This document shows, one piece after another, positions 1-64,000 of a stretch of 64,000 nt of DNA. The stretch comes from Eledone cirrhosa. Lineage: Eukaryota. Position numbers and translations under genes: made by a program. The stretch spans positions 305,412,001 through 305,476,000 of the forward strand of contig OZ024741.1 of assembly GCA_964016885.1 (NCBI GenBank), given 5' to 3'. A model generated the notes under the pieces. The model was given only the letters and a program-made list of their open reading frames with translations, was not told the origin of the DNA and did no database searches. How positions within the stretch are numbered: the first letter of the stretch is position 1; the number at the start of each line of letters is the position of its first letter.

Positions 1-3000
1 TGTCTTCGTGTCTTTTAACCACCCGGCTAGGTCTGTAGACGGGTGGTTATCGTATTTTTACCCCTTTTGGAGGTAAAAACTACTCCCAAAAATTTTTGCT
101 GACTCACATGGTAAAAAATTGACGCCATGTCTGTAGCACGTGTGAACGAAAACGCCACGCTCACTAAGGAAGAAGAGAGAAAGAAGCAAGTGGTACAAAG
201 CGTTTTGCTTTCCCGCGTCAACATTTTAAAAGACTTTGTAAAAGGCGATATGCCGGACAAACAAGTAAATACGGGTGCAAACCCAATTAATTACAACGAA
301 AACACTAACAATGACAAAACCAACACACCAAATGAGAAAGACAACAACAACAAAAATGAAAATTACTCAAACTACGAGAAACAGAACAACTCAAACACCA
401 ACAACGAAAACAAAATATCTTTTGCACAGACTGCTAAAATATCAGTCACCTATGTGCTTGAGGATATAACAAATGCAAAAGAAATGCTTGAAAAAGCAAA
501 AGAATATGTATCTTTTGGCGAAAATGGATCTTTTTCCATCAATTCGCTCCCAGAACTAAAAAAACAGACGGAATTACGAACTGTTGTATTGCCAACAAAA
601 CAAGAAAACCAGCACAACCATCTCAAGCTGAAATTCAGTTGGTCCTGAAAGAGGCTATGAAAGACATCATTTTCATACAAAAGGATAAACTCTATGGGAG
701 TTTATCCATATTGATGAAAGACGAATTGGCGGCGAAAAAATACTCTGTGTCGCCAATTCGTTCCACACATTACATCTTTTTTCCAACCTACATGGGTAAA
801 AAAAGCCAAAGAATTTGGATAACCACCATCACCCCAAACATAAACTACTGGTGGTTACTAACCGGTTTCCTCAACTTGGACGAGGACAACCTTATATCAA
901 TAGGGAAGGCATCTGGCGACGCATTCAGTGGAACGAGCATTGAAGTTCTGACCCAAATAAGGCCAGAACGTATCGCCCAAATCCCTGAACGCGTCATGCT
1001 GGATGACCGTACCCACCTCAACATTATTGTGGAGGGTAGGCATCCCTCCTGTTACCTGTGGCAACAGAGGTCACCTGAGGGCTGCCTTTCCCCAGCTCAC
1101 CGTAAAAACCATTGCTACCAACACCCCAACAACAACATCAAAAACAGCCAACACCACCACCACCCCAACAACAACAACAACCACAACAACAACAACAAAA
1201 ACCAACAACACCACCACCACGATAACAACAAACTTGTGAAAAAACAACACAGAACACTGTCCCACTCAACCCCTCCCCACCCAAAACAAATACAAAAACA
1301 CACACACCGCAAACACTACCAGAAAATATACCCCTCCCACCCAACAAGGAAGACGAACCCCTTTCGTCGCAAGACGAAAAAGATCCCTTCCAAATAGTAA
1401 AAAGAAAGAAGAGGAGGCGCACCACAGACACACTTATTAACATAAACCCTCCCCAAGAGAAAACAAACTATATACATGGAGGCACATGGCTTAGTGGTTA
1501 GAGCATTGGCCTTGCAATCGAAAGGTTGTAAGTTCAATTCTCAGACCGGGTGATATGTTGTTTCCTTGAGCAAGACACTTTATTTCATGTTGCTCCAGTT
1601 TACTCAGCTGTAGAAATGAGATGATAGGGACTGGGGTCCCTATCATTCCACTGCAAAGTGGTCGTGGAGGTGCCACGGCAAAAAAGCACCCAGCACTCAC
1701 TGTAAATGAGGTTGGTGTTAGGAAGGGCATCCAGCTGTAGAAATCAAGCCAGAATCAGTTCCCGTCCCACCCTTGCAAGCAGGGAAAAGTGGACGTAAAA
1801 TGAAATGATGATGATGATACAAACCACCCCTCTTCGTGACACATCACTAACTGCAATGCAAAAAAAGACTTTACAATATACATACATGAACACAAACAAC
1901 AAAGAACTAATGAACACAATTTCGTCAAACCCTTCAGTCCAAACTGAAGGGCCTAACTTTCTAACTGCTGTGAGACTACCTCATTTACAAATGATTAAAG
2001 TCCCAATGAACTTATACAAAACGTTGAAAATAAATTTCATGGAGGACATGGGCTCCCCCCTGCACGAAGCCAATCAACCGCGTCCTCCTAAAAAATTTCC
2101 CCACCTCCTACCCAGACACCCACTCAACTACAAACACCGCAACCCCACAACACACTGATGCCCCTACACTTCCACAAACCACCACCACACCCAACAACCC
2201 ATCCCAAACCTCATGGAAATTGAGCGGCCCGCTCCCCGGGACGCAGAGAGGTAAGTGCCTTTTCTCCTTACCACCAACATGGCTGTGCTAAGAGTAGGGT
2301 GTCTAAATGTGCGTGGCCTGGGCTCACTTTGGAAGCAAGCAATGCTTCTAAATGACCTCAGGTCACGATCTATAAATGTGATGGTTATCTGCGAGGCCCG
2401 GATCAGCAGCGTGCGACAGCTAGCCCCCACCTTTGATGACTTTGAGATGCATGCATCTCTCTGTCAGCCCGGAGATGGGGGTGGGGTTGTTGTTCTGCTG
2501 CAAAAACATCTGGGTCTCGCCACACAGATAGTTCACTTGGACCCAGGGGGTCGACTGGTGGTGCTGGACCTTGGCAGTGGTGAAGGTGGAGCCTTTAGGC
2601 TGGTAGCCGCATATGCCCCTTTTGGGACAGAGCGGCCCGACTTCTTCCAACGTCTGGAGTCTTTTCTAGGGACGTCCCGTTCCCTGCTTTTAGTGGGGGA
2701 CTGGAATGGTATTCTGGATGCACGTTGGGACTATGCAGGGGCATGTCCCGATAGCGAGGGGTGCAACAGCCTCAAGGGGTTACTCGGCCGATTTGACCTG
2801 GCCGATAGATTTCGACTAGATTTTCCGACAGTGCCAACCTGGTCTTGGACAAATCGCAGTGGTCAATCTAGATCGTACCTAGGTTCTTAGTTAGAAATAA
2901 GGACAGGGACTTTTTAAGTTGGGCCCGCGTGACAGAAGCCAAGAGTGGAACTAAATCCACCATCCAGTCTTTGCGAGACCAGGATGGACGGGTGATCCTT

Positions 3001-3900
3001 GAACCTAAGCAGATGTGTGAGGCCTTTCAAAGGCACTTTGCCGGATTGTTCGGAAGGGGCGGGGAGCCGGTTGGGGAAGTGGACTTCGGTCCATACCTCG
3101 ACGGCCTGCCGCGTCTTTCGGACGAGGAGGCGAAGTCCTGCGAGGAGCCGATTTCAGCCGCTGAGATAGAGGACGTGCTGAGCCAATGCGGCAAACGCAA
3201 ATCCCCGAGTCTCGATGGTCTTCCATACGAACTATATCTAGCTATGCCGGACTTGTTCCCCGATCTCCTCGAGGCGGTCTACTGCAACTGGCAACAGAAC
3301 GGGAGAATTCCCTGTTCTGTGACCAAAGGCGTAGTCACACTAGTGAGGAAGGACGAGAACAAGGGGGACGAAATAAGTAACTTCAGGCCCATAACTCTGC
3401 TAAATACAGAGTTACAGATTTTGGCCAAGGTGCTAGCAAAGAGGTTGGCGCTTGTCGTGGGCAACTTGGTGGGAGATGCGCAGACATGTGCTATCACGTC
3501 CAGGTCCATCCATGACAACCTCCACCTCATGCGATACATCATAGAGAGGTTTGGGAACGAATCCGGCTTTGGTGGGGCCCTGATCAACTTGGATCAATCT
3601 AAGGCTTCGATAGGGTCGACCATGGTTACCTGGATGCGGTGCTAGCAGCGGCAGGCTTCGGACCCGTTTTCAGGGGCTGGATCACTGCTATGCACAGCAG
3701 CCGCATCTGCTCTAGAGTCAAGGTGAACGGCTAGCTCTCGGAGCCGTTCGAAATCGCGCGGTCCATTCGACAAGTATCCTCCCTTCTGTATGTATTGACT
3801 CTCGAACCACTACTGCGGAAGTTGGAGTTGTTGCAGGGCATCCCTTTGGAACCGGGATTGCGGAAAGCGGTGTCGGCCTACGCCGATGACGTGACAATAA
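1..3900 (+). mobile_element. Degenerate Tx1/L1-clade LINE (frameshifted ORF1 from 127 to about 2254; ORF2 relic 2279-3897; 3' end lost)
   Basis: ORF1 pieces (FFPTYMGKK..RIWI, HLNIIVEGRHPSCYL) align by eye to ORF1 at 40643 (MYPSHMGKRIARVRI, LHIMTEGKRPHCFLC). ORF2 has APE motifs (VGCLNVRGL, ICEAR, AYAP, VGDWNG) and RT motifs (NFRPITLLN, LDQSKA, YADD near 3880). It has an internal deletion near 2920, stops and frameshifts. Confidence 0.9.
1476..1819 (+). mobile_element. tRNA-derived SINE with CORE-like central domain and RTE-derived 3' tail, inserted in Tx1 ORF1
   Basis: A-box-like tggcttagtgg and B-box-like gttcaattc; ccttgagcaagacact...cagtttactcagctgtagaaatg core; tail nearly identical to RTE 3' UTR at 31080-31350; ends in (GAT)n; second copy at 20457. 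Confidence 0.85.
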
Positions 3901-4214
3901 TCCACTTTTTAACAATTTTATACTTTATTGCACTTTTATAATTTTCTTTAGGTATTACTCTTTATTTTATAATTTTAATTTAACCTGAAACATATATAAA
4001 AAAATCATTTAACATAAGCAAATTAAACTTACATACAACGTAAAATCCAGCATACAAATAATTCTAGTGAATAGCTTAGAATTTTTACAAACCCAAACTT
4101 TTAACTGTTTAATAGCACTTTTTTTATTTATTTGGGACCTAAGCAACACAAAAAAAGTGATTACAAGCCAGGAACAGAGAAAAATTTTTTTTTTGATACA
4201 CGGTGTAATAGGAC

Positions 4215-4397
4215 CAACCAGTTCCACACTGTAAATGTGATTGGTGTTAGGAAGGGCATCCAGCTGTAACAGTCCCTGCCAAAATACAGTTCCGTTTGAG
4301 CAAGGTAAGGCGTGGCCAGCTGGCCAGACTTGTCTCATTACGTGGATGACCCGTCTAACTCATGCAAGCATGGAAAAATAGACATTAAACGGTGATG

Positions 4398-4446
<49 letters not shown>
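4215..4446 (+). repeat. RTE-type 3' tail fragment followed by (TA)n microsatellite (4400-4446)
   Basis: ttggtgttaggaagggcatccagctgta...catgcaagcatggaaaa...gacattaaacggtgatgat, then (TA)n. Confidence 0.75.
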
Positions 4447-4451
<5 letters not shown>

Positions 4452-4549
4452 GCAATTTACAGCTCACACCAATGAAAGTTTAGTTAGCCTCCTATGATAT
4501 ACAATTTTATTGGAAGTTTCTTGGGTGTTTTAATGATAGGGGGTTTTCA

Positions 4550-5884
4550 TTGTGTTGATTTGAACTAATTGCAGCAAGAAGTATTTTTCTGCGATATACG
4601 TATGACCATGTCAACACTGCTACTTGGAGTTGTTTACCGTCCCCCAAATTACCATCAGGACACTCAACTTTGTGATATCCTCAGAGCTGCTGCCAGGAAA
4701 ACAGCCACTTATGCTTTTATTGCAGGGGATTTCAATCACCCTGAGATTGACTGAGAAACCTTTTGTTGGCCGCAAAGTGCAAATGATTTCCTTGAGCTAG
4801 TGCTGGACTCGAACTGGTCCCAAGTAATCACCGCCCCAACAAGAGGTGACAACACTTTGGATCTACTCTTCACCACTACTCCTGAAACGGTTATTAGTGT
4901 TACTACTGAGGAACCTTTAGGTGACTCTGATCATGCTATGATCATTGCCAATCTGTCTCTCATGGGCAGTAACAAAAACCACAACCATCTCCAAACTGCT
5001 CACTTTGACTGGAATAAAGCAGACTGGAACTGTTACTGCATCGAGCTGCAATGTCCAAACTGGCTTGAATTTTACGACTCTGGAGATGTCAACATTGTAC
5101 TCCAGAACATCCTGAACTCAATATGGACAGCATGTGCAGCATTGGTGCCACGTAAGCAGAAAAGACATCCCAAAAGTGCAATTTGGGAGTCTGCAGCAGT
5201 CCGACTTGCCAGGAAAGAACATTGTAATGCTGAACGTGAATACAAACTGCATAAATCAGACATCAATAGGAAAAAGCGAAATAAATCATCCAACCATCTC
5301 AAGCAGGTGACAAAAAAGGCAGTGCTTGAATTTGAGCAGCACATAGCAACCAACCCTGACAGTAAGGTGTTCTGGAAGTATGTTCACTCAAAGCAGAGGC
5401 CTCACTCTACAGTTGGTCCTCTTTGCAATCCCCACACTAGCTAGGTTACTGATGACCCCAAGGAATGCGCAGAACTCATTGCTGAATGCTATGCAGGCAT
5501 TTTCACTGTTGAAGACCAGAGTGTACCATCTCCACCACCTATGACACCGGACTCTATTACAACTATGGAATTTACACCTGCAATGCTGCGACGTCACCTT
5601 AAAAATAAACGTAACCATGCCTCTCCTGGTCTTGATGGTGTTACGTATCTGCTTCTCAAACGTGGTGGGTATCTTCTTCTGCACCAGCTATCATGCTTCT
5701 TACAATTCTGTCTGAACAACGGTGTTACTCCAGAACAGTGGAAAACTGCCAATGTCATTCCTCTGTTCAAAAAGGGTGACCGCACATCACCTGTGAACTA
5801 TCGTCCAGTCAGTCTTACTAGCTGCATTGCCAAACTAATGGAATCCTGTGTCAGAGAAACACTTTGGAACTTCTGGAACTCTCA
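4550..5884 (+). mobile_element. CR1-like LINE ORF2 fragment (end of APE domain to start of RT)
   Basis: Closely similar to 37620-38943 (GVVYRPP, IAGDFNHP, LDLLFT, LGDSDH, NYRPVSLTS); contains in-frame stops. Confidence 0.9.
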
Positions 5885-8640
5885 TTCAGCTATAAGTGCA
5901 AGGTCATCTGTATACAGGAGTTCCCATGGGCATCCGGTCTTAAACTCCTCCGTTATTGCCTGCAAAACTATGATGAACAGGAGAGGGCTAAGAACAGAGC
6001 CCTGGTGGACACCGACCTGTATGCTAAATTCCTCGCTATAGTCATTGCTAATCCTAACTTTGCTGACTGCTCCCGCATACATGGCTTGTACAGCTTTCAC
6101 AAGCCATTCATCTACTCTTAGTTTTCTAAGAGACCACCAGATTATAGCACGGGGAACTTTGTCAAAGGCTTTCTCGAGATCGACGATGCTAGGTAGAGCA
6201 GCTTACTTTTAGCTAGGTACTTTTCCTGTAACTGCCTTACAAGGAAGAGGGCATCAGTGGTGCCTTTTCCTGGCACAAACCCAAATTGCATCTCATCTAG
6301 TTTCACCCGGTCCCTAATCAACTGTGCTATAACTCTTTCTGTTACTTTTGTGACCTGGTCCATCAGCTTTATACCTCTATAGTTTCCTCTATCTAGTGCA
6401 TCACTTTTACCCTTGTAACAGTTGACAATGATGCTGCTGCACCAATCCTTTGGTATGACACCTAGTATTACCTGGTTAACAATACGTGTGGTTTTGGTGT
6501 GACCTACCTACCCAGATGCCTTCAGCATCTCGGCAGCTATACCCAATGGACTGATTGCCTTCCCTGTCTTCATATCTTTGATTGCCTTACTTACTACGCT
6601 GCCGCTGACTTGTACTGCTGGTCCCTCTATAGGGTCTACTTCGGGTAGGGTCTCTTCTTCCCATGCATTCTCCTCATTTAGTAATCTATCATAATGGCTC
6701 TTCTACGCATCTTTCTTCTCAGCACTTGTGAGGGCAAGCTCACCTTTATCATTCCGGATACACTTCTCTCCAATAACATCACAATTCTCTCTGACATACT
6801 GCCTCGCAATCTTGAACACCTCCTGTTTCTGGACCTCACGTTGCAAGACATGCTTGAATTTTCTATCCTCTGCTTCCCTTCTAGCTAAGTATACTTGTCG
6901 CCTAGCTTCCCTCCTGGTCTCTATGTAATGTAGCCTGCTTCACCCCCGTTCTTCCATTCTTTCAATGCCTGTCTCTTAGCCTTAACTGCCTCATCTATCT
7001 TATTGTTCCACCACCAAGTCACTCTCCTAAGCCTGTGGTCTTACTCCAACCACAGATCTCATCCGTCACCTTTAGTAAGTTATTTTTTAGGAACTCCCAG
7101 TGTTCTTCTACATTGAATGTCTCTATCTGTTCTTCTTTATTGTCATAGGCGTCGAGTAAAATATCTTTAAATCTGTTACTGGCTGAGGGGTCTTTCAGCT
7201 TGCAGATCTTTCTTCTCCAGGTTGTCTTCTGTTTCCAAGTTTGTCTAATTTTGACAATAAGGTCGCTGACAACTGAGTTATGTTGGGAGGTACATTCCTC
7301 ACCTGGGAAGTCTTTTGTGTTTACGACCATCCATCTGTCACGTCCTCTGATGAGGATAAAATCTATCTGACTAGAATGCTCCCCTGATCTATAGGTGATC
7401 AGGTGGTTGTTGGGTTTTTTGAAGTTTGTGTTACATATCGACATGTCATTGGCGTTGCAGAATTCTAGAAGCCTGAAGCCTTCTTCATTTCTTGTGCTAA
7501 ACCCGTGGCCTCCATGGACATAGAAGCTGTCACGGTGTTTACCTACGTGTCCATTAAAATCTCCTGCAATGATTAGGATGTCATTGTCATTTGTTAGAGC
7601 AGTAGTGTGCATTAGGGACTCGTAAAACCTATCCTTAATTTCGTCTGCCAACCCCGATTGTGGTGCGTAAGCTGATATTATTGTGGTAATTGTTTTATTC
7701 AGGACTAGTCTGAGTTTAATGATTCTTGCATTCACCCTGTTCACTGAGATTACCTTATCTACCCATTTGTCAACTAGTAGGATACCTACACGACCCATCC
7801 CATTGTCATTTCCCACCCAGAAAAATTTGTACCACTGACTTTTGCCTACAAGGACTCTAGTGGACTCTCCTCTCCATCTAGTCTCTTGCACACAGCATAC
7901 ATCAATTTCCTTTCGCTCTAGCATCTCTACAATTTCTCCTGTTCTTCCTTTCATTGTGCTTACATTGATGGTTCCAACTCGAAGTTTGGGCATTTGTCAA
8001 CATTCGTGGGAAAGGGTTGATTTCTGCAGGGGGCTGTGTATGCTTCCTGTCTCTGAATTAAAGCTTCGCATGGGTGCTTGGTAACTCGTGGATTCATGTT
8101 CATTTATTTATCAATTCGGGGTTGCTCCATTTATCTTCAGCTCATCCATACATAACGGTAAGAGAATTCAGGGCTAGAAGGACAGTAGTGGTAATAATGG
8201 CAGGGTGAGAAGAAAGGTAGCAGTAGTAGTAGTAGTAGTAGTAGTAATGGCAGAGTTTGTTGGGGTTGGTAATGAGTGGGTGGGGGGGGGGGGACATGTT
8301 GCTGAGGTTTGATTGGTCGAACAGGCTATGGTGGTGTGAGGGAGTGGGAAGGAGGGAAATTGTGAGATAGGTAGCCATCATGGCTTATAGCATCTCAGGA
8401 GATTTGGGTGAAATAGTTTGATACAAGCGAATATGTTAGGATTTCGAAGAAGAAGTTCATCGTAAACCTTGAAAAGAGAGAGGAAGGGAGGGAAGGGAAT
8501 AGGTGACTTCGTAGAGTCATAATAGCCAACATGGGAAAACAAGGGTAAAGAATAAATATGTGTTGTGAAGGCCAGTGAAATGATAAATAACAACAACAAT
8601 AATAATAACAATAGTGTGAGCGGAACATTTGCAATTGAGG
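5885..8640 (-). mobile_element. RTE-clade LINE 5' portion (5' UTR, APE ORF 7993-7019, partial RT), truncated just after the RT catalytic motif
   Basis: APE motifs RVGTINV, CVQETRW, SAYAPQ, AGDFNGHVG, SQIDFIL; RT motifs QFGFVPG, GVHQGSVLSPLLF, LYTDD; frameshifted; upstream boundary approximate. Confidence 0.9.
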
Positions 8641-8783
8641 AAGAGAGATACCTGAAGAATGTATGGATGGATGGATGGAATATGGTTTAGCAGTTTGTTC
8701 TACTGATTCATGTTCGCCATTCAGAATCGAGTGTGTCTGATCTCATGAAAAACCTCGAGTTGAATGAAGATATATATATATAT

Positions 8784-8972
8784 ATAGGAAAGTGTATGAC
8801 CCCGACGGCAGAGCTCAAGCCATTTCGATGGCTATTTCTGGAAACAGCTGTCGAAATAGCTTGAGCTCTGCCGTCGGGGTCATACATTTTCCTATTAACC
8901 ACTCTACTACCCTAAGTATTGAGTACTCTGGTGCGTTATGGTCCATCTGGTTCCTTACCACAACTCCTTCGG
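8784..8972. repeat. (TA)n-flanked repeat containing a 112-bp palindrome (8784-8895)
   Basis: ataggaaagtgtatgaccccgacggcagagctcaagccatttcga pairs with tcgaaatagcttgagctctgccgtcggggtcatacattttcctat; single-arm relative at 58622-58740. Confidence 0.85.
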
Positions 8973-8983
8973 TATATATATAT

Positions 8984-10306
8984 ATGGATGAACTAGAGAA
9001 GAAATTCCAAACATGGAAGCATGGCCTAGAATCAAAAGGCCTTAAAATTAACTTGTCTAAGACTAAAGTTCTAATATGTAGGAAGGAGAATAGGGCACTG
9101 GTCCCATCTGGGAAATGGCCATGCTCAGTGTGTAGGAAAGGAGTAGACAGAAACTCAATTTTATGTCCCAAATGCAAAGTATGGGTACATAAAAGATGTA
9201 GTGGGATCACAGGTAAGCTAACTAAGAATATAAATTTTATATGTGGCCGGTGCTCTGGTGCAATAAGTAGCAGCAAATGCCCACAGAATACTAGCTCATT
9301 CCATTGCCCAGATGGTTCTATAGAAATAGTGGACACCTTCCGCTACCTGGGTGACAAAATCAGCAGTGGTGGAGGGTGCTCTGAAAGTACAGTAGCTAGA
9401 GTCAGAACGGGATGGAAAAAGTTCAGAGAGCTTATACCACTATTGGCCGCTAAAGGTTTCTCTCTAAAAATGAAAGGCAGGCTGTATGATGCCTGCATAC
9501 GAACAGCAATGTTACATGGCAGTGAGACATGGGCCTTGTGTGCAGAGGATCTACGCAGACTGGAGAGGAACGAAGCTTGCATGCTCTGTTGGATGTGTAA
9601 TAGTAATATACGTGAACGGCAAAGCATAAATGAACTAAGTGAGAAATTAGGAATAAGAGGGATCAGATGCTGTTTACTCGAGAGAAGACTACGTTGGTAT
9701 GGTCACGTGATGCGCATGGAAGACGACAGCTGTATAAAAAAGTGCAGGGCGATCAAAATAGACGGTAGCTACAGAGTAGGCAGACCCAGAAAAACCTGGG
9801 ACGACTTGATAAATTCCAACCTCACACACTTACACCTCTCCAAGACAATGTCACTGGACCGAGATCTTTGGTGCTACGCAGTAATACAGAAGACCCGCCT
9901 TGCCTAAGTACAAAGCGAAACCTACAGTCAGTAGGCACCTCTTAACCAAAATACATCCCCGTCCCACTAACCTACCCCCACGCCATCTACTCCACCCCTT
10001 TCGATGTAAAGCTATGTTGGTACCACAACATCCAGTCCGTAATAAATGAGGTCGTGTAGGTGTCACGACAAAAAAACACACAGTCCACGCTGTTATGTGG
10101 CCGTGTAGGTAACACGGTAAAAACCTCCCAGTCGACACTGTAAACGTGGTTGGTGTTAGGAAGGGCATCCAGCCGTAGAAAACCCGCCAGACAGTCCTGA
10201 GCAAGACAACCAATCTTGCCTCAAATGGGACAATTCTCGTCCAGACCCATGCTAGCGTGGAAGATAGACATTAAACGATGATGAGGATGATGATGATGAT
10301 AATGAT
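8984..10306 (+). mobile_element. 5'-truncated RTE LINE (RT C-terminus with PHD insert, 3' UTR, (GAT)n tail)
   Basis: GLKINLSKTKV, FRYLG, LHGSETW, RRLRWYGHVMRM, GRPRKTW; stop at 9907; (TA)n on both sides. Confidence 0.92.
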
Positions 10307-10327
10307 ATATATATATATATATATATA

Positions 10328-10663
10328 CCACCACCACCCCCACCCCATCCACACCACCCCGTTCTATGTAAAGTTATGTTGGTGCCGCGCCATAGGCCGA
10401 AACAAATGAGATCGTGTAGGTGTCACGACAAAAAAACACACAGTCCACGCTGTAATGTGGCCGTGTAGGCAACACGGTAAAAACCTCCCAGACCCACACT
10501 GTAAATGTGGTTGGTGTTAGGAAGGGCATCCAACTGTAGAAAACCTGCCAGACAGTCCTATGCGAGCAAGACAATCACTCTTGCCTCAAGTGGGACTACC
10601 CCCGTCCAAACCCATGCAAGCGTGGAACACGGACGTTAAACGTTGATGATGATGATGATGATG

Positions 10664-10666
<3 letters not shown>
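10328..10666 (+). mobile_element. RTE 3' UTR-only copy
   Basis: Matches 3' UTRs at 9960-10306 and 11920-12248; (GAT)n tail; (TA)n on both sides. Confidence 0.85.
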
Positions 10667-10707
<41 letters not shown>

Positions 10708-12248
10708 TAGGTGTTGATGAATGGCTTGTGAGAGCTATACAAGCCATGTATAAAGAAACAGTCAGCAAGGTTAGAATTAACAACGAATATAGTGAAGAGT
10801 TTAGTGTAAAAGTTGGTGTTCATCAGGGCTCTGTTCTTAGCCCCCTACTATTTATTATTGCCCTCCAGGCTATAACAGTGGAGTTCAAGACCGGCTGCCC
10901 ATGGGAACTCCTATACGCAGATGATCTAACGCTCATAGCTGAAACAATGGCCGAGCTAGAGAAGAAATTCCAAACATGGAAGCACGGCCTAGAATCAAAA
11001 GGCCTTAAAATTAACCTGGCTAAGACTAAAGTTCTAGTTTGTAAGAAAGAAAATAAGGCGGCGGTCCCCTCCGGGAAGTGGCCATGCTCAGAGTGTAGGA
11101 AAGGCGTAGGTAGAAACTCCATTTTGTGTCCCAAATGCAAAGTTTGGGTGCATAAAAGATGTAGTGGGATCACAGGTAAGCTAACTAAGAACATAGATTT
11201 TACATGTGGCCGGTGTTCTGGGGCAATAAGTAGCAGCAAGTGCCCACAAAATACTAGCTCTTTCAACTGCGCAGAGGGTTCTATAGAAATAGTGAACAGC
11301 TTCCGTTACCTGGGTGACAAAATCAGCAGTGGGGGAGGGTGCTCTGAAAGTACAGTAGCTAGAGTCAGAACTGGGTGGAAAAAGTTCAGAGAGCTTATAC
11401 CACTATTAGTCGCTAAAGGGTTCTCCCTAAAAATGAAAGGCAGGTTGTACGATGCCTGCATACGAACAGCAATGTTACACGGCAGTGAGACCTGGGCACT
11501 GTGTGCAGAGGATATACGCAGACTAGAGAGAAACGAAGCTTGCATGCTCCGCTGGATGTGTAATAGTAATATACGTGAACGGCAAAGCATAAACGAACTA
11601 AGGAAAAAATTAGAAATAAGAGGAATCAGATGTTGTTTACTCGAGAGAAGGCTACGTTGGTATGGTCACGTGATGCGCATGAAGGACGATAGCTGTATAA
11701 CAAAGTGCAGGGCAATAAAGATAGACGGTAGCCACGGAATAGGCAGACCCAGAAAAACCTGGGACGAGCTGATAAATTCCGACCTCACACACTTACACCT
11801 CACCAAGACAATGTCACTGGACCGAGACCTTTGGCGGTACTCAGTAATAGAGAAGACCCGCCTTACCTAAATACAAAGTAAAACCTACTACAGTCAGTAG
11901 GCATCTCTAACAAAATACCCCCCCCCCCCCCCATCCACACCGCCCCTTTCAATGTAAAGTTATGTTGGTGCTACAACATCCAGGCCGAAACAAATGAGAT
12001 CGTGTAGGTGTCACGTAAAAAAAACACACAGTTCACGCTGTAATGTGGCCGTGTAGGCAACATGGTAAAAACCTCCCAGCCCCACACTGTAAATGTGGTT
12101 GGTGTTAGGAAGGGCATCCAGCTGTAGAAAACCCGCCAGATAGTCCTATGCGAGCAAGATAACCACTCTTGCCTCAAGTGGGAAAACCCTCCGTCCAAAC
12201 CCATGCAAGCATGGAACACAGACGTTAAACGATGATGATGATGATGAT
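10708..12248 (+). mobile_element. 5'-truncated RTE LINE with open RT ORF (10728-11870)
   Basis: GVHQGSVLSPLLF, LYADD, PHD insert, RRLRWYGHVMRM; nearly identical to 62600-64000; (TA)n on both sides. Confidence 0.93.
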
Positions 12249-12264
12249 ATATATATATTATAGA

Positions 12265-12845
12265 TATATATATATAAAACTGAGGATGTCTGTCTGTGTG
12301 TGTGTGAGTTTGAATCCCTAAAACTTGAGAAGCACCCAACCGACTGTTTTCAAACTTTACACATGTAATACTTATGTTTCAGGGAGTGTTCTGAGCAAAA
12401 AATATTTCAAATTTTCAATGCCCTAGGGACCACATTAGGCGATTTAGTGATCTCTCTCTATAATTCTTAGTCTTTCTCTTTTTAGATAGATACATACATA
12501 TAACGTCGCACCCTTATAATATCTGTCTGTATGTCTGGATGTCTGCATTACGTCACTTCCTACAATTCGACACACTCTTATAATATCTGTCTGTATGTCT
12601 GGCTGTCTGCTACTTCCGGTTATTCTGCCACCCTTGCTCAAGACAAATCTTACGCTCATTCCCCAAACAGTTGGTAAGTGCACACAACTTCTTCCTCACG
12701 TTTTAAGCCACAGTGTTGCTTACTTACGTACCACCAGACCCTTACTTCTTTGCCAGCCGTGGTTGTGGCAATACTAAGCTTAGCTAAGGCGGTTATATAT
12801 ATTTCACAATACCTTATCCCGTGCAACGCCGGGTACCACTGCTAG
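12265..12845 (+). mobile_element. Non-autonomous Helitron-like element
   Basis: 5' tatatataaaac...tgtctgtctgtgtg start; subterminal hairpin cccgtgcaacgccggg (12818-12833); 3' CTAG at 12842-12845 followed by T. Confidence 0.65.
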
Positions 12846-13472
12846 TATATTATATATATATATATTATATATAAAGAGCCATGTCTGTCAGTTCACCAGT
12901 TGCACTCTATATATATAGTGAGGAAGTAAGGAAAATAATACTCCACCTCTTACTCACTCCACCTCCCCCTCTCTCTAACTAACAAAAATGTAAAGCATGA
13001 ACAAATGAAAATAATTCAGAGGTTTTTTATGGATTGTTTGTGTGTGTGTGTATGTGTGTGTGTGTGTATGTGTGTGTTTCTATATGTCCTTCAACATATA
13101 GACAACACAACACAAACTTCAAAAACAGATTTTCATTATAAGGCTGATGGTTGTTGTTATTGAGAGAGAGAGAGAGAGTGAGGTGGAGTGAGAAAGAGAT
13201 AGGGAAGTGGATTGAGAGAGAAAGAAAGGGAGGTGGAGTGGGGGAGATGTTCTATAAAATTAAGAGAAACAGATGTAGAAGCAATCAACATACAGCTAAA
13301 GTGGCAATGAGAGAGTAAAATAGTAAAACTGGCAAAATGTTGTTTTTTCATATATGAGTGAAGTTTAGTTGGTTGATGCAGTCACGTGAATAAGCACATC
13401 AGTTTTTGCGCCAGTTTGTGATGGAATTTCCTTTTACTTAAAAAAAGTGGCTCATGAAGGCTTTTTTTTTAT

Positions 13473-13813
13473 AAATGTAATTTGATTGGTTATACATGAA
13501 ATTATGACTATCATGTGAACAAGTACATTAAATTTTGCACCCGTATTTTGGAATTCTTTATTAGCCATTTAGAGAATTTTGTGCCAAACAAAATATAATG
13601 GTCAAGGAAAAGGGATGGAGAGAGTTGTTCTGAGTATGACTGATGTGCTGAAATGTAATTTGATTTGTTATAAATGAAATTATGACTGTCACGTGAACAA
13701 GTACATTAAATTTCGCACCCATATTTGGGAATTTATTTTGTAGGCTTTTAGAGAATTTTGTGCCAAACAAAATATAATGGTCAAGAAAAATGGGATGGGG
13801 AGAATTGTTCTGA
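13473..13813. repeat. Tandem duplication of about 180 bp (2 units)
   Basis: aaatgtaatttgatt...gaacaagtacattaaattt...gtgccaaacaaaatataatggtcaag...ttgttctga at about 13473 and again at about 13651. Confidence 0.85.
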
Positions 13814-14253
13814 TTCACTGAATATGGCTGGTGCGCTGGGGTGTCAGAATTCAGACTTTCTATTGAAATAAAGAAAGTAGAGATATGTATGTTTATTTGT
13901 GTGTATGTGTGTGTGTGTAGGAAGATGATTCTATTAGTAGAAATGGGGGGAGGGAGTTGTGTGTGTGGGGGGGTGTATGTGTGTGGGAGTATGGTTAGCA
14001 TGTTAAAATGGAGAGAATATATATATTTTGTGTGTGTGTGTAGGAAAATGATTCTGTTAGTAGAAATGGGGGAGGGAGTTATGTGTGTGTGTGTGTGTGA
14101 GTATGGTTAGCATGTTAAGGTGTTAGAGTATTAACGTATGTTAAGGTTTATTTAGTTCTGGTTTTTATTTTCTAAAGTAGAAGGTGTTATGTGTGTGTGT
14201 ATGTATGTGTCTGTTTGGATGGTTAGCATGTTATGGTGTTGACATAATGTATA

Positions 14254-14750
14254 TTAAACTATATTTAATGTTGGTCTATATTTTTGAATAAACATATTTT
14301 CCCTATTTATTCGTATTTGTTCTGTTGTATTGTCAACGCAAAGATAAAATGGGTAGACTTTGAATTTGGGTGTCTTATTACTTGCGCATATGTCTAGATG
14401 TGAACTTAGTGGTATCTGTCTTGTGGTTGGATCTCGTAATTGTTGATGAACTGTCAATCTGTTTCTGAGTTGAGTTTGTCCTATATAATCTTCATTGCAT
14501 CCTTTACATTTAATGGCATAAAGTAGATTTTTTGATGAGCAAGTGAAGTGATTTTTTTACAGCAAAATTTTGTCCTGATTGAAATGTATACATGTTGCCT
14601 TCAATGAGGTGAGTGCAGGTTCCACAATTAGAGCGACCACATTTTTTGACAGTTGGTTGTAGGTTTGTGGTAGGTAATTTGGCATTGGTGAGTAATGTTT
14701 TTAGTGATTTTGGTTGTTTTTTGCTTTTGATTATTTTGTGTGTTTCAAGG
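14254..14750 (-). mobile_element. Penelope-like element relic: Cys-rich linker and GIY-YIG endonuclease
   Basis: Minus strand reads PKSLKTLLTNAKL...KKCGRSNCGTC...(frameshift) FTCSSKNLLYAIKCKGCNEDYIGQTQLRNRLTVH...RENMFIQKYRPTLN*. Confidence 0.85.
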
Positions 14751-15019
14751 GCTTTTTAAGTAAAAAGAAATTCAAACACAAACTGGCGCAAAAGCTGATG
14801 TGCTTATTCACGTGACTGCATCAACCAACCAAACTTCACTCATATATGAAAAAACAACCTGATCCCCCCTTTGTTTGAAGGCAAATATAATAAGAACTTT
14901 GTATCACAAACTGGCGCGAAATTTATTATACTTATTCACCAACCAACCAAATTACTTCTCTAAAAACCTAGCATTTCGAGCCACTTTTTTCCATATAAAA
15001 CAGAAGTAACATTCAAAGA

Positions 15020-15162
15020 CCAACCAGATGTGAGAAAAACCACAAACCCTCCATCTCAATTCTACTTTTGAAAAGCAGAAGAACTGCGAAACCAGTAAAG
15101 GAACCAAATAAATATATATTTAAAAAAAATAGACTCCAGTTGCATTTTCGATTTCATCTTTT
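15020..15162. repeat. Single-arm copy of the 58774-59364 palindromic repeat
   Basis: atgtgagaaaaac...gaagaactgcgaaaccagtaaaggaaccaaataaatat...agactccagttgcattttcgatttcatc matches 59070-59200. Confidence 0.85.
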
Positions 15163-16309
15163 TTCCTTATATATATATATTTAGTAATAATAATAAATGT
15201 GAAGACTAAAATCTGAAGAGGGCTCGATAAGGATAAATATATATCCCGTTAAGGGTGAAAGCAGCAATTTTTTTTGCTCAAACTTTAATCTGTTATTTTA
15301 ATATAATATATATATATATATATATATAATGAAGAATTAAAATAGAAGTTAGGAATATCCATCATCAGTTGTCTACTAGGCATCATAGGTATTTCTTCGC
15401 ATTACAGACAATATACCTCAGCCTAGGGCGATACAATAACTAAAATAAGTTATTGGGATAAAAAGAGTTGGGTGGAGAAAGAGAAAGACATGTAAACAGA
15501 CACGAATGGTGGGGCAACGGAAAGAGAGGAAAAAAATGAAAAAATCAAGTCAATAATTCATTTTGAACATAAGAACAGGCAAATATTGACGAGGAGAACA
15601 AAGACACATCTTAACTGTATGGATGTGAGCGAGAAGAAATATCGCGTACGGTGTGTGACGATGGAGGAAGTGAGAGAGAGGGTGAGTAGCAGAGAGTGAG
15701 TGAGTGAAAGTGAGAGAGAGGGTGAGTAGCAGAGAGTGAGTGAGTGAAAGTGCGAGGAAGAGGCTTGCCGAGAGAGGGTGACTAGCAGAGGGGGTGAATG
15801 AAAGTAAGAGGGAGAAGGAGAGAGAAAGAGGATAGCTGCGAGGGAAGAGAAAAAAGACAGGTCACAGCAAAGGGGAAAGCATATATGAATAAAAAATGGG
15901 GAGCTGTGTTGCAATTATGTATAAAAAATGAAGAATTAGAAATAGAAGTATGAAATTTATAGAAATTTGTGTGTGTATGTTAGTGTGTGTCTGTGCATTC
16001 GTGCGTGTTTGTGTGTGTGCATGTGTGTATCTCAAGTTAAATAAAGCAGACGTATATTTTATTACAGTTAACTTGATGTTGGTTCTACACAAATTAGAAA
16101 CACTGACCATCACTTCATTTAAACTACTATATATATACATATACAATATATATAATAATTCTGCTTTTTGTAAATAATATCAAGTGAATATTTATTATAT
16201 ATTTTGAAGTGTTTAGAATAATATTTCTTTCCTTATACATACAATGTTTCTAGGGCATTTTAAGTCTGGTGGTGTCCATTTCCTCTCTAGGTGTGAATGC
16301 AGCATATTT

Positions 16310-16505
16310 TTTCTAGAGAAAAAAGGAAGTGAGAAAGAGATATAAAGGAATCATTGACTCCAGTACCTGACTAGTAATTTTTTTATCGACCTCAGAAGGA
16401 TGAAAGGCAAAGTTGACCTCAATGGGATTTGAACTCAAAGAGTAGATATATGATACTGCAAAACATACTATCCAACGTTCTAATGACTCTGCCAATTCAC
16501 TGCCT
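16310..16505 (-). mobile_element. Deu/Nin-domain-like SINE
   Basis: Minus strand gagttcaaatcc...gaggtcaactttgcctttcatccttctgaggtcgataaaa; same family as 21419 and 51668. Confidence 0.7.
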
Positions 16506-16569
16506 AATTTTAAATAAAACTGAATGAATATTTATTATATGTTTTGAAGTGTTTAGAATAATAGTTCAT

Positions 16570-18970
16570 TCATCATCATCATCATCATCACCGTTTTACG
16601 TCCGTTCTTCCATGCTAGCATGGGTTAGACGGGTTGTCCTGTTGTAGGCAGTGTCTGGTCGGCTGATTATGCCTTGCTCATACAGGAACTGATTTTGACT
16701 TGATTTCTACAGCTGGATGCCCTTCCTAACATCAACCTCATTTACAGTGAGTGCTGGGTGCTTTTTTCCGTGGCACCTACACGTCCACTTTACAGTGTGG
16801 GATGGGTGCTTTTTTGCTGTGGCACCTCCACGACCACTTTGCAGGGGGAGTGGGGGGGGGGGCATATTGTCTATATGCTTCATCTTGTACCCATGGGAGG
16901 TCGGGTACTCTGTATTACTGCGAGACGCCAGAGGTCATGGTCGTGTGTCATCGCCTTTGAGAGGTGTAATTGGGTAAGGTCGGCTTTTATCACCTCATCC
17001 TAGGTCTTCTTGGGTCTCCCCACTCCGCGGTTTCCATTGACTTCTAGTGCTCTGCACCTTTTTATGCAGCTGTCATCCTTCATACGCATCACATGTCCAT
17101 ACCAATGCAACCGCCTCTCCTGCACACAGCATTTGATTCCTCTTATGCTCAATCTCTCTCTCAATTCATTTATGCTTTGCCGTTCGCGTATATTACTATT
17201 ACACATCCATCGGAGCATGCAGGCTTCGTTTCTTTCTAATCTACGTAAGCCTTCCACCTTCAGCGCCCAGGTCTCACTACCATGTAACATTGATGTTCGG
17301 ATACACGCATCATACAGTCTGCCTTTCATTTTGAGGGAGAAGCCTTTTGCAGCTAGCAGTGGCAGTAGTTCCCTGAACTTCTTCCATCCCATTCTTACCC
17401 TAGTTATTGTACTTTCTGAACACCCACCTCCGCTGCTAATTCGGTCACCTAGGTAGCAGAAGCTGTCTACTGTTTCTACAGAGCCCTCCCAGAGATTGGT
17501 GGTACTTGTTTCCTGTGGCTGTTTGCTGCTTGCTGTCCCAGCACAGCTGCTACATGTGAAGCCTACATTCTTAATTAAGCTTCCTGAGATCCCGCTACAT
17601 CTCTTGTGTACCCATTGTTTGCATTTGGGGCAGAGAATGGAGTTCCTACCTACACCTTTCCTACATACTGAGCAAGGCCATTTCCCTGAGGGGATCTGAG
17701 TTCTGTTTTCTCGTCTACTTACAAGGACCTTAGTCTTTGTCATGTTGACTTTGAGACCCTTTCTTTCTAGTCCCTGCTTCCAAGTTTGGAATTTCTTCTC
17801 TAGTTCTACCATAGATTCAGCTATAAGTGCGAGGTCATCTGCATACAGGAGTTCCCATGGGCATCCGGTCTTAAACTCCTCCGTTATTGCCTGCAGGACT
17901 ATGATGAACAGGAGAGGGCTAAGAACAGAGCCCTGGTGGACACCAACCTGTACGCTAAATTCCTCGCTATACTCATTGCTAATCCTAACTTTGCTGACTA
18001 CTCCCCTATACATGGCTTGTACAGCTTTCACAAGCCATTCATCTACTCCTAGTTTTCTAAGAGCCCACCAGATTATAGCACGTGGAACTCAAAGACTTTC
18101 TCGAGATCGACGAATGCCAGGTAGAGTGGCTTACTTTTAGCTAGGTACTTTTCCTGCAACTGCCTCACAGGAAGAGGGCATCAGTGGTGCCTCTTCCTGG
18201 TACAAACCCAAATTGCATCTCATCTAGTTTCACCCGGTCCCTAATCAACTGTGCTATAACTCTTTCTGTTACTTTCATGACCTGGACCATCAGCTTTATA
18301 CCTCTATAGTTTCCTCTATCTAGTGCATCACTTTTACCTTTGTAACAGTTGACAATGATGCTGCTGCACCAATCTTTTGGTATGACACCTAGTATTACCT
18401 GGTTAACAATATGTGTGGTTATAGTGTGACCTACAGACCCAGATGCCTTCAGCATCTCGGCAGCTATACCCGATGGACCAGTTGCCTTCCCCATCTTCAT
18501 ATCTTTGATTGCCTTACTTACTACGCTGCTGCTGACTTGTACTGCTGGCCCCTCTATAGGGTCTACTTAGGGTAGGGTCTCTTCTTCCCATGCGTTCTCC
18601 TCATTTAGTAATCTATCATAATGGCTCTTCCATGCATCTTTCTTCTCAGCACTTGTGAGGGCAAGCTCACCTTTATCATTCCGGATACACTTCTCTCCAA
18701 TGACATCACAATTCTCTCTGACACACTGCCTCGCAATCCTGAACACCTCCAGTTTCTGGTCCTCACGTTGCAAAACATGCTTGAATTTTTTATCCTCTGC
18801 TTCCCTCCTAGCTAAGTCTCTATGTAATGTACCCTGCTTGGTCTCTATGTAATGTACCCGGCTTCCCCCGTTCTTCCATTCTTTCCATGCCTGTCTCTTG
18901 GCCTTAACTGCCTCATCTACCTTATTGTTCCACCACCAAGCCCTCCTGCTTGTGGTCTTATTCATTCCAC
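16570..18970 (-). mobile_element. 5'-truncated RTE LINE, second subfamily, with RT, PHD insert and (GAT)n tail
   Basis: ORFs 18965-18567, 18500-18165 and 18031-17000 (WWWN, KATGPSG, NYRGIKL, LYADD, RRLHWYGHVMRM); (CAT)n at 16570-16590. Confidence 0.93.
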
Positions 18971-19004
18971 ATATATATTAAGTTTTTATTGCAGTAATAT
19001 AGAT

Positions 19005-19547
19005 TGACAGACAGACTTATAATTATAAAACTAAGATGGTTGCAAGCTTCTTGAGAAAGGATGGATAGATATAAAGCATGGATCAGACAGGAACGTGAAA
19101 AGAAAAAATCTAAAGAGAAAAAAGACGACACCAATGGAGACGTGTGGAAATAAATGATGAACAGAGGAATATCGTTTTAGAGCAAGCTAGACTAAGACAA
19201 CAGGAGAGAAGAAATAATATGCTTCAAGATGAATGTCAAGTATATGTAGAGGAACAAAGACTCAGAGGAGCACCAAGAATATTTGGAGCATGATAGACTA
19301 AGACAACAGAGAGGCGCATAGACTTAGATTAGAAAACATGAATGCTGAAGAACTGCACAATTTCAGACAGGATAGACTGCATAATGAGTTTCTTATGAGA
19401 AATGGGCCAGCAATTAATAATAATGGTAATGTAGAAGAATTTCATATTGGTGATATAAATGTTTTGTGTGATCATTGTGGAGCTTTGAAATTTAGAAATG
19501 AATGTTATAACTGTTGTAATGGGAAAATTGTGCTGCCTCCATTGCTG
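19005..19547 (+). mobile_element. Helitron Rep/Hel N-terminal relic
   Basis: FHIGDINVLCDHCGALKFRNECYNCCNGKIVLPPL is the typical Helitron N-terminal zinc motif, preceded by an R/E/Q-rich stretch. Confidence 0.8.
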
Positions 19548-19810
19548 GATACCTTAACCACTTTACTGTGTAGACTGGGTGCATTTTATCATGCCACCAG
19601 TACTAGAACATTTTTCTATCAGGACTTAAGAGTTCCCTCTACCTTGTATCAGTTATTATTCAGAGTGACTGCTTTCCTAGATGGGGTGCTTTCACTACAG
19701 CTTATGGAGTCTACATGAATAATAGAAAAGATTAAGAAACTTTTTGAAATGAACCTGCTTTTATGGGACTTGGTTATAAAGAAAACATGAGTTTCTCCTT
19801 ATATTTTCAG

Positions 19811-19941
19811 ATTTATAAATGATGACTGTTCTCTTAATAGATCCTCACTTTCCGATGATTCTTTCAATTGTTCTGATGTTGCATTCTCAGTACAGAATAT
19901 TTCATATGGTATACCAAGATCTAAGGAAATTCTATGTAAAA
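19811..19941 (+). CDS. ABCD4: ABCD4-like transporter, internal exon (linker into nucleotide-binding domain)
   Basis: ttttcag acceptor, gtaagt donor; reads FINDD...DVAFSVQNISYGIPRSKEILCK; phase fits the next exon. Confidence 0.8.
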
Positions 19942-20456
19942 GTAAGTTTTTGATATTCAAATATTGATCTTTATACTGCTTTATTCAATAGACTGCGACC
20001 ATGCTGTGGCACCGTCCTGATTTGGTTGATCATATTGACTTCAGTACATGTTTTTTCAAGTCTGCTACATATTTTATCAATCTTATCTTTGTCAAACTGC
20101 TAAGTATCGACACATATGTAAAACCAAACACAGATACATACACACATACATTCACCACACACATATGCAAACACACACATGCAAATATATACACAAGAGG
20201 CTTCAGCAGTTTTTTGTCCACACAATTCCATTCTCTAGACATTGATCAATAAACTGAGGTTATAGTAGAAGACACTTGCTCAAAGTGCTGTTTAACAGAA
20301 CTGAACCCAGAAACACATTATTGTGAAGTGATCTCCTTAACAACATAGTCATGCCCGACCATGTGGTCATGTATTCTATCCCAATACATGGAACCTTGTG
20401 CAAGTCTCTTTTACCTAAGGTCAATCAATGTCATGTGAATGAATTTGTTAAATTGA

Positions 20457-20802
20457 TGGAGGCACATGGCTTAGTGGTTAGAGCATTGGCCTTGCAATCG
20501 ATAGGTTGTGAGTTCAATTCTCAGACCGGGTGATGTGTTGTTTCCTTGAGCAAGACACTTTATTTGACATTGCTCCAGTTTACTCAGCTGTAGAAATGAG
20601 ATGATAGGGACTGGGGTCCCTATCATTCCACTGCAAAGTGGTCGTGTAGGTGCCATGAAAAAAAAAGCACCCAGCACTTACTGTAAATGTGGTTGATGTT
20701 AGGAAGGGCATCCAGCTGTAGAAATCAAGCCAGAATCAGTTCCCGTCCCACCCTTACAAGCAGGGAAAAGCGGACGTAAAATGATGATGATGATGATGAT
20801 GA
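20457..20802 (+). mobile_element. tRNA-derived CORE-like SINE with RTE tail
   Basis: Near-identical to 1476-1819. Confidence 0.85.
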
Positions 20803-21418
20803 CACTAACGAAGCTCATCACCATTGTAATTATCATTTATCGTAATTATCTTCCTGCTAGAAAGGGTTGGATTTGTTTTCTCAGACTGAGTTAATACTCA
20901 AGTGGATCTCAGATTTGCCAGGGTGCTTAGAAATTGGTTATATATACCCATGTGCTCTACCAAATGCATTTTATCATGGCACTAGCATTAGGAAATTTGT
21001 CACGACTTTGTGAGCTTGTGTATGTTTGTTTTTTTACTCTTCTCATCTTTGTATTTGATATTGCAGTTGGTGATATTTGTTTATGTTCTACATAAACATA
21101 GATCTAAAATCAGGAAGAGCAATCAACTGTAGAATTTTGCCAAATTGCCTTAAAATCCTGTCCAACATTCTTAAATGAGAAAGAACACATTGGATAATGT
21201 TTAGTGAAAGAAAAGTGGCAGAATAGATACCTTTGATCATAGGTCTGCTTGTTTCATAACTGCCCTGAGGCTAAACATCAACAACATAACTAGATGCTTT
21301 AATCCTTTTGTTACCATATTTCTATTGAAAGTCACTACTTATAATTTTCAAACTAGTTTGAAAATAATCAAAACTTTTGTGGTATTCAGTAATATAAGTA
21401 ATCTAAACTTTTGACATT

Positions 21419-21810
21419 TGAATTGGCAGTATCGGTAGAGGGTTGGACGCCATACTTTCCAGTATGTTCAAATCCCGCTGAGGTTAACTTTGCCTTTCAT
21501 CCTTACGGGGTCGATAAAATAAAGTACCAGTAATCTACTGGGTAATTGCTGGCCTTGTGCCTAAAGTAGAAACAATTATTAAGCTGGTATAGGGCAGTGG
21601 ATTGGTAGTGTTGGCAGAGTGTGAGACAAAATGTTATATTTAGTTATGACTTTCTACATTCTGAGTTTAAATCCAGTTTAGGTCAACTTTGCCTTTCATC
21701 CTCCCAGAGTCACTAAAATAAAGTATCATTTAAGTACTGGGGTTAATATAATTAACTTTCTCCTTCCCTCAAATTGCTGACCTTGTGCTAATGTTAGAAA
21801 GAATTATTAA
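21419..21810 (+). mobile_element. Two tandem Deu/Nin-like SINEs inside a TTAA-ended MITE-like repeat (about 21300-21925)
   Basis: Each has attggcagt...gttcaaatcc...actttgcctttcatcc...taaaataaagta...ccttgtgc...agaaa.aattatt. Further copies lie near 27200, 30185, 33925(-), 49730, 50284(-), 51668, 60355(-) and 60990(-). Confidence 0.75.
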
Positions 21811-22262
21811 GCTAGTGTTTGGAGCATAACTTAACAAAGGTTCTTACATAAAACTCTGATGGAAAAACAGCTTTGTATCACGGAACCAAAGGCAGTTTCA
21901 GGAAGTTTGGTGTCAAAAGGATTGAAAACATAACCAATTAATTGTCTAAAGCTAGTCAGGCCAGTGCTTATCCTGGTTTCATGGCATAAAGCAAATGAGA
22001 GTACAAGACTTTTCCCTGGACAAGATGACAGTTCATTGCAGGTTTATACCCCCAGTTATTGCTAGTACTCATTTTCAGCTGAATATACTAAAGCAACATG
22101 AAATTAAGTGTTTTGCTCAAGAACACAACACATAACCCAGCCTAGGAATCGAACCCACAACATTATGACCACAAGTCCAATTAATTGTACAGTATGCTAA
22201 TTTTAAAATTGGTGATTTTTGAAAGAAATAAAATCTTTTTTTCTTTCCTTTTTCTTTGAAAG

Positions 22263-22373
22263 ATTTGACCTTTCAGCTTCAATCTGGAATAAACGTGTTA
22301 GTAACTGGTGAAAGTGGTTGTGGTAAAAGTTCCTTGTTACGTGTAATCATTGGTTTGTGGCCACATACATCAG
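22263..22373 (+). CDS. ABCD4: ABCD4-like exon, Walker A
   Basis: NLTFQLQSGINVLVTGESGCGKSSLLRVIIGLWPHTSG; AG/GT boundaries; phase 1 to 1. Confidence 0.93.
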
Positions 22374-22694
22374 GTAGGATTATATTTTATGTTTTATATT
22401 CTTGTGACCACACTTGTAATGAAATACATTGTCTATATGTTACAATTCTACTCATCCTCCTCCTTGAAGGATATTTGGCTGTTATTTCTAGCAGGTGGAG
22501 CAATATAAAAGCTTCTTTTTCTGTCAGTCATTGTTGTTATTATGTTGTTTAGTCTCAGGTGAAGCATGATTAACGGAAGCAATTTATAAGACAGTATAAT
22601 GTTTAAATGGAATGTATACTTGTCACAGAACATTGCACATATAGAGGAAATGACACGACTATGCAAAAAGCTCTCCTGTCTTTTTTTTTCACTT

Positions 22695-23395
22695 TTAATA
22701 ATAATAATAATAATAAAAATATTGTGTACAGTGCTCAGGTGCACTACAACTCATCAAAAGTATGTATAGTACATAGGGTAATGTACAAACGTCAGGAAAA
22801 TGAACAGTGCATGAGTCATGATATACACGTGTGCATGTGTATGGAAGGGGGACATCAGGTGTAGTTTTGGCGAATTTCGGGAAGCATGAGGGTTTTAAAG
22901 GATGCAGTTTCTCGGCAGTTAACAACTGATGCAGGCAGTTTGTTCCATGCTTCAGCAACTCTAAGCGTGAAAAAATGTTTCCGAAAGTCATGGGAGCTGT
23001 GCTGTTTTCTGACTTTGTAGGCATGTCCACGCATGTTAGACACATGGAGATCAAAAAGGTGCTCAGGGTTGCTGTTGGCGAGATGGTTAATAACTTTGTG
23101 GGTGTTTACCAAGTCAGTTGCCAGACGTCGGAGTTTCAATGAATCCATGCCTAGGGAAGCAAGGCGTTCAGAGTATGGTAGGTGTCTGATGGAGGGTATG
23201 CGCTTGGTTGAACATCTCTGAACAGTTTCCAGGAGGTCAATGTTCTGAGCAAGATAGGGGTTCCAGACTGATGATGCGAATTCCAATTGTGGTCGTACCA
23301 TAGCTGTATACAGCTTTAAATAGATGGCTGGAGAGCGGCTAACAAAGGTCTTGCTGAGTGCTGCCAAGACACCCTCGGCCTTCTTGACAATTTTT
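22695..23395 (-). mobile_element. CR1-like LINE 3' fragment
   Basis: LYTAMVRPQLEFASSVWNPY...RGHAYKVRK...HFFTLRVAEAWNKLP, 3' UTR and (ATT)n tail; matches 39610-40300. Confidence 0.92.
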
Positions 23396-24412
23396 TGTTT
23401 TATGGTTTCTGGTTACTCAAAGTAGTTTGAGTTTTATTTTAAAAGATAATATTTATGCTAAAACACTGTGTATATTGGAAGATTTATGATAGATTTAACT
23501 ACAGTTTTTGAATTAGGAGCTTTTACTGTGAAAAGAATACAATGTGAAGTGTAAACACATTCAATTATTCTTTTGTAGATAGAAAAACATGAGAGATTTC
23601 CTTGATGCATTTCAGAGATCTTTATCTTCTCATTATAAGATATGTATCACCATTGTATTTACATTGACTTTTCCATGATAGCATGAGTTGGATGGGATTT
23701 TTAATGTATATGATTTTTAATGTATCTGTCCAGAATTCTCTCACCTCTTTCTGCTCAAACTGGCTGTAACTGGCCACTCATACTGGTGTTAAGGTATTGT
23801 TCTCAAAATAAATAATATCAAAATCTCATAGATTCGATATTATGTGAGATATTATGTGAAGTAAAGCCTTTACTGTGAAAATACAATAGTAAATATAGAG
23901 TAATGTAAATGCTAAAGAGTTAAGGCAATATTTTACTGCTGGTTTTTATTACTGGATGCTTTATTTAAGACCAAACACTTTATAGAGTGTACTGGATGCA
24001 TTTTATTGTGGCACCAACACTAAGGAGGTTGTTCTGTCAACCCTTTGTTTGGCAAGTTTTCTATAGCTGGATGCCCTTCCTAACATCAACCATTTTACCA
24101 TACTATAAAATTGTATCTGAGTCAAATTTCTATCTCATGCTTTGTGATTGTATACACTATTTCTATTTGGTTTAGAATTGGCACACTGCAATGCAATTAT
24201 GTGTGTTGTAAGAAGCAACTAAAAGCGTCAGATCCCATAAGTATGAAGCCTGTCATGAGTTGCACAAAGCAAGCCTTTGCTTTAGTAGGGGGAAAAAGGC
24301 TTGTATACACTAGGAGGAGGAGTAGCAGCTTTGTGATTGCATAATTCCATGAATGAATTCAGTTCTTGAAGTCAAGATCTTTATATTCTTACCTGCTTTT
24401 GATTTATTTCAG

Positions 24413-24504
24413 GAACTATTAGTTGTTCTAATTACCTTGGTTCTGATGGAATTATGTTTCTACCACAAAAACCATATTTCACCAATGGTAGTTTATTACA
24501 ACAA
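24413..24504 (+). CDS. ABCD4: ABCD4-like exon, Q-loop
   Basis: GTISCSNYLGSDGIMFLPQKPYFTNGSLLQQ; tttcag acceptor, gtaagt donor. Confidence 0.93.
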
Positions 24505-25339
24505 GTAAGTTTTCTATGACAAAATAATTCTTTATCATTAAAGACACCTTGTTACAATAAAACATAATCTTTCATGTAGGTATGCATGTTCTCTTCCTCC
24601 CACATCTTAACTCATCCTGTACTATATATTTATAATGAAAGACACTGCCTATGATTTTCAAATCATTTTGAAAATAAGAATTTCGAGGGATTTAGTAATA
24701 TAACTAACTTTCTCATTATTAAGCTGATGTTTTAAACATAACTTAGCAAAATCTCTTACATAAAGTTATGATGGAAAGCTTTTAGATAAATACAGACACT
24801 TTGCTACTAAACCACCCAGAAATAAAGCCACCAATTTTATAAGGTTATTACTTAAATTAAAATCTTCCAACATAATTTGATATAATTTGTGTTACAAATA
24901 CCATCTTAATAATAATTTTAGGAAATACATCAAGATTTTTCATTTATTAGCTCAAATACAGTATATTTCATTAAAAATATGACAATAAAAGGGTTAGTAC
25001 TATAGATTCAGGGGCTTTTTAGGTGGTTTGGTATCAAATGGGTTAATGAAGTACCATTAAGTTAACCTAAAAGGATGTCTTCTTGACAAATATTTTTGAG
25101 AATTTCTTTCAATTTTCACTCACTTGTTTGTTATTCCTTTTATTTACCCTCTACTGCTGTTCTATGTTTTTTACTTGTACATTCTGCCTACTTCATTTCC
25201 ATGTTACCTCTAACCAGTGGTGTAGCATGGGCAGAGCCACAGCAATGGTTGCTGAGGCTGTAAAATTCTTAGGGATGCAAAATTTCAAAAGAGAAAAACT
25301 ATAGTAGTAACAAATAGCATGTTCTCCCTGTCACACACA

Positions 25340-25520
25340 CAATCTTTTAAACTATCATTGTTTCAACTGCTAGTTACGAAAGAAGTTTCTCAAAATTTGA
25401 ATTAATCAAAATGTTATGAGAGATCTTCAATGAGCCCAGAAAAAGTGAGTAATCAAACTATACTATCAATTGAGATTTCAATGCTGTTTTTGAAAAATTG
25501 GCACAAATTAAAACTAAGTG
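25340..25520 (+). mobile_element. hAT transposase C-terminal dimerisation domain relic
   Basis: Degenerate TASYERSFSKFELIK...SMSPEKVSNQTILSIE resembles the hAT motif ERSFSKLKLIK...RSTMSQERL..LAILSIE. Confidence 0.7.
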
Positions 25521-27487
25521 ATTAAAAATATATTTTAGTATATCATCATCATCATTATTTAATGTCCATTTTCTCTGCTAGCAAGGGTTGGATGTTTCAT
25601 CATGACTGGTCAGTATTCAAGCAAAGCTACTGACCTCTCTGACAGGCCAGGGCCCACATTTTGTGTACATATGATCTTGTACTCTACTGAGTGCATTTAT
25701 CTGAAAACTTCATTGTGGCACCAGCACTAAGGAAGTTGTCATGTTTTTTGACAAAACTGAAAAGTCTTTCTAATTCTTTATTTGCCAGGCTTTCTATGGC
25801 TGGATCCTCTTCCTATCACTAACCACTATACTGAGTGCACTGGGTGCATTGTGTAGCTCACTAGGGTGGTTGTCATGTCTATGGCATAACTGAAGAATAC
25901 ATCAGACCCTTTGTTTGGCAGGTTTTCTATGGTTGGATGCCCTTCTTATCACCAGCCACCTTGCAAAGTGCTAGGTGAATTTTTCATAACACCAGCACTA
26001 GAGAGGTTCTTGGTCATTGACTCAAATGAAGAGTCCTCTCTACCTTATGAGTAGTAAGGGAAGAGGCAGATGGAGGTAAGGGCTTCAATACCAGACTGGA
26101 GGAAAGGACTTAGGATTGCTAACTGTCAAGTTATGGGGCACAATACTTGCACTGCCCTGGGCACTGGTAATCCATATAACAGCAGAACATGTAGAAATTT
26201 AAATACTGCATCTTGAAATATTACAATTTTCAGGGAGATTGAGTGTGACAGTATGTGATAAAACTGGTCATTTGAATTACAGGTACAACTAATTTTTTCA
26301 GTTAAGAGTGCTGGAGCAATGTGAAATATAATGTCTTGCTCAAGGATACAATGTGTTGCCAAGAATCAAAGTCACAGTGTCAGTCATGAGCCAAACACCC
26401 TATCCACTAAACCATGTTCCCTCACTCCTTTGAATAATAACAACATAATGTGATTATTCAAAGGAGTGGACCAAGATTGTAGGACTGAACACCACTGCTT
26501 AACTGACAGTGGAGGTATGTGACTTAATGGTTAACCCTTATACGTATCCGGCCAGAATTCTCTTACCTCTTTCTGTTCAAACTGGCTGTAACTGGCCACT
26601 CACACTGATGTTAAGGTATTGTTCTCATAATAAATAATATCAAAATCTCATAGCTTTGATATTATATGAAATAATTATATGAAGTAAAGCTTTTACCATA
26701 AAAATATAATAGTAAATATAGAGTAAATACTAAAGAATTAAGGTGTTTAATTTATTATTGTAAGGACATGAGTTTGATTCCTAGTGGGGCTTTGTAGCCT
26801 TGAACAATACACTATATTTCATGTTGCTCTAGTCCACTCAGCTGGCAGAAATAAGTTGTACCTGTAATTGAAGGGGGAAACTATGTCATAATCTGTCGAA
26901 TACTCAGTCACTTGTGCATTAATTTCATGAGCAGGCTATTCTGTTGTTCAAATCATTTGGGGCTCTCATCGTTGGAATAGCTAGAGTTCCAAAACTAGAC
27001 TGACTATGATGTAGGGAAATTAGTCATTTTACTCTTTATATTTTTGAGTAGTAGTTATATAATCATCATCATCATCATTTAATGCCCATTTTTCCACATT
27101 GCCATGGGTTGGCTGGGTCATCACAAACCAAGCCAGTACTTAATCAAAGCTATTAACCTTAAGTAATCTAATAAGGACCATAATTAATTTTATTATTCTT
27201 AAGGGTGGTGGATTTGCAGAATCAGTAAAGCGTCGGACACCATGCTACACGGCATAGAGTAACGTCCCTTTATGTTCTGAGTTCAAATCCTGCTGAGGTT
27301 AGTTGTTACCTTTCATCCTTACAGAGTCAATAAAATAAAGTACCAGCTATACACTGGGATCGATTTAATTGGCTTTCCCTTCCCCAAATTAAAAGAAAAA
27401 TTGTTGGCCTTGAGCCTAAATCTAAAATCATTATTCTTAATACCTTATTTTAATATACTTTATTATGAATTCATGTTTCAATAACAG

Positions 27488-27524
27488 ATTATTTATCCTG
27501 AACATGAAAAAAATTTTAAATACG
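27488..27524 (+). CDS. ABCD4: ABCD4-like small exon
   Basis: aacag acceptor, IIYPEHEKNFKY, gttagt donor; supplies the conserved (Q)IIYP; phase 0 to 1 fits both neighbours. Confidence 0.85.
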
Positions 27525-28354
27525 GTTAGTACTTTTTTGTTTTTCTTTTTCATAGCATTTCCACATTCGTTTCATTGCCATCCAGCTCTTACAATGTCAA
27601 GTATTTGTAGCAAGAATGTCAATACTTGAATGATTTTCCTTGTTAATTTTTTTGTGACAATATTTTTAATGATATACACTACCTATTTGTTTCATTTAAT
27701 GTTTAACATACTAATTTTGAGAAGTTTAGTTCACTCTGATCAATCGACAGGATCACAGACCTCATTCGCTTGCTGAATGGGATGGACCTTGTCAAATTGG
27801 ACCAAGGAAACAATGTTTCTATTGGTCTTTCCATTGCTGATACTATCTACCAGTCACAACTCCTGGCCGAAGTAGCAACACGAAATAAAGTGTCTTGCTC
27901 AAGGACACAATTCATCACCCTGTCCGAGAATTGAACTTGCAACATCATGATTGCGAATCTAACTCTCTAACCACTAAGCCACGCGCTTTCTAGTTTAGTG
28001 AAATGATAATTTTATTTTCCATTTTAACCATTCTAATGAAATACACAGCCTATTATTTTCAAAATAATCTATTTCAAAATAATCTAGAATTTGGAGTGAT
28101 TTAGTAATATAACTAACTTTGCCTTCATTAAGCTGATGTTTAGAATATAAAGATTCTTATGTAGAATTATGATGGAAGGTTTTTAGAGAACTATAAACAT
28201 TAGAAAACAAACAGCTTTGTATCATGGAACCAATGAATCTGTATTGGTTTTATTTGATGATTAATCATTTTGGTAATTGGACATTATTGTTTTAGAGCAA
28301 GAAAAACACACCTTGGAAATAAAGCTTATTTTTAACTTTCTTTCTCTTTTTCAG

Positions 28355-28457
28355 ATGCTATTACAACTGAAAGAATATTTAGCTATTTAGACAGAGCCCA
28401 ACTGCATGACTTAGTCTCTTGTGTTGGTCGCCTTGATGCCAAGCTAGATTGGAATTG
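28355..28457 (+). CDS. ABCD4: ABCD4-like exon
   Basis: DAITTERIFSYLDRAQLHDLVSCVGRLDAKLDWNW; the DWNW motif is as in ABCD4; tttcag acceptor, gtaagt donor. Confidence 0.92.
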
Positions 28458-29829
28458 GTAAGTATGACTTGTGGTATGTGTGTGAGTGTGTGATTGTACT
28501 TATGCATACATATACACACACATACACACATATCTAAGTGTATAAGTAACTTTGTGCATCTGAGAGCCTATGGCATAATTTTATATCCTTTTTCCATGCT
28601 GGCATGGGTTGGATGTGTCATTGCAGTCCATGACAAGACATGTCAGATAACCATATCTTGCTCATACATTCCATATTTTGGTATGGTTTCTATGGCTCAA
28701 TGTGCTTCCTAATTCCAATCACTTGGTTATTAGGTCCTGGGTTCAACTCCACTGTGTGTCATCTTAAACGAATGTCATTTACCTCAGGTCAACCCAAGCT
28801 TTGTGAGTGAAATTCAGTAGACAGAAACTGTTTGGAAGCCCATTGAATGGTATGTACCTGTATTTGAAAGGGCAAGCCTTGTCACACACTGTGTCATGCT
28901 GAATCTCTCTATGGGATGCTTGTTCTGAAAATTGCAATATTTCAGGATAGAAAGAGTTCTCTGTTCGAATGATAGAGATTGTAAACAGACATAAAATGAT
29001 AAATCCAATTCTAGCTCATCAAACCAATAAGTAAATATGTTTGCTACCTTGAAACACCATTGTAGTGCAGTTGAAGTATAAATAGTAGTTAAACACGTCA
29101 GGTAGTATACTTCTGGAAATGGAGGAAAATCAACAAAGTCGCCTGTGGCAATCAAACCATGTATCTGCCATATACAAGACGACCTCCTTTAGCCATTACA
29201 CGGTATACAGCCAATACATAGTTCAATTCATGCAAGTGGCTCTGTCCACTTTTTGCTAATTCCAGGGTTACTTTACTTGATTTATTTGTCTATTATTTGT
29301 AGTTCATCTGTGGCAGCTTTTCAAAAAAAGCAAACATATTTTCAAATTTGCTCTCATGATGATGACCAACATCATCGTTTAATGTTCACTTTCCCTGATA
29401 GCAAGGGTTGGACAGGTCTACATAGACTAAGTAGTACTGAAGCGGGTGTGGCTACTAACCTCTCAGACAGGCTAGGGGATCTGCATCTCACTTACATACG
29501 GTCTTTAGCTTTATTGAGTGCACAGGGGAGGTTGCCTTGTCTTTGACACAACTGAAGGGTCCTCCCAGCCCTTTGTTTAGCAGGCTTACTATGGCTGAAT
29601 GCCCTTCTTATCAACAACCACCTTACAGTGTGTACTGGGTGCATTTATCGTGTAAATCACCAACACTAGGGAGGTTGTCATGTCCTTGACATGACTGAAG
29701 GGTTCTCCCAACCCATTGTTTGGCAAGCTCTATGCTATATGCTTTGTAAAATAATTAATGAGTAAATGTTTCTCATTTTCTCAGTATTTTAATTTGGACT
29801 AATCTTCAGTTTTCCTCTGATTTATGCAG

Positions 29830-29906
29830 GTATAACGAATTATCTCCAGGACAACAGCAGCGATTATGCTTTGTTAGATTGTTCTATAATAAACCCAAAT
29901 TTGCAG
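29830..29906 (+). CDS. ABCD4: ABCD4-like exon, ABC signature
   Basis: YNELSPGQQQRLCFVRLFYNKPKFA; the LSPG signature variant is typical of ABCD4. Confidence 0.93.
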
Positions 29907-30829
29907 GTATCTACATTATTACCCTCTTTTACTCTTCTATTGGTTTCTGTTATTTGACTATGGCCATGCTGGAGCACCTTTTAAAGGTGTTTTTTAATCA
30001 GTCATTAGTACTTATTTTCATCTATCTCCATTTGTCAAACTGCTAAGTTATGGGACATAAAGGGACACGATATTAATAACAATGCTAATTTTTAGGCAAG
30101 TCTAAATGATAAAATCCATAAACATAAGATACTGTCAATTAAACATATGACATTTAGACAGGCTTTCTCGAACATTGCTCTTGGGTAGTGAATTGGCTGA
30201 GTCAGTAGTATGTCAGATTAAATGATTCCGTATTTTTTCTAGTTTTATGTGCTCTGAGTTCAAAATCTGCTGATGTCAAATTTGCCTTTCATCCTTTTGG
30301 AGTTGTTGACAAACAAAGTGACAGTCTTGGGGTGATGTATTGACATAATTATAAAAGAATCTGATGGGATGCTTTGTCATATCTGTCCCTACTCTGTGCA
30401 TTTTGAGTTCAAATTATGCCTTCTGTCACCAAAAATGCAGTGACACTTCTGTTTGGAGAAGCAACTGGCAGATAGTATGCAGCTAGTGTTTTAAGGTCTC
30501 ATGAAAGGATCCATACTCATCATGAGATCTTTTTTGAAGTAATGTTTTACAGTTGGATTCCTTTCCTGGTGTCAACACTTTTGGTCATCTCTTACAACAC
30601 ACAGAGATACAGTGTATCTATTCTAAACCAGATACACACATCTAAACTAGCAGATAATATTAGAAATAGAAAGATTGATAGAAACATAGTATTTTGGTCT
30701 GATCTGACAAATGGCTCTTTTCCTTTCCTTCTTATGTTATAAAAATTATAATGTTGAGTACATTTACATGAATTAGCCAAAATATCCCAGTGTTGATAGA
30801 ATATATTTCCATTCTTGGTTGCGCTGATA

Positions 30830-31349
30830 TGGACATGTGATGCGTATGAAGGAAGACAGCTGCATAAAAAGGTGCAGAGCACTAGAAGTCGATGGAAACC
30901 GCGGAGTGGGGAGACCCAAGATGACCTGGGATGAGGTGATAAAAGCTGACCTTACCCAATTACACCTCTCAAAGGCAATGACACACGACCGTGACCTCTG
31001 GCGTCACGCAGTAATACAGAGTACCCGACCTCCCATGGGTACAAACTGAAGCATATAGACAATATGCCCCCACACACCCCACCGCAAGGTGGTCGTAGAG
31101 GTGCCATGGCAAAAAAGCACCCAGCCCACACTGTAAAGTGGACGTGTAGGCGCCACGAAAAAGCACCCAGCACTCACTGTAAATGAGGTTGGTGTTAGGA
31201 AGGGCATCCAGCTGTAGAAATCAAGCCAAATCAGTTCCTGTATGAGCAAGGCATGGTCAGCCGACCAGGCACTGCCCACAACAGGACAACCCGTCTAACC
31301 CATGCTAGCGTGGAAGAACGGACGTAAAAACGGTGATGATGATGATGAT
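30830..31349 (+). mobile_element. RTE LINE 3' fragment, second subfamily
   Basis: HVMRMKEDSCIKRC...GRPKMTW, 3' UTR and (GAT)n; matches the reverse complement of 16570-17100. Confidence 0.9.
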
Positions 31350-34173
31350 TCTTCTTGTTTTTCATTCATCTCCTATAATCATGCACTACTACAAATATAT
31401 TGTCATCATCATCATTATATGTCTGCTTTTCATGCTAGCATGGGTTTGACAGGTTGTTACTGTCTGAGACTGGATGGGTTGAGTTCCATTTTTGGCATTA
31501 CACTATTGATCAATTTATACATTTGAATATATTCATTTTAATAGATTTTGGGGGGAAATTTAAAGTTATTTTAACCCACATCATGTCTTATCTCAAGCAT
31601 ACTTATTAAAAACAAATTATGTCAAAAATTATTGTTGTAAGTTTGGTTGTTTTATATGTTATCTAAATAGTACTACATCAAGATATAAGTCAAAATATAA
31701 GTCGCATATATGTTATCAGAATATTACTACGTCAAAATGAAGCCATATACTTGAAAATTCATGTTTTGTAGAGTGTGCATATAATGTTTAACCCTTTCAT
31801 AACCATATTTCTAATAAATGACACTACCTATGATTTTTAAATAACTTTGTAAATAACCAATAATTGTGAGGGATTTTGTAATATAATTAACTTTCTCATT
31901 ATTAAGTTGGTGTTTGGATCATAATTTAAATGTTCTTTTATAAAATTAAAATGTAAGGTTTTTAGATAAATGATCAACATGTAGGTGTTACGACAAAAAG
32001 CACCCAATCCATACTGTAAAGTGGTCATGTAGGTATCGAAAAAAAGCACCCAGTTTACACTGTAAATATGGTTGGCATTAGGAAGGGCATCCAGCCATAG
32101 AAACTAGGCCAAAATCAGTTCTGTATGAGCAAGACATGGTCATCTGACCTGGCATGTCTCATAATGGGACAACTCATCTAACCCATGCTAACGGATTTAA
32201 GAGGAAGTTTCATTTATACCACTATGAAGAGTATATTTTGCTGCTTATATTTTATCCATGGCAAATTTCTACAGCCAGATGCCCTTCCTGATGCCAAGCC
32301 ATACTTTTCAGTATAGTAGAGATTCATCGACATAACAGTGTTTTGGATACAAAGTCATACAAACACACACATATATACAAATGACAGGCTTCCGCAGAGT
32401 TTCAGTCTGCCAAATTCACTCACTTGGTAAGCTCAAGGCTTTAAGCAGAAAATACTTGCCTAAGGTGGGATGTATTGTGATCAAACTTGAAACCATGTGC
32501 TTTAGAAGCACACTTCTAAATCACCACCACTATAACCACCACCACCTCCACTATCATCACTATCACATGTCTATATATATTCCATGCTTGGAGGCTAGAC
32601 CAGTCAAGCCTTGTTTATTTGTTTTGTTTAGGGCTTGGTTTCTATAGCTGGATGCCCTTTTTAATGCCAACTTTTTTACGGTGTGTACTGGATGCACCAC
32701 CACTACCACCCAACAGGATGGACTGGGTACAGTATATCATGGCACCATACTATCTATCAGTTTAGAGTATGGGTTGGGTGCATTTTATTGTGGCACCAGC
32801 TCTACTACTTTACAGAGTGGGCTGGGTGCAGTTTATCATGACACCACATGTATTGTAATTTGTATAATGAAGATGTGGAATTACAAATATTATTCAGTTC
32901 CTGATGTACAAAACAAAAAATTTTAAGTTGTATGGGGATGAAGAAAGACTGTGATAACTGTTTAACCCATCTAGGAGAGCTGTCACTTGAAATAAATAAG
33001 ACAGCACAGAGTAGATGTGGCCTCTGTATTCATAGTGAAAGCAGCCTGTTTAGTAGAGCAGTCATTCCAGAAAAATAAGAGTGCATGGGGTAGACATGGC
33101 TCTGTAAGTCATAGCAAAGACAATCTGTTTAGGTGTGCAGATATTTTAAATGAAGACTGATACAAGGTGGAGAGGGCTATTAAGTCTTTACATGCAACCT
33201 CTCTAGTGTTGGTGACACGAAAACTGCACCTAATCCATGCTTCAAAGTTGTCATGCACTTGACACAACAGAAAAGTCCTCTCAGTCCTTTTTAGCATGGT
33301 TTCTACAGCTGAATGCAAATGGCACCAGCACTAGTGTCATGTATAGATATGTAATAGTTGTGTATATATTGTATTGGGTATTACATATAGAATTGGGATG
33401 GTTGAACATATATTGTATTCCTTTGTGTATGAACTGTATAGATGCATAGTTGAAAAAAAAAAAGAGCTAAGAAAATATTAATTTATACCACTCTGTCCCT
33501 TAACTCATTGTGGAGTTGTAGGAGCACTGTAGTGATATATGGCATGCCTTGAGCATACCTGCAGAGAGCCCATTTCTCACCTGGTCTGAACATAGCTGAT
33601 TTATTCCAGAGTGTGTGTATGTGAGAGAGAGAGAGAGAGAGAGAGATAGAATTGACTTTACTTTTTGACAACTGGTACTTTATTTATTCAAGGGCGGTGG
33701 AAGCATTTCTGAATTTGGTGGGGTCGGGGTGGGGAAAATTTGGTCAATCTAGTTGTAGTGATTAGTTTAGCTGTTATCAAATATCAACCAAGATATAAAA
33801 AACTTTGATATGCGATAAACATAACATGTACATAAACTGTAGCACATATACAAATAGATGTGTGTTTTGGTAGTTTGAGGAGAAAAATATAATTATTGGT
33901 GGGGGTCACCCCTCCCCCGGCCTCCCCGGTTCCACCGCCCCTGTTATTGACTATGAAAAGATAAAAGGTGAAGTTGACCATGGCAGGATCTGAACTAAGA
34001 ATACAGAGAGAGCTAGAACAAATATTGCAAAGCATTTTATTAGGTGTTCCAACAGTTCTGCCAATTCATCACCTAATCCTTCTTTCTACTTCTCTTTGAA
34101 CATTGTAATATTTTGCTTGACTAAATAAGATTAATAATGAAATTAAACAATTTTTTTTTCTTTTTGTTTTCAG

Positions 34174-34364
34174 TTCTCGATGAATCTACGAATCAAATAA
34201 GTTCTGAATCTGAAGAGGTTATGTATTCAATGTGCAAAGAATTAGGAATTACAGTACTCAGTGTTGGCCATAGACAAACTCTAACAAAATATCACCAAAT
34301 GTTACTTCATATAAAAGGTGATGGTAACTGGACTATGAACCCTATAGAAGAGAATTCTAGTTAG
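34174..34364 (+). CDS. ABCD4: ABCD4-like terminal coding exon (Walker B, H-switch, stop)
   Basis: ttttcag acceptor; VLDESTNQISSESEEVMYSMCKELGITVLSVGHRQTLTKYHQMLLHIKGDGNW...*. Confidence 0.93.
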
Positions 34365-34666
34365 TTATTCCGACATCTACAAAGTGATGGCACTTCAATC
34401 TTTCACCTCACTATAGCAAAAAAAAAAAACATTGATGGGCCCCTAGTCATTGTGGGATCTCAAGGCTTCAGCCTAGTCAGCCTTTTCTATTACTTGGGGC
34501 CATATTAACTTATGACTGGGCTTCTAGGCTTTCAGGTAATTTGGGGCCCTCTCTGGCATAAAGCTAAAAACATGTTGGTCTCTAGGTTTCATCCGAGTGG
34601 ACCTCATGATGTTAATACATTACATAAAACCTAATTAGACCTACATTCCCATATAACATAATGCAT

Positions 34667-34672
34667 AATAAA
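34667..34672 (+). promoter_or_regulatory. Candidate polyadenylation signal of the ABCD4-like gene
   Basis: AATAAA about 300 nt after the stop, with T-rich sequence downstream; another AATAAA lies near 34940. Confidence 0.35.
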
Positions 34673-35955
34673 ATTAGAGAATTTATTAAAACCTTTATAA
34701 ACCTTTTTTTTAATCTTTTTTTTCCTGTGAAATCTTGCCCTACAAATTTGAAAAAAAAAAAAAAAAAATTGAAATTATATTTTTAGAAACTTTTTTGTAT
34801 ATCATTATACATATGAAGGAATTAATTTGATCCTTAATTATTTTTTAAAACAATGTATGTGTACAGACACACACACACTAACAGCTAGATGATGTAACTA
34901 ATCTAAAACTTCAAAATCACTGCCACTTTTATACTCCGAGAATAAAATTTACACTCTACCTACAAGTGTTGAGTGCTCATTCAGTTGTTGTTTGAATATT
35001 TTAAGTAGGATGTGATTTTAAACACCCATTCTAATATGTATTTAAAAAGACTTCTTCGTTGCACACTTATTCCTAGGAGGCTAGTGAGGACTAAGTCCTC
35101 CAGCACTTCATGTCAGAAGCAACTGTCTAGCAATTCTTTTCTGAGTAATTTTGACCACATATCCGTAGTAAAAATGGCGACAAGGAAGGTCGCTTGACCA
35201 CGTCTTGACCAAACAAAATATAATATTTTCACCCAAAACTGCCCTTTAAACACATGTCAGATGGATTACAATATTCATTATTACAACTACTTTGACTGTT
35301 CCCTGACAAATAGTACCAGTTTCAAGATAGAATTATCTTAACGAAGTATATATAATTTGACTTGATTTTCGCCAACAAACCACGTGTGGACATGGACGGG
35401 AAAAAAGGAAAAAAACAAAACAAATCACTACATTCCTTAAGGATCGCAGTAAGTACTCCACAAAACATATAAACAACAATATAACACAGATTTATATACA
35501 GATACATACCATATGCATATACACACACGTGAAAAGAAACCACACTATTTCGTGTGAGACACCGGCCAATTTTACCAATTTACATTGGTAAAATATTTCT
35601 TAACATTGACTTCGCTTCTAACCCACATACACCTTTTAATTATATATATATACTAGCAGCTGAAAGTTAATAATTTAAAAAAAAAAAAAATATCATTGAA
35701 AGTTTATTATAAAGAAGCAGTATCAGGGAAAAAAAAACAAAAAAACGTTATTTCGCTGTTAATAAACAACTGCCTTCTACAGTACGTTTCATTTAACTTA
35801 CACAGCATATTTATTTGTTTACATGCACAGACTCTTCTACACACACACAACATTTAGGAAAACGGAAACAAAATACACAAAAAAACAGACATTTTATTTC
35901 TATCGTAATCAAGTGCGCTAAACCTATATTGTTTACATTCTGTGTTTTTCTACGG

Positions 35956-37335
35956 ATGGGTAGAAATAACAAAATTGCCATGGTGATATCCATCGATGAA
36001 ATATGCGACAAAACCGGCCGATGTCCCAAAATAGAACATTGCCCAGAAAATCACATCAGCCATATCTGTGCGGAACCCGAAAACTCGTTCCGGAATCGCT
36101 GGGTCGAATGTGGAACCTGTCGCATCTCTGTCTGCCTTCAATGCGCCACAGGCTTCCGGAGGATCCCAGGCCAAAAAAAGAGACATCATAATGCTATGAT
36201 GGATGGAATATGGGAGATGGTCCAGCTAAAATCCTGGTCCTTTCAGTGTCTGGCCTGTGTGCCTGCCTCCACTAATGTTATTGAAAAACAACAACAACAA
36301 CAACAACAAAAACCAATGACTGTGTCTTCCTCTACCATTGTTACTGAACAACGGCAAAAACCTATGACACTGGCTTCTACTGCTGTTCCTGTGGGAGAAC
36401 ATCAGAAACAACAACAACCCATGTCTTCCACTCCCAGTACATCTCGACACCAACAACTGGTGACTGTGTCTTCCCCTACCATTCCCGTGGAGGAACATCA
36501 TCATCACCAACAACAACAACAACAACAACAGCAACAACCTGCGACTGTGTCCTCCCCTGCCATTCCCGTGGAGGAACATCATCACCAACAACAACAACAA
36601 CAACAGCAACAACCTGCGACTGTGTCCTCCCCTGCCATTCCCGTGGAGGAATATCATCATCACCAACAACGACAGCAGCAGCAGCAACAACAACAACAAC
36701 AACCGACCAGTACAGATTTTGCGGAACTGCAACTAATGATTTCTGCTCTGAGAAGGGAAGTTGCAGGAATAGAGGCAAGCATTCGGGTAGGACCCCACAA
36801 TGAGGGGTCTTATCGGAATGCCTTGCTAAAGAATCTCCCTGTACCTCTTGCTGAAAAGACTGAAAAGACTGCGGAATCTGCTACCCATGAAGTGATTGCC
36901 ATTGGGGTACCAGAGGACAAGGCTGATCTTCAGGCATTTGCTGCCAGCTCAGCCAAAGACCTAGGCTGTGTTCCCCCAAAGGGTGCTCTCCGCCTTGGTC
37001 GACCTGGTCCAAAACCCAGACTCATCAGGCTGTCTTTTTCGGACCCCGCAGAGGCAACCTCATATTATCTGGCCTCTGCTAAAGCTGGGCGTGAAAATCG
37101 GATTACCTTCCGAACACGCCCAGGCCTACCATCCCATGTACGTCCAAAGCTACGTGCTGCAGCTTCCTTGAATCGGAACTCAGCACAAGATGAAAGTTTT
37201 AGTCTGCGTGATGATGGGCAGATCTGGAGGTTTGTCAAGGCTGGTGAAACGTGGAAGAGAGATACCAGCTGGTCTGAGTGTGATCTACCCACAATAACTG
37301 GCAATGTAAAAACTGCTACAACTCTGGGAAACTAA
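35956..37335 (+). CDS. CR1 ORF1 protein (PHD-like Cys cluster, poly-Q/H repeats, coiled coil, RRM-like region)
   Basis: First ATG at 35956; WVECGTCRISVCLQC...FQCLAC; repeated TVSSPAIPVEEHHHQn; IAIGVPE and RLGRPGPKPRLIRLSF motifs typical of CR1/L2 ORF1. Confidence 0.85.
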   Translation: MGRNNKIAMVISIDEICDKTGRCPKIEHCPENHISHICAEPENSFRNRWVECGTCRISVCLQCATGFRRIPGQKKRHHNAMMDGIWEMVQLKSWSFQCLACVPASTNVIEKQQQQQQQKPMTVSSSTIVTEQRQKPMTLASTAVPVGEHQKQQQPMSSTPSTSRHQQLVTVSSPTIPVEEHHHHQQQQQQQQQQPATVSSPAIPVEEHHHQQQQQQQQQPATVSSPAIPVEEYHHHQQRQQQQQQQQQQPTSTDFAELQLMISALRREVAGIEASIRVGPHNEGSYRNALLKNLPVPLAEKTEKTAESATHEVIAIGVPEDKADLQAFAASSAKDLGCVPPKGALRLGRPGPKPRLIRLSFSDPAEATSYYLASAKAGRENRITFRTRPGLPSHVRPKLRAAASLNRNSAQDESFSLRDDGQIWRFVKAGETWKRDTSWSECDLPTITGNVKTATTLGN

Positions 37336-40143
37336 ACCAGAACAACCTGCCACCCTCTACACACCATCATAAACTACGAGCAGGGTACAAATTGTTGTCC
37401 TTAAATGCTCGCAGTTTATGCAACAAGATACATCTGTTCGAATCCTACGTCAGAGGCATCGACCCTGACTTCATCACAGTCACGGAAACATGGGCACATT
37501 CCTTACTCTGTGATGGGGTTTTCAGCATTACTGGGTACAACCTTTTCCGCAAGGACCGCATTAACCGCCGTGGTGGTGGTGTGATGGTCTACGTTCGTTC
37601 AAACTTTTCGGTAATTCCTTGCGTTGATTTGAACGAATCACAGGAAGAAGTTTTTTTCTATGACATACGTATGACCATGTCAACACTTCTGCTTGGTGTT
37701 GTTTATCACCCCTCAAACTACCATCAGGACACACAGCTTTGCGATATCCTCAGAGTTGCTGCCAAGAAAACAGCCACTTATGTGTTTATTGCAGGTGACT
37801 TCAATCATCCTGAGATCGATTGGGAAACCTTTTGTTGGCCACAAGGTGCAAACGATTTCCTTGAACTAGTGCTGGACTCAAACTGGTCACAAGTAGTCAC
37901 CTCTCCAACAAGAGGTGACAACACTTTGGACCTGATCTTCACCACTACTCCTGAAGTGGTTATCAGTTGTACTACCGAGGAACCTCTAGGCGACTCTGAT
38001 CATGCTATGATCATTGCCAATCTGGCACTTGAGGGCAGCAACAAAAACCAGAGTCATCTCCAATCTGCTTGCTTTGATTGGAAGAGGGCGGATTGGAACT
38101 TGTACTGCACTGAGCTGCAGCGCCCAAACTGGCATGAGATGTATAACTCTGGAGATGTGAACTCTATACTCCAGAGCATCCTGGACTCAATATGGATAGC
38201 GTGTGCAGCATCAGTGCCACGGAAGCGGAAAAATAACCACCCCAAAAGTGCAATCTGGGAAACTTCAGCGGTCCGACTTGCCAGGAAAGAACGTCGGAAC
38301 GCTGAACGGGAATATAAACTGCATAAATCAGATGCCAACAGAAAAAAGCGGAATAAATCTTCTAACCATCTCAAGCAAGTGACAAAGAAGGCAGTGCTTG
38401 AATTTGAACAGTGCATCGCAACCAATCCTGACAGTAAGGTGTTCTGGAAATATGTTCATTCAAAGCAGAGACCTCACTCTCCAGTTGGTCCTCTTCGCAA
38501 TCCCCACACAAGCCAGATCACTGATGATCCCAAGGAATGCGCAGAACTCATTGCTGAGTGCTATGCAAGTATTTTTACTGTTGAAAACCAGAATGTACCA
38601 TCTCTAACATCAAATTCCATAACAACTATGGAATTTACACCTGCAATGTTGCGACGTCACCTTAAGAATAAGCGCAACTATGCCTCCCCTGGTCTTGATG
38701 GTGTGACATACCTGCTTCTCAAACGTGGCGGGTATTTCCTTTTGCGCCAGCTTTCTTCTTTCAATACTGTCTCAACAATGGTGCTACTCCGGAGCAGTGG
38801 AAAACTGCCAGTGTCATTCCCCTGTTCAAAAAGGGCAACCGCATGTCACCTGTCAACTATCGTCCAGTCAGTCTTACTAGCTGTATGGCCAAACTGATGG
38901 AATCCTGTGTCAGAGAAACACTTTGGAACTTCTGGAGCTCTCACAGCCTCATCTGGCCCTCACAGTTTGGATTTATCCCTAACTCCAGCTGCTGTGATCA
39001 GCTTATCGAGTTCCTTGAGGACATCACCCGGATCACTGACAGCGGCTCATGGGTGGATGTTGTTTACCTTGACTTTGCTAAGGCTTTTAATTCTGTGCCA
39101 CACAAAAGGCTTATGGCAAAACTCTCTGCAATGGGTGTGAGGGATGATCTTTTCGACTGGTTGAAATCCTTCATTCTCAGCCGAAAAGAAGTAGTCACGG
39201 TTCTGGGTCAGCATTCTTCACCATATGAGATGTCATCTGGTGTACCACAGGGATCTGTTCTTGGTCCTCTTTTGTTTGTGGCATATATTAATGACATAGA
39301 TGCCAACTTACAGAATGCCACGGTACTAAAATATGCAGATGATACCAAGCTGTACCTTGAAATCAAAAGGACTGATCCTGAAATTTACAACTCTTTCCTA
39401 CAATCAGACCTGGACACAATGCAGCAATGGATCACAGACTGGCAACTGAAGCTGGCTGTGGACAAGTGTACCACCATGCATTTTGGAAGGAAAAATCCAG
39501 CGTCCACATACTCCCTCCACAACACTGATATCAAAAAGTCCTCTTGTGAACGTGACCTGGGCATTACTGTCAGCAACGATTTGCGTTGGACAAAGCATGT
39601 CTCTAAGATTGTCAAGAAGGCCGAGGGTGTCTTGGCATCACTCAGCAAGACCTTTGTTAGCTGCTCTCCAGCCATCTATTTAAAACTGTATACAGCTATG
39701 GTGCGACCACACTTGGAATTCGCATCATCAGTCTGGAACCCCTATCTTGCTCAGAACATTGACCTCCTGGAAACTGTTCAGAGACGTGCAACCAAGCGCA
39801 TACCCTCCATCAGACACCTACCATACTCTGAACGCCTTGCTTCCCTGGGCATGGATTCATTGAAGCTCCGACGTCTGCAATGGACTTGGTGAATACCCAC
39901 AAAGTTTTTAACCATCTCGCCAATTGCAACCCTGAGCGCCTCTTTGATCTCCATGTGTCTAACACACGTGGACATGCCTACAAGATCAGAAAACAGCACA
40001 GCTCCCATGACTTTCGTAGACATTTTTTCACGCTCAGAGTTGCTGAAGCATGGAACAAACTGCCTGCGTCAATTGTTAGCTGCCGAGACACTGCATCCTT
40101 TAAGACACTCATGCTTCCCGAAATACGCCAAAACTACACCTGA
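37326..40143 (+). pseudogene. CR1 ORF2 (APE + RT) with two frameshifts and no initiator ATG
   Basis: SLNARSL, VTETW, GGGV, GDFN, SDH; LDFAKAF, GVPQGSVLGPLLF, YADD. Frameshifts near 38755 (4-nt loss versus the copy at 5690) and near 39878 (1-nt loss versus the copy at 23120). Confidence 0.9.
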
Positions 40144-40642
40144 TGCACCCCTTCCATACACATGCACACATGTGTGTATCATGACTCGTGCACTGTTCAT
40201 TTTACTGATGTTTGTGCATTGCCCTATGTACTGTACATGCACTTTTTTGATGAGTTGTGGTGCACCTGGGCACTGTACACAATATTTCATTATTGTTATT
40301 GTTATTATATCATGACTCATACACTGTTCATTTTCCTGACACTTTATTATTCTATGTACTATACATGCACCTTTGATGAGTTGTAGTGCACCTGAGCACT
40401 GTACACAATAATTTCATTATTATTATTATTGACGAAAGTGGATGTACGTTTTTTGAAGCTCCGTGAGTAAGCAATTTTTGAGGATTAATTGTAGAGAATT
40501 GTTTATTTTTTGTACCGCTGAAGCATTATAAGACATTAATTTGTATCCTGTGAAGGAATAACTCATAATATTTGGGCCTTTTGGCCCAAATATTTGAACT
40601 TTATTTTGAAAAAAAAAATAATAATTTTTTTCTCAAAAAAAC

Positions 40643-42553
40643 ATGGCGGAGCCACGCCCCCTAGAGGCGGGTCTGCTGTCGTGCAACGGCGACTTGAGCG
40701 TTGAGAGGAGAGGTGAGGCGAGGAGCGCCACCAGCACGAATGTGAGCAGCGACAGTGCCAGCACCAACGGGCCGAGCGGCGCGGAAGGTGGTAACAGCGA
40801 CAACACCAACACCAACAAGCCGAACAGCGCAGAAGGTGGTAATAGCGAGAGCACCAACAAAACGAACAGCACAGAGAGTAATAGTAGCGACAGCAGCAGC
40901 ACCAACAAGGCCAACAGCACAGAAGGTAACCACGACACAGGGGAGAACAACAACAGCAATAGCAGCAGCAACACCAACAAGAACAACAACAGTGACAACA
41001 CCAACAAGAACACTTTCGCTGCTGTGGCAGCGGCTAAAAGGAGACCATGCTACAGCATCGACTTAACCAACAGAGAGGAAAAGTTGGCCCAGGCCTGGAA
41101 AATCATAAATCAAGAGCAGACCTGGGCAAACTTAACTGTCCCGGCAGAAGCCATTGAGGCAGTGGAAAAAAGAACGGTGCATTTCAGATGCATCTCAGTA
41201 GAGACAAAGAGGGCAGCGATAATCGCCCAAGCTGACATAGAAGCTGCACTGAAATACATCAGAGAGGACACAGACTTCATAGAGAGGGGCAGGCAATACG
41301 GCACCGTTTCGGTGCTGTTCAAGTCTGAAGCCCTCGCTGTGAAGCATTCAATGACCCCTTGCAAAACCAGCAAGGTCATAATGTACCCCTCCCACATGGG
41401 AAAACGAATAGCACGTGTGCGCATTCCCAGGATTCCACCAGGACTTGATATGTGGTGGCTCCTGGGTTGCGTAATCGTGGAAGGAACGGATACAGTCCCG
41501 GTAGAGGCAACGAGAACTGCCAGGGACGACTGGTCCGGGGTTGATCTGGAGATACTGCTCCAAATCAGACCCGAAAACGTAAAAACAATCCCGGACCACA
41601 TCCGCCTCCAAAACGGGAGGGTGTTGCATATAATGACTGAGGGCAAAAGGCCGCATTGTTTCCTTTGTGGGGAAACGACACACTTGCGAGCCTTCTGCCC
41701 TCAACTGCCGAAAAGCGCAAGGGGTCGAAAGATTCCACTGCTGGCGACGCCGGGACAAGGACCACCAGCAACACCGTCAACAATGGAACCACCAAAATTG
41801 CACACCCAGGGGGGAAACGAGGAAAGCTCTCCCATTCCCCCTCCCCCCCAAAATACACACACGAACAAGAACATAAACACTCACTCAGACACAAACACGC
41901 TCACAGCCACAGACCCCTCATCCTCCAGCAGTGAAGATGAGGGAAAACCAAAGTCCCCCAAAATACAAAAAACAAAACACAAAAAAAAAAGAAATCCACA
42001 AAGCACAAACACCCCCACAAAAAAAAATACACACACCACCCACACAAACATTTTCCCCACAGCATCACCAACACAACCACCAAAATCCCCCAAACGCAAA
42101 CAAGCTAAACAGACACAAGAACAAATAGACACACAAACATCAGAAACTACAGACACCCCACCCACAACAAACGCAGACACAATAGAAACAACACTAACAA
42201 AGCTATCACCACCACAATCACACGAACAAATAAAACCCGAGCAACAAAACATTAAAAACTTCGTGCTTGCCAGAAGGGCCAACAAGGAATTGATGGCCCA
42301 TGTAGCACGAAGCACAAACATCGAAAAAGACGGGGAAACATTTGAAGCGAGCACATTTCGCGTACCAGATAATTTGCTTCTGATGCGAATGTCGCTCGCT
42401 TCATACAAAGAAATTCGAAAGAGCTTTCCTCGGGATGTGGGAACCCCGAACGTAAAACCCACGTCAAGACTATTAAAGGGGTTCCCAAAAGAAACCCCAC
42501 AAACCATGGAGGTCGAACCACCCGACCTTCACAAGACCCCGGAAGGTAAGTAA
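40643..42553 (+). CDS. Tx1 ORF1 protein (gag-like, CCHC zinc knuckle)
   Basis: 636-aa ATG-initiated ORF; TFAAVAA motif; CFLCGETTHLRAFC (CX2CX4HX4C); low-complexity N/S/T and P/T/K regions. Confidence 0.92.
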   Translation: MAEPRPLEAGLLSCNGDLSVERRGEARSATSTNVSSDSASTNGPSGAEGGNSDNTNTNKPNSAEGGNSESTNKTNSTESNSSDSSSTNKANSTEGNHDTGENNNSNSSSNTNKNNNSDNTNKNTFAAVAAAKRRPCYSIDLTNREEKLAQAWKIINQEQTWANLTVPAEAIEAVEKRTVHFRCISVETKRAAIIAQADIEAALKYIREDTDFIERGRQYGTVSVLFKSEALAVKHSMTPCKTSKVIMYPSHMGKRIARVRIPRIPPGLDMWWLLGCVIVEGTDTVPVEATRTARDDWSGVDLEILLQIRPENVKTIPDHIRLQNGRVLHIMTEGKRPHCFLCGETTHLRAFCPQLPKSARGRKIPLLATPGQGPPATPSTMEPPKLHTQGGNEESSPIPPPPQNTHTNKNINTHSDTNTLTATDPSSSSSEDEGKPKSPKIQKTKHKKKRNPQSTNTPTKKNTHTTHTNIFPTASPTQPPKSPKRKQAKQTQEQIDTQTSETTDTPPTTNADTIETTLTKLSPPQSHEQIKPEQQNIKNFVLARRANKELMAHVARSTNIEKDGETFEASTFRVPDNLLLMRMSLASYKEIRKSFPRDVGTPNVKPTSRLLKGFPKETPQTMEVEPPDLHKTPEGK

Positions 42554-42582
42554 ACCTTTCCTCTCCCATTCATCCTGCCAGC

Positions 42583-45500
42583 ATGGCCATAAGAGTAGGA
42601 AGTTTAAATGTTCGTGGCCTGGGGTCGCCCTGGAAGCAAGGTCACTTGCTCAACGACCTCAGGTCACTAGGAATGGATGTAATTGCCATCAGCGAGACCA
42701 GAATTTCCGACACACGCGCACTGGCGCCGATTTTCGACGATTATCAGATCTTTGCATCTGTTAGTCGGCCGGGAATGGGAGGTGGAGTGGCTGTGCTGTT
42801 TAGGAAATGTCTGGATCTCGAGGTAAGGTCAATCTTCCGGGATCCTGACGGAAAGTTGGTGGTCCTGGACGTGAGCAATAGCGAAGGTGGTGCCTTTAGA
42901 CTGGTGGCCGTCTACGCCCCTACTGGGGCCGGTCGACCGGACTTCTTTAGGCGCCTGGAAAACTTTCTGCTTACGTCCCGCCCTTTACTGTTAATAGGGG
43001 ATTGGAATGGCATCTTAGAAGCACGCTGGGATTGTGTGGGAGTATCTGATAGGAGCGGGGGGTGCAAAAGCCTCAAGTACCTGATCAGCCAGTTTCAACT
43101 GTCTGACAGGTACCGACTAGATTTCCCTAATGCGCCAGTATGGACCTGGACCAATCGCATAGGGTCATCTAGATCGTACATAGATAGGATTTTCATTAGG
43201 AAAAGAGATAGAAATAGTGTAGGATGTCCACATTTTAAAACGGTTGCCTATTCAGATCACAAGCTTGTGATCTGTATGGTCGACCTAGATAAGACACGTA
43301 GGTTAGGACCTAGCTACTGGAAGCTAAACATGTCGTTTCCGGCACGTAAAGCTTACAGGGACCGGGTCAACAACTTAGTTAAGCAAAAGTTGACAGGGGG
43401 GGTTGTCAACAACAGGTGGTGGGGGGCACTCAAAAGAGAGATTAGAGCAACCTCGATAGGATTTAGCAAAGAAGTAGCAATAGAGAAAAATAGAAAGGAG
43501 GAGGGGCTGATAGCTAAGTTAGACGAGGCTATTTGTAGTGGCATTGCAACAGACGTGCTAGCGGCGAGAATGGCACTAGACCATTTCTTCAATGCGAAAC
43601 ACGAAGGTTGCATTGTCAGAGCTAAGGCGCGTGCTCTGAGGAACGAGGGAACCAAAGCTGCCCGATGGGCTCGCTTTGCAGAGACGCAGCGTGGAAATAA
43701 AACCACAATTCGGTCTTTGACGGATCGAGATGGACACGAACTGAGCGATTCCAAGCAGATGTGTGAGGCCTTTCGCCAGCACTTTGCTCGATTGTTCGGG
43801 AGGATGGGTGAGTCGGAGACGGCGGCGGACTTCAGTCCCTACCTCGACGGCTTGCCACGCCTCTCGACGGCCGACGCTGAGCGCTGCGAAGAGCCGATAA
43901 CATCAGCCGAAATTCAGGACGCCCTTGTCGGCTGCTCGAGTCGCAAGTCACCCGGTTTGGATGGTCTGCCCTACGAGCTTTACGTAAATATGCCAGACTT
44001 GTTCTCCGATCTCCTCGAAGCGCTCTACTGCAACTGGCAGCAGAACGGGAGCATTCCCAGTTCTGTGAGCCGTGGCGTAGTGACGCTGATAAGGAAAGAC
44101 GAGAACAAGAGGGACACACTAGATAATTTCAGGCCCATAACCCTGCTCAACACAGAGTTTAAGATTTTGGCCAAGGTGTTAGCGAAAAGGTTGGCGCTTG
44201 TCGTCAAAGATTTGGTTGGGGAGGCGCAAACTTGCGCAATCCCGACCAGGTCCATACACGACAACCTCCACCTCGTGCGATACATCATAGAGAGGGTTGG
44301 GTGCAAACCTGGCTTCGGTGGGGCTCTGATCAATTTAGATCAATCGAAAGCATTCGATAGGGTCGACCATCGGTACTTGGAGGCTGTCCTCGAGGCGGCT
44401 GGCTTCGGCCCCGTCTTCAGAAGCTGGATCGCTGCAATGTACAGCGGCATCCGCTCGGTGGTCAAAGTTAATGGCCACCTCTCGGAACCGTTTCAGATCT
44501 CTCGATCGGTCCGTCAAGGGTGCCCTCTCTCCTCACTTCTGTACGTATTGACTCTTGAGCCTCTACTGCGGAAGCTGGAGTTGTTGCAGGGCATCCCGCT
44601 CGAACCGGGACGTAGAAAGGCTGCGTCCGCTTATGCGGACGACATCACCGTGATGGTGTCGGACACCTCGGAAATCGAGGTGATCCGCACCCATTTGGAG
44701 GAATATGAAAGGTTGACGGGAGCAAAACTTAACCCGGAAAAGTCGGTGGGCTTGCAGCTCGGCACCTGGAGAGGCAAGTCCATGCCGTCCAACAGCGTCG
44801 TTGGGCGCTGGACAGACGGACCGGTAAAGTTGCTCGGGGTTTGGTTCGGACCAGACCTCCAGGTGGATAAGAATTGGGACGAGGTGACGAGCAGGATAGC
44901 CAACCTCACCCAGAAATGGGCTGAGAGAAAGCTATCACTGAAAGGGCGGGCGGAGGTGGCGAACGCGTACATCGCGTCCGTCATCTACTACCGCCTGACC
45001 GTCGTGCCTTGCCCCCGTCCACGCCTCGCCAATTTGGAACGGCTCCTTTTCAAATTTTTGTGGAGGGGACGGGTCCCGTTGGTGAGGCGGTCCATCTGCT
45101 GCCAGCACCCTCTTCGTGGAGGGCTGGGCATGCCGTGGCTAATGATGCGCAGACATGCGCTGAGGCTGCGACATCTCCAGATATTTTGCCTAAACGGTGA
45201 ACAGGTGTGGTCGCCGTTTGTTAGACGGGCCTTTCCGCAGCTCATCTCTTTGACTGAGCTGCAGTCCTGGGTCAAGAAGAGACCGAGACTGGGCGACTGG
45301 CATCTGGAATGTTGCCAGGCGCTCACTGCACTCTGCAAGGTGGGCAATGCGGTCAGTGGAACTTCCACTCAAGATTTCTATAGAGGATTAGTGGAGGGCA
45401 AGTGCGATGACGTACTAGGAGAGGCTCTGGGCGTCAACGAAGTAGAACTGACCAGTATGTTCCGGAGGACTTTCGAGCCGGGGACGATGGATAACTTCCA

Positions 45501-46002
45501 GAAATCCCTCGCTTGGCAGTGCTACCGGGGGGCGCTGCCGGTTCGGGATAAACTCTACAGGCACGGAAGTGCTGTCAGACGAACCTGCCCGAGATGCGCG
45601 CAGAGCGACGAAACCGTTCTGCACGCACTCGTCCAGTGTCCGTGCATTGCTGACTTGTGGGGTTATGTCGAACAGCTATTGTCGCGTGTAGAACGGATCC
45701 GGCTATCGTCCGAGTCCATAGTGAAGATTGACCCGCCGCCTTCTTTTGGTCAGGAAGGGCAGGCAATTTTCCTCTGCCTGGTGGCAGTAGCGAAAGAGGT
45801 TGCATGGTGGACCAGGTTGAAAGGACTGAAGACAGACACTTTTCTCTTCGGCCAATCCCTCATCAACTTCTTCAAGTTTCACTTGGAAAGGAAGGTGAGG
45901 GTGGAGAGAGAAGTGCTGCCCCCCAGTACATTTACTGAAAGGTGGGTGAATGTGGCGAGAATGGCCCGCGTGAGTGGGCCTACTCTGATCATGCGCCTGT
46001 AG
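42583..46002 (+). CDS. Tx1 ORF2 protein (APE endonuclease, RT, C-terminal zinc finger)
   Basis: 1139 aa uninterrupted: SLNVRGL, ISETR, VYAP, GDWN, IDRIF, YSDH; KSPGLDG, FRPITLLN, DQSKAFDRV, VRQGCPLS, AYADD, RGGLG; CPRCAQSDETVLHALVQC. Confidence 0.96.
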   Translation: MAIRVGSLNVRGLGSPWKQGHLLNDLRSLGMDVIAISETRISDTRALAPIFDDYQIFASVSRPGMGGGVAVLFRKCLDLEVRSIFRDPDGKLVVLDVSNSEGGAFRLVAVYAPTGAGRPDFFRRLENFLLTSRPLLLIGDWNGILEARWDCVGVSDRSGGCKSLKYLISQFQLSDRYRLDFPNAPVWTWTNRIGSSRSYIDRIFIRKRDRNSVGCPHFKTVAYSDHKLVICMVDLDKTRRLGPSYWKLNMSFPARKAYRDRVNNLVKQKLTGGVVNNRWWGALKREIRATSIGFSKEVAIEKNRKEEGLIAKLDEAICSGIATDVLAARMALDHFFNAKHEGCIVRAKARALRNEGTKAARWARFAETQRGNKTTIRSLTDRDGHELSDSKQMCEAFRQHFARLFGRMGESETAADFSPYLDGLPRLSTADAERCEEPITSAEIQDALVGCSSRKSPGLDGLPYELYVNMPDLFSDLLEALYCNWQQNGSIPSSVSRGVVTLIRKDENKRDTLDNFRPITLLNTEFKILAKVLAKRLALVVKDLVGEAQTCAIPTRSIHDNLHLVRYIIERVGCKPGFGGALINLDQSKAFDRVDHRYLEAVLEAAGFGPVFRSWIAAMYSGIRSVVKVNGHLSEPFQISRSVRQGCPLSSLLYVLTLEPLLRKLELLQGIPLEPGRRKAASAYADDITVMVSDTSEIEVIRTHLEEYERLTGAKLNPEKSVGLQLGTWRGKSMPSNSVVGRWTDGPVKLLGVWFGPDLQVDKNWDEVTSRIANLTQKWAERKLSLKGRAEVANAYIASVIYYRLTVVPCPRPRLANLERLLFKFLWRGRVPLVRRSICCQHPLRGGLGMPWLMMRRHALRLRHLQIFCLNGEQVWSPFVRRAFPQLISLTELQSWVKKRPRLGDWHLECCQALTALCKVGNAVSGTSTQDFYRGLVEGKCDDVLGEALGVNEVELTSMFRRTFEPGTMDNFQKSLAWQCYRGALPVRDKLYRHGSAVRRTCPRCAQSDETVLHALVQCPCIADLWGYVEQLLSRVERIRLSSESIVKIDPPPSFGQEGQAIFLCLVAVAKEVAWWTRLKGLKTDTFLFGQSLINFFKFHLERKVRVEREVLPPSTFTERWVNVARMARVSGPTLIMRL

Positions 46003-46284
46003 GCTGGTGAATTCGAGAAGGAGAGGGGTGCCCTTCCCGGGTGCCCTAGGAGCGTCGGGTGGCTCAGGACTGGTGGGGTGCTTGAGTCAACCCTGGGTGG
46101 TGATCCCTCTTATTGGGGAACTTTCATTGTTGTATTTTTATTGTTATTTTGTTTTTGTTTTTTTGTTATTTATACTTACTCGATCTCTATGTAAACCCCC
46201 ACTGTCCCTGTCTATTGTGTTGTCCCCTATATGTCGGCCCTTGTGGCCAATAAATGAAATCATTATTATTATTATTATTATCGA

Positions 46285-49100
46285 AGCTGTGATTTCTCAA
46301 TTTGAAGAAGTAGCAGCTCTGCCTGCAGAAAATCCTTGATCTCTGAGCTATGCACTCTATCAAGTAATGCTCCAAAGACTATTTGGAGGAACCTGAGATA
46401 CTTAAACTTGTCCACATACTCCAGTAGAACTCCACTTGCATGCAGAGTGCACTGTGTAGGCTTCCTTGAGAGGATGAATGTCTTAATCTTCACAACTCTC
46501 GGCAGCAAACCTATCAAGTACATGTCGTAGTTCACCTTCCGACGAGTTAAGTAGCACAATGTCTGCAAATACCAGCTGGTTGATCCTACACCTGCCAACC
46601 ATGATACCACTTCCACCCTGGCTGCACATATCAATTCTATTCATGAAGATTATGAACAAGAGAGCTGACAGTACACACTCTTGGCAGAGTCCGATAAGAT
46701 TTCAACTTAAAACCATTTATTCTTCTGGGCAACAAGAAGCTGTCCATCAATCCCATACTTCTGCAGAATCTTCTGCAACAGGTCCTGTGGAATGCAGTCA
46801 TATGCCTATTCAAGGTCTACAAAACAAACATTCACTTCTTGACAATACTCCCACGATTTCTTGAAGACCTGCTTCATTTTGAATATCTAGTTAGCTGTAC
46901 TGCGTCCGGCATGAAAATCACACTCTTTGTCAGCTAGTTTCGACTCAACAATATCCCTACTTCTCTTTGCTAGACATTTAACATAGACTTTACTGGGGAG
47001 GCTTAACAAGGAGATCCCTCTATAATTAGAGTAATCTCTCTTGTCTCCCTTTTGGAAAATTGGGATTATCTCTCTCAATAACCACTGTTTAGGTGCCTTT
47101 CCAGAGATCCAAGCCACCCAGCACACACAAGTCAGACAGAGAATACCTTCTCGGTTTTAGGTTTTTAACATCTTGCACTGAATTTCATCCTCCCCAGCAG
47201 TTGCCACATTTGAGCCCTTTAATTGTCCTAGTGACCTCAGCTTCCGACAGGTTAATCATTGCTCCCAGATACACCCTGTGTACATCAGAAGATGCTGTTG
47301 TGACCAGGTTTAGGAGATAAGCAAAGTATTCTCTCCATCTTGTAAGGATGCATCTCTCTGAATAGAAAACCCCATACGCATTCCTGATAGCAGGCTTGGA
47401 AGGGGACTTATGAAGTCAGAGGATGGTCTGTCAAAATACTTTACTGGCTGATCGAAAGTCAGATTCCAGCTTAACCCCAAAGCCCTCCTATGTCTTAACT
47501 TTGGATGCCTTTACTGTCTCTGCTGTGACTTTTCATGCCTGCTTGTACCACAAGTGCAAGAAAGAGGACTTATTTCCAGGCCAAGCTTTGTAAACCTCTT
47601 TCTTTGCTGGGATGGTATCTTCAACTTTCTGATTGAACTAAGGGGTCCTCCTGCTACCTGGCACCACACTTTTGCTTGCAATATTTAACAGCTGAAGCAA
47701 GTACTGCTGAGCTGACCAGTCTCCATTCTGTTTCAATGTCTCTAGTTTGCTCAGGAAGTTCTCTGAATTTGGATGCAATAATATCCACATACCTGGTCAT
47801 GACCTCTTTATCAGCCAGTGTTTCCAACTTTATCCTGTAGGTCAAGTTGGACCTGTCAGTTTATTTATTTTTTGGGGGGCTTTAGGTAGTCTCAGGTTGC
47901 AGATAATTAGATTGTGATCAGTGGCCAGTTCAGCCCCTCTTTTAACACGAACATCCAGCACAGAATCAAAAAGATTAGAGACAATAACAATTCAATTACT
48001 GATCTCTGTCCTTGATTTCCCTTATACCATGTGTCTTTATGGATGTTTTTGTGCTGGAAGCCCATTACTAAAACAGAAGTCTAATAAGGCTTCTCCATTT
48101 GTATTTAGATTGGGTTAGCTAATCCTTCCAATCACACCTTTCCATGTGAGGTGGTCAATGCCAACATGTGTATTGAAGTCTTCCATTAGGTTATATAACT
48201 CAGTCTTAATTGCATCTAATGTTGCAGTGACTTTATCAAGGAAGGATCTGTATTTGGACTCTCTGTTTTGCACATAAACTTGCACCACCCACAGAGAATT
48301 TTCTTTCAGCCTAAGCTTCAAGAGGCAAATCCTCTCTCTCAATGCAATCCAATTCTTAACACATTCCAACAACTGCAGACTTATGAGTATCCCCACTCCT
48401 GCCTGTGCAGTCATTTCTGGCATCACACCTGAATAGTGGAGTATCCATCCTCCATCCAAATCTACAGTATGATAGCCACAAAACTTTGTTGAGGAAACCC
48501 TGACTATAGTCAGTAGCATCTGGCTTCCCCCAGTAGTTCTTGCTCCTAACTTGTAAGGGTTGCAACATTCCAGTTGCCAATTGTTAAGATATGCTCCCTT
48601 CTGTTTGGGGTCTTGGAATATGTAACCTTTGTGTGGCCATCCTACAACTCCTAGGAGAGGTTGCAGGCCCATTGCCAGTTCTCACAGTGTTGGATGGAGA
48701 CTGCAATATATTTTTTTGAACAGGCCCCTCTACCTAAACTCCAAACGCATCCCTTGTTACCCTGTTCAAAGGACGATGTGATATGAATGCTTTTATTGCA
48801 TCTAACCATATTGCAGTTTGTGGTGGTCTTATTCACACCAGTAATTTTCTCAGACTTCTAAAGACTAGGCTTTTTTAGAGGCAGCCTTTACTCACCTTGC
48901 TGTAGCTACAACACTGGGTTGAGAGAGTTTTCATGGGAGCTATCAGTAACACCCATTGCTCCATTCCCCTCATAGTTTACTACTGTTGGTCCAGAGTTGC
49001 TTATTCGTCTGACAAGAGCCTGCTATATCACAACTGATCATTATATCTAGTGGCTGTATTGTTATCCACTTGCAATCTGTTCTGTAGCAAATGAATTTTT
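46285..49100 (-). mobile_element. Old degenerate RTE LINE of a different family (no PHD insert)
   Basis: Pieces: AQAGVGILI, VVQVY, EDFNTHVG (APE); IIPIFQKGDKRDYSNYRGISLLS (RT); LLEYVDKFKYL; many stops. Confidence 0.8.
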
Positions 49101-52100
49101 TTCCACCATAAATAATATATTTAATTTGACACATGCAAGGTTAATCTGTCCTTGAAAAGTAGGCTTCAGGATTTTAATTTAGATTGCAGAGTGACATTTC
49201 TCCAGCAGCAGCTTGGTGAATTTGATGACAGACCCAGGCTTTGTCGCTCAACAAGCTGAAGATTGCAAGCTGTTGAAGTATCAGCTGTGTTCTGATAGGT
49301 TTGTCATTGAACCTAAAATGGTGGAAATTACTAGTGTTCTGGGTTTCTGAATCACCTCCCTATATGCTGCTGTTGGGACAGAGTTGGCCACCCTTTCTTT
49401 ATTCTGTCCACTGGGACCGTGAAGTATGCACCTGGTGCTCTACACATTAGAGAGTGCTCTCCTACATTGTCAAGGCCTATCTCATTGTGGTAGTAAGGGC
49501 GGTGATCTGTGTACTTATGTATAATAAATTCACTCCTACCTGCATCGTTAGCTTTATATTATTAAAAAAAAAAAAGCCCAGACGTTCTTTGTACGTTTGT
49601 ACACGAAACACTCCCTTCATTGTATATATATGATTTCAAACGTTCTAGTTCTGGAGAAGTCATTTCTATATGAAATAAATGCGTACGTTCTCTCAAAAAT
49701 ATAAGAAAAGATGGAAAAAACAAACATTAACGCCAAGGTTAACTTTGTCTTTCATCCTTACGGGGTCGATAAAATAAAGCACCGGTAATGTACTGGGGTG
49801 ATTGCTGGAGACTTCTAAAATTTCTTCCCTTCCAACATTTTCCTTATAGTTATCAAGCGTAGAAAACTACATTAAACATCAATTGTATCAACAGCAACAA
49901 CCTGGGGGAAGCTTTTCAAAGACTATACGTGGACAGTAAACCTTCATTCCAAAACCTTAAAACGAAAGCGCAGCAGAAATAAAACAATAAATATTAAGAA
50001 AATTCCAGGGAAGTAACTAACTATTTGTAGCGTATAGATTACTTCCCTTACAGAAACCATAAACCATGTAATTGCTTATTAGAATTTAGTGCTGTAAATC
50101 CTGATATGTTGTTGCCCCACCCCTTATTTTATTGAATGCAATATATAACTTCGCATACAAATACGTAGATAATAAGAAAAAACGGGGTGGAATGCTTTCA
50201 GATAAATATAAACAGTTTAAAACAAACAGCTTAGTATCCTCGATGCAGGAGCAGTTTCAAATAGCTTGGTGTCTAAAGGGTTAGTAATTGTTTCTACTTT
50301 AGGCACAAGGCCAGCAATTACCCAGTGCATTACTGGTACTTTATTTTATCGACCCCGTAAGGATGAAAGGCAAAGTCAACCTCGGCGGGATTTGAACTCA
50401 GATCGTAAAGGGTCGTAACTATGCTGGAAAGCATGGCGTTCGACCATCTACTGATACTGCCAATCCACATGGTTGCAGCTAAGAATCCTAACTAGTCTCG
50501 GGTCTCGAATAAATCATCCCCCACCCGCTTATTAATTTTTCAGATTTTTTCAACCACCCCCCGCTCTTATTCCAACCTCCCTCCGCTTATTATATTTTAC
50601 TAATTTTATTTTAAGTGGTAGCATTCCTGTGATAATTAAATTTTTCTGTACATTAAAAAACATTATACATGACAAAAAAGAACATTACAAGATATCCCAT
50701 ATGTTATAAAATAAATAGGATCGGTTGAGGTCACAATTTGTAAACTAAACGACTAATTCTGTTATTCAAAAAAATCAAGGGAGACAACCTAGAATATTTA
50801 CCCCCCCCCCCTATTATCTGGAACCTGGGAGTAGCTCAGAAAGTTACCTATCCAAAAATTCACTCTTACAAGTATCAGTGAAGTACTAGGTCGATTTAAT
50901 CAACTTTCCCCTCCCCCTCAAAAATTGTTGGCCTTGTGCCTAAATTAGAAACTATTATTTTATTTTAAGTACACATTTTCTTTTCTGCCCAATTTACCAT
51001 AATTATGTTTGCACTTCAGACAGATAAGTGTGCGCATCATTCTGCATATTATAGCATTCTACAGATGCTTATGATTTCATCTTGACGTGCTTTAATGTAT
51101 ATTTGACTCACTGAACCACTATACAGTTGAACAGTAAAACGGATTTTACAGTTGAACAGCAGACTTCTACTGTCTGTAAAATGTTAACTGACATGCTAAG
51201 TAAATGGAATTGAGGAAACTGAGGGGAAAAAATTTCTTCTTGTTTAAATTTTTCGCTGAAGCGAATACATGTGTGTATATATTCATGGCTAAAAAAGGGA
51301 GGCACAAAGGAAGATGCTTGAGGCTGGAGTTGAAGGGGAGATTTATTGCTAAGAAAAAAAAAAACTTTATTACCGTTTAGAAAAGTAGAAACATATCTAA
51401 TAGACTAATGAATCTACTTAGTGAGTTGGTATTATTATATTTTCTCTTCTCAAGGACAAATTTTCTACTTAACATATATAGAAGAATGCACTATGGAGTA
51501 AGAGTGAATTTCTGGATAGATAACTTTGAGAGTTAGTTAGGATTGTTAGCTGCAACCATTTTCAACCTTTTGACACCAAACCACTTAAAACTACTCCTGA
51601 ATCTATGATATTAAGCTGTTTGTTTTAAACTGTTTATATTTATCTGAAAGCCTTCCATTATAATTTTTGGATTGGCAGTATCGGTAGAGGGTCGGACGCC
51701 ATGCTTTGACGCATAGAGTTACGGCCCTTGCCATTCTGAGTTCAAATCCCACCGAGGTTAACTTTGCCTTTCATCCTTACGGGGTCGATAAAATAAAGTA
51801 CCAGTAATACACTGGGTAATTGCTGGCCTTGTGCCAAAAAGTAGAAACAATTATAATTTTATGTAAGAACTTTTGAAACGTTATGTTTCAACCAAAGCTG
51901 GATTAACTATTAAGCTAAATAGGCAAATGTTTGGGGCATTTATTCAAATTAAATGTATTTGTTATAAAGACAAAAAAAAAAAAATTGCAGACTTTATAAA
52001 AGGTGAGGGGCACCATAATCTTTTAAATGCTTTGGGCCTCAAAAGGACTTAATCTGGCCCTTGGTTTGACTCACCAGATAAATAAAGAGAAAGTTACTTA

Positions 52101-53378
52101 TATTTCTAAATCTCCCCAAATTCGTGATTATACTCAAAATTATTTGAAAATCATTGGCAGTATCTTTCATTAGAAATATGGTAGCGAAAGGGTTGAGTTA
52201 CAGCACTCATACTTCATTGGAAAAGACATGAATGTCACAAAATCTGCATCTTTGGTGTTGCATCCATACTAGGAACCATGGGTGGCAATGTGGCAGAGTT
52301 GTTAGAGTGTTGGACACAAAATATCTTGTCTTATTTGTTGTGGCTCTCTACAGTCTGAATTCAAATCAAGCTGAGTTTAACTTTGCCTTTCGTCACATTG
52401 GAGTTTGATAAAGTGCCTACCCTGTTATGGTGTACTCCTCCACCCTCTCTTCACCTGCCACAATGTGGATGTTCCACTGACTCAATTGTAAGATGGTAGC
52501 CATGAAAGTGTTTGTGTCTGCTCACAATTACTTGAGCACCCAAAACCACAAGTGACATATACCATAACGCTGAAATGGCTATATCTGATCGATGCTGATG
52601 ATGAATGGTTTAAATATAGTTGAACATATTGACCTGACAAGTGTATTTCTTCAGAAATGACACAAAAATCAATAGTGCCTGAATATTGATGACCATTATG
52701 TGAATAAACTACAGAATAGAATGGTCTTCCATCAGTTTCAAAAATGGTCGTAAAATTAATGTTCAGGTGGCTGAGAATTCCACAGATGTTGAAGAAGTGC
52801 CAGGAAATGCCAGTGGATGGAAGCCATAGTGAGGTAGACCAAGAAAGACCTGGGCAGAGGTGGTGAGAGCTGACCTCAAATTGCTGAGAGTCACAGAGGA
52901 GATGACGAAGAAACATGCAAGTGGAGAAATGCTGTGCTGAAAAGGACCCATCCCCCATGCAGGTGTGGAAAAACAGACGTAAAAATGATGTAAATGATGA
53001 TGATGATGATGACGTTCCCTTAATATAATTTTCAGGTATAGATCATCTGAAGGTCTTCCAAATAGTTTCTGTCTACCCAATTTTGCTCACAATGCTTTGG
53101 CCAACTAATGGTAAATGACACTTGTCCAAGAACACAAGCAATGAGATTGAACCCAGAATCTTATGATTGCAAAAAACTTCTTAATCATTTGACTATACTG
53201 CATCTACAAGTAAACATTAGTTATCATCATCATCATCTCCGTTTAACATCCATTTTTCCACACTGGGATGGGTTAGATGAGTTATCCTGTTGTGAGCAAT
53301 GCCAGGTCAGAACTGATTTTGGCTTGGTTTCTACAGCTAGATGCCCTTCCAAGCGCCAACCTCATTTACAATGAGTGC

Positions 53379-53668
53379 TGGGTGCTTTTTGTCATGATAC
53401 CTACACAACCACTTTACAGTGTAGGCGGTACTTTTTGTTGTGACACCTACATGACCACTTTACAATGTGGACTGGCTTTTTTGCCGTGACACCTACACTA
53501 GCATTTTACAGTGTGGGCTGGGTGCTTTTTTGCCGGGACACCTACACAACCACTTTACAGTGTGGACTAGCTGCTTTTTTGCCGTGACACCTGCATGACC
53601 ATTTTACAGTGTAGGCTGGGCGCTTTTTTGCCATGTCACCGTCACAACCACTTTACATTGTGGACTGG
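53379..53668 (-). repeat. Minisatellite of about 48 bp (about 6 diverged units) within an RTE-type 3' tail
   Basis: Unit tgggtgcttttt(t)gccgtgacacctacacaaccactttacagtgtggac; the same unit occurs in fewer copies in RTE 3' UTRs at 16755-16840, 31090-31180 and 55375-55470. Confidence 0.85.
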
Positions 53669-54593
53669 AGGCTTCACTGGATGTGTGCTTCAGTCTGTCC
53701 TCTTGGGAGATGTATGGGAGTAGGTAGGGTGGGGCGAATATCACTAAAACATTAAGCTATTAAAAAGAAAGAAAATGAAAAAAATATAATCCAGCCATTT
53801 ATTTTAACTCTATCCATAACTTGTAATTACATCAGTTTCAGATCAACTCACTTAGTAGACACGTTCAGCTTCGAGATATAACTTTGTGAATTCTTAGAAA
53901 ACACTGGAAATTGATTAGAAATTATTGCTGACAGAAAGCACTGTAAATTCCTTCCATTTCTTTATTTGGTTCTTTTTATTTGTGGAACTAATAAATAAAA
54001 TTTTATTGGAATTCTAGTATTCCAAGAAATGTAGTTAAAAACTCTTGGTGTAAAACACAGACAGAATTCTTTATTGAGAACATTCTTATTAATATTCTTA
54101 GCATTGCTTTGCAAAGGTAAATACATTTCTGTTGCTAATTTTTCAAAGCTGTTTACAGCTTAGGTAGAATTTGGTTCACTGGTTGAAATAATGCAAGACC
54201 AGATGTAATTATCTGCGCACATGCACATTCTGATGTACAACAGAGGTAAATTTAAAAGAAATATTAAGTTCATTTAACAATTTTCACCTCGTCTTTTGAG
54301 CAATTTTATAAAGGAGAGATTCATCATCATCACCCCTCCCCTCCAACCACTACCACCATCACCACCACCACCATCATCATCATCACCACCAACATAAACA
54401 CCACCACCACTCGTCCATACATAACTGAGGTGAAGGCACTTCACCTAGTGGTTAGGGTGCTGGGTTTACCATTGCAATGCTTTGGGTTCAAATTCTAGAC
54501 CAGATGGCATTTTGTAGTCTTTAGAAAAACACTTCATTTTACACTGCTACCACCAACTCAGCTGAAAATTAGTACCAGCAACAACAGCAGCAG

Positions 54594-54834
54594 TTAACCC
54601 TTTAGCATTTTAACCGGCTGTATCCGGCCAGAATTCTTTCACCTCTTTCTGTTCAAACAGGCTGTAACTGGCCGCTCATACTGATGTTAAGGTATGGTCC
54701 TCAAAATAAATAATATTAAAATCTCATATATTCCATATTATGTGAGATAATTATGTGAGATATTATGTGAGATAAAGCCTTTACCACAAAAATACAGTAG
54801 TATATATAGAGTAATGTAAATGCTAAAGGGTTAA
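54594..54834. mobile_element. piggyBac-like MITE
   Basis: TTAA-CCCTTTAGCATTT ... AAATGCTAAAGGG-TTAA (13-bp TIR, TTAA TSD); related copies at about 23720-23923 and 26531-26740. Confidence 0.85.
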
Positions 54835-55976
54835 ATTTGCGTTATACTGCATTTTATCCACTGAGGAATCTTGTCCTCTCAGTCACTTAATGCCAATGAA
54901 ACAGGGATAAGTTCCAGCGTGATGAGTCACCAGGCTTGGGACAGACTAACCTTACCTTAATAATAAAGATATTTATTATATCAACTCTAGCAATAAAAGG
55001 TAAAGCTGATTCCAACAGTAATTAACCTATTTAATATTACAACTTGATTTCTACTGCAATTTCTGTAAAGACTCATCCAAATAAAATAGCCATTAGAAAC
55101 AAAAAAAATTTAGAAGCGTATTAATGGCCAAGGTTTTAGAGGATAGTATTCATCATCATCATCATTATTATCACCATTATCATCACCATCATCATCATTA
55201 TCATCATCATCATCATTTAATGTATTTTTTCCATGCTAGCATGGGTTAGACAGAGTTTGTCCCATTAGAAGCAGGTTGAGTCAGGTGACCGTGTCTCGCT
55301 TATATAGGACTGCTTTTGGCTGGTTTGCTATGGCTGGATGTCCTTCCTAAAGCCAACCACTTTTACAGTGCATGTTGGGTGCTTTTTGCCATGTCTCCTA
55401 CATGACCACTTTACAGTGTGGACTGGGTGCTTTTTGTCGTGACACCTACACAACCACTTTAAAGTGTGGGCTGAATGGTTTTGTGATACCAGCATAACTT
55501 TACAGAGTAAGGGTGGTGTGGGCGGAAGTGAGAGGGTGGTGTAGGGGTATGGGAGGTGTATACTGGATTAAGAGGTGCCTACAGGGTGTACGTTTGAGTC
55601 TGTGCACAAGGGAAGGCAGGTCTTCTGTATTACCGCATAACACCAAAGATCTCGATCCTGTTACAAGAAAGAATGAACAATCCCTTTTGTTGATATGACT
55701 GAGTTCAATGCTATCTGTATATGGTTTGTCTCTTTTTCTAAAATTTATGGTTACTTTTGACTAGCCATCTTCCCAGCAGCAAAGTTGGAAAGGAAAGGAC
55801 ATTTCCATCATTCCTTGTGCAATCGTCCATCCTTTCAATTGCTAGAATATTTTACTGACTTTAAAGGTTCCTTTTATAGCTGAATTAAGGAGCTGCTTTC
55901 TTTCACCAAGAACCCAAGTTCAGCCATACTTTGGTCTAAGTGAGATGTATGTATGTATGTATGTATGTATGTATGT

Positions 55977-57297
55977 TCTCTCATTCTCTTAATTTCGAGT
56001 ATATTTTTGACCGGCCACCTTCCTGGTGGCAAGGTTGTAATAGAAAAGAAATTGTCATCCCTTGAATCGCAAGAATGTTTTGCAAATTTTGAAGGTGCCA
56101 GCTATTGCAGCCATTTGTAGACTATGAATTAGGGAGCTGCGCTCTTTGTCCGCAAATCCAAGTTCAGTCATACTTTGGCCCAAACGGGTTGGTATATAAC
56201 CCGTAGCTCCAATAATGATGGGTATGAAGCTAAAGGTGTATCTTGGATACTGGATTTGTAAACTCCTCATCAATGGTCTGTAGATGTCCTCCTTCTCCTG
56301 TATTTTTCTGACAACGTTACATCAAGTGGGCAGCTGATCTCCACAACAGAACACGTTTTCAATGTGTGGTCCCAAACAACACTAGGCCAGTTGTGCTTTA
56401 ATTTGGTGGCAGTTTTTATTTTCAGGTTCCACCAGTATTTCTTAGTGCCATCTGTCTCAATATATTATTCTTCCTTGTTTGTTTTTAATTTTGTTTTCCA
56501 AAGTGCATTCCAGATGGTTCTAGCTATCCCATCGTGTCTCATGGGGAGGTAGTAGCGAGATGACATTCTTTCGCAGCTGGCAACAATGTGGCTTACATCC
56601 TCGATCTTTGTTTTACATAGCCTACATTTATTGTCAGCTGATGGCCCTCCTCTTTTGTGCAGCAGATATTTGGTAGGGAGTTCTTGTTCCTGTATTGCAT
56701 AGAGATATCCCTCAAGGTGTGATGTCATAAACTTGTCGGAACTCCATGCCAGGCTTTTTGAGTGGTTTATCCCCTCTATGGTCTGTGTTTTACATCTCAA
56801 GTATCCATGCACAACTTTTTCTGTAAATTGGTCAATTTTTTCATCTTGTTTGAACATTGAATAGGATCTTCCGATTTCTCTGGGTGAGAGATTTATATCA
56901 GGCTTTATTCCATATCTCTCCTCCATATCAGTGGCTATCCTAATGACATTTTTTTCTTCATGCTCATAAACCTGGGCAAGATGGTTGCCAACCTTTTTCC
57001 TCTGTTGAAGATGTTGCTTCAGTGTTACTATCCGGGTCTCATATGTTGTTATTATGGATTTTAGACCCCGGCCACCTTCCTTGCGTGAGAAGTATAGCCT
57101 ATCCACATCGCCATTGATGTTAAAGTTCCCAGTAACACTGAGAAGTTTGCGAGTTCCATCTCACTTAGTTCTTGCAATGACCAGTTCAGCAGGCCAAATG
57201 TTGGCGTTAGAATTGGCACAGCATAAGTATTGTGGGTAATGTACTTGTACGCTGACAGTTCTGATGACCATATTTTCTTTACTCTTCTGAGGTATTC
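55977..57297 (-). mobile_element. 5'-truncated R4/Dong-like LINE with restriction-like endonuclease
   Basis: DRLYFSRKEGGRGL, AIQEQEL, CRLCKTKIEDVSHIVASC (CCHC), RHD, VVEISCP, IPIIIGATG; (ATGT)n on both sides. Confidence 0.88.
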
Positions 57298-57328
<31 letters not shown>

Positions 57329-57399
57329 TGTATGTATGTATGTATGTATGTATGTATGTATGTATGTATGTATGCATGTATGTATGCATCTATGTATGT
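57298..57399. repeat. (ATGT)n microsatellite between the R4/Dong-like elements
   Basis: Direct tetranucleotide run; shorter runs at 55945-55976 and from 58451. Confidence 0.95.
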
Positions 57400-58450
57400 T
57401 CTTCTGGTTTTATAATTTCACAAATTTTTACCAATAGAGAGAGAGTTGGTTTCTAACATAGACACAAGACTCTCTCATTGGAATTTACACAACATCAACT
57501 AGGTAGATTATGTATGCATGCATGTGTAGATATGGATGTTATTGTATGTGTGGATGTGTATGTTTTGAGTTGTATGTGTGCATGTGTATATGCTTTGTAT
57601 CTGTACATGTGTATATGCAGTTATTAGATGCAACATTTTTGGAATGTTTTACATATTTTTACTGTTCCATTAATGGATTGTACTTGTAATTTCCTAACTA
57701 GTTGTGTTCTTTCTGTTCCTGTGAAGCCTAGCTTCTCAAGATTTGTAGTGAGGCAGTTACTAACATACCCCAGTGCCCCAATAATCACAGGCATAAATCT
57801 GAAGGTGTAATCAGGGTGGCGTATCTGCAAATTTCTCATCAGTTCTGCATAAATATTCTCCTTTTCGCTAATCTTTGATATTATATTGACATCTGCTGAG
57901 CAGCTAATTTCCACTACTGTGCATGTTTTCTTCTCCCTGTCCCATATCATAATATCTGGTCTGTTATGCCTGCATTTTATTGGGGTTTTTACTGGAACAT
58001 TCCACCAGTACTCTTTCAAATTATGTATATGGATGTCTTCCATATTGCTGTAGCTTTTAACGTGTTTATTATCGGGGATATCTTTTCTACGGATTACATT
58101 GTACAGTGTTTTGGCCACTACATCATGCCTCAGATAGATAGTACCGCGATGACATCTTTGGGCAGTTGCTGATGACATGGGTGACATCTTCGATGTTAAT
58201 TCTGCAGAGTCTGCACTTGTTATCACATCTAGGTGTTTTGCCTGCATCCCTATCTCTTTTGTGAATCAGGTATTTCGTGTTGATTTCCTGTTCTTGGATT
58301 GCAAAAGCATATCCTTCAAAGTGGGAGCCAATATAGCGGTTGTTGGTCCAAGATAGACTACTTTCCTTATCTATATTACTCTCACTCTGGAGCTTCCTGG
58401 CAACATATCCATGCATGATTTTTTGCTGATAAGCATGCACTTTTTCATCC
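57400..58450 (-). mobile_element. Second, divergent 5'-truncated R4/Dong-like LINE
   Basis: HFEGYAFAIQEQEI, CRLCRINIEDVTHVISNC, RHDVVA, HNRPDIMIWD...VVEISC...KENIY, PVIIGALG; frameshift near 58130. Confidence 0.88.
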
Positions 58451-58621
58451 ATATGTATGTATGTAGGCATAGATGTCATTGTACGTGTATAGCTGTATGT
58501 TCTGAGTTACATGTGCACATATACATACGTTTCTATATCTGTACTTGTGTATGTATGTATGCATGTATGTTTGAAGAGTCCTCATGATATATATATATGT
58601 GTATATATATATATATATATA

Positions 58622-58740
58622 ACGAAGGAATTGTGGTAAGGAACCAGATGGACCATAACACACCAGAGTACTCAATACTTAGGGTAGAAGAGCAGGTCGA
58701 AACAGCTTGAGCTCTGCCGTCGGGGTCATACCTTTTCCTA
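58622..58740. repeat. (TA)n-flanked repeat, reverse-oriented single-arm relative of 8784-8972
   Basis: cgaaggaattgtggtaaggaaccagatggaccataac...gcttgagctctgccgtcggggtcatac.ttttccta. Confidence 0.85.
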
Positions 58741-58773
58741 TATATATATATAAATAAGACTATTATATATATA

Positions 58774-59364
58774 TAAATAAGACTATTAATAATAATAGAG
58801 AGGTAAGGTGTATATAATGATTTCAGCATTTTAAAACTTCTAATATATATATATATATATATTAGAAAGTGAGGTTTTTTTTACAAAATGAAAAATAACC
58901 AAGGTGTCCTACACGAGTGAAAGTATAAAAAAAAAAAATGAAATCGAAAATGCAACTGGAGTCTTATTTTTTAAAAAATATATATATTTATTTGGTTCCT
59001 TTACCGGTTTCGCAGTTCTTCTGCTTTTCAAAAGTAGAGTTGAGATGGAGGGTCTGTGCTTTTTCTCACATGTGAGAAAAACGACAGACCCTCATCTCAA
59101 ATTTACTTTTGAAGAACTGCGAAACCAGTAAAGGAACCAAATAAATATATATATTTAAAAAACAAATAAGACTCCAGTTGCATTTTCGATTTCATCTTTT
59201 TTTCTTTATACTTTCACTCGTGTAGGACACCTCGGTTATTTTTCATTTTGCAAAAAAAACCTCACTTTCTAATATATATATATATATATATATATTAGAA
59301 GTTTTAAAATGCTGAAATCATTATATACACCTTACCTCTCTATTATTATTAATAGTCTTATTTA
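58774..59364. repeat. Near-perfect spacerless palindrome of about 590 bp
   Basis: Centre ctcaca|tgtgag at 59070/59071; arms are reverse complements, including internal (TA)n; the ORF track gives identical MLKSLYTPYLSIIINSLIY on both strands. Confidence 0.93.
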
Positions 59365-60200
59365 CATGAACACGATTGACATGTGCAGCCAGGTTGCAAG
59401 TGGTATCATGATTACAGGTGTAAAATCAGTTGACTGGAATTCGCAGACGACATGGTGTTACTTAACTCGACAGAAGGTGATCTCTCACTTGCACTTGATA
59501 GGTTTGATGCTGAGTGCTGCATGGCTGGAATGAAAATCAGTGCTGTGAACACTGAGACACTCACCCTCACAAGGAAGCCTGTGCAGTACACTCTACATGT
59601 AAATGGAGTTCTGCTGAAGCAGGTAGAGAAGTTGAAGTATCTCAGGGCCATGTTCACAAGTGATGGAAGGCAAGAGGCTAAATTAAGTGCAAGAATTGGT
59701 GGAGCTGGTGCATTACTGCACCAGCTTCAGCATTCAGTAATCAGAAGGTGTAAAAGTCAAACTGGTACTCTGTCAAACCCGCAAAGACTAGACTTATTGA
59801 GAGGCCGCCTACATCACTGGGTTGTGAGAGCTTTCTTGGGAGCCGCAGGTGTCATCCATTGCTCTATCTCCCCTAGTAGTTTACCATAGTTGGTCTGAGG
59901 TTGCTTATTCATCTGGCAGTTCCCCGCTTATGTTGCAACTAACCATCATATCTGGTGGCTGTATCACTATCCACCACCTGTGACCCATTCTCTAGCAGAA
60001 CAGCTCTGCTGAGAAACCAACAAGTAGGAGACCCAGGGGTAGACCCCGAGCAAGATGGTTGCATAACATCCATGAGCTTGGTTGGTCATGCTTGGGGAGA
60101 CAGTTGCTTCTGACAAGACCTGCTGGCGGGAGTGTTTGATGACTCTGCCCCCACAACCCTCTCAGGAATAAGTGGGCAGAGGAAAGGAGAAGAAGAAGAA
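59365..60200 (+). mobile_element. Degenerate RTE 3' fragment (no PHD), same family as 46285-49100, ending in (GAA)n
   Basis: EFADDMVLL...GMKIS...LKQVEKLKYL; RPRGRPRARW-like end near 60030; 59890-59995 resembles 48985-49085. Confidence 0.75.
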
Positions 60201-60700
60201 GAGAGTAGTTATTTTACCTCCAAACCATGAAACTGATGTCAGTGTTAGGTGTATTACATACTGACAACATTCCTAGTATCAGAGGTTGCTGCTTGGCAGT
60301 GAACTTTTATACTGCCAAACACAACATTAAAGGTCTAGATTGAAAACATAACAATAATCGTTTCTAATTTAGGCACAAGGCTAGCAATTTTTTGGGAGGA
60401 GAAAGTGATTAAATCAACCCCAATGCAATACTTTATTTTATCGACCCCGTAAGGATGAAAGGCAAAGGTAATTTTGGTGGGATTTGAACTCAGAACATAA
60501 AGGGACATAACTATATGCTGTGAAGCGTGGTGTCTGATACTCTACTGATACTGTCAATCCACCACCCTTTTAAGCATAACAATAATAACAAGATGCAAAG
60601 GCAAATAGTCCTTAATTTTTGGTGGAATAATAGAGGTGTTGTCCTGACATGCAGCATGTCTTGGTCCATCCCTCCACAGGTCAGAACTCAGCCGATTTCT

Positions 60701-60702
<2 letters not shown>

Positions 60703-60763
<61 letters not shown>

Positions 60764-60962
60764 ATAATAAATAATGAAAATTATTGTGTACAGTGCTCAG
60801 GTGCACTGCAACTCATCAAAAGATGCATATATAGAACATAGAATAATGTACAAATGTCAGAAAAATGAACAGTGTATGAGTCATGATATACACACAGACA
60901 CATGTGTATGTGTGTATGGAGGGGGAATATCAGGTGTAGTGTTGGCGAATTTCAGGAAGCAG
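60703..60962 (-). repeat. CR1 3'-end fragment (60765-60962) next to a (GA)n microsatellite
   Basis: Reverse complement matches 40110-40430. Confidence 0.8.
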
Positions 60963-61357
60963 GAAAAATTGGCTTCGTTACTGGATTGAAACTTTATTTA
61001 TCAACCTTCAAAGGATGAAAGGCAAAATTAATCTACGTAGGATTTGGATTCAAAGCACAGTAAGCTGGCACAAACACACAAAGTATTTTTAATCCACTGC
61101 CAATTCACTACCCTGATATCTAAAGGAAAAACAAAAGGAAATAAAAAAAAAAAAACGTGCACAAAACAATGTATATATATATAAAAAACTGCTCCCACTG
61201 AACCATTAATATCAACAACACTTGTAGATGTAATGAGATTTTAAGAATGCTAACGACGCCATCACTGTTTGCTAATAAGAACATTAGCGAATGGCAATAA
61301 ATGATAAGGACCGTGTGTTGTGGCTAGGATCTCTAACCTCTACCCCATGTATGTTTC

Positions 61358-61391
<34 letters not shown>

Positions 61392-61413
61392 TATATATAT
61401 ATATATACATATT

Positions 61414-64000
61414 GAAGAATGCACCTCCCAACATAGACTGATAATTAGCGACCTAATAGTCAGGACGAGACGTACTAGACAACAGAAGAGGACTATCCTC
61501 AGGAGAAAAATATGGAAGCTAAAGGACCCCACAGCCAGAAATAAATTCAAAAGTATACTACTTGATGTTTTCGACAGTAAGGCAGAGCAATTAGAGTCGT
61601 ACAATATAGAGGAGCAGTGGGAATTCCTGAAAGCAAACCTACTGATGGCGGCAGACGAAGTCTGTGGCTGGAGCAGGCCTGTAGGCAGGAGGAGAGTAAC
61701 ATGGTGGTGGAACAGTAAGGTGGAGGGGTCAATTAAGGCCAAAAAGCAGGCTTGGAAAGTATGGCGGGATGGGGGAAGCAGAGAAGACTATCAAGTGGCC
61801 AGGAGGGAAGCTAGGAGACAAGTGTACTTCGCAAGAAGGGAAGCAGAGGAAAGAAAGTTCAAGCATGTTCTACAACGCGAGGACCAAAAACGTGAGGTGT
61901 TCAGGATTGCTAGGCAATGTGTCAAGGAAAACCGTGATATTGTCGGGGAGAAGTGTGTACTTAATGATGACAGCGTACTTGCCATCACCGACGCTGATAA
62001 GAAGGTAGCTTGAAAATGTCACTATGAAAGGCTACTAAATGAGGAGAATAAATGGGAGAAAGACAGTCTCCCCCACATCGACCCAATAGAGGGACCAGCA
62101 GTGTTAGTCGAGGGTAGTATAATAAGTAAGGCAATCAAAGATATGAAGACGGGTAAGGCGGCTGGGCCTTCGGAAATAGTTGCCGAGATGCTGAAGGCAT
62201 CTGGTACGGTGGGACACACCATGGTCACCCGGATAGTTAACCAAGTCATACAGAATGGGGTTGTTCCGAAGGACTGGCGTAGCAGCATCATCGTTAACTG
62301 TTATAAGGGTAAAGAAGATGCCCTAGATAGGAGTAACTATAGAGGCATTAAATTAATCGACCAGGTCATGAAGGTCACGGAAAAAGTAATAGCGCAATTA
62401 ATCAGAGAGAGAATTGATCTAGATGAAATGCAGTTTGGGTTTGTGTCAGGCAAAAGTACCATAGACGCTCTTTTCATTGTACGACAACTACAGGAGAAGT
62501 ACCTAGCTAAAAGTAAACCCCTATACTTAGCTTTTGTCGACTTGGAGAAAGCCTTCGACAGAGTCCCCCGTTCCATTATCTGGTGGGCTCTTAGAAAACT
62601 AGGTGTTGACGAATGGCTTGTGAGAGCTATACAAGCCATGTATAAAGAAACAGTCAGCAAGGTTAGAATTAACAACGAATATAGTGAAGAGTTTAGCGTA
62701 AAAGTTGGCGTCCATCAGGGCTCTGTTCTCAACCCCCTACTATTTATTATTGCCCTTCAGGCTATAACAGAGGAGTTCAAGACCGGTTGCCCATGGGAAC
62801 TCCTATACGCAGATGACCTAACACTCATAGCTGAATCAATGGCCGAGCTAGAGAAGAAATTCCAAACATGGAAGCACGGCCTAGAATCAAAAGGCCTTAA
62901 AATTAACCTGGCTAAGACTAAAGTTCTAGGTTGTAAGAAAGAAAATAAGGCGGCGGTCCCTTCCGGGAAGTGGCCATGCTCAGTGTGTAGGAAAGGCGTA
63001 GGTAGAAACTCCATTTTATGTCCCAAATGCAAAGTATGGGTGCATAAAAGATGTAGTGGGATCACAGGTAAGCTAACTAAGAACATAGATTTTACATGTG
63101 GCCGGTGCTCTGGTGCAATAAGTAGCAGCAAGTGCCCACAAAATACTAGCTCTTTCAACTGCGCAGAGGGTTCTATAGAAATAGTGGACAGCTTCCGTTA
63201 CCTGGGTGACAAAATCAGCAGTGGGGGAGGGTGCTCTGAAAGTACAGTAGCTAGAGTCAGAACTGGATGGAAAAAGTTCAGAGAGCTTATACCACTATTA
63301 GCCGCTAAAGGGTTCTCCCTAAAAATGAAAGGCAGGCTGTATGATGCCTGCATACGAACAGCAATGTTGCATGGCAGTGAGACCTGGGCATTGTGTGCAG
63401 AGGATATACATAATGTAAAGGCAGACTAGAGAGAAACGAAGCTTGCATGCTCCGCTAGATGTGTAATAGTAATATACGTGAACGGCAAAGCCTAAACGAA
63501 CTAAGGAAAAAATTAGAAATAAGAGGGATCAGATGTTGTTTACTCGAGAGAAGGCTACGTTGGTATGGTCACGTGATGCGCATGAAGGATGATAGCTGTA
63601 TAACAAAGTGCAGGGCAATAAAGATAGACGGTAGCCACGGAATAGGCAGACCCAGAAAAACCTGGGACGAGCTGATAAATTCCGACCTCACACACTTACA
63701 CCTCACCAAGACAATGTCACTGGACCGAGACCTTTGGCGGTACTCAGTAATAGAGAAGACCCGCCTTACCTAAATACAAAGTAAAACCTACTACAATCAG
63801 TAGGCATCTCTAACAAAATACACCCCCGTCCCACCACCCCCACCTCATCCACACCGCCCCTTTCAATGTAAAGTTATGTTGGTGCCACAAAATCCAGACC
63901 GAAACAAATGAGATCGTGTAGGTGTCACGAAAAAAAAAACACACAGTTCACGCTGTAATGTGGCCGTGTAGGCAACACGGAAAAAACCTCCCAGCCCCAC
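61414..64000 (+). mobile_element. 5'-truncated RTE LINE with PHD insert; runs off the window end
   Basis: Starts after (TA)n; WWWN, NYRGIKL, FVDLEKAFDRV, LYADD; nonsense codon at 62011, 11-bp insertion at 63410-63420, second nonsense codon near 63456. Confidence 0.93.

What the first reader, a model, noticed from the sequence alone, without database searches (positions are those of the whole stretch)
55850..58470. Tandem R4/Dong-like retrotransposons all inserted in an (ATAC)n microsatellite
Seen: two divergent restriction-like-endonuclease LINEs (55977-57297, 57400-58450) and a third small relic (about 55850-55944, similar to 56090-56185) lie head to tail in the same orientation, separated by (ATGT)n runs. 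On the element strand both 3' junctions read ...gaac|atacata and both 5' junctions read acatacatat|g. Known: RLE-type LINEs are often site-specific, and Dong targets (TAA)n. Inference: a lineage that specifically targets (ATAC)n, a target I do not recall for this clade.
Basis: partly seen in the sequence, partly recalled or inferred. Interest (0 to 1): 0.75.

Follow-up and report, generated by a model that had tools for sequence, protein, structure and literature searches.

The report
CATA-repeat-targeting Dong-like retrotransposons
Three front-truncated copies of jumping genes sit stacked between CATA repeats, and across this probably octopus genome most sampled copies of their two families have that repeat at both ends and face the same way, likely because they insert into it on purpose, a landing site we did not find reported for this group, whose known members use TAA repeats or ribosomal DNA.

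Summary
Confirmed. E1 (family A, ~4.2 kb full length), E2 (family B, ~4.1 kb) and an old A-lineage relic lie head to tail, separated by (ACAT)n. Among sampled 5'-truncated copies, (ACAT)n flanks the 5' end in 39 of 48 A and 42 of 56 B copies, at 101 different truncation points; background is 89 of 4000. The reverse orientation never occurs, so the repeat is a target and not only a tail. The protein is single-ORF RT + CCHC + RLE with a predicted N-terminal Myb-like fold. A and B group with (CTTA)n-flanked relatives, apart from the TAA-flanked Dong-like group, which includes a third family in this genome. A and B are not one exclusive clade. RTE-like elements share the repeat on the opposite strand. 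Dong-R4 is reported in octopus without a target, and ACAY is a known target of the unrelated Waldo. Repbase, Dfam and Fell 2025 could not be checked. This scan reported the same feature several times on other DNA of this genome. Verdict: new target variant of a known kind.

The parts
55729..55944 (-). Old 5'-truncated relic of the family-A lineage (RLE C-terminus and 3' UTR)
   Evidence: blastn to full-length A copy L071: 81% over 59 nt and 69% over 89 nt, ending at the A 3' end; best other genomic matches 68-88%, most about 70%
55945..55976 (-). (ACAT)8 target repeat, between the 3' end of E1 and the 5' end of the relic
55977..57298 (-). E1: 5'-truncated family-A RLE LINE (positions ~2891-4234 of the 4234-nt copy L071, 94% identical); frameshifted, PD motif broken
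56567..56764 (-). CCHC zinc-knuckle region of E1
   Evidence: Pfam zf-RVT E 1.1e-7
57299..57399 (-). (ACAT)~25 target repeat between E2 and E1
57400..58451 (-). E2: 5'-truncated family-B RLE LINE (positions ~3052-4116 of the 4116-nt copy L104, 94% identical); one frameshift near 58134
57642..58133 (-). RLE domain of E2 (RH, RPD..E, K..Y motifs)
   Evidence: translation, tblastn, motif comparison with PMC4838377 passages
58452..58570 (-). 5' flank of E2: short perfect (ACAT)3, then a decayed ACAT/AT-type tract

Best explanation
These are 5'-truncated copies of two single-ORF restriction-like-endonuclease retrotransposon families of the Dong/R4 type that sit inside (ACAT)n microsatellites in one fixed orientation, likely because their protein recognises and nicks that repeat. 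Inferred steps, by analogy with R2: an N-terminal Myb-like domain and the RLE bind (ACAT/ATGT)n; the ATGT strand is nicked and primes reverse transcription at the RNA 3' end, which gives the fixed 3' register; the 5' join is looser, in any phase, with short microhomologies or extra bases. Each insertion leaves repeat on both sides, so later copies can land beside earlier ones and build the same-orientation stacks seen here. In the window the relic is far more diverged than E1 and E2, so it likely came first.
For: Shown: 5' flank ACAT in 39 of 48 truncated A and 42 of 56 truncated B copies, at 48 and 53 distinct truncation points, against 89 of 4000 random positions. Full-length 5' ends: 20 of 20 and 19 of 20. 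3' flank: 46 of 55 and 73 of 84. Reverse orientation: 0 of 115 5' flanks and 0 of 140 3' flanks. 3' register: B 71 of 71 'A' then C in 64 of 71; A second base A in 47 of 48, then ACAT. The next sequence downstream is another A/B piece in 38 of 136 cases, all 38 on the same strand; no A/B hit in 200 kb of random DNA. Architecture: RVT_1 and zf-RVT; the best fold matches of the nearest named relative (P0202, Argonauta) are R2 proteins, E 2e-32; RH, PD..E and the first lysine of K..KY are kept; the family-A N-terminus folds as three helices and most top matches are Myb/SANT domains, Z up to 5.8. Target follows family within one genome: TAA-type family C has AAT runs at 20 of 20 3' ends and 7 of 7 visible 5' ends (read by eye).
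Against: No cleavage or binding data, and no orthologous empty site was seen. 9 of 48 and 14 of 56 truncated copies lack a 12-nt ACAT run at the 5' end, and at least one (L075) lies in pure (AT)n. An unrelated RTE-like family also sits in the repeat on the other strand (11 of 16 visible 5' flanks), which a mechanism without a dedicated DNA-reading protein would also explain. The Myb-like match has only middling Z-scores and no Foldseek hit at E<=0.001. Samples are the best-scoring tens of 640-2078 candidates per search, so young copies are over-represented.
Confidence: 0.7

Rival explanations
1. Targeting is real but RNA-guided: transcripts read through into the downstream repeat, and the ACAU tail pairs with nicked or broken ATGT strands, with a weakly specific endonuclease.
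For: Explains both flanks, the strict orientation and the fixed 3' register equally well. An RTE-like family ending in ATGT occupies the same repeats on the opposite strand. Microhomology of 2 nt or more at 5' joins is enriched, 16 of 38 against 19% by chance, p 0.001.
Against: The Myb-like N-terminus and RLE catalytic residues are conserved across the clade. Diverged relics of the A lineage still show decayed ACAT-type flanks in several cases, which suggests stable specificity.
Confidence: 0.22
2. The repeat is only the element's own tail, or the tail of a neighbouring element, and tandem stacking creates the look of a 5' target.
For: 34 of 112 upstream flanks end in another Dong piece.
Against: With those removed, 27 of 34 A and 32 of 44 B copies still have ACAT 5' flanks. 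A tail cannot appear at 101 different internal truncation points. Landing in a neighbour's tail is itself targeting.
Confidence: 0.04
3. Random insertion followed by passive retention in microsatellite-rich, neutral DNA.
For: The genome is rich in simple repeats: AT arrays 7% and ACAT arrays 0.3% of 200 kb sampled.
Against: Retention would not fix orientation (0 reverse cases) or 3' register, nor favour ACAT over the far commoner AT repeat (AT-only 5' flanks 3 of 104).
Confidence: 0.04

Closest known systems
Dong (Bombyx mori), DongAg, DongBg, Darwinula Dong1/2 (R4 clade)
   Same: Single ORF with RT and RLE, microsatellite target, divergent N-terminal Myb/SANT-like domain without zinc fingers (PMC7998251 passages).
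   Different: Target (ACAT)n instead of (TAA)n. A and B fall in a separate, well-supported group from the TAA-flanked elements (about 31-33% protein identity). The second lysine of K..KY is replaced. No Rfam ribozyme hit at the 5' end, whereas Dong has an HDV-like ribozyme (PMC3774820 passages).
Dong-R4 LINEs of Octopus vulgaris and O. bimaculoides
   Same: Abundant Dong-R4 families are annotated in octopus: 51 consensus families, 92.7 Mb (PMC13282606 supplement row); one Dong element in PMC9115989. A and B are probably among or close to them (inference).
   Different: No target sequence is given in the passages and supplements searched. Sequences could not be compared.
Waldo (WaldoAg1/2, WaldoFs1; R1 clade)
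   Same: Target ACAY microsatellites (PMC3812793 passage), which include ACAT.
   Different: APE-type endonuclease, unrelated clade; the shared target would be convergent.
R2 (R2Bm, R2Tg, R2Pm)
   Same: Closest solved structures; same RT-CCHC-RLE layout.
   Different: R2 has N-terminal zinc fingers and targets 28S rDNA; 16-17% identity in the fold alignment.

Membership tests
RLE-type (R2 group) non-LTR retrotransposon | Single ORF with RT, CCHC and C-terminal PD-(D/E)xK endonuclease | tested here: met
   P0001 919-aa open frame with RVT_1 E 1e-19 and zf-RVT; RH, PD..E, K..Y motifs; fold match of P0202 to R2
RLE-type (R2 group) non-LTR retrotransposon | Common 3' end with variable 5' truncation | tested here: met
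R4/Dong clade | N-terminal divergent Myb/SANT-like domain, no N-terminal zinc fingers | tested here: inconclusive
   Three-helix model, pLDDT 83.5; most top matches Myb/SANT, best Z 5.8, below the tool's trust level. No zinc-finger motif seen by eye in N-terminal translations.
R4/Dong clade | RT phylogeny groups with named R4, Dong or Rex6 | tested here: inconclusive
   No named reference sequence was obtainable. A/B group apart from TAA-flanked and lepidopteran proteins, and the fork joining the two groups with a third is unresolved.
R4/Dong clade | Insertion into rDNA or microsatellite targets | tested here: met
Dong in the narrow sense | (TAA)n target | tested here: not met
   TAA at 0 of 104 truncated 5' flanks; a separate TAA family exists in the same genome
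Dong in the narrow sense | 5' HDV-like self-cleaving ribozyme | tested here: inconclusive
   No ribozyme family among Rfam matches at E<=5; the 5' ends of A and B fold better than shuffles, z about -2.5
R2 clade | 28S rDNA target and N-terminal zinc fingers | tested here: not met
   flanks are microsatellite; N-terminus
HERO clade | RT phylogeny with named HERO elements | not testable with these tools
   no named HERO sequence available
Waldo (R1 clade) | N-terminal APE endonuclease | tested here: not met
   C-terminal RLE; no endonuclease family of that kind among the Pfam hits listed for the alignment members

The most novel reading that the evidence does not exclude
A distinct, old branch of the R4/Dong group has moved from TAA to four-letter targets and has switched target within the branch (CATA in octopods, CTTA elsewhere). 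It shares the CATA repeat, strand by strand, with an RTE family that is also repeat-targeted. Each insertion multiplies landing sites, so the guild may help build the host's microsatellite landscape, and the TAA/CATA/CTTA series is a natural panel for finding how a zinc-finger-less Myb + RLE protein reads its target.
Probability: 0.45. Interest if true: 0.6.

Novelty: new variant of a known kind. Interest (0 to 1): 0.42.

Why it matters
How RLE retrotransposons change target is an open question with practical weight, because R2-type proteins are being developed for site-specific gene insertion. Families with TAA and CATA targets in one genome, plus CTTA relatives one base away, make domain-swap tests straightforward. 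It would also explain where a large, recently active part of the octopus repeat content lands, and why standard insertion callers may miss it (inference).

Tried and rejected
Empty sites: laying four public runs on the window gave no joint across an element, and the tool skipped the repeats. A search of flank pairs among held loci gave 23 of 107 hits that were self-matches or analogous, not orthologous, arrangements. Expression: no RNA holder listed, which is no evidence either way. Other species: runs labelled as other organisms hold family A, but their junctions were not readable. Ribozyme: no Rfam ribozyme hit. Named Dong/R4/Rex6 references: three protein searches and one cluster look-up gave none. 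Foldseek on the N-terminal model gave nothing at E<=0.001. A protein search for further families returned family B in all 25 loci examined of 150 scored, so other targets in this genome were not surveyed. The idea that RTE tails build the landing sites was weakened: the RTE-like copies have repeat at their 5' ends too. A fixed 5' cut register was rejected. A+B as one clade was rejected, p-AU 0.002, but the group was named after seeing the tree. Papers not held: Fell 2025, Biedler 2015, Burke 1995.

Full report
Setting. The window is G000:C2:305412001-305476000 in a 3.0-Gb chromosome-scale animal genome. The closest named protein to family A is from Argonauta hians, 59% identical, so the host is probably an octopod (inference).

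Observation. Two RLE-LINE 3' fragments and a relic lie on the minus strand, separated by ATGT runs. The three perfect ATGT arrays of the 64-kb window all abut them. The relic spans 55729-55944, longer than stated; its best genomic relatives are mostly about 70% identical, and several of the 14 other loci show decayed ACAT-type flanks by eye.

Families. DNA searches with the 3' ends gave 2078 (A) and 1690 (B) candidates, of which 40 each were scored. I extended 49 loci upstream. Full-length copies are 4234 nt (A, L071) and 4116 nt (B, L104 as first delimited; its true 5' end is a few bases longer). A and B are 52% identical over 723 aa. L069 gave a 919-aa open frame with RVT_1 and zf-RVT; its best PDB sequence hits are R2 proteins. 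The model of the Argonauta relative (pLDDT 85) matches R2 structures first. The family-A N-terminus folds as three helices and most of its top matches are Myb/SANT domains at Z 4.3-5.8, which is suggestive only but fits the domain described for R4/Dong (PMC7998251 passages). RH, PD..E and the first lysine of K..KY are kept, and the second lysine is replaced in A and B; the first lysine is the catalytic one in R2Bm (PMC4838377 passages).

Target test. I scored a 30-nt junction window for an ACAT run of at least 12 nt with at most one mismatch, on 55 A and 85 B copies, including bystander copies in the fetched loci. One B duplicate was dropped later, and copies whose 5' end lay outside the locus (4 A, 21 B) were not scored at 5'. 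Truncated copies: 39 of 48 A and 42 of 56 B have ACAT 5' flanks, at 48 and 53 distinct positions; 3' flanks 46 of 55 and 73 of 84. Background: 89 of 4000 positions in twenty 10-kb stretches chosen by round coordinates. ATGT in sense orientation: 0 of 115 and 0 of 140. Full-length 5' ends from separate searches (best 20 of 640 and of 1698 candidates, each set including the query copy): 20 of 20 and 19 of 20. Leaving out copies whose upstream neighbour is a Dong end: 27 of 34 and 32 of 44. The repeat is therefore a target, not only a tail. The sample favours young copies.

Junctions. The 3' register is fixed. At 5' joins of truncated copies (67 readable) all four phases occur; 29 have extra bases, 14 are blunt and 24 overlap; overlaps of 2 nt or more are enriched, 16 of 38 against 19% by chance. 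In 38 of 136 cases the next sequence downstream is another A/B piece, always on the same strand, while 200 kb of random DNA held none.

Relatives and tree. A metagenome scan kept 80 loci; I inspected 20. Three at 46-48% identity lie in (CTTA)n (L156 both ends, L155 5', L159 3'; they may not be independent), 14 at about 27-37% have TAA-type runs after the 3' end, and 3 show no repeat. A TAA-flanked family C exists in the own genome: 20 of 20 3' ends and 7 of 7 visible 5' ends. In a 52-row tree (quick IQ-TREE, RTE outgroup) A, B and the CTTA elements share a 16-row group (SH-aLRT 100) inside a 25-row group (100), apart from a 22-row group (99) holding all TAA-flanked rows, family C and lepidopteran proteins; the fork joining these groups is unresolved and long branches meet near the root. 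A+B+Argonauta as one clade is rejected (p-AU 0.002, group named after seeing the tree). So CATA is either ancestral in this subclade with a shift to CTTA, or arose twice. No named Dong, R4, Rex6 or HERO sequence was available, so clade membership is by proxy.

Co-tenants. Downstream of the 3' repeat, 16 and 10 of 136 copies meet the 3' ends of two reverse-strand families. One encodes RT and C-terminal zinc fingers of RTE type (the label is recalled, not from a family library) and has ATGT at 11 of 16 visible 5' ends, ACAT at none. The other is a ~607-nt non-coding element with ATGT or AT runs at 23 of 25 5' ends. They look like co-tenants rather than builders of the repeat.

Mechanism. Shown: target repeat, orientation, 3' register, stacking, domain content. 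Inferred: protein-specified nicking of the ATGT strand and target-primed reverse transcription (0.7). The main rival is RNA-tail-guided priming (0.22), which these data cannot exclude.

Literature. Dong targets TAA and Waldo targets ACAY (PMC3812793, passages). The Dong target is TAA in 'most' insects, molluscs and cnidarians (PMC7998251, passages). HERO and Togen families include other microsatellite targets (PMC4640811, passages). Dong-R4 is reported in cephalopods with no target in what I saw: PMC13282606 (first third of the text, passages, one supplement), PMC9115989 (passages; 8 supplements searched and 4 not searched, which may bear on this), PMC10294476 (passages). Also read as passages: PMC5035012, PMC13586686, PMC3774820, PMC5786205, and one reference line of PMC12649098. 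Ten full-text searches listed no paper that reports a CATA/ACAT target for an RLE element; most listed papers were seen only as listings. Kojima and Fujiwara 2004, Fell 2025, Repbase and Dfam were not seen, so prior annotation remains quite possible.

Earlier scan notes. Searches showed notes on TAA-sharing Dong and Tx1 families, which prompted the family-C control. One search, made after my analyses, showed seven notes describing the same CATA targeting elsewhere in this genome. They are unchecked AI notes and not independent support.

Verdict. Real, with strong genomic evidence for a target specificity; a new variant of a known kind; interest 0.42.

Noticed in passing
L280-L304 (G000); e.g. 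L298: An RTE-like LINE family sits in the same repeat on the opposite strand, ATGT at 11 of 16 visible 5' ends.
   Followed up: partly
L255-L279 (G000): A very young ~607-nt non-coding element with an RTE-like 3' end lies in AT/ATGT arrays, some over 1.3 kb long.
   Followed up: partly
L155, L156, L159 (metagenome contigs): Relatives at 46-48% identity are flanked by (CTTA)n, one base different from CATA.
   Followed up: partly
L085:3378-8001: A TAA-type Dong-like element lies in the opposite orientation between two pieces of a family-B copy, with an AAT run at its 5' end.
   Followed up: partly
window 58771-59367: A ~600-bp near-perfect inverted-repeat (foldback/MITE-like) element just upstream of the stack.
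   Followed up: no
L071:1860-1990 and L342:1485-1620: 5' ends of A and B fold better than shuffles (z about -2.5) but match no Rfam ribozyme.
   Followed up: partly
window 38789-39505 and 62035-62970: Other, distant reverse-transcriptase fragments, 20-28% identical to family A.
   Followed up: no
window 16741-16844, 53357-53668, 55354-55473: A recurring 48-49-bp tandem unit, probably part of a dispersed short repeat.
   Followed up: no
G000:C28:61403034-61410775: Four RLE C-terminal hits within 8 kb on one strand, a longer tandem stack.
   Followed up: no
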